Below are positions 1 through 46,811 of a stretch of DNA of 46,811 nt, piece after piece; positions within the stretch are counted from its first letter, which is position 1, and each line of letters starts with the position of its first letter. A program made the translations under genes and the position numbers. The stretch is taken from NCBI GenBank assembly GCA_047626255.1, contig JBLHRT010000001.1:1-46811 (forward strand), given 5' to 3'. Origin of the DNA: Candidatus Azotimanducaceae bacterium. GTDB taxonomy: Bacteria; Pseudomonadota; Gammaproteobacteria; Pseudomonadales; Azotimanducaceae. Under the pieces are notes generated by a model. That model had not been told where the DNA came from. It searched no databases and saw only the letters and a program-made list of their open reading frames with translations.

Positions 1-202
1 GGCTCACAAAAATAACATGATCATAGGCATCCAGAGACAAGACACGCTGCCGCATATCATCCGTCACGGGTATGCTTGAGAATTCGAGCAGGGGTCGTTC
101 GACAACCTGTAAATCCAGGTCAGGCATAGCCGCCAGCGCCCGTATCAATAACTGGTTCTGGCTCGGCGAGCGGGTTAAAAGCACCGTGTCCTGACGGGGC
201 AT
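1..202 (-). CDS. hemD: uroporphyrinogen-III synthase, N-terminal part (gene runs off the left edge)
   Basis: Hand translation of the minus strand from the ATG at 200-202 gives MPRQDTVLLTRSPSQNQLLIRALAAMPDLDLQVVERPLLEFSSIPV..., which fits the HemD N-terminal pattern (xLxTRP...PLxEF). It starts 9 nt after the hemC stop, the usual hemC-hemD order. It is absent from the ORF track because it is truncated. Confidence 0.6.
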   Translation of the reverse strand, partial: MPRQDTVLLTRSPSQNQLLIRALAAMPDLDLQVVERPLLEFSSIPVTDDMRQRVLSLDAYDHVIFVS

Positions 203-211
203 TGGTCTGCC

Positions 212-1132
212 CTAACTGTGTGGCTGAATCAACGTCAACGCACCGCCAGCTATCAACTCGGCGGTAACCTCGCGAGCCAATTCAATGCCTTTCGCTCGCG
301 GGCCTGTGCGACTGACTCGTAAGACTGTGGCCCCGTCGACATCACTGACATAACTGCCCAGATAAATCTGGTCGTTGTCGAGGGTCGCAAATGCGGCGAT
401 CGGCAGACTACAGCTGGCACCCAGTCCCGCCGAAATCATTCGCTCACAGGTTACGCGAAACTGACTATCCACGTGGTTAATCGCGTCCAGCAATACCTTA
501 ACGTCATCGGCGTCGCTACGACACTGGATCCCTACAGCACCCTGACCTGCCGATGGCAGGCTAACCTCAGGGTCGATAGCCTCAGTAATGCGATGCGCCA
601 GCCCCAGCCGTTTTAGGCCGGCCGTCGCCAGGATAATACCGTCGTACTCACCCTCGTCGAGTTTGCGCAAACGAGTATCTACATTGCCCCTCAGCTCTTG
701 ATACACCAAGTCTGGTCGGAACTGCTGCAGCTGCAAACGACGCCGCAGACTCGACGAGCCAATACGCGCTCCGGAGGGCATGGCCTGCAGAGAGTCAAAC
801 TGATTAGTCACTAGGGCATCACGGGGGTCTTCGCGTTCACAGATTGCTGCCAGTTCTAGACCATCAGGCATAATACTCGGCACATCTTTCATCGAGTGAA
901 CAGCAATATCGGCGCGATTTTCCAACAGCGCGACCTCCAGTTCTTTGACGAAAACACCCTTACCACCCATCTGGCTCAGCGGTGACTCCTTATTTCGGTC
1001 ACCGGCGGTGGTCATACCCATGATCGACACCTCCAGGCCCGGATGTGCTGTTTCCAGCGCAGCTTTGACGTAGTGTGCCTGCCACATGGCTAGGGCACTT
1101 TCACGGGTGGCAATACGAATATTATCTAGCAT
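212..1132 (-). CDS. hemC: porphobilinogen deaminase (hydroxymethylbilane synthase)
   Basis: The translation MLDNIRIATRESALAMWQA...GGKGVFVKELE...SSSLRR is a typical HemC. I prefer the ATG at 1132, which has AAGGA 5 nt upstream, over the GTG at 1147 used by the ORF track. Confidence 0.95.
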   Translation of the reverse strand: MLDNIRIATRESALAMWQAHYVKAALETAHPGLEVSIMGMTTAGDRNKESPLSQMGGKGVFVKELEVALLENRADIAVHSMKDVPSIMPDGLELAAICEREDPRDALVTNQFDSLQAMPSGARIGSSSLRRRLQLQQFRPDLVYQELRGNVDTRLRKLDEGEYDGIILATAGLKRLGLAHRITEAIDPEVSLPSAGQGAVGIQCRSDADDVKVLLDAINHVDSQFRVTCERMISAGLGASCSLPIAAFATLDNDQIYLGSYVSDVDGATVLRVSRTGPRAKGIELAREVTAELIAGGALTLIQPHS

Positions 1133-1262
1133 CTTGATCCTTAACACGATGTACTTGGCTGTAAGGGTGTAAACGCATAGCTCGCTGACTAACTTAGCGA
1201 AGAAACTACGAGCATAAAAAAAGCGACATTATAGCCGCCTTTTCCACCGCAATCAGCCTTCA

Positions 1263-2003
1263 TTACAACGCCTGCACCAACCTCCGCAGTCCCGACACGT
1301 GACGCCGACTGACATCAAGCTTTTCACCCACCCCCCGCAATCGCACCTGATAGTGCCCCTGCTGGTCACGGTCGAGGCCTTCAAGGTGGTCCGTCATGAC
1401 CAGTGCATTACGGTGAATGCGTACCACACGGTCGCCAAATTCATCCTCTAGGTCTCGCAATGTGTCATCAATCAGCACTTCACCCGCTTCATGCCGCACG
1501 GTCACATATTTGTGATCTGCCTGAAAGAAGCGAATTTCTGACAATGGGATCAGCTCTATACCGCGCCGCGTCTTCGCACTGATATGTGTACGCGTGCGGG
1601 GTTTCGTCACATCATCTTCACCATTAATCGTCCATTCCTGAACCCTGTTAACACGGCCGATCTTAGCCAGAGCATCCACTAGGGCTTCACGGCGCACGGG
1701 TTTGAGCAGGTAGCCGGCGGCATTCGCTTCAATGGCTTCAATGGCATGTTCGCCAAATGCCGTGCAAAACACCACGGCGGGAGGTGATTGCAGCTTAGCT
1801 ATCTTGTGTGCAGCCGCCATACCATCGATCCCAGGCATACGAATATCCAACAGTACAATATCGGGCTCAAACTCCAACGTGCGTTTTACGGCTTCATCAC
1901 CGCAGGCTGCTTCAGCGACGACTTCATAGTGATCCAGGGTGTTAACCATCCTGATCAGTCGCTCGCGAGCCAGTTTTTCATCGTCGACTATTAACACTTT
2001 CAT
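1263..2003 (-). CDS. algR: LytTR-family two-component response regulator (AlgR-like)
   Basis: It has an N-terminal receiver domain (MKVLIVDDE...DIVLLDIRMPGIDG) and a C-terminal LytTR DNA-binding domain. Its position between the algZ-type kinase and hemC matches the Pseudomonas algZ-algR-hemC-hemD order. Confidence 0.8.
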   Translation of the reverse strand: MKVLIVDDEKLARERLIRMVNTLDHYEVVAEAACGDEAVKRTLEFEPDIVLLDIRMPGIDGMAAAHKIAKLQSPPAVVFCTAFGEHAIEAIEANAAGYLLKPVRREALVDALAKIGRVNRVQEWTINGEDDVTKPRTRTHISAKTRRGIELIPLSEIRFFQADHKYVTVRHEAGEVLIDDTLRDLEDEFGDRVVRIHRNALVMTDHLEGLDRDQQGHYQVRLRGVGEKLDVSRRHVSGLRRLVQAL

Positions 2004-2253
2004 GGCAGAGGAACCTCGCTTTCAGATTGTCTAAGAGTGGAACCGCCTGCTTATCGTGAACAAAATGTCACAAACAAACGCCTTCCTACCTACCGCAAAT
2101 TACTCAGTTAAATCAACACTTCTGTGCCGCACCCTGAGAAGTCGTACGCAGCTTAGAACCGTAGCAGGCTACCGATTAGTGCAAATGTGAACCAGTTCAC
2201 AGTTTTGCGCAACGAGTTGCTGCGCCAACCGGTATCAACGGTCATATTTAGAG

Positions 2254-3294
2254 CTAGTCGGTCAAAGGATAGCTGATAGTGGTATTAAACATCGCCTTAT
2301 CCTGCCGGCTGACTACCGACGCACTTGCGCCATACGTGGCTTCCAGCCGTCGGCGAATGTTGTCTAGCGCCATCCGATTGCCCTGGGCAGGTTGTTCCGC
2401 CTTTTCTGGTAACGGGTTGGTGATACTCGCCACCAGCTTATTGTTCTGGATGCTGATATCTACCTGTACTTCCCCACCACGGGGCAATGGCTGAATACCG
2501 TGATATATGGCATTTTCCAGCAACGGCTGGAGCGTCAACAAGGGTATTCTAACCTGCGATGAATCAACGTCAATGTTCCAGATGACCGTCAACCGCTCAT
2601 CTAGGCGTAAAGATTCAATGTGCACATACTTCTGGCACAAATCGAGCTCTTCAGACAGCGCCACGGGCTTGTCGCTGCTCTGGTTTAAACTCGCCCTGAA
2701 CAACAGGGACAGATCTTCCACCACTTCTTCTGCCGTCTCTGGGTCTACGCTAATCAGACTGGCGATAATATTCATACTGTTGAATAAAAAATGTGGCCTG
2801 ATGCGCGACTGCAACGCTTGAATCCGCGAATTTAATTCCGCCTGCTCCTGACGCCTGAGCTGGTGCTGCAGAAAGAAATAGCGAAACGCGATACCTATCA
2901 TAACAGCCGCAACGATGAGGTTGCGAGTCACATTGCCGGTCTGTTCCAGCTGCCAAGGCTGCTGCGGCAGCATCGTGATCCACTCACCAAGAATACTAAA
3001 TAATAGGGTCAACGACATGATAATCCCATAGCCCACCAGCGTCGCGTAGGGAATAGACATGCGCATGAGCAACGGCCGGAAGTTGCATAGCACCGTGGCC
3101 GATGTCAGCACAACCCATTGCACAAACAAGGACGTCAGTCCCATACGCGACCAGCTGAAACTCAATAGCGACGAGCTTGCTAACACCAATACGAGTACCA
3201 ATAGCTCAGCAATCAACACGAGAAACAAGATACTTTGAGCCTGACACAGATCGGGCAGGAAGAAGTCTTCCTCAGTGGCGTTTTCGGCGGTCAT
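2254..3294 (-). CDS. algZ: LytS/AlgZ(FimS)-type sensor histidine kinase
   Basis: It has a multi-TM N-terminus with a DFFLPDLC motif, then an RIRPHFLFNSMN His-kinase motif of the LytS/YehU type and an ATPase region (ENAIYHG). It lies divergent from argH, as in Pseudomonas. Confidence 0.8.
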   Translation of the reverse strand: MTAENATEEDFFLPDLCQAQSILFLVLIAELLVLVLVLASSSLLSFSWSRMGLTSLFVQWVVLTSATVLCNFRPLLMRMSIPYATLVGYGIIMSLTLLFSILGEWITMLPQQPWQLEQTGNVTRNLIVAAVMIGIAFRYFFLQHQLRRQEQAELNSRIQALQSRIRPHFLFNSMNIIASLISVDPETAEEVVEDLSLLFRASLNQSSDKPVALSEELDLCQKYVHIESLRLDERLTVIWNIDVDSSQVRIPLLTLQPLLENAIYHGIQPLPRGGEVQVDISIQNNKLVASITNPLPEKAEQPAQGNRMALDNIRRRLEATYGASASVVSRQDKAMFNTTISYPLTD

Positions 3295-3496
3295 GGTATC
3301 TCAGCCTCTTTAGTTCGGTCGCGCTAGTATAGCGCCTTCGTGCTTACTGCTATACTCGCCGCCTTTTTCACCGCACAGGCATAGCGGTTAGATGCGATAG
3401 TGGGCAGATGCGCTAGACCCACTGGCATTCTATACGGAGCGACAACGAACTAGATCGACTTAGATCGGGCTTAACCAACATAAAAGGGGCTTGCAG

Positions 3497-4909
3497 ATGG
3501 CAGAAGACAAAGGCACGGGTAAAAAACTCTGGGACGGCAGGTTCACGGAAGCAACGGACGCCTTCGTCGAAGAATTTACTGCCTCGGTAGATTTCGACCA
3601 AATCATGGCACAGCAAGACATACGAGGCTCCGTGGCCCATGCGACCATGCTCTGCCACGTGGGTGTGCTGGGCGAGCATGAGCTCGCGGCGATCAAAGAG
3701 GGGCTCGAGGCCATCAGGCTGGATATCGAACAAGGCAAGTTCGCCTGGTCTGTAAGCCTCGAAGACGTGCATATGAATATCGAGGCGGCGCTCACAGAGC
3801 GCATCGGCAGTGTCGGTAAAAAATTACATACAGGTCGCTCCAGAAATGACCAGGTTGCCACGGATATACGTCTGTATCTGCGCGATCAGATTGATGTGAT
3901 CAGTCAATTACTGAGAAAGCTCCAGCGTGGCATTTTGTCTCTGGCAGAGCAACATGTTGCCACGGTCATGCCTGGCTTCACGCATCTGCAAGTTGCCCAG
4001 CCCATTACTTTCGGCCATCACTTGATGGCGTGGTATGCCATGACAGAGCGGGATTACGACCGACTGCAGGATTGTCGTCGACGCGTCAATATCCTGCCCC
4101 TAGGCGCTGCTGCCCTCGCAGGCACCAGCTACCCCATCGATCGTCATATGACGGCGCGGCTACTGGGCTTTGACAGCATTAGTGGTAATTCACTGGATGC
4201 GGTCAGCGACCGTGACTTTGCGATTGAATTTAGCGCCTGCGCCAGCATTCTGATGATGCACCTGTCACGCTGGTCTGAAGAAATTGTCCTCTGGGCGTCG
4301 CCGCAATTTGGTTTTGTGGACCTTCCAGATCGCTTCTGCACGGGATCGTCCATCATGCCGCAGAAGAAGAATCCAGATGTACCAGAACTCGTGCGAGGTA
4401 AAACTGGCCGGGTTTACGGCAGCCTAACTACCCTGCTAACTCTGATGAAAGGTCAGCCCTTGGCCTATAACAAGGACAACCAAGAGGACAAAGAGCCCTT
4501 GTTCGATACGGTGAAAACCGTCGTCGGCTGTGTCATGGCGTTTGCCGACATGATTCCGGCCATGGTTGCTCAACCTGAGAATATGCGCGCCGCCGCCATG
4601 CGTGGCTACGCGACCGCCACTGATCTCGCGGACTATCTGGTTAAGAAAGGTCTGCCGTTTCGTGACGCACATGACGTGGTAGGCAAGTTGGTGGGGGTCG
4701 CTATTAGCGAATCTGTGGACCTGGCAGAGCTGTCTTTATCTGCCCTGCAAGCCGAATCGGGGCTGATTACCGCTGACGTATTTGACGTATTAACCCTCGA
4801 CGGCAGCGTCAATGCCCGCAATCACCCGGGTGGCACAGCCCCCGCTCAGGTTACCGCCGCCATCGCCGCCGCCCGAACTCGTCTGGACAACGTGGAAAAA
4901 GCGTCTTAA
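3497..4909 (+). CDS. argH: argininosuccinate lyase
   Basis: KLWDGRFTE..., [13 protein letters not shown] and [12 protein letters not shown] are fumarate-lyase/ArgH signatures. The ATG at 3497 has AAAGGGG 7 nt upstream. The ORF-track start at 3491 is a TTG. Confidence 0.95.
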
Positions 4910-4943
4910 AAGTAGCGCCTTAGCAAAGCGCTGTGGACTAGCT

Positions 4944-5264
4944 CTAGACAACAAGGGTCACTGACTCGCTCAACTGTTCAGTAAAAGCCCTGCTCAATAG
5001 GGCGGCAAGATCTTCCCCCGTCGTGCGGCACTGCCAGCTGTCATTCACATCTAGGTGTAGGTGGAAACCGCCGGATTTTGCCGCTACCCAGATTTCCTGG
5101 TTAGCGATCTGGCGGCTGAGGATAACCTGACTCTGATTAGGGAAAATAATGGTCATCACGGAGCCAGACACCTCGACGTCAAGGTCTGCAGGGTGTTCAT
5201 CAAGCTGGTCTTCCAGGGTAGTGAAAATAGTATCTACCCGATCGCTGTATTCATTGTCTTGCAA
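4944..5264 (-). CDS. cyaY: frataxin-like iron-sulfur cluster assembly protein CyaY
   Basis: It is 106 aa and acidic at the N-terminus, with DVEVSGSVMTIIFPNQSQVILSRQ...EIWVAAKSGGFHL, which matches the CyaY pattern. Its position next to lptM-lysA-dapF is conserved. Confidence 0.85.
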   Translation of the reverse strand: MQDNEYSDRVDTIFTTLEDQLDEHPADLDVEVSGSVMTIIFPNQSQVILSRQIANQEIWVAAKSGGFHLHLDVNDSWQCRTTGEDLAALLSRAFTEQLSESVTLVV

Positions 5265-5350
5265 GCAGCTACCATCCTTTTTGAGTTACCTGACCCGGTC
5301 AGGCGCCGTGTGGGCAGCCCACAGTATAAAGGCAAAGCACATCAACAGGC

Positions 5351-5380
5351 GATCCTTTGCGGCTCTTTGCGGCTCTTTGC
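5351..5380. repeat. 10-nt tandem repeat (ggctctttgc x2 exact, preceded by a degenerate copy gatcctttgc)
   Basis: Read directly at 5351-5380, in the divergent cyaY / lptM promoter region. Confidence 0.9.
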
Positions 5381-5458
5381 GAGGAGCGAGCACTCACGTA
5401 TACTGGTACCGATTTTCTTCAGCCAGCCGACTCACTCAGTCATATCCAGGAAAAACCC

Positions 5459-5743
5459 ATGCAGCGTCGTGTCTTAATAATATGGTTAGGGATGGTCATC
5501 GCCAGCCTGGCATCTGCTTGTGGGCAGAAGGGTCCGTTGTTCCTACCTGAGGCCACCGATGACAACACTAGCGTCAACGCGGCTCATTACGCCAATGACG
5601 ACCCTCGTTGTGAACAAGTCAGCGTAACTCATGCAGGCGCTTCAAGCACAGGATCCATAGACACAGCCTCACCAAGTACGACGCGAACACTAGTATCTGC
5701 GCATATGCACCGCCCAGCGCTCTCTAGGAAGGTCCGCTCATGA
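5459..5743 (+). CDS. lptM: small lipoprotein LptM/YifL (LppL-like)
   Basis: From the internal ATG at 5459 it reads MQRRVLIIWLGMVIASLASAC|GQKGPLFLPE. This is a lipobox followed by the conserved GxKGPLxxP motif of YifL/LptM. Its stop overlaps the lysA start (ATGA at 5740-5743). The upstream 34 codons of the track ORF were discarded. Confidence 0.6.
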   Translation: MQRRVLIIWLGMVIASLASACGQKGPLFLPEATDDNTSVNAAHYANDDPRCEQVSVTHAGASSTGSIDTASPSTTRTLVSAHMHRPALSRKVRS

Positions 5744-6990
5744 GTTTCATTGACTACCAAGAGGACGTCTTGTTTATCGAGCAGCTCAGTGCTGAAGCTC
5801 TCGCGACACAATTTGATACGCCTTTGTATGTCTACTCAAAGGCTGTCATCAGCCAGGCCTATGAATCGTTTCGCAATGCCTTCAGCAATCATCCAGTGAT
5901 GGTTTGCTACGCCGTCAAGGCTAATTCTAACCTGGGCGTGCTAGGCCTGCTGGCAAGCCTGGGGGCCGGTTTTGATATTGTCTCGGGCGGTGAGCTGACC
6001 CGTGTGTTGCGGGCGGGGGGTCGTGCCGACAAGATCGTGTTCTCAGGTGTCGGCAAGCAAGACAAGGAAATCACGAGCGCACTAAAAGCTGGCATCCATT
6101 GCTTTAATGTCGAGTCAGCGATGGAGCTTGTCCAGATCCAACGATTAGCGCAACAACTGGGCCTCATCGCGCCCATCTCCGTGCGGGTCAATCCCGATGT
6201 TGATGCAGGCACTCACCCCTACATTTCAACGGGTTTGAGAGAAAATAAATTCGGCGTTTCCATGCAGGAGGCGCTTGAACTTTACCAGCAAGCTGCCCAG
6301 CTTAGTCATATCGACATCAAGGGCATCGATTGCCATATCGGCTCCCAAATCACTGAGTTATCTCCCTTTATGGATTCCATGAGCCGAGTGCTGGAACTCG
6401 TTGACAGCCTTGCCACCAACGGCATCGAACTGTCGCATATCGACCTGGGAGGTGGCCTTGGCGTCTGCTATCAGAACGAGACGCCCATTGACGTACAGGA
6501 GTATGCCGCAGCGATACTCCAGTCTATGGGGCATAGAAAACAGACGCTGATTTTCGAGCCAGGCCGCTTTCTAACCGCCAATAGCGGCGTGCTGTTAACT
6601 CGGGTGATCAATATAAAGAGCAACGAGGATCGACACTTTGCGATCATCGACGCTGGTATGAACGACCTAATCAGACCAGCATTGTACGAATCCTGGCAGC
6701 GCATCACCGAGGTTACGCGCCATTCCGCGGAACAGCGCACCTATGATGTCGTTGGGCCCATTTGTGAAACGGGGGATTTTCTTGGCAAATCACGCGAGCT
6801 GTCCATCGAGGCAGGAGATCTGCTGGCGATTCATTCAGCAGGCGCCTACGGCTTTGCTATGAGCTCAAATTACAACAGCCGCAACCGGGCAGCTGAAGTC
6901 CTGGTCAGCGGCCAGTTAAGCCAATGCGTGCGCGATCGAGAGACCATCGACGACCAGTTGCGTCTCGAGCACACCTACCAACCGACGTAA
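5740..6990 (+). CDS. lysA: diaminopimelate decarboxylase
   Basis: It is a PLP-dependent group IV decarboxylase by motifs (YAVKANSN, GGGLG, EPGR, CETGD) and lies in a lysA-dapF arrangement. Confidence 0.95.
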   Translation: MSFIDYQEDVLFIEQLSAEALATQFDTPLYVYSKAVISQAYESFRNAFSNHPVMVCYAVKANSNLGVLGLLASLGAGFDIVSGGELTRVLRAGGRADKIVFSGVGKQDKEITSALKAGIHCFNVESAMELVQIQRLAQQLGLIAPISVRVNPDVDAGTHPYISTGLRENKFGVSMQEALELYQQAAQLSHIDIKGIDCHIGSQITELSPFMDSMSRVLELVDSLATNGIELSHIDLGGGLGVCYQNETPIDVQEYAAAILQSMGHRKQTLIFEPGRFLTANSGVLLTRVINIKSNEDRHFAIIDAGMNDLIRPALYESWQRITEVTRHSAEQRTYDVVGPICETGDFLGKSRELSIEAGDLLAIHSAGAYGFAMSSNYNSRNRAAEVLVSGQLSQCVRDRETIDDQLRLEHTYQPT

Positions 6991-7064
6991 TTCACTAGCA
7001 GCGACGCTATAGACGCTACATAGGCCGTTACTTTCATTCTCTGCACAGGTAATCTTACCGGATC

Positions 7065-7913
7065 ATGCTACTACGATTTACCAAAATGCACGGCCTCGGT
7101 AACGACTTTGTGTTGCTCGATCTGGTCACGCAAGATTTTCAATTACGTGAGGAGCAGGTTCGGCTACTAGCAGACCGCCGCACGGGTATTGGCTTTGACC
7201 AGCTCTTGATAGCCCAGCCGCCGGAAGATCCCACCATGGACTTTCGTTATCGCATCTTCAATGCGGACGGCTCGGAGGCAGAACAATGCGGCAACGGCGC
7301 TCGCTGCTTTGTCCAATTTGTCAGGGATAGAGGCTTGACGACAAAGTCTACACTCGTGCTGGAAACCGTAAACGGCAGCATTGCATGCCAGATCGAGCGT
7401 GACGGTCACATCAGCGTGAATATGGGCCCCCCTATTTTGCAACCAGAGAAAATTCCTTTCATTGCTGACCGGCCAAGTATTGTTTACCCTTTTGAGATTC
7501 CCAGCACGGTAGGCGCAGATAAAGGTAAGATTTGCCTGTCAGTGGTAAGCATGGGCAATCCTCATGCGGTGATAACCGTGGCTGACATTGACACGGCGCC
7601 CGTGGCATATCTGGGGCCGCTGATAGAGAAAGACCCTCGGTTTCCGGCCCGCGTCAATGTAGGGTTTATGCAAGTTATCAGTCGTAACAAGATCAAACTA
7701 CGCGTATTCGAGCGTGGCGTAGGCGAAACCCGGGCCTGTGGCACGGGTGCCTGCGCAGCCGTGGTAGCTGGCCGACTTCAAGGTATACTGGACTCGCAGG
7801 TAGAGGTCAGCCTGGCGGGCGGCGACCTAAAAATCGGCTGGGATGGCGACCAGCAACCCGTGTTTATGACGGGTCCGGCCAGTCGGGTTTATGAAGGCAG
7901 ACTCCAAATCTAA
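7065..7913 (+). CDS. dapF: diaminopimelate epimerase
   Basis: MHGLGNDF, the two catalytic Cys motifs (GNGARC and CGTGACA) and MGNPH are all present. Confidence 0.95.
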   Translation: MLLRFTKMHGLGNDFVLLDLVTQDFQLREEQVRLLADRRTGIGFDQLLIAQPPEDPTMDFRYRIFNADGSEAEQCGNGARCFVQFVRDRGLTTKSTLVLETVNGSIACQIERDGHISVNMGPPILQPEKIPFIADRPSIVYPFEIPSTVGADKGKICLSVVSMGNPHAVITVADIDTAPVAYLGPLIEKDPRFPARVNVGFMQVISRNKIKLRVFERGVGETRACGTGACAAVVAGRLQGILDSQVEVSLAGGDLKIGWDGDQQPVFMTGPASRVYEGRLQI

Positions 7914-7923
7914 GAAGCGAACT

Positions 7924-8646
7924 ATGACCACGTCGACGACTCAAACTCAAGCTCAAACCCCACTGAATGCCGCTCAGGTAGCTGACTATCTGAGTGCAAA
8001 TCCAGACTTTTTTGTTAACCACGACGCCCTGCTACTCGACCTGAAACTGCCCCATGCACACGGTGGCGATGTCTCTTTGGTTGAGCGTCAAGTCAGCTTA
8101 TTGCGTGATCGCGATCTCGCGTTGCACACGCAACTTGAAGCCATGATGACCGCGGCAACAGCTAACAGTGAGATTTTTCTCAAATGCCAGCGCCTTGTGC
8201 TCGCGCTGCTTGAGGCCACCAATACCGCTGACTTCTATCTGGCGCTGGAGAAAAGCTTTAAGCGAGATTTCAAATGTAACGCTTACAGCTTGATGGTATT
8301 CAATGAAAATGCCGAGCAGATCAACCACTTCACTTACTGTGTGTCAGAGACAACCGCTCGCGAATACGTCGGCGCCTTGATCAAAAGTAAAGAGCCTACA
8401 CTCGGTGTGTTGCGCCCAGCAGAACAGGATTTTCTGTTTCGACATGCCAGTGGCAAGGTAAATTCGGCAGCCGTGTTATCCGTCAAAGACCCCGCTACAC
8501 GTGGCAGCGCGCGCGGCCAGATCGCTTTGTTGGCGATCGGCAGCGACGATGAAAACTATTTCCAGCCAGGTATGGGAACACTGTTTATCGGTTTTATTGC
8601 TGATGTATTGGCTCGCCTGCTACCTCCTATGTTGAAAGTAGGATAA
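7924..8646 (+). CDS. DUF484 (YigA) family protein
   Basis: VADYLSANPDFF...LPH...VSLVERQ is the typical DUF484 N-terminus. Its position between dapF and xerC is conserved. I chose the ATG at 7924. The track start at 7891 would overlap dapF. Confidence 0.75.
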   Translation: MTTSTTQTQAQTPLNAAQVADYLSANPDFFVNHDALLLDLKLPHAHGGDVSLVERQVSLLRDRDLALHTQLEAMMTAATANSEIFLKCQRLVLALLEATNTADFYLALEKSFKRDFKCNAYSLMVFNENAEQINHFTYCVSETTAREYVGALIKSKEPTLGVLRPAEQDFLFRHASGKVNSAAVLSVKDPATRGSARGQIALLAIGSDDENYFQPGMGTLFIGFIADVLARLLPPMLKVG

Positions 8647-8650
8647 GCCA

Positions 8651-9589
8651 ATGATTCCTGCAACAGGGGCGGCGCTGGCACTCAACCTTGAGCAGTTTAT
8701 CCAGCACCTTAACCATGAACGCGGGTTGTCTTCGCACACGGCATTGAACTACCGACGCGATTTAAAGACGCTACAGTTGTTTTGCGAAGCCTTGGATCTA
8801 GGTCAGTGGTCACTCCTACAAACTCATCATTTGCGTCAGTTTGTTGCCGATGGTCATCGCCAGGGTCTGGCCGGTAGCAGCCAGCGGAGACGGTTATCCA
8901 GCATCCGTACATTTTTCCACTACTTGATCAGAGAAAACATCAGCCAACACAATCCAGCTCTGGGTGTCACGGCGCCAAAGACAGGCCATCGACTACCAGA
9001 CACGCTGGACACTGATCAGGTCGCGCAGTTACTCAATGTGCCTGTTGATGACTGGTACGGACTGCGCGATCGCGCGATGCTCGAATTGTTTTATTCATCG
9101 GGTCTTCGTCTGGCAGAACTGGTCAATGTCGATATTCGGGATATCAGCTGGGACGAGGGATCAATCAAAGTCACAGGCAAGGGAAACAAACAACGCGTCA
9201 TACCCATTGGTAGCTTGGCGCTACAGGCGCTGCAGGCATGGCAACAAGGCCGGCGACCGCTACCGGTGAAGAAAGCCGTGGAAAACCAGGACGCCTTGTT
9301 TATCAGCGAACGTGGACGGCGCATTAGTGAGCGTAATGTTCAGTCTCGATTACGTCACTGGACCCGCCAGCAAAATCTCGCCGGCAAGGTTCATCCGCAT
9401 ATGCTGCGGCACTCTTTCGCTAGCCATTTACTCGAGTCCAGCGGCGATCTTCGCGCAGTACAAGAATTACTCGGCCACGCAGACATCTCTACCACCCAGA
9501 TTTACACTCACCTTAATTTTCAGCATCTGGCAGAGGTCTACGACAAAGCTCATCCGCGTGCCCATAAAAAACCTTCATTAAAGGACTAA
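8651..9589 (+). CDS. xerC: tyrosine recombinase XerC (chromosome dimer resolution)
   Basis: Tyrosine-recombinase catalytic motifs are present (ARLSEL-type R, HMLRHSFASHLL, LLGHADISTTQIYTH). It sits in the dapF-DUF484-xerC-HAD synteny. Confidence 0.9.
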   Translation: MIPATGAALALNLEQFIQHLNHERGLSSHTALNYRRDLKTLQLFCEALDLGQWSLLQTHHLRQFVADGHRQGLAGSSQRRRLSSIRTFFHYLIRENISQHNPALGVTAPKTGHRLPDTLDTDQVAQLLNVPVDDWYGLRDRAMLELFYSSGLRLAELVNVDIRDISWDEGSIKVTGKGNKQRVIPIGSLALQALQAWQQGRRPLPVKKAVENQDALFISERGRRISERNVQSRLRHWTRQQNLAGKVHPHMLRHSFASHLLESSGDLRAVQELLGHADISTTQIYTHLNFQHLAEVYDKAHPRAHKKPSLKD

Positions 9590-9596
9590 TTCAGCC

Positions 9597-10307
9597 ATGA
9601 TCAAGGTCATTGCATTTGATCTGGACGACACCCTGTGGGCAGTCAAGCCAGTCATTATCCGCGCCGAGCAACGCCTGGATGCCTGGCTAAGCGAGCACGT
9701 TAAGGGGCTACAATACGACGTCACCGGTATGCGTGAATTGCGTCATGAGCTGATCATGGATGAACCCGCGCTCGTTAAGAAGATTACTGAACTACGGCGC
9801 CGAATCATCGAACTGGCCATGCTCAAAAGCGGCAAAAACGCCACAGAGGCTCGAGCATTATCGCTGCAAGCGATAGAGATTTTTCTGGTTGCCAGGAATG
9901 ATATCCAACTGTTTACAGGTGCTCTTGAGGCTATTCGTGCTCTGGCAATTGATTATCGACTGGGTGCGCTGAGCAATGGCAATGCAGACATTCGACGTGT
10001 GGGGCTGGATGAGCATTTCGACTTCGCATTTTCCGCCGAGGGGGTAGGCGCCCCTAAACCTGAACCAGCATTATTTGAGACAGCCCTTGCGCACACCGGC
10101 ACGGCCCCCCATGAGATGCTCTATGTTGGCGACGACCCGACCCTGGACATTGATGCGGCAAAGCGACTGGGCCTGCACACTATCTGGTTGAAAACAGCCG
10201 CCAAACCCACTATCGACCAGACCAAACCAGACGAGACTATCGAGCATATCCGCGACTTACCAGCCGCCGTCCAACGCTTGCACCTGAGACTCCAGACGCA
10301 GTCTTAG
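9597..10307 (+). CDS. HAD-superfamily hydrolase (YigB-like)
   Basis: It has DLDDTLW (HAD motif I) and GDDPTLDI (motif IV), and lies downstream of xerC as yigB does in E. coli. Confidence 0.75.
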   Translation: MIKVIAFDLDDTLWAVKPVIIRAEQRLDAWLSEHVKGLQYDVTGMRELRHELIMDEPALVKKITELRRRIIELAMLKSGKNATEARALSLQAIEIFLVARNDIQLFTGALEAIRALAIDYRLGALSNGNADIRRVGLDEHFDFAFSAEGVGAPKPEPALFETALAHTGTAPHEMLYVGDDPTLDIDAAKRLGLHTIWLKTAAKPTIDQTKPDETIEHIRDLPAAVQRLHLRLQTQS

Positions 10308-10309
10308 TC

Positions 10310-11692
10310 CTAACCCTGGCCCTGACCGCCAGCCGTGATAAACCCCTTGATCGTCGCCTCATCCGCCGCCAGCAGTGTCTTACGTGTGGGCAACTGACGC
10401 AGAGCTTCTAGCGTCGGGTGAGATACCGTCACTGCAGGTAGAGCTTCATAAATGGAGTCTTCAAATTTCGCTGGGTGGGCCGTAGCAAGGCACACCAACG
10501 GCACTTGCGGATCGGCATAGGTCTGCATCACTGCTAACCCCACCGCCGTATGCGGGTCGGCAAGATAGCCGTGCGTTTCATAGACCTTGCGAATCGTGGC
10601 TAGCGTCTGCTCATTGCTCGCGGATCCCGCGACAATTGCTGCATCAACAACCCCCTCGTGATCGGGTAGTTCGGCCGAGCCCGTGGCACTAAACGAGGCC
10701 ATAAAGGCCTTCACCTGCGTCGCAGATCTATTGAGTTTGTAGAACAGATAGCGCTCGAAGTTGCTGGAGATCTGGATATCCATCGCCGGACTATGGGTGA
10801 AGTGGACCTCCTGACGTTCATACCGACCGGAGTTGAAAAACCGGCAGAGAATATCATTGGCATTCGTCGCAAGGATCAGCCGCCGAATAGGCAGACCCAT
10901 TTGCTGGGCAATATAGCCGGCAAAAATATTGCCAAAATTGCCCGTCGGTACACAAACATCAAAATGTTCAGGAGACCCCGCTTGATTCCAGGCAGAAAAA
11001 TAGTACACCACCTGCGCCAGCACCCGAGTCCAGTTCACAGAGTTAACGGCCGCCAGACCGTATTGCTGCTTGAAGGGCAGATCAGAGAAAACACGCTTCA
11101 TCAGGGCCTGGCAGTCATCAAAGCTGCCAGCAATCGCGATGTTATGTACATTCGGATCAAGTATTGAGGTCATCTGTAGTTCCTGCAGAGGGCTGGTGCG
11201 GCCCTCGGGAAACATAATGTAGATATTGATATTTTTTTTACCGCGTACGCCGGCGATAGCAGCGCTACCAGTATCGCCACTGGTAGCGCCAAGGATATTG
11301 ACGCTGTGACCGCGTTCGTCGAGAATATATTCAAACAAATTACCCAGCAATTGCAGGGCAACATCCTTGAACGCCAACGTTGGACCGTGGAACAACTCGA
11401 GCACATGGTCATCGCCCAACGGGACCAATGGCGTCACTAGCGGATCAGTAAACGTCGCATAACTCTTATTAATAATGCGTTGTAGGTCATCGGTAGGGAT
11501 ATCGTCAATAAATTTCCCTAGGACCTTGAGCGCAAGCGCTTGGTAATCCAGCCCCCTCCAATCTGCTAACTCGTGACTGACGTCTGGAATAGACTCGGGT
11601 ACCAAAAGCCCACCATCATCGGCTAGGCCCATCAAGACGGCGTCCTTAAAACTGATGCCTTTCACACCACCACGGGTACTTTGATACTTCAT
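10310..11692 (-). CDS. thrC: threonine synthase (long form)
   Basis: MKYQSTRGG..., the PLP lysine motif PTLAFKD and GDTGSAA are present. The length is 460 aa. Confidence 0.93.
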   Translation of the reverse strand: MKYQSTRGGVKGISFKDAVLMGLADDGGLLVPESIPDVSHELADWRGLDYQALALKVLGKFIDDIPTDDLQRIINKSYATFTDPLVTPLVPLGDDHVLELFHGPTLAFKDVALQLLGNLFEYILDERGHSVNILGATSGDTGSAAIAGVRGKKNINIYIMFPEGRTSPLQELQMTSILDPNVHNIAIAGSFDDCQALMKRVFSDLPFKQQYGLAAVNSVNWTRVLAQVVYYFSAWNQAGSPEHFDVCVPTGNFGNIFAGYIAQQMGLPIRRLILATNANDILCRFFNSGRYERQEVHFTHSPAMDIQISSNFERYLFYKLNRSATQVKAFMASFSATGSAELPDHEGVVDAAIVAGSASNEQTLATIRKVYETHGYLADPHTAVGLAVMQTYADPQVPLVCLATAHPAKFEDSIYEALPAVTVSHPTLEALRQLPTRKTLLAADEATIKGFITAGGQGQG

Positions 11693-11952
11693 AAGGTTTT
11701 CACAATGACAGACCGAAGCTTGATTATAGAAGAGGTCGGGGTCAGATAGACAATGACCTTTTGAAAATTGTGTTGTTCACATCCCTGAACGTAGCGCGAG
11801 CCTCGTAGGGAATCTAATAAAGCGTCTTGTAGACTGCCCAATAGGCGGGCTCGAAAACGAACTGACAGGTCACCTGTCCGGTAAGCTTTCCAAGCCTTCT
11901 CGGTCAGTAACCGCCAAACAAAACAACGGCGGAGGTCGTACGCGGGCGTTTA

Positions 11953-11980
11953 TTTTTCTAGACAAATTTTTTCTAGACAA
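11953..11980. repeat. direct repeat tttttctagacaa x2 (11953-11965 and 11968-11980)
   Basis: Read directly. Each copy contains the palindrome tctaga. It lies in the 397-nt glnK-thrC spacer. Confidence 0.9.
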
Positions 11981-12048
11981 CAATCGCTTCAACAATCACC
12001 CGAATCACAAAGTAATCCGGGGATAGATCAGATCGTTGTATCTCTAGT

Positions 12049-12085
12049 ATCGAGAGCTTTCATCGAGAGCTTTCATCGAGAGCTT
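12049..12085. repeat. 13-nt tandem repeat atcgagagctttc x2.8
   Basis: Read directly. Units are at 12049-12061 and 12062-12074, with a partial unit at 12075-12085. It ends 4 nt from the glnK stop codon (12090-12092). Confidence 0.9.
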
Positions 12086-12089
12086 AGGT

Positions 12090-12428
<339 letters not shown>

Positions 12429-12701
12429 CTATGTTCTCCTTGAACAGGATCACCCCTGTTTTTGTTGTGCGGCAAATGTATCGAAAATACATTCCTTTGG
12501 CTATGCCTAATACTATTCATCACCCGAAGATCTGACACTACGTCACCACACCAGCGCTGGGTGTTATCGCCGGGAGCGTTCGTGACTCTATCGCGGGCTC
12601 ATCGAGCCGAGCACGCGATGTTATCAAAAAACAATCTACCTGAAGGTCACCGGGCCATTGTCTGACCAGCACCCATCAACAGTTCACTCGAAAATGAATG
12701 A

Positions 12702-12717
12702 TGCACTGACCATGCCA
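12702..12717 (-). promoter_or_regulatory. candidate sigma54 (-24/-12) promoter
   Basis: The minus strand reads TTGGCATGGTCAGTGCAT. That is TGGCAT-N5-GTGCA against the consensus TGGCAC-N5-TTGCA, with correct GG-N10-GC spacing. It points toward glnK, about 275 nt upstream of its ATG. Confidence 0.4.
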
Positions 12718-12782
12718 AGTTAACTAACATGTTAATTTTCAATTAGATGCATTACACCTCTGACAAAATATTATGGCACACA

Positions 12783-12797
12783 GCACCACATTGGTGC
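12783..12797. promoter_or_regulatory. candidate NtrC enhancer site
   Basis: GCACCA-CAT-TGGTGC is a perfect 6-3-6 palindrome matching the core of the NtrC consensus TGCACCA-N3-TGGTGCA. It lies about 75 nt upstream of the candidate sigma54 element. Confidence 0.45.
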
Positions 12798-12956
12798 GGT
12801 AGAGGGGTAGAAGCATTGGGTCTACGCACCTAATAAGGGCGTGGTCACCGACGCTTAACGGCAATCACCCACAGACATTTGCGCACAGCTCGCACATAAC
12901 GCTTGATTGAACCCGCTAGCATCATACCTCATCCAATGTTGGCCAAGGCTCTGTCG

Positions 12957-14471
12957 ATGACTTTTGCTGTTACTTACTCCCGCGCGCAAATTGGCATACA
13001 GGCACCTCTGGTGACTGTAGAGGCAGATATCTCTCAGGGATTACCGCAGATCCAGATCGTCGGGTTACCGGCTACCACCGTCAAGGAAGCGAAAGATCGG
13101 GTCAAGGCGGCAATCGTCAACGCAGGCTTTAAGACACCGAGTCGCCGGGTTACTGTGAATCTGGCGCCGGCTGACTTGCCTAAACAAGGCGGACGCTATG
13201 ATCTGGCCATCGCCTTGGCGATACTCGCTGCCAATGGTGATCTGCCTGCGACAGCGCTGATCGGCACCGAATGGCTAGGTGAGCTGGCCCTTAATGGCGC
13301 ACTTCGCCCTGTCAATGGTGTATTGCCCGCAGTCATTCAAAGCGCCGCATCAAAACGACTGCTTATCGTACCATCCCTGAACGGCGCTGAGTCCAGCCTC
13401 GGCGAACAAACGAATGTCAGGGTGGCGAGCAGTCTGCTTGAAGTTATCAGACACTTGGCAGGTAAACAGCCACTCGAAAGCCCAACAGCACATCCACAAC
13501 AGGATCACTCGACTCAAGCCAGCCTGCAAGATGTAAAAGGTCAGGTCCTCGCCAAACGCGCCCTCTTGATTGCCGCTGCAGGGGCCCATAACCTGCTATT
13601 TATTGGGCCACCCGGTACCGGCAAGACCATGTTGGCAAGTCGTCTTCGGGGATTGCTACCACAGCTCACACTCGACGAGGCCCTGGAAGTGGCTTCGGTG
13701 CACTCCGTATCAAACCATGCCTTTGATCTTGATCACTGGCGCCAGCGACCATTTCGATCTCCACATCACACGGCTTCACCCATTGCCCTAGTCGGGGGCA
13801 GCAGCCCACCGAGGCCGGGGGAAATTTCATTGGCGCATCATGGCGTGCTATTTCTCGACGAGCTACCCGAATATTCCCGCCGGGTGCTTGAAGTACTCAG
13901 AGAGCCCATGGAATCTGGCAATATCATGATCAGTCGTGCCCAGTACCAGGTTTGCTACCCGGCCCAATTTCAGCTGATCGCGGCAATGAATCCCTGCCCC
14001 TGTGGCTATTTTGGTGACGATCGAGGACGCTGTAACTGCACCTCCGAGAGAATCACCGCATACCGCAGCAGGGTGTCAGGACCATTAATGGATAGAATTG
14101 ACCTGCATGTGGTGGTGCCGTCCATACCGCCCGACCTTCTGGGTAGCGACGCACCGGCAACAGGAGAGCTAGATGATGCTCAGGCCCGCAGTTTGGTGTT
14201 ACGAGCACGAGCCACGATGCTTTCCCGCTCTGGATGCCTCAATGCGCACCTCAATGGCGCGCAGACGCGCAAGGACTGTCAGCTGGGTAAAACTGACCGA
14301 CAGTTTCTGGCAACGGCGATGAACACACTCGGCCTATCCGCCAGGGGCTATTTCAAAATACTTAAAGTCGCAAGGACCATTGCCGACATGGTCGGCCAAG
14401 ACCATATCGAGGGCCAGCATCTAGCCGAAGCACTAGCGTTCAGAAGGCTGGACAGATCTGACCAGCCGTAA
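12957..14471 (+). CDS. comM: Mg-chelatase-like AAA+ ATPase YifB/ComM
   Basis: MTFAVTYSRAQIGIQAPLVTVEADISQGLP...VGLP aligns with the YifB N-terminus. A Walker A motif (GPPGTGKT) is present, followed by CPCG. I chose the ATG at 12957. The track start at 12903 is a TTG. Confidence 0.9.
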   Translation: MTFAVTYSRAQIGIQAPLVTVEADISQGLPQIQIVGLPATTVKEAKDRVKAAIVNAGFKTPSRRVTVNLAPADLPKQGGRYDLAIALAILAANGDLPATALIGTEWLGELALNGALRPVNGVLPAVIQSAASKRLLIVPSLNGAESSLGEQTNVRVASSLLEVIRHLAGKQPLESPTAHPQQDHSTQASLQDVKGQVLAKRALLIAAAGAHNLLFIGPPGTGKTMLASRLRGLLPQLTLDEALEVASVHSVSNHAFDLDHWRQRPFRSPHHTASPIALVGGSSPPRPGEISLAHHGVLFLDELPEYSRRVLEVLREPMESGNIMISRAQYQVCYPAQFQLIAAMNPCPCGYFGDDRGRCNCTSERITAYRSRVSGPLMDRIDLHVVVPSIPPDLLGSDAPATGELDDAQARSLVLRARATMLSRSGCLNAHLNGAQTRKDCQLGKTDRQFLATAMNTLGLSARGYFKILKVARTIADMVGQDHIEGQHLAEALAFRRLDRSDQP

Positions 14472-14511
14472 TACCTGTTTGTCCATCTTATAAACAGGTC
14501 TGTTTAATAGT

Positions 14512-14541
14512 CGGGGCTATTTGCTAACCCCGGCTTTTTTT
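14512..14541 (+). terminator. intrinsic terminator after comM
   Basis: The stem is CGGGG (14512-14516) / CCCCG (14528-14532), followed by GC and a run of 7 T (14535-14541). It is preceded by a second 8-bp hairpin, acctgttt/aaacaggt, at 14473-14499. Confidence 0.6.
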
Positions 14542-14586
14542 GACAACCTAAGCCCTTTGATAACCTACGTTTTTTTACGACCTGAG

Positions 14587-14997
14587 CTACTTGCTAACCT
14601 CGGCGACCATCAAGTCCACAATGGCCTTGAGATCATCATCGGTGCATGACATGCACAAGCCCCGGGCAGGCATACCTCCCAGTCCGTTCTGCACGCTCTG
14701 GTAAAGCACGTCTGCGCCCTTAGCAATACGATCCTTCCATGCTTCCTTATCACCAAAGATCGGTGCCCCAGCAATACCCATGCTGTGGCAGGTCTTACAG
14801 GCGCTGTCATAGTGAGCCTGGGGGCTAGTACTGCCTGCGCCAGCCACTGCCACTGTCTCACTGGCCTGAGCACAATCAGCACCTTGAACACAGACGCTGC
14901 CGGACTTCATGATTCGCGCTGCGATCTCATCTTCGACGGTGTTGGCATTAACCGCCGGGATCAGCAGCATTGAGAGCATCAAACACGCCATTACCAT
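14587..14997 (-). CDS. cytochrome c5-type monoheme cytochrome
   Basis: From the internal ATG at 14997 there is a signal peptide (MVMACLMLSMLLIPAVNA), a CKTCH heme-binding motif and GGMPARGLCMSCTDDDLKAIVDLM, typical of the c5 C-terminus. Confidence 0.75.
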   Translation of the reverse strand: MVMACLMLSMLLIPAVNANTVEDEIAARIMKSGSVCVQGADCAQASETVAVAGAGSTSPQAHYDSACKTCHSMGIAGAPIFGDKEAWKDRIAKGADVLYQSVQNGLGGMPARGLCMSCTDDDLKAIVDLMVAEVSK

Positions 14998-15091
14998 TTT
15001 TTCAATTTTCACAACATTTTCCCTACATTCGCTGATTCTAAAAAACAAGATTATACATGACGACGCCCTGGGGCACACCTGCGTGCCCTAT

Positions 15092-16627
15092 CTAGCCTGA
15101 ATTTCCCCAGCGACCGTCATCCACATCGCGATTCCGATTGAACTTAAATACGCTCGATGTGCCACCTTCGACCACTGACTGCTCAGATACCAGAGTCAAT
15201 ATAGCCTGCTCGCGGAACTGCTCAAGGTTGTCCGCACCGACATTAACCATGGTGCTGCGCAACTTATACAGGGTCGTCTCTAAAACCTCCGCCAGCGGGC
15301 CCGCCATCGGCACAAAGGCATCAACGCCTTCCTCGAAGATCATTTTGCGCGTTGTCATACCCTCACTGTAACGTTGCCAATTCTGAGCACGCTCCGTGCC
15401 TTCACCCCAATAGGGTTTATAGACTTGGCCATTAATCGACGTTTTCGGCGTGGGACTTTCCTCTGTGGTCGCAAAATAACGTCCCATCATGACAAAATCG
15501 GCACCCATGGCTAACGCGATAACGATCTGCGTATCGTTACCCAGCCCACCATCTGAACAGATGGGGATATAACGTCCCGTTTCTGCGAAGTACTCATCAC
15601 GCCGCTGCACAACATCCAGCAGGGCTGAAGCCTGACCCCGACCGACACCCTTCTGCTCACGGGTAATACAGATAGAGCCGCCGCCAATACCCACTTTAAT
15701 AAAGTCGACTCCTGGGCCCTTAACCAGATAATCAAAGCCCTCAGCAGAGACTATATTGCCGCCCCCAATGACAACCTCATCACCGTAATGATCACGTATC
15801 CATTGAATGCCCTCCATCTGGTATTCAGTAAATCCATCGGAAGAATCAAAACACAAAGCATCTGCACCCGCAGCCAGCAGCGCGGGCACTCGCTCCTTGA
15901 AATCGTGGGTGTTTATCGCCGCACCGACGCACAAACGCTTGCTATCATCGAGCAGCTCATTCGGGTGACGCCGATGGTCTTCATAGTCTTTCTTGAACAC
16001 TAACGCGGTCAAACGACCCGCCGTGCAGACCACCGGCAAGCAGTCCTTTTTATGCTTATGTAACAACTCGTTAGCCTCACGCAGACTGATACCCTCTTGG
16101 CCGTGAATCACATCAACAAAAGGCGTCATATGGTCACCCACGGTACGACTCAGATCGTCCTCGAACTGCCAGAAGTCCTTGTCTGTGATAAGCCCTTCGA
16201 GCTGCCCTGTGGCGCTCCCGTCATCCGTCACCGGCACGGTCGAGTGACCCGTACTGGCCATGAGTTCACTCACCTCTTCAAGGGTCATGCTAGTGGTCGC
16301 GTTAGAGTCACTCTGCACAAAACCGGCTTTGTGTGCCTTCACCTGACGCACCATCTCAGCCTGTGTTTCGATAGCCTGGGAGCAAAAAATAAAGCTCAAT
16401 CCGCCCTGACGAGCGAGGGCGATTGCCAGTCGCGTGCCAGACACCGCCTGCATACATGCTGAAGTCACGGGCACATTAATGTGGAAACGACGAGTCGCGC
16501 TATCCCTGAGCGCTGACATCGGCGTTGACAAACCCACCTCATCAGCACGCTGACCTTTGCGGGTCAAACGCGGAATGAGCAGGTACTCTGAAAATGTACG
16601 GGAGATATCTTGAAGAATCTTCGCCAT
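15092..16627 (-). CDS. IMP dehydrogenase/GMP reductase family protein with CBS pair (GuaB paralog type)
   Basis: It has the TFSEYLLIPR N-terminus, an inserted CBS pair, the catalytic loop GIGGGSICITRE and DGG...GADFVMMG. Its N-terminus differs from canonical GuaB. Confidence 0.85.
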   Translation of the reverse strand: MAKILQDISRTFSEYLLIPRLTRKGQRADEVGLSTPMSALRDSATRRFHINVPVTSACMQAVSGTRLAIALARQGGLSFIFCSQAIETQAEMVRQVKAHKAGFVQSDSNATTSMTLEEVSELMASTGHSTVPVTDDGSATGQLEGLITDKDFWQFEDDLSRTVGDHMTPFVDVIHGQEGISLREANELLHKHKKDCLPVVCTAGRLTALVFKKDYEDHRRHPNELLDDSKRLCVGAAINTHDFKERVPALLAAGADALCFDSSDGFTEYQMEGIQWIRDHYGDEVVIGGGNIVSAEGFDYLVKGPGVDFIKVGIGGGSICITREQKGVGRGQASALLDVVQRRDEYFAETGRYIPICSDGGLGNDTQIVIALAMGADFVMMGRYFATTEESPTPKTSINGQVYKPYWGEGTERAQNWQRYSEGMTTRKMIFEEGVDAFVPMAGPLAEVLETTLYKLRSTMVNVGADNLEQFREQAILTLVSEQSVVEGGTSSVFKFNRNRDVDDGRWGNSG

Positions 16628-17060
16628 CTAGGGCTCCAATATAGTCATATCACAAGGGCTAACATAGCGCCTTGCGTGGGAATGGGTCTGAATTGATTCA
16701 GAGGTTTTCTTGGAATCATTTATCGAGGCAGGCAGTGAAGCTCTGGTCACGCATCGACGCTTCACGGGGCAATCGCCGCTGTGCCTGAGGTCAATACGTC
16801 TTGAGCACATCGCCGTAGCGAATTCTAGGCGAATCTGTCGACTGATTCAATAAATGGCGACGAATATGCAAGACCTTAGCCCCACCACTCGCACCTTATT
16901 GAACCAATGATCATGTCATTAGGCACTAATTATAATTTATCACTTGAGTTAATCTGTATAAAGCATTGATATTATAAGTAAAACTTGTAATATGTCTCAA
17001 TACTCGGCATCGGTAACCCGTCAACGCCACTCAATAGCCTTAAGATCCAGATCTACACTT

Positions 17061-17360
17061 ATGAATAAATCTGAACTTATCAAGCGCATGTCAGACAAGC
17101 TGGATCAGTTAACGAGCAGAGATGTCGACCTGGCCGTGCAGACCATCATCGATATCATGTCGGAAACGCTAGCCGTGGGTGACCGCATCGAAATTCGGGG
17201 CTTTGGCACCTTCTCCAATCATTATCGGCAACCACGCTCCGTCAGAAATCCAAAAACCGGCGAAGTGGGCATTAACAAGCCAGGCAAATACGTTCCGCAT
17301 TTCAAACCCGGTAAAGAACTCAAACGCCGGGTCGACGACTCACGAGCAACACAAGCTTAA
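17061..17360 (+). CDS. IHF-beta/HU family DNA-binding protein
   Basis: [10 protein letters not shown]...[29 protein letters not shown]...[16 protein letters not shown] aligns along its length with IHF beta. I chose the ATG at 17061. The 23 upstream codons of the track ORF have no counterpart in IHF beta. Confidence 0.8.
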
Positions 17361-17373
17361 TTTGACTCAAACG

Positions 17374-18939
17374 CTAACTGACTTGTGTTAGCTGATGTTT
17401 AAGGATCTTGCCTGATGGGGCTGTAGGCAATTGTGCTTGAAACACGATCCGGGTCGGCACTTTGTAACCCGTCAACCGCTCCCGAGCAAACATCAACAAC
17501 CCTTCAACATCAATCACTTTACCTTCGACAGCTTGAACAAACGCGACGATCTCCTCGTCACCGGCAATGCTGCGTCCGACCACGGCGCATAAACTGACAT
17601 CTGGATGACTGGATAAGACAGCCTCCACCTCAGGCGGATATACATTGAAGCCCGAGCGAATAATCAACTCTTTGGTACGGCCCGCGATATTAATTGCCCC
17701 CATCGCATCCTGAAAGGCCAGATCTGCGGTATTAAACCACCCATCTTTGATCACCTCTGCCGTCAGGACAGGCTGGCGAAAGTAACCCTTCATAATGTTG
17801 GGACCTTTTGCCCAGAGCTCACCAATCTCTCCGGCTTCAACCTCTTGGCCGGCTTTATCCAGAAGTTTGATATCAACACCCGGCAGCTGGTACCCCACCG
17901 AACAATTATCAAGAGGCGCATACAAGCGTGCCTGACTGATCGTTGGACCGCTCTCAGTAAGACCGTAGCCATTGTGTAAAGGCATACCAAAGGCTGTTTC
18001 AACGCGCGCCTTAAGGCTAGGGTCAAGGGGCGCGCCACCTGAAAACATAAACCGCAATTGTGGCGCCTGCCAATCTGGTTTTGCATCGAGCAACTCAATC
18101 ATCATGGCATACATAGTGGGAACGCCCAGAAACCCAACCAGCTGATCCTCAGCCATAGCGCGCAATGCCTCGGCGGCGTCAAAACGCGGGACCAAGTGAA
18201 TACAACCGCCACTATATAGCACGGAACTGCACACCGCGGATAAGCCAAAAACGTGAGACATGGGTAATACACCATAGACTCTGTCGCCGGGCTTAACCCC
18301 ACGCAAACGCCCAGAAATAAAGGCGATGAATGACAAATTTTGATGGGTCAGCATAACGCCCTTAGGCGTCCCCGTCGTGCCGGTGGTATAGATCATGGCG
18401 AGGACTTGCCGGGCCGGGTCAGGGAATACGACCTCAGGCTCGCTGGTTACAGCGTCGGTGGCAGCGTATAACCCAAAGGTGCTATTGATCTGATCAGCGC
18501 CCAGTCGAGTTGCCTGGGATAGCGCATCTTTAGAGTCGCCGGAGGTAAAGATAATCAGGCGCGGGTCACAATCCACAGCGATCAAATCGATCTCTCGATC
18601 CGACAACCGCGCGTTAATCACCGCCGCTATAGCATCGAGCTCGCTGAGGGCCAAAAACAGGCACATAAGCGTAATACTGTTCTCTGCCACCAACATCACG
18701 CGATCACCAGCTCTGACGCCGCGCTGTTGTAGCCATGACTTGGCCTCAATAACGGCCTCACCCAGCTCTGCGTAAGTAAGTTGTTGGCTGACCCCGCGTA
18801 AGGCCGGGGCCCCGGGGGTCTTTTCTACCCAGGTCAATATCTGCTGGCTCAAGCGCGACGGCAGAAAACTAAGGATATCGGTTGCCGCACACCCCAGTAC
18901 TAGCTCATCCTGGTGACGAATCTGGTCGAGGGTGAACAC
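17374..18939 (-). CDS. AMP-dependent acyl-CoA synthetase/ligase
   Basis: The AMP-binding signature YTTGTTGTPKGVMLTH and a GYGLTE motif are present. An apparent GTG start lies 3 nt after the dsbA stop. No in-frame ATG occurs until well inside the protein. Confidence 0.85.
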   Translation of the reverse strand: MFTLDQIRHQDELVLGCAATDILSFLPSRLSQQILTWVEKTPGAPALRGVSQQLTYAELGEAVIEAKSWLQQRGVRAGDRVMLVAENSITLMCLFLALSELDAIAAVINARLSDREIDLIAVDCDPRLIIFTSGDSKDALSQATRLGADQINSTFGLYAATDAVTSEPEVVFPDPARQVLAMIYTTGTTGTPKGVMLTHQNLSFIAFISGRLRGVKPGDRVYGVLPMSHVFGLSAVCSSVLYSGGCIHLVPRFDAAEALRAMAEDQLVGFLGVPTMYAMMIELLDAKPDWQAPQLRFMFSGGAPLDPSLKARVETAFGMPLHNGYGLTESGPTISQARLYAPLDNCSVGYQLPGVDIKLLDKAGQEVEAGEIGELWAKGPNIMKGYFRQPVLTAEVIKDGWFNTADLAFQDAMGAINIAGRTKELIIRSGFNVYPPEVEAVLSSHPDVSLCAVVGRSIAGDEEIVAFVQAVEGKVIDVEGLLMFARERLTGYKVPTRIVFQAQLPTAPSGKILKHQLTQVS

Positions 18940-18942
18940 CGA

Positions 18943-19635
18943 TCAGTCAGCTGACTGATGCTGATTGTCACCTGTGCCAGACTGGCTGTCCGCGAGAAGT
19001 TGACGCTCTTTGGCGATCAGATAGTCGGCAATCAATAACATGTTGGCGTTACTGCCGGCCATTGAACCCTCAATCCGATACTTGCCATTAACAATCAGCG
19101 CAGGCACGCCGCTAGATCGATATGCACGACCCTTGGCTTCAGCTTGCTGTGTACTGGCACGAACGCCAAAGGAATTGTAAGTCCGGGCAAACGCCAGGGG
19201 ATCGACCCCGAGTTCAGCGAAGAATGCCGCCATTCGCTCAGGATCGTTGAGCCGGCGACGCTGATTATGAATGGCATCGAACAAAGGTACGTGCACTTCT
19301 TCAAGGACATTCAACGCCTGGGCAGTGAAGTAGGTCTGGGCATACAGCTGATAGTCCTTATTCCAGACAGCCGGGGTACGAACAAATTCAACGTCGGCGG
19401 GTAACTGCGCTTTCCAGCTGCCGATCGCTGGTTCAAACAGGTAGCAGTGAGGGCAACCGTAAGAAAAGTACTCGGCGACCTCTACTTTGTCAGCATTACG
19501 CGCTTTGATCGGAACCGGTAGCTCAGCATAGTGAGTGCCCGCGGTAATGACCAGATCCTCAGCAACCGCGCCAGTACTGGCAAGCGCTGCGACCATAAAC
19601 ATACACCAGGCAATCAAAGATCTCGTTCTTTTCAT
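18943..19635 (-). CDS. dsbA: thiol:disulfide interchange protein DsbA
   Basis: It has a signal peptide, a CPHC active site (FFSYGCPHCY) and GVPALIVNGKY. It lies downstream of cc4, as in Pseudomonas. Confidence 0.85.
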   Translation of the reverse strand: MKRTRSLIAWCMFMVAALASTGAVAEDLVITAGTHYAELPVPIKARNADKVEVAEYFSYGCPHCYLFEPAIGSWKAQLPADVEFVRTPAVWNKDYQLYAQTYFTAQALNVLEEVHVPLFDAIHNQRRRLNDPERMAAFFAELGVDPLAFARTYNSFGVRASTQQAEAKGRAYRSSGVPALIVNGKYRIEGSMAGSNANMLLIADYLIAKERQLLADSQSGTGDNQHQSAD

Positions 19636-19738
19636 GTTAGCTCGTCCTTTATGATATTGCTCAGTTCATCACTTCGCGAGAAATCTAGTGATAAGTCCCG
19701 CGGGAGGTCGATGATTAACGACATATTTTGCGCTTACT

Positions 19739-20344
19739 TTACTTCTGCAGACCGCGAATATAACTAGCAACAGCGGCGATCTCTTTGTCACTTAAATCCA
19801 TCGCTGTGAGCCGCATCATGCGACCGTCACCGTCATTGTGACGCATACCCGAGCGGAACAACTTGAGTTGAGCCTCGGTATACTCTGGCCACTGTCCCGC
19901 TAGCATCGGAAAAGCTGCAGCATCATTACCCTGACCCGTCGGTGAATGGCAGGCTGTACACGCGGCCACGCTCTTGCGGGCGACACCCGCCCGGTAGATG
20001 CTTTCGCCCAGATCAACAAGATCAGGATCAGCAGTGCCGCCTTTGGGCGTCTGGCTGGCGAAATAACCTGCGACATCTTGCATATCCTGATCAGTGTAGT
20101 TGTTCAGCAGGCCGGTCATCAGCACCGCTGCGCGATTACCGTCTTTAATATCAACCAATTGCTTGAACAAATATTTCTGTCCTTGCCCTGCAATGCTTGG
20201 AAAAGCACCAGCAGCACTGTTGCCATCTGTTCCATGACAGGCAACACACGTCGCTGACAATGCCTTGCCATGGGCAATATTGGTTTCTGCCTGTGCCGCA
20301 ATAGACGACAGGCCAATGATGAGTCCTACAACAATTCTAAACAT
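19739..20344 (-). CDS. diheme cytochrome c4
   Basis: It has a signal peptide and two CxxCH motifs (CVACH, CTACH) with the spacing expected of cytochrome c4. It lies divergent from engB. Confidence 0.85.
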   Translation of the reverse strand: MFRIVVGLIIGLSSIAAQAETNIAHGKALSATCVACHGTDGNSAAGAFPSIAGQGQKYLFKQLVDIKDGNRAAVLMTGLLNNYTDQDMQDVAGYFASQTPKGGTADPDLVDLGESIYRAGVARKSVAACTACHSPTGQGNDAAAFPMLAGQWPEYTEAQLKLFRSGMRHNDGDGRMMRLTAMDLSDKEIAAVASYIRGLQK

Positions 20345-20445
20345 GAGTTTCCCTAAAAAAACAAATTCTGGATTGGCAGTGTTAAGCTACCGCCCCAGTA
20401 TATAACAAAGTAGGCCTGAAGGCCCAAACGAGTAAGCAGCAAAAT

Positions 20446-21138
20446 ATGGTGATTGTACCCGAACCGACTAATAATTCGCCGCGCGTAGATCTGGGGAACA
20501 TCGAATTCCTCAAAAGTGCCGCCAATCTATCTCATTGCCCTGATGATACGGGACTGGAGGTTGCTTTCTGCGGTCGCTCAAACGCAGGTAAATCCAGCGC
20601 TATTAACTACCTAACCGGACAGAACAAGTTAGCGAGGACCAGCAAGACGCCAGGTCGAACGCAATTGATCAACTTTTTTACAGTCTCGGATGAATTTCGG
20701 CTGGTAGACCTGCCCGGCTACGGCTATGCCAAGGTACCCACGAGAATGAAACGGGACTGGCACGAGAACATCGACAACTATCTACGCAATCGCCTGTCAC
20801 TCACGGGGCTGGTTTTGTTGATGGATATTCGCCATCCACTCAAAGCTTTTGATCACACAATGATCAATTGGAGCGCCCAGGCTCAAATGCCACTGCATAT
20901 CCTGCTCACGAAATGCGACAAGCTTAAGCGTGGCGCACAGCAAGCGACGTTGCTCAAGGTTAAGCGAGAATTAGCCGACCAGAAGTCGACGACCATCCAG
21001 TTATTCTCTTCGACCCATGAAATGGGTCAGAAGCTACTGCTAAAACAGCTCTCTGACTGGGTCAATCAAGGACATCGGGGCGATTTAGTATCTCGCCAAG
21101 ATGCGAGCCTATCGGCAGTTATTCCGTCTGCCGATTGA
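20446..21138 (+). CDS. engB: ribosome-biogenesis GTPase EngB/YihA
   Basis: GRSNAGKSS (G1), DLPGYGYA (G3) and TKCDK (G4) are present. Confidence 0.9.
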   Translation: MVIVPEPTNNSPRVDLGNIEFLKSAANLSHCPDDTGLEVAFCGRSNAGKSSAINYLTGQNKLARTSKTPGRTQLINFFTVSDEFRLVDLPGYGYAKVPTRMKRDWHENIDNYLRNRLSLTGLVLLMDIRHPLKAFDHTMINWSAQAQMPLHILLTKCDKLKRGAQQATLLKVKRELADQKSTTIQLFSSTHEMGQKLLLKQLSDWVNQGHRGDLVSRQDASLSAVIPSAD

Positions 21139-21201
21139 CGCTCGACCCGGCGCATGAAAATCTGACAGACCGTTGAGTGCCGAGCTGACCAAATCGCTGA
21201 C

Positions 21202-21242
21202 AAAAAAAAGCCCTGATCACCTTCGGGGAGGATGTGATCAGG
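21202..21242 (-). terminator. intrinsic terminator on the minus strand
   Basis: The minus strand reads cctgatcac-atcctccccgaag-gtgatcagg-GC-TTTTTTTT. That is a 9-bp perfect stem (21212-21220 / 21234-21242) followed by 8 U (21202-21209). No T-run follows it on the plus strand. Confidence 0.7.
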
Positions 21243-21483
21243 ACTTGGGGTCTTCGGTGCTTTAGGGGAAGAAAATCACCGACGTTCTACTACTCTTGAC
21301 GATTTATTGCCTACTATCGCTCACTGCTTAAGTTCATTGGGGGGAACCTTGAACTAAAGACCTTTTTCTAACCTTCGTTTTTGCTATCGTCTTTGTACTC
21401 GCTTGCTAAACGTTCACTTGTTATTACTCGATCTTTCCTCTCACCTGACTATCAACCCGACACCAAATTGTTGGGGGGACAAT
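21202..21483 (-). ncRNA. candidate structured RNA: four hairpins with a shared C-rich (minus) / G-rich (plus) loop motif. The strand and 5' end are not established.
   Basis: The hand-folded hairpins H1-H4 are described in the findings. The minus strand is favoured only because H1 is a canonical terminator in that orientation. It occupies the same slot and orientation relative to polA as spf in E. coli. Confidence 0.3.
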
Positions 21484-21484
21484 C

Positions 21485-21649
21485 ATGCTGCCAGATTCAC
21501 TGTCAGGTTCGAGTCTAGATCTTGTAGCTAGTCGCTACATGGCTCTTCGCTACATGGCTCTTCGCTACATGAATAATAAGACCAGTCCTTGCAGACAAAG
21601 TTCAACAAAACTGCAATTTGTTTTTTTGATCGACTCATTTTGTCACTGA
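21485..21649 (+). CDS. hypothetical 54-aa small ORF (below the ORF-track cutoff)
   Basis: The ATG at 21485 is preceded by GGGGGGA with a 5-nt spacer. The translation is MLPDSLSGSSLDLVASRYMALRYMALRYMNNKTSPCRQSSTKLQFVFLIDSFCH. There is no known homology and it may be fortuitous. Confidence 0.2.
   Translation: MLPDSLSGSSLDLVASRYMALRYMALRYMNNKTSPCRQSSTKLQFVFLIDSFCH
21533..21571. repeat. 15-nt tandem repeat cgctacatggctctt x2.6
   Basis: Read directly. Units are at 21533-21547 and 21548-21562, with a partial unit at 21563-21571. Confidence 0.9.
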
Positions 21650-21674
21650 ACAACTCTGAGGCTCATGAGACAGA

Positions 21675-24365
21675 CTAATGTGCCGCCTCCCAATCCTGAC
21701 CGACACCGGTCTCGACCAACAGCGGTACTTTGAGCTGCGCCGCACCCGTCATCTTTTCATTGAGTATGCGCGTCACCTCCTCCACCTGATCGTCCCTAAC
21801 CTCCAGCACCAGCTCATCGTGAACCTGCATAATCATCAGCGCATCAGGCTGGGCGTCTTGCAACCATTGGTCAACAGAGATCATGGCTAACTTGATAATG
21901 TCCGCCGCAGAACCCTGCATAGGCGCATTGATCGCCGTTCGCTCTGCCGCCTGTCGCCGCTGGAAGTTACTGGTATTGATTTCTGGCAAGTACAGGCGTC
22001 GACCAAACAAGGTCTCGACAAAGCCCTGCTCAGCTGCCAAGGCTCGCGTTTTATCCATGTACTCACGTACGCCCGGGTAGCGCTCAAAATACATGTCGAT
22101 ATAGCTTTGGGCGGCGCCACGACCGATATTCAGCTGGCGCCCCAGACCGAAGGCAGACATACCGTAAATCAGACCGAAATTAATCGCCTTGGCACTACGA
22201 CGCTGATCCACGGTCACGTCGTCAAGTTCACACCCAAAGACCTCCGCTGCGGTAGCTTTATGAATATCCAAACCCTGTGAAAATGCCGACAAAAGACCGG
22301 CGTCAGACGATAAGTGGGCCATAATACGCAGCTCTATCTGCGAGTAATCTGCGGCAACCAGCTTATACCCTGACGGTGCAATGAAGGCTTTCCTGACCCG
22401 TCGTCCTTCCTCCGTGCGAATCGGTATATTCTGCAGGTTCGGGTCACTACTCGACAACCTACCCGTTGCTGCCACTGCTTGGTGATACGATGTATGAACC
22501 CGACCGGTGGCCGCACTGATCTGCTTGGGCAACTGATCTGTGTAAGTAGACTTGAGTTTTGATAACCCACGATACTCCGTGATGACTTTCGGCAAAGGGT
22601 AATCTAAAGCGAGCTCCTGGAGCACATCTTCCGCCGTTGATGGCTGTCCTTTCGGCGTCTTCTTCTTGACCGGTAGTGCCAGCTTCTCAAACAAAATAAC
22701 TTGTAGCTGCCGCGGTGAGCCCAGGTTAAATGTCTCACCCGCTAACTCAAAAGCTTCTTGTTGCAGCTCGGCAAGGCGTTCGCCAAGTTGTGCGCTTTGA
22801 GTTTGCAATAGTTCGCGGTCTAGCAGCACGCCGTTGCGCTCGATCCGTGACAAGACGGTGACTAGCGGTAGCTCGATCGACTCAAAGACGTGTTGCAGGG
22901 ACGGGCTTTCTGCCAGCTTTGGCCACAACGCCTGATGTAGTTGCAAAGTGATATCAGCATCCTCAGCAGCATACTGGCCGGCGACATCAAGCGGTACCTG
23001 GTCAAATGTGATCTGCTTGGCTCCCTTGCCCGCTACGTCTTCAAAGTGAGTGGTCTGCTTGCCAAGATATTTCAGCGCAAGATCGTCCATGTTGTGGCGC
23101 GACGCTACCGAATTCAATACGTAAGATTCGAGCATCGTATCGAAGGCAACACCTCGCAAGGTGATGCCGTGCCTAGCCAAAACGCTCATGTCATATTTTA
23201 AGTTTTGCCCTACCTTTTTCTTGTTGGGATCTTCCAACAGAGCTCGAAGTCGGCCCATAACAGTATCCACCGACAGCTGTTCGGGTGCGCCAATATAGGC
23301 ATGCGCCATCGGCACATAAGCGGCTTCACCAGCAGTGACGCTGAACGACACGCCCACCAGATCAGCCGCCATATAATCGAGACTGGTGGTTTCGGTATCG
23401 AACGCGAACAAGTCTGCCGCCTGCAACATATCGACCCAGCGTTCTAGCTCAGGCAGTGTCGTTATCAACTCGTAAGTAACAGCAACCTGTTCCGGCCTGA
23501 CTTCATCATCGGCGCTGTGCAACTCTTCAAGCCACTGGCGAAATTCGTATTCCGTATATAACGCTCGCAAGGCGACGTTATCCGGGGTCGTCATTTCAAG
23601 CCCTTCCGGCCCCACATCAAGCTGCACGTCTAATTTGATCGTTGCTAATTCATAGGACATCGGTAACGTTTCTAGCGCGTCGCGCAAGTACTCTCCCACT
23701 TTGCCCTTAACCTCGTCTGCGTGCTCAATGACCCCCTTAAAACTGCCGTATGCGTCTAGCCATTTGACGGCGGTTTTTGGCCCACATTTTGGCACCCCAG
23801 GGATATTGTCAGATGTATCGCCAACCAAAGCGAGATAATCGATTATCTGGTCAGGTCTAACACCAAATTTGTCGATCACCCCCTCGGGGTCCATCACCAT
23901 TTCATTCATGGTATTTACCAGCGTGATATGCTCATTGACGAGTTGCGCCATATCTTTGTCGCCAGTTGAAATCAATACATCTAACTCTTGCTCAGTGGCG
24001 CGCGCAGCGAGGGTCCCGATAACATCATCGGCCTCTACACCCTCAACAATCAGCAAAGGCACACCCATGTGTTTAATAATTTCGTGGATGGGAGCTATCT
24101 GTTCCCTAAGCTCATCTGGCATGGCGGCACGGTTAGCTTTATATTCTGGATAAATATCATTTCGAAATGATTTCCCCTTAGCATCAAAAACGACAGCGAT
24201 ATGACTCTCAGGATTGTCGTTGATTAATTTTTTGATCATGCTGATAACGCCTTTCATGGCGCCGGTATGTGCACCCTTGGTGCTCATCAACTTCGGTAGT
24301 GCATGAAACGCGCGAAAAAGGTAGGATGAACCGTCTATTAAGACCAGCGGATATTTGTCTTTCAT
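21675..24365 (-). CDS. polA: DNA polymerase I
   Basis: It is 896 aa with a 5'-nuclease, a 3'-5' exonuclease and polymerase motifs (DYSQIELR, QVHDELV). Confidence 0.97.
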   Translation of the reverse strand: MKDKYPLVLIDGSSYLFRAFHALPKLMSTKGAHTGAMKGVISMIKKLINDNPESHIAVVFDAKGKSFRNDIYPEYKANRAAMPDELREQIAPIHEIIKHMGVPLLIVEGVEADDVIGTLAARATEQELDVLISTGDKDMAQLVNEHITLVNTMNEMVMDPEGVIDKFGVRPDQIIDYLALVGDTSDNIPGVPKCGPKTAVKWLDAYGSFKGVIEHADEVKGKVGEYLRDALETLPMSYELATIKLDVQLDVGPEGLEMTTPDNVALRALYTEYEFRQWLEELHSADDEVRPEQVAVTYELITTLPELERWVDMLQAADLFAFDTETTSLDYMAADLVGVSFSVTAGEAAYVPMAHAYIGAPEQLSVDTVMGRLRALLEDPNKKKVGQNLKYDMSVLARHGITLRGVAFDTMLESYVLNSVASRHNMDDLALKYLGKQTTHFEDVAGKGAKQITFDQVPLDVAGQYAAEDADITLQLHQALWPKLAESPSLQHVFESIELPLVTVLSRIERNGVLLDRELLQTQSAQLGERLAELQQEAFELAGETFNLGSPRQLQVILFEKLALPVKKKTPKGQPSTAEDVLQELALDYPLPKVITEYRGLSKLKSTYTDQLPKQISAATGRVHTSYHQAVAATGRLSSSDPNLQNIPIRTEEGRRVRKAFIAPSGYKLVAADYSQIELRIMAHLSSDAGLLSAFSQGLDIHKATAAEVFGCELDDVTVDQRRSAKAINFGLIYGMSAFGLGRQLNIGRGAAQSYIDMYFERYPGVREYMDKTRALAAEQGFVETLFGRRLYLPEINTSNFQRRQAAERTAINAPMQGSAADIIKLAMISVDQWLQDAQPDALMIMQVHDELVLEVRDDQVEEVTRILNEKMTGAAQLKVPLLVETGVGQDWEAAH

Positions 24366-24399
24366 GTCTTGTCACTCAGATATTTGGGGGAACCATACT

Positions 24400-24711
24400 G
24401 TGAACTCACCCAACTTTCCAATGCTAGTTGCAGCTACTGTATTGGTCATAGGTGCTTATATAGCGCCGCCGCTCATGCCTACAAGCATAGCCGCTGAAAG
24501 GCCAGCTTCCGCCACGGGCGATGTTGAAATCGTCATTGGTGAAAACCGTACTATTTATGAATATCGCACCGCCGGCCGATTGATGATGATCAAGATCGTG
24601 CCTAAAGAGGGTCGTCCTTATTACATGGTTCCCGCGGATGGATCACCCCACTTCACAGATCTAGATCACGGCCGCAAGCTATATCCCCAGTGGGTGTTAT
24701 TCGAGTGGTAG
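24400..24711 (+). CDS. DUF2782 family secreted protein
   Basis: It has a signal-like N-terminus and IYEYRTAGRLMMIKIVPKEGRPYYMVPADG, typical of DUF2782. It sits between polA and thrB, as in Pseudomonas. I prefer the GTG at 24400, which has GGGGGAA 7 nt upstream. The ATG at 24421 is an alternative. The track TTG at 24355 would overlap the polA start. Confidence 0.7.
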   Translation: MNSPNFPMLVAATVLVIGAYIAPPLMPTSIAAERPASATGDVEIVIGENRTIYEYRTAGRLMMIKIVPKEGRPYYMVPADGSPHFTDLDHGRKLYPQWVLFEW

Positions 24712-24755
24712 ACTCGGCGGTTGAGTTTCCAGAGCAATTCCCAGGGCAATAGTTA

Positions 24756-25682
24756 ATGGCTGCATTTACTACCTTCACGCAGAGTGCGCTGTGTCGCTAT
24801 CTGGCTATCTATGATCTTGGGGAGCTCAAAACCTATTCGCCCATTACAGCAGGTATCGAAAACTCAAATTACTATGTAACCCTCACCAGGGATGGCGTTG
24901 ATTGTGACTATGTGTTGACAATTAACGAGAGCCTGAACTTTGAGCAGGCGCCCTTCTTTAGCCAGTTGTTGGACCAACTTGCACGTCAAAATCTACCCGT
25001 GCCAGCGCCACATCGAACCATGGACGGCATGTCGAGTACCGTCTTTTGTGGCAAGCCGACCTGGCTGTTTCCATGCTTGCCGGGTGTTCATCCCGATCCT
25101 GTTAGCACCGAGCAATGCCGGGCGATCGGTGCGAGTATTGCCAAACTGCATACAGCAGCCCAAGGGCCCAAACTACAACGCACGAACCCTTACAGCGCAA
25201 CGTGGCTTGAAACAACCTACAGCGAAAATCGCTGGCGTCTGGAAGAACAGGATCAGGCTTCCCTGGATAAAGTCGCGGCTGAATATCGGCAGCTGCAAGA
25301 TCTGATATTACCCGTAGGGATCATTCATGGTGACTTGTTCAGAGACAACGCCTTGTTTATAGATGATGAACTTACCGGGATTATTGATTTTTATCACGCT
25401 TGCACAGATTTTCTAATCCAGGACCTGGCGATTACGATCAATGACTGGTGTAGTGATGAAAATGGCGTGATGCGCGTGTCATTATGCGACGCGCTGATTG
25501 GAGGTTATGAGGCGATTCGGCCGCTTGAGGCAGATGAGCACAAATACTTGCCCGCCTTTCAACGGGTCGGCGCTATGCGATTCCTGTTAACACGCTATGT
25601 CAGTGACACCGGTGACGGGCCCTTGAAGGATCCTATGGAGTTTATACGTATCGGCCGACACCTGTCGTTGTTAGCGTTTTAG
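24756..25682 (+). CDS. thrB: homoserine kinase, phosphotransferase (APH-like) type
   Basis: FT.F....L..YL..YDLGEL...ITAGIENSNYYV and HGDLFRDN match the Pseudomonas-type ThrB. Confidence 0.85.
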   Translation: MAAFTTFTQSALCRYLAIYDLGELKTYSPITAGIENSNYYVTLTRDGVDCDYVLTINESLNFEQAPFFSQLLDQLARQNLPVPAPHRTMDGMSSTVFCGKPTWLFPCLPGVHPDPVSTEQCRAIGASIAKLHTAAQGPKLQRTNPYSATWLETTYSENRWRLEEQDQASLDKVAAEYRQLQDLILPVGIIHGDLFRDNALFIDDELTGIIDFYHACTDFLIQDLAITINDWCSDENGVMRVSLCDALIGGYEAIRPLEADEHKYLPAFQRVGAMRFLLTRYVSDTGDGPLKDPMEFIRIGRHLSLLAF

Positions 25683-26288
25683 CGACTCGATAATCTTCTG
25701 GATTTTCTCGGCTTGGTGAGGGGATTTGATAAACCCGACATAGCGCCCGAAGGGATCGACCACCACCAAGCTGCCGCTATGATCCATGGTATAAGTGCCT
25801 GGTTCGGCGCCAGGCACCTTGCCAAACGCGATGTTAACGTTCGTCGCCAGCCCTACCAGATCATCAAACGTGCCTGTATAGCCTTTGAAATCCGCATTAA
25901 AGCCTGTGAGATATGCCGCCAGTTGATCCGGCGTGTCGCGTTCAGGGTCCACGCTGACCAGTACCACTTGCGGCGGTTCAGCCATTTTCTTTACCGCCCG
26001 ATTCAACACACCCAGTGTGGTTGGGCAAACATCGGGGCAATAGGTGAAGCCAAAAAACAACACTGACCACTGGCCTTTCAGCGCCGTCAGACCCACGGGT
26101 TGACCCGTCTGATCTAGCAGCTTGAAGGGCAAGATTTCCCGGGGTTCTGGGAAACCATAATACCCAAGAGCCTGATAGCCCTCTGCACTCAGGCTCTTGG
26201 GTACCATCATGTTGTAGATGAGCATTCCGAGCATCAAGGCAATAAAGCCAAAGATCATCAGTAAGGTGTTTTTAATCCCCTGGGTCAT
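25671..26288 (-). CDS. SCO1/SenC copper chaperone
   Basis: It has one N-terminal TM segment, the FGFTYCPDVCP CxxxC motif, SVDPERDTP and the MDHS histidine ligand. Its 3' end overlaps the convergent thrB by 12 nt. Confidence 0.85.
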   Translation of the reverse strand: MTQGIKNTLLMIFGFIALMLGMLIYNMMVPKSLSAEGYQALGYYGFPEPREILPFKLLDQTGQPVGLTALKGQWSVLFFGFTYCPDVCPTTLGVLNRAVKKMAEPPQVVLVSVDPERDTPDQLAAYLTGFNADFKGYTGTFDDLVGLATNVNIAFGKVPGAEPGTYTMDHSGSLVVVDPFGRYVGFIKSPHQAEKIQKIIESLKR

Positions 26289-26320
26289 AGAAATTACCAG
26301 CCGTAAGAATGAGGTGGGCT

Positions 26321-27247
26321 TCAGACTGGCTGAAGGGTCAGAACATAATCCACAGGGAAGGCGTAATGGTCGATGAGCAATGCGAGAAAAAGCAGCATCA
26401 GATAAACAATGGAATAGCGAAAGGTCTCAATGGGTGCGCGCTTATTGTTTCCCTTGATAAGCACCAGACTCCAGTAAAGAAAACCCGCGCCGAGCGCCAG
26501 TGCAGACACCAAATACAACAGATTGCTCATACCAATGAGGTAAGGCAATACGGTCACGAGTATCATGACAATGGTATATAACAGAATGTGCAACTTGGTG
26601 TACGCGACACCGTGAGTCACAGGCAGCATGGGAATATCAACCTTTCGATACTCTTCCATGCGATCGATCGCGAGCGCCCAGAAATGGGGTGGCGTCCAAG
26701 CAAAAATAATCAGCACAAGTAGCAGTCCACCGCCATCAATACTATTGGTCACGGCAGTCCAGCCAAATAGCGGCGGTGCGGCGCCAAACAAACCACCGAT
26801 CACAATATTTTGTGGCGTTGCACGTTTCAGATAGACCGTATAGATGACACCATAGCCAATCCAAGATGCCAGATTTAGCCAGGCAGTTAATGGATTGACC
26901 AGGATAGCTAAAATAGCGATGCCGATCACACCCGAGGCGGCAACGAAGATAGCGCCCTGTGTATTAGACACGCGCCCTTGCGCCATCGGTCGATTGCGGG
27001 TTCTCGCCATGTCTGCGTCGATTTTTGAATCCATGAGATGATTCATCGCCGCCGCCGAGCCAGCGACGAGAGCAATACCCAGGTTGCCGAACAGCAGAAT
27101 GTCCCATGGCACCATTCCGGGCGTGGCCAGAAACATGCCGACAACCGAACACAGTAACATCAACAAAACGACCTTGGGCTTGCACATCTCCAGGTAGTCC
27201 TGCCAGCCAGGTCTCGCGCTCATCACATAGTCATCAGTTTCAGACAC
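26321..27247 (-). CDS. cyoE: protoheme IX farnesyltransferase (heme O synthase)
   Basis: It is a polytopic UbiA-family protein ([19 protein letters not shown] motif) inside the cox cluster. Confidence 0.9.
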
Positions 27248-27326
27248 AGTTGTGTAATTCTTCAGTCATTATCGGGTACCACATAGTAACGAATATTGAA
27301 GCAATTTTCAGTGAGAATCTGTCACA

Positions 27327-28004
27327 TCAGCCAATGTTGGAGATTTTCAGCAGGTGTTTGATATCCTTGCGCAGAGGTGCGCCAATTTTTTCGAAGGCGT
27401 AAAACATCATAATATTGCCATTGGGATCCATCAGCAACAGATAGTCTGCCGCCGTGGTGCCCGGGAGTCGACTCTGTAAAGCACTTTGTAGCGCTTGAGA
27501 TGAGTAAATCTTTGTAGTGAGGTCGCCGTGCTCAGTGGTCAATAACGCTTGCAGTTCAGCACTCGGGTCGACGCTCAGTAAGGCAATGCGCTCGATACGG
27601 TCAGCGTCTTTACCGAGGCCGATTTTGATCTGGCGGCTCAGGTACAAGCGCTGCTGACATTCTTCGCCGCACGTTGCTGCCACCGGAATCAGCATGGTCC
27701 AGACACCTCCAGGCTCAACGACAGGCTCGGTCAGACCCAGGGTAACACCCGACAAAGGCGGTTGGATGAGGACACCCTCATTGGTTGTCGACGCGGGAAT
27801 CAAGTCAGGGAAATAGAAAAACAGACCATAAGCCACGAACATAGGTACGATGGCGATAGCGAATAGAAAAACCAACTTTCGACGGTTCTTTGTTAGTGCC
27901 GCCTTCTTTTCATCAAAAGTTTCAACGGGAGTTTCAATAGAAGTCTCAACAGAGACCTCAGCGGGCTTATTGCTTTCCAGAGGTTCGTTCAAGGCGTTCT
28001 CCAA
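27327..28004 (-). CDS. membrane-anchored SCO1/SenC-like thioredoxin-fold protein lacking the conserved His ligand
   Basis: It has a single TM segment (LVFLFAIAIVPMFVAYGLFFY). GVWTMLIPVAATCGEEC...ALLSVDP...LLLMDPNGNIMMFY aligns by eye with GQWSVLFFGFTYCPDVC...VLVSVDP...LVVVDPFGRYVGFI of the neighbouring SCO1. Where SCO1 has MDHS, this protein has AADY. Confidence 0.55.
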   Translation of the reverse strand: MENALNEPLESNKPAEVSVETSIETPVETFDEKKAALTKNRRKLVFLFAIAIVPMFVAYGLFFYFPDLIPASTTNEGVLIQPPLSGVTLGLTEPVVEPGGVWTMLIPVAATCGEECQQRLYLSRQIKIGLGKDADRIERIALLSVDPSAELQALLTTEHGDLTTKIYSSQALQSALQSRLPGTTAADYLLLMDPNGNIMMFYAFEKIGAPLRKDIKHLLKISNIG

Positions 28005-28011
28005 TCATGAT

Positions 28012-28785
28012 CTAGTGCTCGTTGACGAGCGGCTGGTCATCGGGTTCTGATTTGAATGTAAAATAGCTAAAAGCAATGACGACGGCAATTGCCATCAAGA
28101 ACCACTGAACGGCATAGCCACGGTGTTTTTCTGGACTCATACTCGTCACCGGCCAGTGTCGGGCCAACGCTGTTGGCGTCGCCTCGTCTAGACGCAGTAA
28201 ATACGGATAGACGGGAGAGCCTAGCGACGCTTGCAGCACCCGAGGGTCTGCGCTTTGGACAATCTGTTGTCCGTCAATCAATTCGCCCGCAGCGTACTGC
28301 CTATCAACCACTGTAGATACGTAAACATGTGCTGTCAGGGTCAATCGATCAAAGGATGTCGGCGGTATCAACGGCGGATCGTCACGTGTTTTACCCATAG
28401 GTACAAAGCCGCGATTGACCAGAAACGTCATATTTGTCGCCTCGTCCATAAACAGAGCGAGCACCTCGAAGCCTACGCGTCCCGCCAACACTACGTTATC
28501 TTTTAGCAGTGGCTGGCGTTGAGTATAGTGACCGTTGATACGCACGGGCAATCCATCAATTTTGTCTCCCAGCGTTAGCAAAGCAGTCGTTGACAATGGC
28601 ACCTGGTTAACGCGCGCTTCAACAGCCTGCATGAGCGCGAGCTTTTCATCTTCTCGGTCCAGTTGCCAGATCCCCAGATAGACAAACAGCACGAGGCTAG
28701 CCACAGAGAATGTCGCGAGCTTCCAGTTCAAGTTTAGTCGTAAGGGTCTATGCATTCTTTGGTAGGCCAGTATACTTATACACAT
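28012..28785 (-). CDS. SURF1 family cytochrome oxidase assembly protein
   Basis: It has an N-terminal TM segment followed by GIWQLDREDEKLAL and a C-terminal TM segment with HRGYAVQWF. An alternative start is the ATG at 28755. Confidence 0.8.
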   Translation of the reverse strand: MCISILAYQRMHRPLRLNLNWKLATFSVASLVLFVYLGIWQLDREDEKLALMQAVEARVNQVPLSTTALLTLGDKIDGLPVRINGHYTQRQPLLKDNVVLAGRVGFEVLALFMDEATNMTFLVNRGFVPMGKTRDDPPLIPPTSFDRLTLTAHVYVSTVVDRQYAAGELIDGQQIVQSADPRVLQASLGSPVYPYLLRLDEATPTALARHWPVTSMSPEKHRGYAVQWFLMAIAVVIAFSYFTFKSEPDDQPLVNEH

Positions 28786-28828
28786 TCATAAATTTGCCCG
28801 CTCTTTCTATCAATACGTGGATTAAGAT

Positions 28829-29047
28829 ATGTGGATTAAAGTCATCATCGTTTTGCTGTTCATTGCCAACATTGCTGCTCTCGGCACTGCCTTTTATACG
28901 CTGATGCTAGATCAGGGTCGCGGCGGCAATCGCACCGCCAATCTGCTACTCCTGCGGGTGTCACTGGCGGGCCTGCTGCTGCTGTTCGTTGTCTACGGTG
29001 TCTGGAGTGGTGAACTAGGAATAGCTGCGCCTTGGCACGGTGCCTGA
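28829..29047 (+). CDS. DUF2909 twin-transmembrane small protein
   Basis: It is 72 aa with two TM helices and LLRVSLAGLLLL, the usual small cox-cluster companion. It is the only plus-strand gene in the cluster. Confidence 0.7.
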   Translation: MWIKVIIVLLFIANIAALGTAFYTLMLDQGRGGNRTANLLLLRVSLAGLLLLFVVYGVWSGELGIAAPWHGA

Positions 29048-29196
29048 AACGCGGCTTGATACGACACCTTAATCGAATGCTAGATATCTTGTGATACCGC
29101 ACTGCCTGCGCGTCAAGCCCCCAGCTGACAAGGCCGCGCTGCGCGAACAGCCCTATACCAGAACTCCGTCCTAACGCTCAATCCTTACCCTTAGAC

Positions 29197-29221
29197 AAAA
29201 AGGCCTCGCGATTGCGAGGCC
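29197..29221 (-). terminator. intrinsic terminator after coxC (hairpin usable on both strands)
   Basis: GGCCTCGC (29202-29209) - gatt - GCGAGGCC (29214-29221) forms an 8-bp GC-rich stem. The minus strand continues with TTTTT (29201-29197) and the plus strand continues with cttt. Confidence 0.7.
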
Positions 29222-29280
29222 CTTTAAATTGTCTATACCATCAATATCGAACTCATACAGATAGACGTTTATCTGCTTGG

Positions 29281-30183
29281 CTAGCTGCCGAGGATATATA
29301 CAAACAAAAACAAACCTAACCAGACCACATCGACAAAGTGCCAGTACCAAGCGGCAGCTTCAAAGCCGAAGCAATCATCTGGCTTGAAATGACCTTTGAT
29401 AGACCGCATCAGCATAACAAAGAGCATAAAGGTACCGATGGTCACGTGTGCGCCGTGAAAACCTGTCAGCATAAAGAACGTCGCGCCATAGATACCGGCA
29501 GTCAACGTCAATCCTAGCTCAGTATAGGCGTGATAGTATTCCAAGACCTGACAGACTATGAAGGCAACACCCAAAGCGACAGTCGCCGCCAGCCAACCGA
29601 TCAGCTTACGACGGTTACCGTCATTCAATCCATGGTGAGCAAAGGTTACGGTGATACTAGATGTCACCAGCAGCAATGTATTGACGAGGGGTAAACCAAA
29701 CCAGCCCATGGGCTCTTGAGCACCGGGAAAACGCTCGGGGTTCGGTGTGTTAATCAAAGGCCACTCTGGCACATACTCTGGCCAAAGCATATCTGAGGGG
29801 CCGCGGTTACCTTCGCCGCCTAACCAGGGAACGACAAAGGCACGGACATAAAACAGAGCACCAAAAAATGCAGCGAAAAACATCACCTCAGAGAAGATGA
29901 ACCAGCTCATACCCCAGACAAAAGATCGATTCATCTGATCGCTGTAAAGCTTGGCGTGATTCTCCTCAATAACTTTGCTGAACCAGACAAACAATGTCGT
30001 CGCCAGCACCAGGCCTCCGAGCAGCAAGATCCACGAGCCAAAACTGGCACTCTCATCCGCGGTCATGGCATTGAGCATATTGCCCATGCCGAAAACCGTC
30101 AGAAAAAGACCCGCCGATGCAAAGATCGGCAGTTTGCTGTCAGTGGGGACATAATAATGTTCATAGGTTGCATCGTGTGCCAT
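29281..30183 (-). CDS. coxC: cytochrome c oxidase subunit III
   Basis: It is a 7-TM protein with GFHGAHVTIG and WYWHFVDVVW. Confidence 0.93.
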   Translation of the reverse strand: MAHDATYEHYYVPTDSKLPIFASAGLFLTVFGMGNMLNAMTADESASFGSWILLLGGLVLATTLFVWFSKVIEENHAKLYSDQMNRSFVWGMSWFIFSEVMFFAAFFGALFYVRAFVVPWLGGEGNRGPSDMLWPEYVPEWPLINTPNPERFPGAQEPMGWFGLPLVNTLLLVTSSITVTFAHHGLNDGNRRKLIGWLAATVALGVAFIVCQVLEYYHAYTELGLTLTAGIYGATFFMLTGFHGAHVTIGTFMLFVMLMRSIKGHFKPDDCFGFEAAAWYWHFVDVVWLGLFLFVYILGS

Positions 30184-30307
30184 TTTCTACTCTCCATCAA
30201 ACCTTTGCGATCTTCATATTTTGCAAGCATTGCAATCTAACAGTGCAACTTCATTGTATGAGCTACCGTATAAACCGTCGTATGGGCCATTGTGCGAACC
30301 AACTCGC

Positions 30308-30859
30308 TCAATCTGCCGACGCGGCCTGTTCCGGTGCCGTAATATCGAACATTGTATAAGATAATGTGAGCGTTTCTATATCAGCGGGCAAATCTTTGTC
30401 AATTATAAAGCGCAAGGGCATATCAATAGCCTCGCCAGCCGCTAACGCTTGCTGCTCGAAACAAAAACATTCGGTCTTGTGTAAATAGCTCGCTGCCATA
30501 AACGGTGTGACGCTCGGTACAGCCTGAGCGGTCATTTTATAGCTTGCTGGATTACGCGCGAAAAAGCTGGTCTCATTTACTTCGCCAGGGTGTACCTGGA
30601 GAGTGCGCATTTTCGGTCGAAACTCCCAAGGCATGCCCGAGTTATTACTCGCCAAGAACTGAATGGTCACCAGACGGTCACTATCAACGGTCTGGGTACT
30701 GGCCTGAGAATACTGATCGCCGGTCTTGCCATTAAGCCCTGTAATTTCACAAAACACCGTATACAACGGAACCAACGCAAACCCAAAGCCAAACATACCT
30801 ACAGCTACAGCGAAAAGCCGTAAGACCATAGAGTTACTTGAAGTTTGCGCTGTTTTCAT
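30308..30859 (-). CDS. ctaG: cytochrome c oxidase assembly protein CtaG/Cox11
   Basis: It has an N-terminal TM segment and the KTECFCFEQQ copper-binding motif. Confidence 0.9.
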   Translation of the reverse strand: MKTAQTSSNSMVLRLFAVAVGMFGFGFALVPLYTVFCEITGLNGKTGDQYSQASTQTVDSDRLVTIQFLASNNSGMPWEFRPKMRTLQVHPGEVNETSFFARNPASYKMTAQAVPSVTPFMAASYLHKTECFCFEQQALAAGEAIDMPLRFIIDKDLPADIETLTLSYTMFDITAPEQAASAD

Positions 30860-30865
30860 ATCAAC

Positions 30866-32470
30866 CTAACCGTGTGCTTCTTTCATGTCTACTTCATCTG
30901 GCGTCGTAAACGTGTGGTACGGAGCCGGCGAAGCGACAGTCCATTCCAACCCGTGAGCACCTTCCCAAACCTGAGCAGTGGCTTTCTTACCAGTACGGAT
31001 ACACTTGATGACGATAAACAGGAACAGTAGCTGTGAGAAACCAAACAGGAACGCACCAATACTGGAGACCATATTGTAGTCCGCAAACTGCAAGGCATAG
31101 TCAGGAATACGACGTGGCATACCCGCCAGACCAATGAAGTGCTGTGGGAAGAAGGTCACGTTGACACCAATGAAAGACAACCAAAAGTGGGTCTTGCCGA
31201 GAGTTTCGTCGTACATGTGACCCGTCCACTTAGGCAACCAGTAGTACACCGCGGCCATAATGGAGAATACAGAGCCTGGCACTAACACATAGTGGAAGTG
31301 AGCAACGACAAAGTAGGTGTCATGGTACTGAAAGTCAGCTGGCGCAATCGACAGCATCAGTCCTGACAAACCACCGATGGTAAACAGAATGACAAAGGCA
31401 ATGGCGAACAGCATGGGGGTCTCAAACGTCATGGAGCCCTGCCACATGGTGGCAACCCAGTTGAAAACCTTCACACCAGTAGGTACCGCAATCAACATAG
31501 TAGCGTACATAAAGTACAACTCACCGGCCAACGGCATACCAACGGTGAACATATGGTGCGCCCACACGATAAAGGACAAGAATGCGATAGATGACGTGGC
31601 ATAGACCATCGACGCATAGCCGAACAATCTCTTACGCGCAAAGGTCGGGATGATCGCAGACACGACACCAAAGGCAGGCAAAATCATAATATAGACTTCT
31701 GGGTGACCGAAGAACCAGAACACATGCTGGAACAATACGGGATCACCACCACCACCGGCATTGAAGAATGATGTGCCGAAGTGAATATCCATCAGCATCA
31801 TCGTCACGACACCCGCCAGTACCGGCATCACCGCAATCAACAGGTACGCAGTGATCAGCCAGGTCCACACAAAAAGAGGCATCTTCATCAGCGTCATGCC
31901 TGGTGCGCGTAGGTTCAGAATCGTCACGACCACGTTGATCGAACCCATAATCGAGGAGATACCCATCAAGTGGACCGCGAAGATGAAAAACGTCACGCTA
32001 GGTGGCGCGTAATCTGTCGATAATGGGGCGTAGAAGGTCCAACCAAAGTTTGGACCACCACCTTCCATCAACAGCGTGCTGGCGAGCATGGTGAATGCAA
32101 ATGGCAGAATCCAGAAGCTGTAGTTGTTCATGCGTGGTAACGCCATGTCAGGCGCACCGATCATCATAGGTATCAGCCAGTTAGCCAGACCCACAAAGGC
32201 CGGCATCACCGCACCAAACACCATAATCAGACCATGCATGGTGGTCATCTGGTTGAAAAACTCAGGCCGCACCAGCTGCAACCCGGGCTGAAACAACTCA
32301 GCCCGAATAACCAGGGCGAAGGTACCGCCCAGCAAAAACATACAAAAACTGAACCACAGATATAACGTACCAATATCCTTGTGGTTCGTGGTGAACACCC
32401 AACGCATCAGACCTTTGGCCGGACCATGGTGATGATCGTCGTGATGACTTTGTTCAATAATTGCGCTCAT
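30866..32470 (-). CDS. coxA: cytochrome c oxidase subunit I (aa3-type)
   Basis: It is a 534-aa heme-copper oxidase subunit I (WFFGHPEVYI, HHMF, VAHFHYV). Confidence 0.97.
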   Translation of the reverse strand: MSAIIEQSHHDDHHHGPAKGLMRWVFTTNHKDIGTLYLWFSFCMFLLGGTFALVIRAELFQPGLQLVRPEFFNQMTTMHGLIMVFGAVMPAFVGLANWLIPMMIGAPDMALPRMNNYSFWILPFAFTMLASTLLMEGGGPNFGWTFYAPLSTDYAPPSVTFFIFAVHLMGISSIMGSINVVVTILNLRAPGMTLMKMPLFVWTWLITAYLLIAVMPVLAGVVTMMLMDIHFGTSFFNAGGGGDPVLFQHVFWFFGHPEVYIMILPAFGVVSAIIPTFARKRLFGYASMVYATSSIAFLSFIVWAHHMFTVGMPLAGELYFMYATMLIAVPTGVKVFNWVATMWQGSMTFETPMLFAIAFVILFTIGGLSGLMLSIAPADFQYHDTYFVVAHFHYVLVPGSVFSIMAAVYYWLPKWTGHMYDETLGKTHFWLSFIGVNVTFFPQHFIGLAGMPRRIPDYALQFADYNMVSSIGAFLFGFSQLLFLFIVIKCIRTGKKATAQVWEGAHGLEWTVASPAPYHTFTTPDEVDMKEAHG

Positions 32471-32485
32471 CGTTGAATCTCCTGA

Positions 32486-33625
32486 CTACTCGCCGCTCAT
32501 CATTTCGTTTACTTCCCGAGGCTGGATGAGATCACCCACATCATTACCCCAGGCATTTCGTTCGTAGGTAACTACAGCTGCAATCTCAGCCGCATTCAAC
32601 TGCCCCTTAAAGGACTGCATGGCGCTGCCAGCTTTACCGTTAATCACAATATCTATGTGCGCATCGATCGGACCAACCGCCAACCCCTGTCCCACCAATG
32701 ATGGGAAAGCCGGTGGTATGCCCTGACCATTCACCTGATGGCATGCCGCACAGACGCGTTTATAGACTTCCTCGCCCTTGACCATTAATTCTTCCTGGGT
32801 CCATTCTTTACCCACGGTTTCATAGACCGCCAAGGCCTCCGCCTGCTTGTCTGCCATCCAAGTGTCGTACTCAGCACGCTCTACAACCCGCACAACGACT
32901 GGCATAAAACCATGATCTTTGCCGCAAAGTTCAGCACACTGGCCCCGATAGATACCGGGTGTGTCAACCACCGTCCAAGCCTCGTGAATAAAGCCTGGAA
33001 TAGCGTCACGCTTAACCGCGAAGTCAGGTACCCACCAGGCGTGTAACGTATCGCCGGAGGTCACCAAGAAGCGCACTCGAGTATTCACAGGAATAACCAT
33101 CTCATTGTCGACATCGAGCAGATAATGCTCACGCTTGCGGGCCAGGTTGTTGACCTCATCACGATCCGTCAACAATGAGCTGACAAAGCTGATTTCTTTA
33201 GCGGGGTCGTCGTTCAGATAGGTGTATTGCCACTTCCACTGCAGGCCACGAACTTCAATGTCGATCTCGGCATTGCCGGTATCGTACATATCGCTCAGCG
33301 TACGGGTCGCAGGGACGGCCATCGCGACAAGAATAATCACAGGAATGACGGTCCAGAGGATCTCAATCCTAGTGTTGTCGTGAAAGTCTGCAGGCACCGC
33401 ACCGATAGATTTTCTATGCATCAGCATAGAAAAGATCATCACGCCGAACACTACGACACCAATCACGACGCAAACCCAGAAGATCAACATGTGAAGCTCG
33501 TAAACCTCACGGCTTATCTGAGTCACCCCCTGCCTCATATTCACCGTCCAGTCAGCATAAACCATGCTACTGGACAGTAGCAGCGACAAAGCAACTAACC
33601 ACTTACTCTGCTTTGCTATTTCCAT
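32486..33625 (-). CDS. coxB: cytochrome c oxidase subunit II with fused C-terminal cytochrome c domain
   Basis: It has a signal sequence and two TM segments, a CuA site (HAWWVPDF...CAELCGKDHGFM) and a C-terminal CAACH. Confidence 0.95.
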   Translation of the reverse strand: MEIAKQSKWLVALSLLLSSSMVYADWTVNMRQGVTQISREVYELHMLIFWVCVVIGVVVFGVMIFSMLMHRKSIGAVPADFHDNTRIEILWTVIPVIILVAMAVPATRTLSDMYDTGNAEIDIEVRGLQWKWQYTYLNDDPAKEISFVSSLLTDRDEVNNLARKREHYLLDVDNEMVIPVNTRVRFLVTSGDTLHAWWVPDFAVKRDAIPGFIHEAWTVVDTPGIYRGQCAELCGKDHGFMPVVVRVVERAEYDTWMADKQAEALAVYETVGKEWTQEELMVKGEEVYKRVCAACHQVNGQGIPPAFPSLVGQGLAVGPIDAHIDIVINGKAGSAMQSFKGQLNAAEIAAVVTYERNAWGNDVGDLIQPREVNEMMSGE

Positions 33626-34089
33626 CCCAAAACTCCACTATTTAAATAAACGCTTTTCAGACCCAATCATTGGACTGAAGACTGATACCTAACCTACCTT
33701 ATGTCTTTTACTCGGGCTCTAGCCGCTCTATCAACTCGCTTGTGCACCCATTCCGCTCGTTGATGCAGGTCTGTTGAGAACACGTATATCAATACGCATC
33801 CTACTCCGCATCGGACGTCTGCTTTCAACGTGTTAGTCATCGCCAGGGGTAACGTAACGCTCGACGCTGACTAAAGATGGCGACTACTCCACCGTCAAAC
33901 GTCTCATGACGATGTCACATAATAGCACGAAGATTTTCTGCCACCCGCCAATCACGCACGTCTATGGCCAGAAAACCGGCGCAATTATATCAATGCGCGG
34001 CGGTTTCTCAAGCTGCAAAGCCTTTTTGTGTGGGCTTTTGCTGGAATTACATAGTCTTTTAACTTAATCCAAAGTGTGTGGGGTGAATT

Positions 34090-34788
34090 TTGCAGCTAAC
34101 GTTGTACTATATCGCCATCATGGACACATCCAACATTCGCCAAGTAATCACCGAAACCCTCCTGCTGTTTGACCCTGTCAACGGCGCGGCGGCTATGACG
34201 ATACGGCTGACAAAAATCAGCAAACCATTTGGCTTACCTGACAATGCCCACAATCGGGAACAGATTTTTGGCATGCTGCTCGACTATATCCAAAGCGTGC
34301 CTGGCCAACTTGCAGGGCTGCATGTTGTTGGCGAGCGATATCACATTATCGATCTGCTACAACCCTTTATCGATCTATCAACCAATTATCTCGCTGCCAC
34401 CTGTCGCAGCCTAGAGGTCTCGCCACAACACATGCCTGACGAGCCGCTAGATACCAGTCCGTTAATGGCATTATTGCAAGGCGCCTACATCTTTAATCGC
34501 CTACTCGAGGAGCTCAACGATGAAATCCAGAATTTTATTGGCATTCCGTTAACGGGGGCCAACACCATGACAGCCAACCTTATTGTCCACGATGTGATCG
34601 GCGATAGTTTCGCTAACCGCCTCGACAAAATCATTGATGCCTTGATCGCCCGATCAGCGATCACCAAATCCATCATTGAGGCGGAACTCGCCAGCGCCCA
34701 AGTCATGTCTTTGAAGAAAGAAAGCTGCGCCCTCAGTGGCGAGAAAATTGAGGACCTAGCGGGGCGTCACAATCTCACTCTATTTTAG
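34090..34788 (+). CDS. hypothetical protein with no family recognised
   Basis: It is a 232-codon open frame with no competing frame. The start is uncertain: either the TTG at 34090, with GGGG about 6 nt upstream, or the ATG at 34120. I see no TM segments or signal peptide. Confidence 0.55.
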   Translation: MQLTLYYIAIMDTSNIRQVITETLLLFDPVNGAAAMTIRLTKISKPFGLPDNAHNREQIFGMLLDYIQSVPGQLAGLHVVGERYHIIDLLQPFIDLSTNYLAATCRSLEVSPQHMPDEPLDTSPLMALLQGAYIFNRLLEELNDEIQNFIGIPLTGANTMTANLIVHDVIGDSFANRLDKIIDALIARSAITKSIIEAELASAQVMSLKKESCALSGEKIEDLAGRHNLTLF

Positions 34789-34823
34789 CGCTTAACTGCA
34801 GTTGCCCTTAACTGTATTAGCCA

Positions 34824-35042
34824 TTATGAGTCCAATAGCTTAATTGGCTGCCAACTGCCTAACTGCGCAGCAATGTCCTCCACGACCGGGCCCTCATCAC
34901 TGAGACTATCAAGGCGCTCGCTGAACTCACAATCGTTGCAGTGCCGACTTTGAACATCAGCCTCAGTCAGCACATACACCTTGTCCTCGACTCCACACTG
35001 GGGACAGACAGCACCCGCAATAAAACGCTTCTTATTGTTCAA
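34824..35042 (-). CDS. yheV: YheV-family zinc-ribbon protein
   Basis: The TTG start at 35042 is preceded by AGGAGG with a 6-nt spacer. The translation (M)NNKKRFIAGAVCPQCGVEDKVYVL...CNDCEF matches the YheV pattern (KRFIAGAxCPxC...C..C). The longer 148-aa track ORF would overlap prlC by 239 nt. Confidence 0.7.
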   Translation of the reverse strand: MNNKKRFIAGAVCPQCGVEDKVYVLTEADVQSRHCNDCEFSERLDSLSDEGPVVEDIAAQLGSWQPIKLLDS

Positions 35043-37083
35043 GAATACCCTCCTGCTGCAGCAGTGCAGTGATTTCAGGTTTTCTACCCATAAACGCGAC
35101 GAACATATCCATGGGGTCTTCAGACCCGCCCTGCTCCAAAATCGACGACAGAAAACGCTCACCGGTTTGGCGATTGAAGATACCATCGGCCTTAAAGCGC
35201 GAGAACGCATCGGCAGACAATACTTCTGCCCATTTGTAGCTGTAATATCCAGCGGCGTAGCCACCGCCAAAAATATGCCCGAAGCCGTGCTGAAAACGAT
35301 TAAACGGTGCCGCTTGAATCACAGCGACCTGGGCACGCACCTCATCAAGCACACGCTGAATCTGTTGTTCCTGCTGCGGATCGAACTCACATCGCAGTCG
35401 AAAGTCGAACAAGGAAAATTCAACCTGTCGCACCATCATCATCGCCGACTGGAAATTTTTGGCCGCCATGACCTTATCAAGTAAGGCCACGGGTAAGGGC
35501 TCGCCAGTTTCATGGTGACCTGAGATAAATGCCAGCGCTTGCGCTTCCCAGCACCAGTTCTCCATAAACTGACTGGGTAACTCTACCGCATCCCACGCAA
35601 CGCCATTGATGCCTGAAACGTCAGCACACTCAACCCGGGTGAGCATGTGGTGTAATCCATGCCCAAACTCATGAAACAGGGTAACCACGTCATCATGGGT
35701 TAACAGTGCTGGCTGATCGCCTACTGGCGATGAGAAATTACACGTCAAATAGGCGACGGGAAGCTGCAGGCTGCCGTCATTGCGACGTCGACGAATTCGA
35801 CTATCCGCCATCCAGGCTCCCCCTTGCTTGGCTGGACGGGCGTACAAATCTAGGTAAAAACGCGCGATCACCTCGCCGTTTTTTGAGACTTGGTAGGTTG
35901 TTACATCCGGATGCCACGTGGTGATGTCATTGACCTGCAAGATCGTAAGATCGAACAACTGATTGACAACTTTGAACATGCCCTGAATCACGGTGGGCGC
36001 GGGAAAATAAGGCCGCAGCGTTTCATCTGACACGCTAAATCGGCTTTCTTTGAGTTTCTCGGCATAAAACGGTATATCCCAAGGGTCGACAGTTGACGCG
36101 CCAAATGTACTCTGGGCAAACTCACACAGCTGCGCAAACTCTTCGACCGCCGCGTCTCTTGCATGGGTTGCCAGCTGATCCAGAAACGCCAACACCTGAT
36201 CCGTAGACTCTGCCATCTTTGTCGCTAAGGACAACGCGGCAAAATTCTCATAGCCAAGCAAACCTGCCTTTTCTTTCTCTAGGCAGAGAATTTCATACAT
36301 CACCGCTGAATTGTCCCATTGGCCTGCATGGGGCCCCTGGTCTGATGCACGAGTCACATACGCTTCATACATTTCTCGTCGCAAACCCGCATTCTCGCAA
36401 TAACTCATTACCGGCGAGTAACTCGGAAACTCCAACGTCAGCAAGTATCCTTGCATATCCCTTTGTTCAGCCGTTTGCTTGGCTTGCGCTAAGGCGCTGG
36501 GGGGCAAGCCCGGTAACTCACTGACATCAGTGATGAGCTTTGACCATGCCATGGTGGCATCCAGCACATTGTCGTTGAACAATCCTGACAATTCTGCCAG
36601 GCGTTTGTTAATGGCCGCAAACCGCTGCTGGTCCGCTACCGGGAGGTCGATGCCGGATAAGCGAAAGTCTCGCAAGGCGTAATCCAGCGCTTTGCGTCTG
36701 GTTTTCTCTAGCTGGGCATACTCGGGGCCTGCAGCGATGGCCTGATAGGCATGGTACAGGCGATTATTCTGACCCAGCGCCGAGGAATATTCTGAGAGTT
36801 TCGGGCGGCAAGCGTTGTAAGCCTCGCGCAAGTCTTTTGAGTTGACCACCGCGTTCATATGCGAGACCGCGGAGTACGCTTGTTGCAGCTCATCGTCCAT
36901 CTCTTCGATGACACTGACCAAATCTGTCCAGCTCGCTTGCCCGGAACGATCCAACCCATCAAGCAGGGCCTCAATCTGCGCGAGGTTACGCGCCAACCGT
37001 GTTTCGATGGCCGGCACAATATGCTCGGGCTTGATGGCATCGAACGGGGGAAGTTCGTGTTGGCTGAGCAACGGGTTATTCAT
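35032..37083 (-). CDS. prlC: oligopeptidase A (M3 metallopeptidase)
   Basis: It is 683 aa with the HEFGH zinc motif (LFHEFGHGLHHMLT). Confidence 0.95.
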   Translation of the reverse strand: MNNPLLSQHELPPFDAIKPEHIVPAIETRLARNLAQIEALLDGLDRSGQASWTDLVSVIEEMDDELQQAYSAVSHMNAVVNSKDLREAYNACRPKLSEYSSALGQNNRLYHAYQAIAAGPEYAQLEKTRRKALDYALRDFRLSGIDLPVADQQRFAAINKRLAELSGLFNDNVLDATMAWSKLITDVSELPGLPPSALAQAKQTAEQRDMQGYLLTLEFPSYSPVMSYCENAGLRREMYEAYVTRASDQGPHAGQWDNSAVMYEILCLEKEKAGLLGYENFAALSLATKMAESTDQVLAFLDQLATHARDAAVEEFAQLCEFAQSTFGASTVDPWDIPFYAEKLKESRFSVSDETLRPYFPAPTVIQGMFKVVNQLFDLTILQVNDITTWHPDVTTYQVSKNGEVIARFYLDLYARPAKQGGAWMADSRIRRRRNDGSLQLPVAYLTCNFSSPVGDQPALLTHDDVVTLFHEFGHGLHHMLTRVECADVSGINGVAWDAVELPSQFMENWCWEAQALAFISGHHETGEPLPVALLDKVMAAKNFQSAMMMVRQVEFSLFDFRLRCEFDPQQEQQIQRVLDEVRAQVAVIQAAPFNRFQHGFGHIFGGGYAAGYYSYKWAEVLSADAFSRFKADGIFNRQTGERFLSSILEQGGSEDPMDMFVAFMGRKPEITALLQQEGILEQ

Positions 37084-37174
37084 ACAATTGTCCCTACTGA
37101 AATGTCTGCTGAAAGCGCTTTTGAAGAATCTACTATGCCGTCATTGCCCCTCACCTTCTCAATCACTAGGAGGG

Positions 37175-37993
37175 CTACGATGTGAGCGTGGGTCGAAGCA
37201 AGCGCCTAACAGGTAGCGTCTGCACCGATTGATCAAACCAAAGCTCAAACGCTAGAGCCGCCTGTTCAACCAGCATACCGAGGCCATCGCTGGTGGCCTG
37301 GGGTCTTGACTGCAGACACCATTGGATAAAACTAGTCTGAGTCGCGCCATAAACCATATCATAGCAGCAACTGTCGGGCCCGATGACATGTTGAGGGATA
37401 TCTGGCACCCGGGCACTGAGGCCCGCGGACGTGCCGTTTATAATAATATCGTAGTTCGACTGTAGGGCCTGGGTGGTCACCGCTCGCAGTGGACGCTCAA
37501 ATTTTCCTGCGAGTATCTCGGCCGTCTCTGCTGTTCTATTCCACAGATGCACAGACGCCGGTTGCATAGCCAACAAGTTCATCAATACGCCCTGAACAGC
37601 CCCGCCAGCACCCAGCACCAGTATGCGCTTGGATTGCAGGGACCAGCCTAGGTTTTGTAACAGGTCGATAATCAATCCGGGACCGTCAGTGTTGGCTCCC
37701 AGTAAGCGCCCATCCTTGAGCACCTTGATGGTGTTGACCGCTCGAGCCTGCTTGGCGCCGGGTGTCAGCTCGTCCGCCAAGCCAAACGCAGCACCTTTAA
37801 ACGGCACGGTGATGTTAAAGCCAACGCCGCCCTGGGTAATAAACTCGCGTGCACACGTCTCAAAACCATTCAGGGGAGCTGTGATTTTTTCATAATTGAT
37901 CGCTACGCCAACTTGCTGAGCAAACGCCTGATGGATCAGCGGCGATTTACTGTGCTCCACGGGGTGACCAAAGACAGCCAGTTGATGCATCAT
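37175..37993 (-). CDS. aroE: shikimate dehydrogenase
   Basis: VFGHPVEHSKSPLIH, NITVPFK and GAGGA are present. Its start overlaps the tsaC stop (ATGA). Confidence 0.9.
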   Translation of the reverse strand: MMHQLAVFGHPVEHSKSPLIHQAFAQQVGVAINYEKITAPLNGFETCAREFITQGGVGFNITVPFKGAAFGLADELTPGAKQARAVNTIKVLKDGRLLGANTDGPGLIIDLLQNLGWSLQSKRILVLGAGGAVQGVLMNLLAMQPASVHLWNRTAETAEILAGKFERPLRAVTTQALQSNYDIIINGTSAGLSARVPDIPQHVIGPDSCCYDMVYGATQTSFIQWCLQSRPQATSDGLGMLVEQAALAFELWFDQSVQTLPVRRLLRPTLTS

Positions 37994-38544
37994 TCGTCTG
38001 CCTGCACCTGAGCGGCTCGCAGAACCTCGCCGCTCACCAGATCTCGTATCTCGCTGGCACCCGCAAGCCCGCCCAATCGTCCTGGCACAACGGTATCAAT
38101 AGTACCTTTAAAATACTGCGTCACTTTAAGCCGGGTTAACGCCGACGGCTTACCCGATGGATTAGCTGACGTCGATACCATGGGCTGACCTAGGCGTGCG
38201 CAAATACCCGCAACCACGGGGTGACTCGAGACACGCAACGCTACCTTATCACTGTCGCCGGCAACCCAATCAGGTACACGACGACTTCGGGGCACAAGAA
38301 AAGTGATTGGACCGGGCCAGGCCTGAGCCAGTATTTCGCGCTGCGCGGCAGTGATAACACCCATATAGGGCTCACACTGGGCAAGGTCAGCCGCTACCAA
38401 AATAAGACCCTGCTGCCAGCGGCGGTGTTTCATTGTCAAAATGCGCTCAACCGCCTCACGCTTCTCCGGTACACATCCTAACCCCCAAACACCTTCTGTC
38501 GGATAAGCGATGACCTCGCCCTCGAGCAGCCGATTGGCAATCAT
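37990..38544 (-). CDS. tsaC: L-threonylcarbamoyladenylate synthase (YrdC/TsaC type)
   Basis: It is a 184-aa YrdC domain (IAYPTEGVWGLGC, VSTSAN) in a tsaC-aroE arrangement. Confidence 0.88.
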   Translation of the reverse strand: MIANRLLEGEVIAYPTEGVWGLGCVPEKREAVERILTMKHRRWQQGLILVAADLAQCEPYMGVITAAQREILAQAWPGPITFLVPRSRRVPDWVAGDSDKVALRVSSHPVVAGICARLGQPMVSTSANPSGKPSALTRLKVTQYFKGTIDTVVPGRLGGLAGASEIRDLVSGEVLRAAQVQADE

Positions 38545-38724
38545 TTTAAAACGCCAAGTGTCAGGCTGGACTTGCGGTTTGTTGATGACGTTATTCCTTC
38601 AAGTAGACAGTTTAGGTAGACAATACAAGTAGCGAATAGCATTCCGCATCCGCGACTCATCAATGAATAATGAGAGCGCAGAACTTACCTTAGTCGATGT
38701 CGGCTTTCAAGAACCCAGCGGGGA

Positions 38725-39861
38725 TTAGGAATGGGGTGTCGGCCAGCGCTCAACAAGGCTGTAGCCTCCCGTCTGTGAACGCACCAAACCTTGCACTTCT
38801 AACCTGACCAGCGCACCCAGAATATCGCCCGCGGGCTGGCGTAATCGGGCCGCAAGCCGATCGCAACTCTGACGCTCAAGATCGAGAATCTTCAACAGGT
38901 CAACCTGCAACGGACTCAGGTTCAACGCGCTCACGGCGTCTGGCATGTCAGGCAAGCACGGCACAAAATCAGGCAGCTCACTAAGAATATCCTCGACACT
39001 CGCGGCAAGTGTGGCCCCGTCGCGCAGCAGGTTATGACAGCCTTCTGACAGTTTACTATGGATGGAGCCCGGTACCGCAAAGACTTCTCTACCTTGCTCC
39101 ATGGCCAATCGGGCGGAAATCAGCGAACCGCTCCTGTGTCGCGCCTCAATGATCAACGTGCCAAGACTCAAACCAGTCACAAGGCGATTGCGCTGCGGAA
39201 ACTGATGCGGCTCAACCCCAGTGCCTAGCGGAAACTCGGAGACTACAAGACCCTGGTCACCTATCTCAGCCTGCAATGTCTTGTGTTCACGGGGATACAC
39301 TTGATCCAAGCCGGTGCCAAGCACGGCTATGGTGGCACCACCCACCCCAAGACAGGCTCGATGCGCAATCCCATCGATACCTCGCGCCATACCACTGGTG
39401 ATAATCAAGCCTGCTAAGCTCAACTCCCTTACCATCCCAATCGCCACCTGCCGACCATAACGACTAGGCTGGCGACTACCGACGACGGCCAGTTGCGGCC
39501 GCGCCAACAGGCTGATGTCGCCGACACTAAACAATCCCAGGGGTGGGTCATCAATCTCCTGTAGGCGTCCGGGATAGGCACTTGATCCTGGAGAGAGAAA
39601 GCAATGATCAGGTGCCTTGAGCCATTCCACGTCGCACTGCACACGCTCAGCAAGTTGCGGGTCTTGCAGGCGGGCTTGAAGGTCTATGGCGGTGCCATAT
39701 TTGATGCCGCACTCTTGCGCATGCAAGGCGGCGCGAAAGCCCAAGACAGCATCGCCCGCAGAATCAAAACGTGCGAGCAATCGCCGAGCTAGGCGAGGCT
39801 GACAAGCCGTTGCTCGAATCACGAGCAGTAGTGGTGCAATATCAATTTCAGGCAGGGGCAC
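38725..39861 (-). CDS. dprA: DNA-processing protein DprA (Smf)
   Basis: VVGSRQPSRYG, SGMARGIDGIAH, VLGTGLDQVYP and a C-terminal winged-helix region are present. The apparent start is a GTG at 39861. Confidence 0.88.
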   Translation of the reverse strand: MPLPEIDIAPLLLVIRATACQPRLARRLLARFDSAGDAVLGFRAALHAQECGIKYGTAIDLQARLQDPQLAERVQCDVEWLKAPDHCFLSPGSSAYPGRLQEIDDPPLGLFSVGDISLLARPQLAVVGSRQPSRYGRQVAIGMVRELSLAGLIITSGMARGIDGIAHRACLGVGGATIAVLGTGLDQVYPREHKTLQAEIGDQGLVVSEFPLGTGVEPHQFPQRNRLVTGLSLGTLIIEARHRSGSLISARLAMEQGREVFAVPGSIHSKLSEGCHNLLRDGATLAASVEDILSELPDFVPCLPDMPDAVSALNLSPLQVDLLKILDLERQSCDRLAARLRQPAGDILGALVRLEVQGLVRSQTGGYSLVERWPTPHS

Positions 39862-39865
39862 GCGG

Positions 39866-39907
39866 GTCTCCCATGACGGGCCACATTGTATGGCGTCATG
39901 GAGAGAC
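39866..39907 (-). promoter_or_regulatory. 13-bp hairpin (one bulged A) that includes the dprA Shine-Dalgarno sequence
   Basis: The minus strand reads GTCTCTCCATGACG-ccatacaatgtggcc-CGTCATGGGAGAC-ccgc-GTG. The GGGAGA in the 3' arm ends 6 nt before the GTG start of dprA. No U-run follows the hairpin. Confidence 0.5.
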
Positions 39908-39944
39908 TAGCAGAATCTTTGGTGGGGGTGAGAGAGCTTAGCGC

Positions 39945-41003
39945 TTAGGGGTTTTGTAGCTGATCGCCGACACGAATTGGCTCGTCTGTCTGCAACACAA
40001 GGCCGTAAGCCATCTTCTCGAACGTACGAAAGACCATCAGCAAGCCGACACGTTCTGCAGGCAAGCGCACCTGCTCACGGCGTACCGCATCGCGAACTAT
40101 CTTGCCCACTTTATAAATCGCCAGAACATCGCCTACGTCGAGACCATTGATCTCGCCTCGATTAATAGCGACAACCTCGTTTTTGCCGATCATCGTGGCG
40201 CCATCCATCAGGTTCATCACGACACCGTTCACCTCGCGATCTGGTGAGGTAGGATAAAACACTGACTCAACTCGACGCTCTTCGGTAGCCAGCAAGCGGT
40301 CACCAATACGCACATCTTGTTTGATCGATGTCAGTCGCATGGTGTAAAGATCATCGGCGCGCCGCAATACGCTGGCAACACCCAACTCTTTGGCTTCGTA
40401 GCCCAGAACCTCGCGCGTCACAGGATCTTGGTAGACCTCACCAGACCGAAAAATGCCATAAATAGATGTCCCGCCCTCCCACTGACCACGAGCATAAAAC
40501 TCATCACCCGGGCCGAACACCAGGCGCTCACTTTCTCCAGCGAGAACATGGGGCGCGTTTTCAAGAACGTTGGGGCCGACGATGCGCCCTGTGGTCAGCA
40601 AACCGGCGATAGCGCCCATAGGAATGGCAGGAATAGAACTGGTGAGCGGCGCGGTACGTACCAGCGGTGAGAGCTTGATGTCGGGGTTCGGCTCCGGCGT
40701 CAGCCGAATAGTACGACCATCATCGCCTCGAGAGACCGATAACTGGGGCTTGCCATCGACATATCGCAATGCAATCTCATCACCGGGATAAATCAGGTGA
40801 GGATTATCGATATCTGGATTCACGTCCCAGATTTCTGGCCAGCGCCAGGCATCGGTGAGAAACATGGACGAAATATCCCACAGCGTGTCGCCTTTTTTCA
40901 CTACATAGCGATCAGGGTGGTCCGGTCTTAGTAAATTGTCGGCCGCAAAACTACCCTGCACAAGCATAACGCTCAGGGCGATGGCGATAAGAATTTTCCT
41001 CAT
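39945..41003 (-). CDS. LysM peptidoglycan-binding protein (TsaP-like)
   Basis: It has a signal peptide and an N-terminal LysM domain (YVVKKGDTLWDISSMF...IYPGDEIAL). It sits between def and dprA, like PA0020/TsaP. Confidence 0.8.
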   Translation of the reverse strand: MRKILIAIALSVMLVQGSFAADNLLRPDHPDRYVVKKGDTLWDISSMFLTDAWRWPEIWDVNPDIDNPHLIYPGDEIALRYVDGKPQLSVSRGDDGRTIRLTPEPNPDIKLSPLVRTAPLTSSIPAIPMGAIAGLLTTGRIVGPNVLENAPHVLAGESERLVFGPGDEFYARGQWEGGTSIYGIFRSGEVYQDPVTREVLGYEAKELGVASVLRRADDLYTMRLTSIKQDVRIGDRLLATEERRVESVFYPTSPDREVNGVVMNLMDGATMIGKNEVVAINRGEINGLDVGDVLAIYKVGKIVRDAVRREQVRLPAERVGLLMVFRTFEKMAYGLVLQTDEPIRVGDQLQNP

Positions 41004-41146
41004 AGGGCGAATCCCATCCTCAAAACGAGTACAATATCAGGTTATTCAACCCGATACGTTCATCAGACGATGAACTGAAATATCAACGTGATCATAATCT
41101 TAGCAGCACAAGTTGCGCTATTACTATAGGTATGCAAGTAAACACC

Positions 41147-41650
41147 ATGGCCCTACTAGATATTCTCGAATTTCCAGACCCCAGACTGCGAACCGTCGCG
41201 CGTTCCGTGACCGAGGTCAATAACCGAATTATGACCCTCTGCGATGACATGCTTGAAACCATGTACGCTGCGCCTGGTATTGGTCTGGCCGCAAGTCAGA
41301 TAAATGTACACCAGCGCCTGTTGGTCGTGGACGTCTCCGAAGATAAGTCGGAGCCCCTCGTATTCATTAATCCAGAGATCGTCGAGAGTGACGGTAAAAT
41401 TGAAACCGATGAGGGCTGCCTGTCGATACCCGGTTTTTATGAGCCCGTGATTCGCTTCGAGAAAATACAGGTCAAGGCCCTCGATCGACAAGGTGAGGTT
41501 TTCGTTATCGATGCTGACGATTTACTCGCTGTTTGCATCCAACATGAAATGGATCATCTCGAGGGCAAGCTGTTTGTCGATTACATATCGACCACCAAAC
41601 GCCAGATGATTCGCAAAAAACTACTCAAGCAGCAAAAGTACCGTGATTAG
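41147..41650 (+). CDS. def: peptide deformylase
   Basis: [28 protein letters not shown] and HEMDH are present. The ATG at 41132 is an alternative start. Confidence 0.93.
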
Positions 41651-41659
41651 GCGGGCAAC

Positions 41660-42601
41660 ATGAAGATCCTGTTTGCCGGAACACCGGCGTTCGCTGCCGA
41701 GCACTTAACAGCATTGATGGCCAGTGAGCACAAGGTTGTGGGTGTGATCACCCAGCCAGACAAGCCCGGTAAGCGGGGTAAGCAACCCATCCCATCTGCA
41801 GTCAAACAAGTTGCTCTGGCGTACCAGTTACCGTTATTGCAACCAACGCGCTTACGCCTCTGCGATTTACAAGAAGTGGTAGCTGACATCATGGTAGTCG
41901 TGGCCTATGGCCAAATACTCAAACCCGACGTACTGGCCTATCCACGTCTAGGCTGTATCAATGTGCACGGCTCTGTCTTGCCCCAATGGCGCGGCGCAGC
42001 ACCTATTCAGCGCGCTATTCTCGCCGGTGATAGCATCTCTGGCATCTGTATCATGGAGATGGACGCTGGCCTGGATACGGGCGCAGTACTGCAATGTCGC
42101 CAGATATCTGTCGCGCCCCGTGAAACCAGTGCGAGCCTATCCGAAAAACTCAGCCAGCTTGGTCAGCAAGCCCTGCTGGCAGTATTAGCCAACTTAGCAG
42201 CCGGTCTAGCCCAGGCCGTGCCTCAAGTGGGGGAGCCAAGTTATGCACGCAAGCTTGAAAAGCTTGAGGCGCAGATTGACTGGACGCTGCCAGCGCAAGA
42301 CATTGACAAGCATATTCGTGGATTCAATCCAGACCCGGTCGCGTTTACCCACCTCGACGACCTGCGCTTGAAGGTTTGGTCGGCGGCGCCCTGCGCCCCT
42401 GATACTCAAGCAAGCAGACACTCGGGGCAGCCTGGTGAGATTCTTGATGTCGAAAAGCGTGGTGTACTCGTGTCCTGTGGCGTTGACAACCTGTGGTTGC
42501 AATCTATCCAAGTTCCGCTGGGCAAAGGTCGCATTCTTAGCGGCGCAGATATTCTCAATTCCCGCAAAGCGCTGTTTGCTAGCGGGACAGTTCTGCGCTG
42601 A
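41660..42601 (+). CDS. fmt: methionyl-tRNA formyltransferase
   Basis: MKILFAGTP.FA, NVHGSVLPQWRGAAPIQRAI and the def-fmt order support the call. Confidence 0.95.
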   Translation: MKILFAGTPAFAAEHLTALMASEHKVVGVITQPDKPGKRGKQPIPSAVKQVALAYQLPLLQPTRLRLCDLQEVVADIMVVVAYGQILKPDVLAYPRLGCINVHGSVLPQWRGAAPIQRAILAGDSISGICIMEMDAGLDTGAVLQCRQISVAPRETSASLSEKLSQLGQQALLAVLANLAAGLAQAVPQVGEPSYARKLEKLEAQIDWTLPAQDIDKHIRGFNPDPVAFTHLDDLRLKVWSAAPCAPDTQASRHSGQPGEILDVEKRGVLVSCGVDNLWLQSIQVPLGKGRILSGADILNSRKALFASGTVLR

Positions 42602-43884
42602 TGCAAGAGTATATTTCAGCTGTCAGAGTACTTCGAGCCGTCATTCAGGAAGGCAAATCTTTGGATGGTCGCTTTAACAGTGAAGATTCTGCCCTCGCCA
42701 AGCAAATCAGTTATGGCGTTATCCGCGATTATTATCATCTATCGTCGTTGCTCAACACGCTCGTCAAAAAACCCTTGGTGGGCAAGAACGCCGACCTGAA
42801 CCTGCTGCTACTTGCCGGGCTGTACAGTGTCGACCAGCTCAATCGACCAGCCCACGCCAGTGTTAATGCGGTCGTCAATGCAACGCACGGCCTCAAGGCT
42901 GGCTGGGCGAAGGGCTTGGTCAACGGCGTGCTACGCAACTATTTGCGCCAAACCAGTAAAGACAACGACGCTCAGCCTGATGCAACACGTCATGATGAAC
43001 AGGTACGCTATAACCATCCCCAGTGGTTGATTGACAGACTCAAGCACGCCTGGCCGGAACAGGCCGAAAAGATCATGGCAGCCAATCTTGCGCGCCCGCC
43101 CATGACCCTGAGGGTGAACCAACAATTGATTTCCACCGCGGACTATTTGATGCGGCTCGAGCAACTACAGATTGCAGCGCGAATAGGCGAGTATGCAGCT
43201 AGCGCCATCTATCTCGACGCGCCCATGAAAGCCACCGCGTTGCCAGGCTTTGATGACGGTCAGATCAGTGTTCAGGATGAAGCCTCGCAACTGGCCGCTG
43301 GTGTGTTGGCCGCCGAACCCGGCATGTTCGTCCTGGATGCCTGCGCAGCACCCGGTGGCAAAACCTGCCATATTCTCGAGTCGACTCCAGGCCTTCACTT
43401 GACCGCTCTTGATCTGGAAGCCAGTCGCCTGAATACCGTCGAAGCTAATCTACGCAGACTCAACCTGCAGGCCCATTGCGAGGCGATAGATTTGCGCCTG
43501 TTCAAGCCCACACATAGATTCGACCGCATCTTGCTGGATGCACCCTGTTCAGCGACAGGCATCATTCGTCGGCATCCGGATATTAAGTTGCTGCGTCGAA
43601 ATTCAGATATTGATAAGCTGGCAGCAACTCAAATCGAGCTGTTGCGCGCTGCCTGGCAACTGCTGACCCCAGGCGGGGTGCTCATCTACTCGACCTGCTC
43701 AATACTGCCATCGGAAAATGAGGCGATTGTCGGGCAATTTGTTGCCGAGAACGACGACGCCCATCATCTACCCATCGATGCACATTGGGGCAAAGCGCAA
43801 ACCTATGGCCGGCAGTTGTTTCCTGATCCTCGCGGACACGACGGTTTTTATTACGCCCGCATCAGCAGAGCAAGACAGGCATGA
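42601..43884 (+). CDS. rsmB: 16S rRNA (cytosine967-C5)-methyltransferase
   Basis: It has a NusB-like N-terminus, a SAM-binding motif ([10 protein letters not shown]) and catalytic DAPCSATG and TCS motifs. Its start overlaps the fmt stop. Confidence 0.9.
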
Positions 43885-45251
43885 AGATAATAATTCTTGG
43901 CGCAGGCGAAGTCGGCGGCAATTTGGCCCAGAACCTCACCAAAGAGGCCAGTGATATCACTGTCGTTGACAGCGACTCTGATCGTTTGAGAGTACTACAG
44001 GACCGTATTGATATCCGTACGGTACGTGGCATGGGTTCGCACCCTGATGTACTTCGTCAGGCTGGCGCCGAAGATGCCGATATGCTCATCGCTGTCACCA
44101 ACAGCGATGAGGTAAATATGGTGGCGTGTCAGGTGGCCTACTCCGTCTTTCATACCCCCACGAAAATCGCCCGCATTCGCTCTACCACGTATTTGGACTC
44201 TGGCATCTTTCGCAACGAGGCCATGCCTGTTGACTTCCTCGTCAATCCCGAGCAAATCGTTACCCAGGACATCTGTCGATTAATCGATAATCCCGGCGCC
44301 CTGCAAGTCATGGACTTTGCTGATGGTCAGGTACAACTCGTCGGCATCAAAGCTTACTACGGCGGTCCACTGGTGGATCAGGAACTACGTTACCTGCGTC
44401 AACATATGCCCACCGTCGATACCCGGGTAGCCGCCATTTTCCGTAAAAATCGCCCGATCACACCCCAAGGCGACACGATCATCGAGGCCGATGATGAGGT
44501 GTTTTTTATTGCCGCGGCGGAAGATATTCAGGCGGTCATGAGTGAGATGCGCCGCACCGAGCGACCCAATCGTCGATTGATTATTGCGGGTGGCGGTCAC
44601 ATCGGCCTAGGTCTTGCCCGAGCACTGGAAGGACGCTACGGTGTGCGCATTATCGAGCGCAGTCGGCAGCGTTGCTATGAGCTCTCTGAGTCACTTGACC
44701 GAACCATCGTTCTGGCCGGCGATGCCTCGGACAGAGCCCTGCTGCTAGAAGAGAATATCGAAGAAACTGATGTCTTTTGTGCGGTCACCAATGATGACGA
44801 AGCGAATATTATGTCATCGATGTTGGCCAAGAGCTTGGGCGCGCGCAAGGTCATCACGTTGATCAATAATCCCGCCTACGTGGACTTGATTGAGGGCAGC
44901 AATATCGATATTGCCGTGTCGCCCCAGCAAGCAACATTGGGCAGCATCCTTACACATATTCGACGCGGTGATGTCGTTAGAGTTCATTCCCTGCGTCGCG
45001 GAGCGGCAGAAGCCATTGAAGCCATTGCTCACGGTGATCGCCGTAGCTCAAAAGTCGTTGGCCGACGGCTAGAAGAAATAGAACTGCCGCCGGGCACTAA
45101 CATTGGCGCAATTGTTCGAGGCGATGACGTCATCATTGCCCACGACGATGTCGTCGTTGAACCGGATGATCATCTGATTTTGTTTCTCGTTGATAAGAGC
45201 CGAATGGCAGAAGTCGAGAAATTGTTTCAAGCACCCTTTACTTTTTTCTGA
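43881..45251 (+). CDS. trkA: Trk potassium uptake system NAD-binding subunit TrkA
   Basis: It has two tandem RCK/KTN domains ([13 protein letters not shown] and [12 protein letters not shown]). Confidence 0.93.
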
Positions 45252-45260
45252 CGGTAACCA

Positions 45261-46709
45261 ATGCATATTCAAATTGCCTTCAGAATACTTGGCAGCCTCC
45301 TGATGATGTTCAGCTTGACGATGATCCCACCGATTATTGTCTCCTGGATATTTGCCGACGGCGTGGCCATCATTTTCGCTGACACCTTTCTGCTCACGTT
45401 AGCTGCCGGGGCAATTCTGTTCGGGCTGTTTCGCAACTATAAACAAGAAATGCGCACCAAGGATGGATTCTTAATCACCTTTCTGTTTTACACAGCACTG
45501 GGCTGTTTTGGCGCCATCCCTCTGGTACAAGAAGGTGGTATTACACTAAGTTGGGCCGATGCCTTATTCGAGTCGTTCTCGGGGCTCACCACAACCGGTG
45601 CCACCGTTATCACGGGTATCGACAACTTGCCCGAATCGATATTGTTCTACCGTCAGCAACTTCAATGGCTTGGTGGTATGGGCATCATCGTTTTGGCCGT
45701 GGCTATTTTACCCATGCTAGGCATTGGTGGTATGCAGCTATACCGTGCCGAAACGCCAGGTCCGCTCAAGGACAGCAAGCTCACTCCACGTATTAAAAAT
45801 ACAGCACTGGCTTTATGGTCTATTTATATCGGCTTGACACTACTTTGCGCCATATCTTACTGGTTAGCTGGCATGACAGCATTTGATGCGATATGTCATA
45901 GTTTTTCAACTATAGCCATTGGTGGCTTCTCAACACATGATGCCAGTATCGGCTATTTCGATTCGCTGGCGATTGAGTTGATTGCGATATTCTTTATGTT
46001 AATCGCCGGCATTAACTTCGGGTTGCACTTTTTTGCCTGGAAAGAACGTAGTTTCTGGCACTACTTACGTGATGAGGAAGTTAGGTTCTACCTGTCAATT
46101 CTCGTCACAGGAACACTGGTTGTTACCGCCGTGTTGTTTTTTACAGGGACCTATGAGGCTTTCCAAGCATTGCGATTTGCATCCTTCGCCGTTGTGTCGG
46201 TATTCACAACAACAGGGTTCGCCACAGCCGATTTCAGCGTCTGGCCTAATATGCTGCCATTCTTGGTATTTTTGGGCGCATTCACAGGCGCTTGTGCGGG
46301 CTCCACCGGTGGTGGAATGAAAGTCATGCGCGTCATGCTTATCTGTAAACAAGGGATCCGAGAGATTCATCGGCTTATTCATCCGAATGCCGTTTTTCCT
46401 ATCAAATTGAACAAACGTCCCGTCTCTACCGGCATTATCGAAGCTGTGTGGGGATTTTTCTCGATCTACGTCGTGATCTTTTTGTTCATGCTACTGGCAA
46501 TGATGGCTTGCGGGATGGATTTTGCCAGCGCGTTCTCAGCAGTAGGAGCCACCATGAACAACTTAGGACCAGGGCTTGGTAGTATCGCCTACCATTATTC
46601 TGATATCAGTGACTCTGCAAAATTGTTACTGTGTTTTTCAATGATGCTCGGACGACTTGAAATCTTCACCTTACTGGTATTGTTTACGCCGATGTTCTGG
46701 CGTAAATAG
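45261..46709 (+). CDS. trkH: Trk potassium uptake system membrane subunit TrkH
   Basis: It is a 482-aa polytopic protein. The N-terminus (RILGSLLMMFSLTMIPP) and pore-loop-type motifs (SGLTTTGAT, IAIGGFS, TTTGFAT) resemble TrkH. Confidence 0.9.
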   Translation: MHIQIAFRILGSLLMMFSLTMIPPIIVSWIFADGVAIIFADTFLLTLAAGAILFGLFRNYKQEMRTKDGFLITFLFYTALGCFGAIPLVQEGGITLSWADALFESFSGLTTTGATVITGIDNLPESILFYRQQLQWLGGMGIIVLAVAILPMLGIGGMQLYRAETPGPLKDSKLTPRIKNTALALWSIYIGLTLLCAISYWLAGMTAFDAICHSFSTIAIGGFSTHDASIGYFDSLAIELIAIFFMLIAGINFGLHFFAWKERSFWHYLRDEEVRFYLSILVTGTLVVTAVLFFTGTYEAFQALRFASFAVVSVFTTTGFATADFSVWPNMLPFLVFLGAFTGACAGSTGGGMKVMRVMLICKQGIREIHRLIHPNAVFPIKLNKRPVSTGIIEAVWGFFSIYVVIFLFMLLAMMACGMDFASAFSAVGATMNNLGPGLGSIAYHYSDISDSAKLLLCFSMMLGRLEIFTLLVLFTPMFWRK

Positions 46710-46811
46710 GTCTGTTGTATAATTCGTGGAGTTGGTTCACTAACGTCAGTACAGAGGCGTAGTATCAGGGGGACTGACTCGAAAACGTTTATATTCCCAT
46801 TGATACTGAGC

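Follow-up and report, generated by a model that had tools for sequence, protein, structure and literature searches.

The window, that is, the whole 46.8-kb stretch of DNA that was analysed, contains an intergenic spacer between the stop codons of engB (21138) and polA (21675), and this spacer is the small RNA (sRNA) locus described here. Pfam identified the flanking products as EngB (an MMR_HSR1 GTPase) and PolA (DNA polymerase I). The genes lie in the order dsbA, cytochrome c4, engB, and then polA and an APH-type kinase, which we take to be the gene order of the P. aeruginosa ersA neighbourhood (PA5489-PA5495). The original prediction held that the spacer contains no open reading frame (ORF) of at least 60 aa, and this is correct: the largest ORF within 21139-21674 has 54 aa. 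Relatives were collected using EngB as the query, and 80 genome loci, none of them from Pseudomonas, plus 80 metagenome loci were kept (individual loci are given here as L numbers). Of the named genomes, a Candidatus Azotimanducaceae MAG from the order Pseudomonadales is the closest. In six contigs with an identical EngB the spacer is the same throughout; two others are shorter and stop within it. The convergent arrangement of engB and polA is retained in 50 of the 80 genome loci, and in the Halieaceae the engB-polA spacer is only ~10 nt long.

Four hairpins had been proposed in this region, and all of them were recovered from the sequence and with an inverted-repeat scan. H1 pairs 21212-21220 with 21234-21242 (9 bp) and on the minus strand reaches 11-12 bp by means of a G-U pair between 21243 and 21211, while H2 pairs 21254-21259 with 21277-21282. 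H3, which corresponds to inverted repeat I6, pairs 21327-21336 with 21350-21359 (10 bp, one mismatch) around the loop GGUUCCCCCCAAU, and H4 pairs 21467-21471 with 21479-21483 around the loop UCCCCCCA (21472-21478). The C-rich motif that the loops had been said to share is real and far more frequent than chance would allow. Thus, CCCC occurs 9 times in a 376-nt stretch where ~0.9 occurrences are expected, and two of the seven CCCCCC runs present on both strands of the whole window fall in this stretch. The same stretch has five C runs of at least four nucleotides, four located in the hairpin loops and the remaining one (ACCCCA, 21250-21247) in the linker between H2 and H1. Moreover, the comparison with shuffled controls that had been suggested for these structures favoured the minus strand: the 376-nt minus-strand fold, which contains H1, H2, H3 and H4, had an energy of -108.7 kcal/mol (z = -4.03; none of 100 shuffles was equally stable), versus z = -1.53 for the plus strand. 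The fold of the conserved core alone, described below, gave z = -3.21.

BLAST and nhmmer searches with the spacer confined the broad conservation to positions 21194-21297 of the window. The nhmmer search returned ~50 matches, all of them just downstream of engB, from which we prepared an alignment of 36 distinct sequences (A2); L006 was left out, its expected sRNA stretch being masked with N. The conserved core, present in ~50 related engB-polA spacers, spans 21297-21200 on the minus strand and comprises an A/G-rich stretch, two stem-loops (SL1 and SL2, which are H2 and H1, respectively) and a tract of eight U. The A/G-rich stretch, AAGAGUAGUAGAA (21285-21297), lies directly 5' of SL1 and is unpaired in the folds; its G8, A10 and A11 are almost invariant in A2, and in L002, L003 and L005 this flank forms a tandemly repeated unit. 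SL1 (21252-21284), seen both in A2 and in the folds, has the stem CGUCGGUG/CACCGAAG and a loop with UUCCCCUAAAG. Its CUUCGG/CCGAAG stem is paired in 93.7% over the 36 distinct sequences with almost no covariation, a near invariance that fits pairing but cannot serve as evidence for it. The linker that follows (21246-21251), which holds the fifth C run, varies in sequence across the relatives.

SL2 (21210-21245, minus strand), with the loop AUCCUCCCCGAAG, is the part of the core where covariation speaks for the structure. Among the 36 distinct sequences of A2, compensatory changes affect 10 of its 11 pairs, 96.8-98.7% of the cells are paired, versus 28-47% when the partners are slid, and none of 500 shuffles equalled this covariation. 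The CCCC cores of the SL1 and SL2 loops are at least 90% conserved next to the variable SL2 stem, a combination that is the signature of a functional single-stranded sequence; of the single-stranded parts of the predicted RNA, the C-rich loops have the highest conservation. Reading along the minus strand, GC and then eight U come after H1 (the plus-strand A run at 21202-21209), and this U tract is kept in A2 and places the RNA 3' end, as predicted, near 21203-21200. That H1 acts as an intrinsic terminator in this orientation, as originally predicted, is therefore strongly supported by the U tract together with the covarying stem, and we regard SL2 plus U8 as a Rho-independent terminator. Note that our consensus terminator scan allows loops of up to 8 nt and missed H1, whose loop is longer. 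The test for conservation and covariation that had been suggested for all four stems gave unequal results: H1 and H2 occur in dozens of relatives, H4 in the closest clade and H3 in L081 alone, and covariation, extensive in H1, was almost absent from H2 and restricted to one pair in H4.

Upstream of the core, the minus strand carries a σE/AlgU-type promoter motif (21577-21603) with a -35 element GAACTT at 21603-21598 and a -10 element TCTTA at 21581-21577. It reads GAACTT-TGTCTGCAAGGACTGG-TCTTA, with a spacer of 16 nt, it matches the published AlgU consensus, GAACTTN16-17TCtgA (PMC3819740), and it sets the predicted transcription start near 21571-21569. The pattern GAACTT-N16-TCTNA has a single match on the two strands of the 46.8-kb window, compared with 0.07 in shuffled sequences, and the same motif is present on the sRNA strand in L001, L002, L004-L012, L020 and L022. 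All close relatives with readable upstream sequence have the σE/AlgU-type motif in the form (G)GAACTT-N16-(G)TCTGA/TCTTA. Moreover, 11 distant same-slot loci, obtained with R1, a covariance model built from A2, were checked, and 10 of them have a σE-type motif upstream; the other one, L141, had no match to the promoter search pattern. The promoter is located ~70 nt beyond the polA stop, likewise in the relatives. That the core is driven by a σE/AlgU-type promoter is a strongly supported prediction from these motifs. The motif at 21603-21577 was not part of the original prediction, and it joins all four hairpins in one predicted transcript.

The stretch from this promoter to H1 is free of U runs of at least four nucleotides and of further promoter-like sites. 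Since one promoter motif and one terminator bound the region, with no U run between them, a primary transcript of ~370 nt carrying all four C-rich loops is predicted (21200-21571, minus strand). The -10 element and the core are separated by 26-27 nt in L011, L012, L020 and L022, corresponding to an RNA of ~125 nt (ErsA has 132 nt), 43-167 nt in other relatives and 279 nt in the window, which is the longest version that we have seen and has two additional seed-like loops. A second GAACTT, located in the 3' arm of H3 (21335-21330), was considered as a proximal promoter and rejected: its -10 position reads TAGGC, and a 16-nt deletion in L081 destroys the spacing.

As in one of the two orientations initially envisaged, the functional RNA is read from the minus strand, in the direction of polA, and the promoter, the U tract and the G-U pairs all agree on this. 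In particular, H1 is closed by a G-U pair in 13 sequences of A2, and as the plus strand would have a C-A mismatch there, these pairs fix the strand as minus. Moreover, L007, L020 and L022 carry the whole unit from promoter to terminator in inverted orientation, as one block. In some relatives the element is also duplicated or inverted relative to polA, and many relatives have it twice in tandem, with a separate promoter for each copy. This tandem duplication and block inversion point to an independent gene with its own promoter and terminator.

We then asked Rfam for the family of this RNA. At gathering thresholds nothing matched in the whole window or in 19 relatives. Below threshold, RF01719 (Pseudomon-1/ErsA) matched the minus strand at 21303-21194 with 33.5 bits (E = 9.6e-5); the alignment covers the whole model (positions 1-116), and the gathering score of 50 is not reached. 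H2 aligned to the first hairpin of RF01719 and H1 to its terminator, the SL2 loop AUCCUCCCCGAAG aligning with CCCUCCCCAUA of the model, and the CCUCCCC of this loop matches the terminator-loop consensus CCCUCCCC. In 10 of 11 relatives RF01719 was likewise the top match, full length and in the same slot, with 30.6-48.4 bits (Endozoicomonas L027, 48.4; L020, 38.4; L012, 37.4; L007, 35.5; L081, 33.0), and it was the only Rfam family matching the orthologous element in the relatives scanned. In the other direction, R1 finds L027 at 42 bits and, with lower scores, also matches the corresponding slot and strand of Granulosicoccaceae, Agarilytica, Berkiella and other taxa. The full-length match and the gradient of scores in the relatives place the RNA in a broad ErsA-like superfamily, and, judged on these alignments, it is a divergent ErsA homologue that falls under the Rfam gathering threshold. 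The Rfam search that had been recommended for the spacer thus succeeded for ErsA, below threshold, and was negative for Spot 42, CsrB/Rsm and RsaE. The idea that the locus is the ErsA slot, being the engB-polA spacer with an RNA co-oriented with polA, was right; the suspicion that a different RNA might occupy this conserved slot is contradicted by the end-to-end alignment and by the matches in the relatives.

The resemblance to ErsA extends beyond the alignment. The two share the engB-polA slot, the dsbA-cc4-engB/polA synteny, the orientation of polA, a σE/AlgU-type promoter (here recognised by its motif) and a two-hairpin body in which the second hairpin is the terminator and has a loop carrying CCCUCCCC. 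They differ in that the score stays at 33.5 bits, SL1 is not alike in sequence, the predicted transcript has ~370 nt instead of 132 nt, promoter and core are ~280 nt apart, and two extra hairpins with C-rich loops and 15-nt tandem repeats are present. ErsA, an envelope-stress RNA, depends on σ22/AlgU and Hfq (PMC5819304, PMC7264166), and it represses algC and oprD and activates amrZ in an Hfq-dependent manner. Its seed in P. aeruginosa has been defined experimentally as a U-rich unstructured region, nt 26-56, and not as the loops (PMC5819304). This U-rich seed is not kept in the window, where the A/G-rich AAGAGUAGUAGAAC precedes SL1, and the upstream leader cannot be aligned with the 5' part of the RF01719 model; note that L020 and L027 keep an ErsA-like 5' sequence, GUUUAGUGUUGGCA. 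Taking everything together, we propose that the spacer holds one minus-strand gene for a trans-acting sRNA, orthologous to Pseudomonas ErsA but divergent from it. This is our best explanation of the locus as a whole, and we give it a probability of roughly 0.78.

Other sRNAs were compared with this RNA. Spot 42 (spf), from Enterobacteriaceae and Vibrionaceae, shares the polA-engB slot. Spot 42 is repressed by CRP-cAMP and uses U-rich single-stranded seeds, and to our knowledge it has no C-rich loops. RF00021 (Spot_42) had no match in 21100-21720 even at E ≤10, and membership in this family was rejected. The Pseudomonas RNA was itself first listed as a 'putative Spot42' (PMC3349714). The original prediction also took the C-rich-loop design to be unfamiliar in gammaproteobacteria, which does not hold: the design is found in Xanthomonas, where the polA locus encodes sX13. 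The sX13 gene lies downstream of polA, and its RNA folds into several stem-loops that expose CCCC at their tips; it represses mRNAs with GGGG motifs near the start codon, and experiments showed that this requires the C-rich loops (PMC3771888). This RNA (RF02232, Xanthomonadaceae) thus resembles ours in its position downstream of polA and its multiple apical CCCC loops, and it follows the same working model that we propose below; sX13 itself has 115 nt and three loops and is Hfq-independent. Since RF02232 matched the window weakly (18.3 bits, E = 0.43, against a gathering score of 50) and gave no match at E ≤1 in the relatives, homology with sX13 is not established. Finally, RsaE/RoxS from Firmicutes and the alpha-r7/CcsR 'cuckoo' RNAs from Alphaproteobacteria also direct C-rich hairpin loops against G-rich ribosome-binding sites, and alpha-r7 RNAs have been reported adjacent to polA (PMC3771888). 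They differ in taxa and regulators and have no sequence or Rfam similarity to the spacer RNA (RsaE gave no Rfam match at E ≤10 in the spacer), and the resemblance is a functional analogy only.

The part of the predicted transcript that precedes the core is of a different nature. It would start with three tandem 15-nt repeats, CAUGUAGCGAAGAGC on the RNA strand (21527-21571, direct-repeat family D1). Relatives have different tandem repeats of 12-15 nt at the same leader position, and the number of copies differs between L002 and L088 and between L005 and L092. The repeats are followed by a long irregular hairpin of ~76 nt (21438-21513, minus strand), tipped by H4 and found in both the MFE and the centroid folds. 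The orthologous stretches of L001 and L083, whose EngB is 89% identical, are predicted to fold alike: the UCCCCCCA loop is kept within a diverged leader, and one pair of the hairpin runs C-G, U-G and U-A over the window, L001 and L083, the closest clade, to which the conservation of H4 is limited. H3 is present only in L081 (EngB 99% identical), where it is identical to that of the window, and is absent from L001 and L083. The leaders of most relatives have no C-rich hairpins and are expanded by other tandem repeats. We also considered that H3 and H4 could be decayed copies of the core. Their resemblance to SL1 under R1, with the filter off, amounts to 2.7 and 0.6 bits, respectively, which is not significant, and this origin was rejected. 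By this comparison, H1 and H2 form the ancient core, to which H4 was added in this clade and H3 at the species level. The extra C-loops are thus a young, clade-specific feature with a putative function, and they may be dispensable because H3 is absent from L001 and L083 and most leaders lack C-rich hairpins.

Several other readings of the locus have to be weighed against the one that we prefer. The region could be merely the 3' UTR of polA and its terminator, with or without a terminator for engB, and hold no separate RNA gene. We detected no strong terminator between the polA stop and H1, so that polA read-through probably also ends at H1; this reading is nevertheless very unlikely given the separate conserved σE-type promoter, a loop conservation that exceeds the needs of a terminator, the relatives in which the unit is duplicated and inverted relative to polA, and the Halieaceae, which get by with their minimal spacer. 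A plus-strand RNA that displays GGA/GGGGA loops and sequesters CsrA/RsmA, as CsrB, RsmY and RsmZ do, had been raised by the original prediction, and GGA does occur in the plus-strand loops, with CCUUUUUCU coming after H3 on that strand. Almost everything else contradicts it: no plus-strand promoter was found in our scan, the GacA box is absent, no Csr/Rsm family matched the spacer at E ≤10 in Rfam, the conserved promoter and the U tract sit on the opposite strand, where the block inversion keeps them together, the minus-strand G-U pairs turn into C-A mismatches, the plus-strand fold is no better than shuffles, and H3 is not conserved. We therefore rejected membership in the CsrB/RsmX/Y/Z group, as the Rfam search and the strand of the promoter and terminator demand, and consider a CsrA sponge extremely improbable. 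It is scarcely credible, finally, that the 54-aa plus-strand ORF (21485-21649) is a small protein gene for which the G-rich loop of H4 serves as the Shine-Dalgarno sequence. Its ATG (21485) is indeed preceded at 5 nt by GGGGGGA, but the product has no Pfam match, the ORF overlaps the 15-nt repeats and the promoter of the opposite strand, and indels of 19, 2 and 1 nt disrupt the frame in the alignment with L001; neither a conserved frame nor ribosome profiling support was seen for it, and it was discarded as a gene.

A closer competitor accepts the sRNA gene and questions its length. According to it, only the core of ~100 nt (H2 and H1) is functional, the 280-nt upstream stretch being a neutral or processed-off, lineage-specific leader that could be a product of repeat slippage or the remnant of an upstream tandem gene copy that has decayed, with the H3 and H4 loops as functionless leftovers. 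The short forms of ~125 nt are the norm and the leaders are hypervariable and rich in repeats, both of which fit this view. So do the tandem copies with their own promoters, common enough in the relatives to make a fused or decayed copy plausible, as well as the faint likeness of H3 and H4 to SL1 and the lack of H3 in L001 and L083. It is opposed by the H4 hairpin and loop, kept with a covarying pair across the window, L001 and L083 while the flanks have diverged, by the strong enrichment in C runs, and by the fact that a second promoter near the core is not detectable. We consider this reading a real possibility, although not a probable one, and retain the full-length ErsA-like sRNA as the preferred description.

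How might such an sRNA work? In the model that we propose, envelope stress would induce the RNA through RpoE/AlgU, producing the ~370-nt transcript with, in this order, the three 15-nt repeats, the long hairpin tipped by H4, H3 and the core. The loops UCCCC and CCUCCCC would mimic the anti-Shine-Dalgarno sequence of 16S rRNA, CCUCC, and by pairing with the G-rich ribosome-binding regions of target mRNAs they would block translation. Hfq would probably be bound at the U tail, and H4 and H3 would supply further copies of the same seed. The likely function, for which sX13 is the precedent, would be to repress, under envelope stress, mRNAs whose ribosome-binding sites are G-rich. Pairing the four loops with the start sites in the window using RNAduplex (852 pairings) revealed no convincing target; the best pairing (-16.8 kcal/mol) involved the ORF at 34090-34788, which has no Pfam family. 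A transfer of the mechanism described in Pseudomonas is opposed by the U-rich 5' seed, which is not conserved.

The RNA described here is no new class; it is a divergent member of the ErsA family, and its C-rich-loop design was already known from sX13. What is new is the extent of the ErsA-like family outside Pseudomonas and, for this lineage, the predicted 370-nt architecture with four loops. One can speculate further that this is an expanded ErsA, in which the gap between a fixed promoter and a fixed two-hairpin core is a growth zone that has accreted 12-15-nt repeats and hairpins until it formed a multivalent, four-loop anti-Shine-Dalgarno RNA, and that ErsA, the spacer RNA family and sX13 (possibly also alpha-r7) descend from a single polA-linked, C-rich-loop, envelope-stress ancestor that had the loops as its seed, and not the U-rich region known from P. 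aeruginosa; we regard this combined scenario as rather unlikely. Pairing of the loops with G-rich ribosome-binding sites may nonetheless be the ancestral mode of action, which would link ErsA to sX13 mechanistically.

ErsA has been treated as a virulence and biofilm sRNA specific to Pseudomonas, and its Rfam model ends at that genus. Our results show the gene in many uncultured marine Pseudomonadales and their neighbours, including Azotimanducaceae, Endozoicomonas, Agarilytica and Granulosicoccaceae, and this wider family keeps the slot, the σE-type promoter and the terminator loop. Conservation in it is highest in the C-rich loops and not in the U-rich seed on which work has centred until now. 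Its evolution has involved tandem gene duplication, block inversion and growth of the leader by short tandem repeats, and the A2 alignment and the R1 model could be used to widen the Rfam ErsA family.

The ErsA-like sRNA gene, which lies on the minus strand in the engB-polA spacer of the window (core 21297-21200), occurs twice and in tandem in the same spacer of many related genomes. Two copies, both equipped with a separate sigmaE-type promoter and terminator, are found in L008 (4157-4249 and 4452-4546), L009 (4159-4254 and 4453-4548) and L010 (4190-4283 and 4480-4575), three of the related engB loci, and also in L094 and L096-L105. The Endozoicomonas locus L027 likewise has two copies. The promoter-sRNA-terminator unit has moreover been inverted as a whole inside the spacer in three genomes, L007 (4183-4308), L020 (4172-4296) and L022 (4193-4316), where it lies on the plus strand, runs in the same direction as engB and converges with polA. 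L011 and L012, whose sRNAs are closely similar to the inverted ones, retain the usual orientation.

The sRNA gene is absent from the engB-polA slot of the Halieaceae, since the intergenic gap is just 3-11 nt (L013-L026, L032 and L036, Halieaceae and relatives) or the two genes overlap by 4 nt (L015 and L052). In L006 the stored record of the genome has only masked bases (N) over the roughly 100 nt where the sRNA core would be expected (4211-4309), and a good sigmaE-type motif is present at 4442, upstream of the masked stretch.

On the plus strand of the window, a 54-aa ORF (21485-21649) is preceded by a strong-looking Shine-Dalgarno sequence, GGGGGGA, complementary to the loop of hairpin H4. 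This ORF, which spans the 15-nt repeats described below, is probably spurious: it has no Pfam match, and L001 does not conserve its reading frame. Hairpin H3, which has an AT-rich stem and also lies in the leader between promoter and SL1, the first hairpin of the core, is followed on the plus strand by ACCUUUUUCU (hairpin and following sequence together, 21327-21368), and because of this adjacency could also serve as a weak engB terminator. Beyond L081, H3 is not conserved.

Contigs that encode the window's EngB without any change also share its spacer exactly. The strain L081, whose EngB is 99% identical, lacks 16 nt directly upstream of the core (window 21298-21313) and carries several substitutions in the loops and stems of SL1 and the terminator hairpin SL2, including a U-G to U-A change in the terminator stem.

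Tandem repeats of 12-15 nt lengthen the promoter-SL1 stretch in L002/L088, L003/L089, L005/L092 and the window (21527-21571). In L002, L003 and L005 the repeated unit, such as GGTAGTAAAGCTTTT, is copied from the A/G-rich sequence flanking SL1, and the number of repeats varies among near-identical loci (84 nt in L002 versus 99 nt in L088; 167 nt in L005 versus 124 nt in L092). The 15-nt unit of the window reads CAUGUAGCGAAGAGC on the RNA (minus) strand. Each unit holds an AUG-UAG start-stop pair after a purine-rich GAAGAG, probably by coincidence, as L001 does not conserve this arrangement. The short metagenome contig L167, which encodes an identical EngB, ends within the 15-nt repeat array, at about window position 21561, where heterogeneity of repeat number in the population could have broken the assembly.
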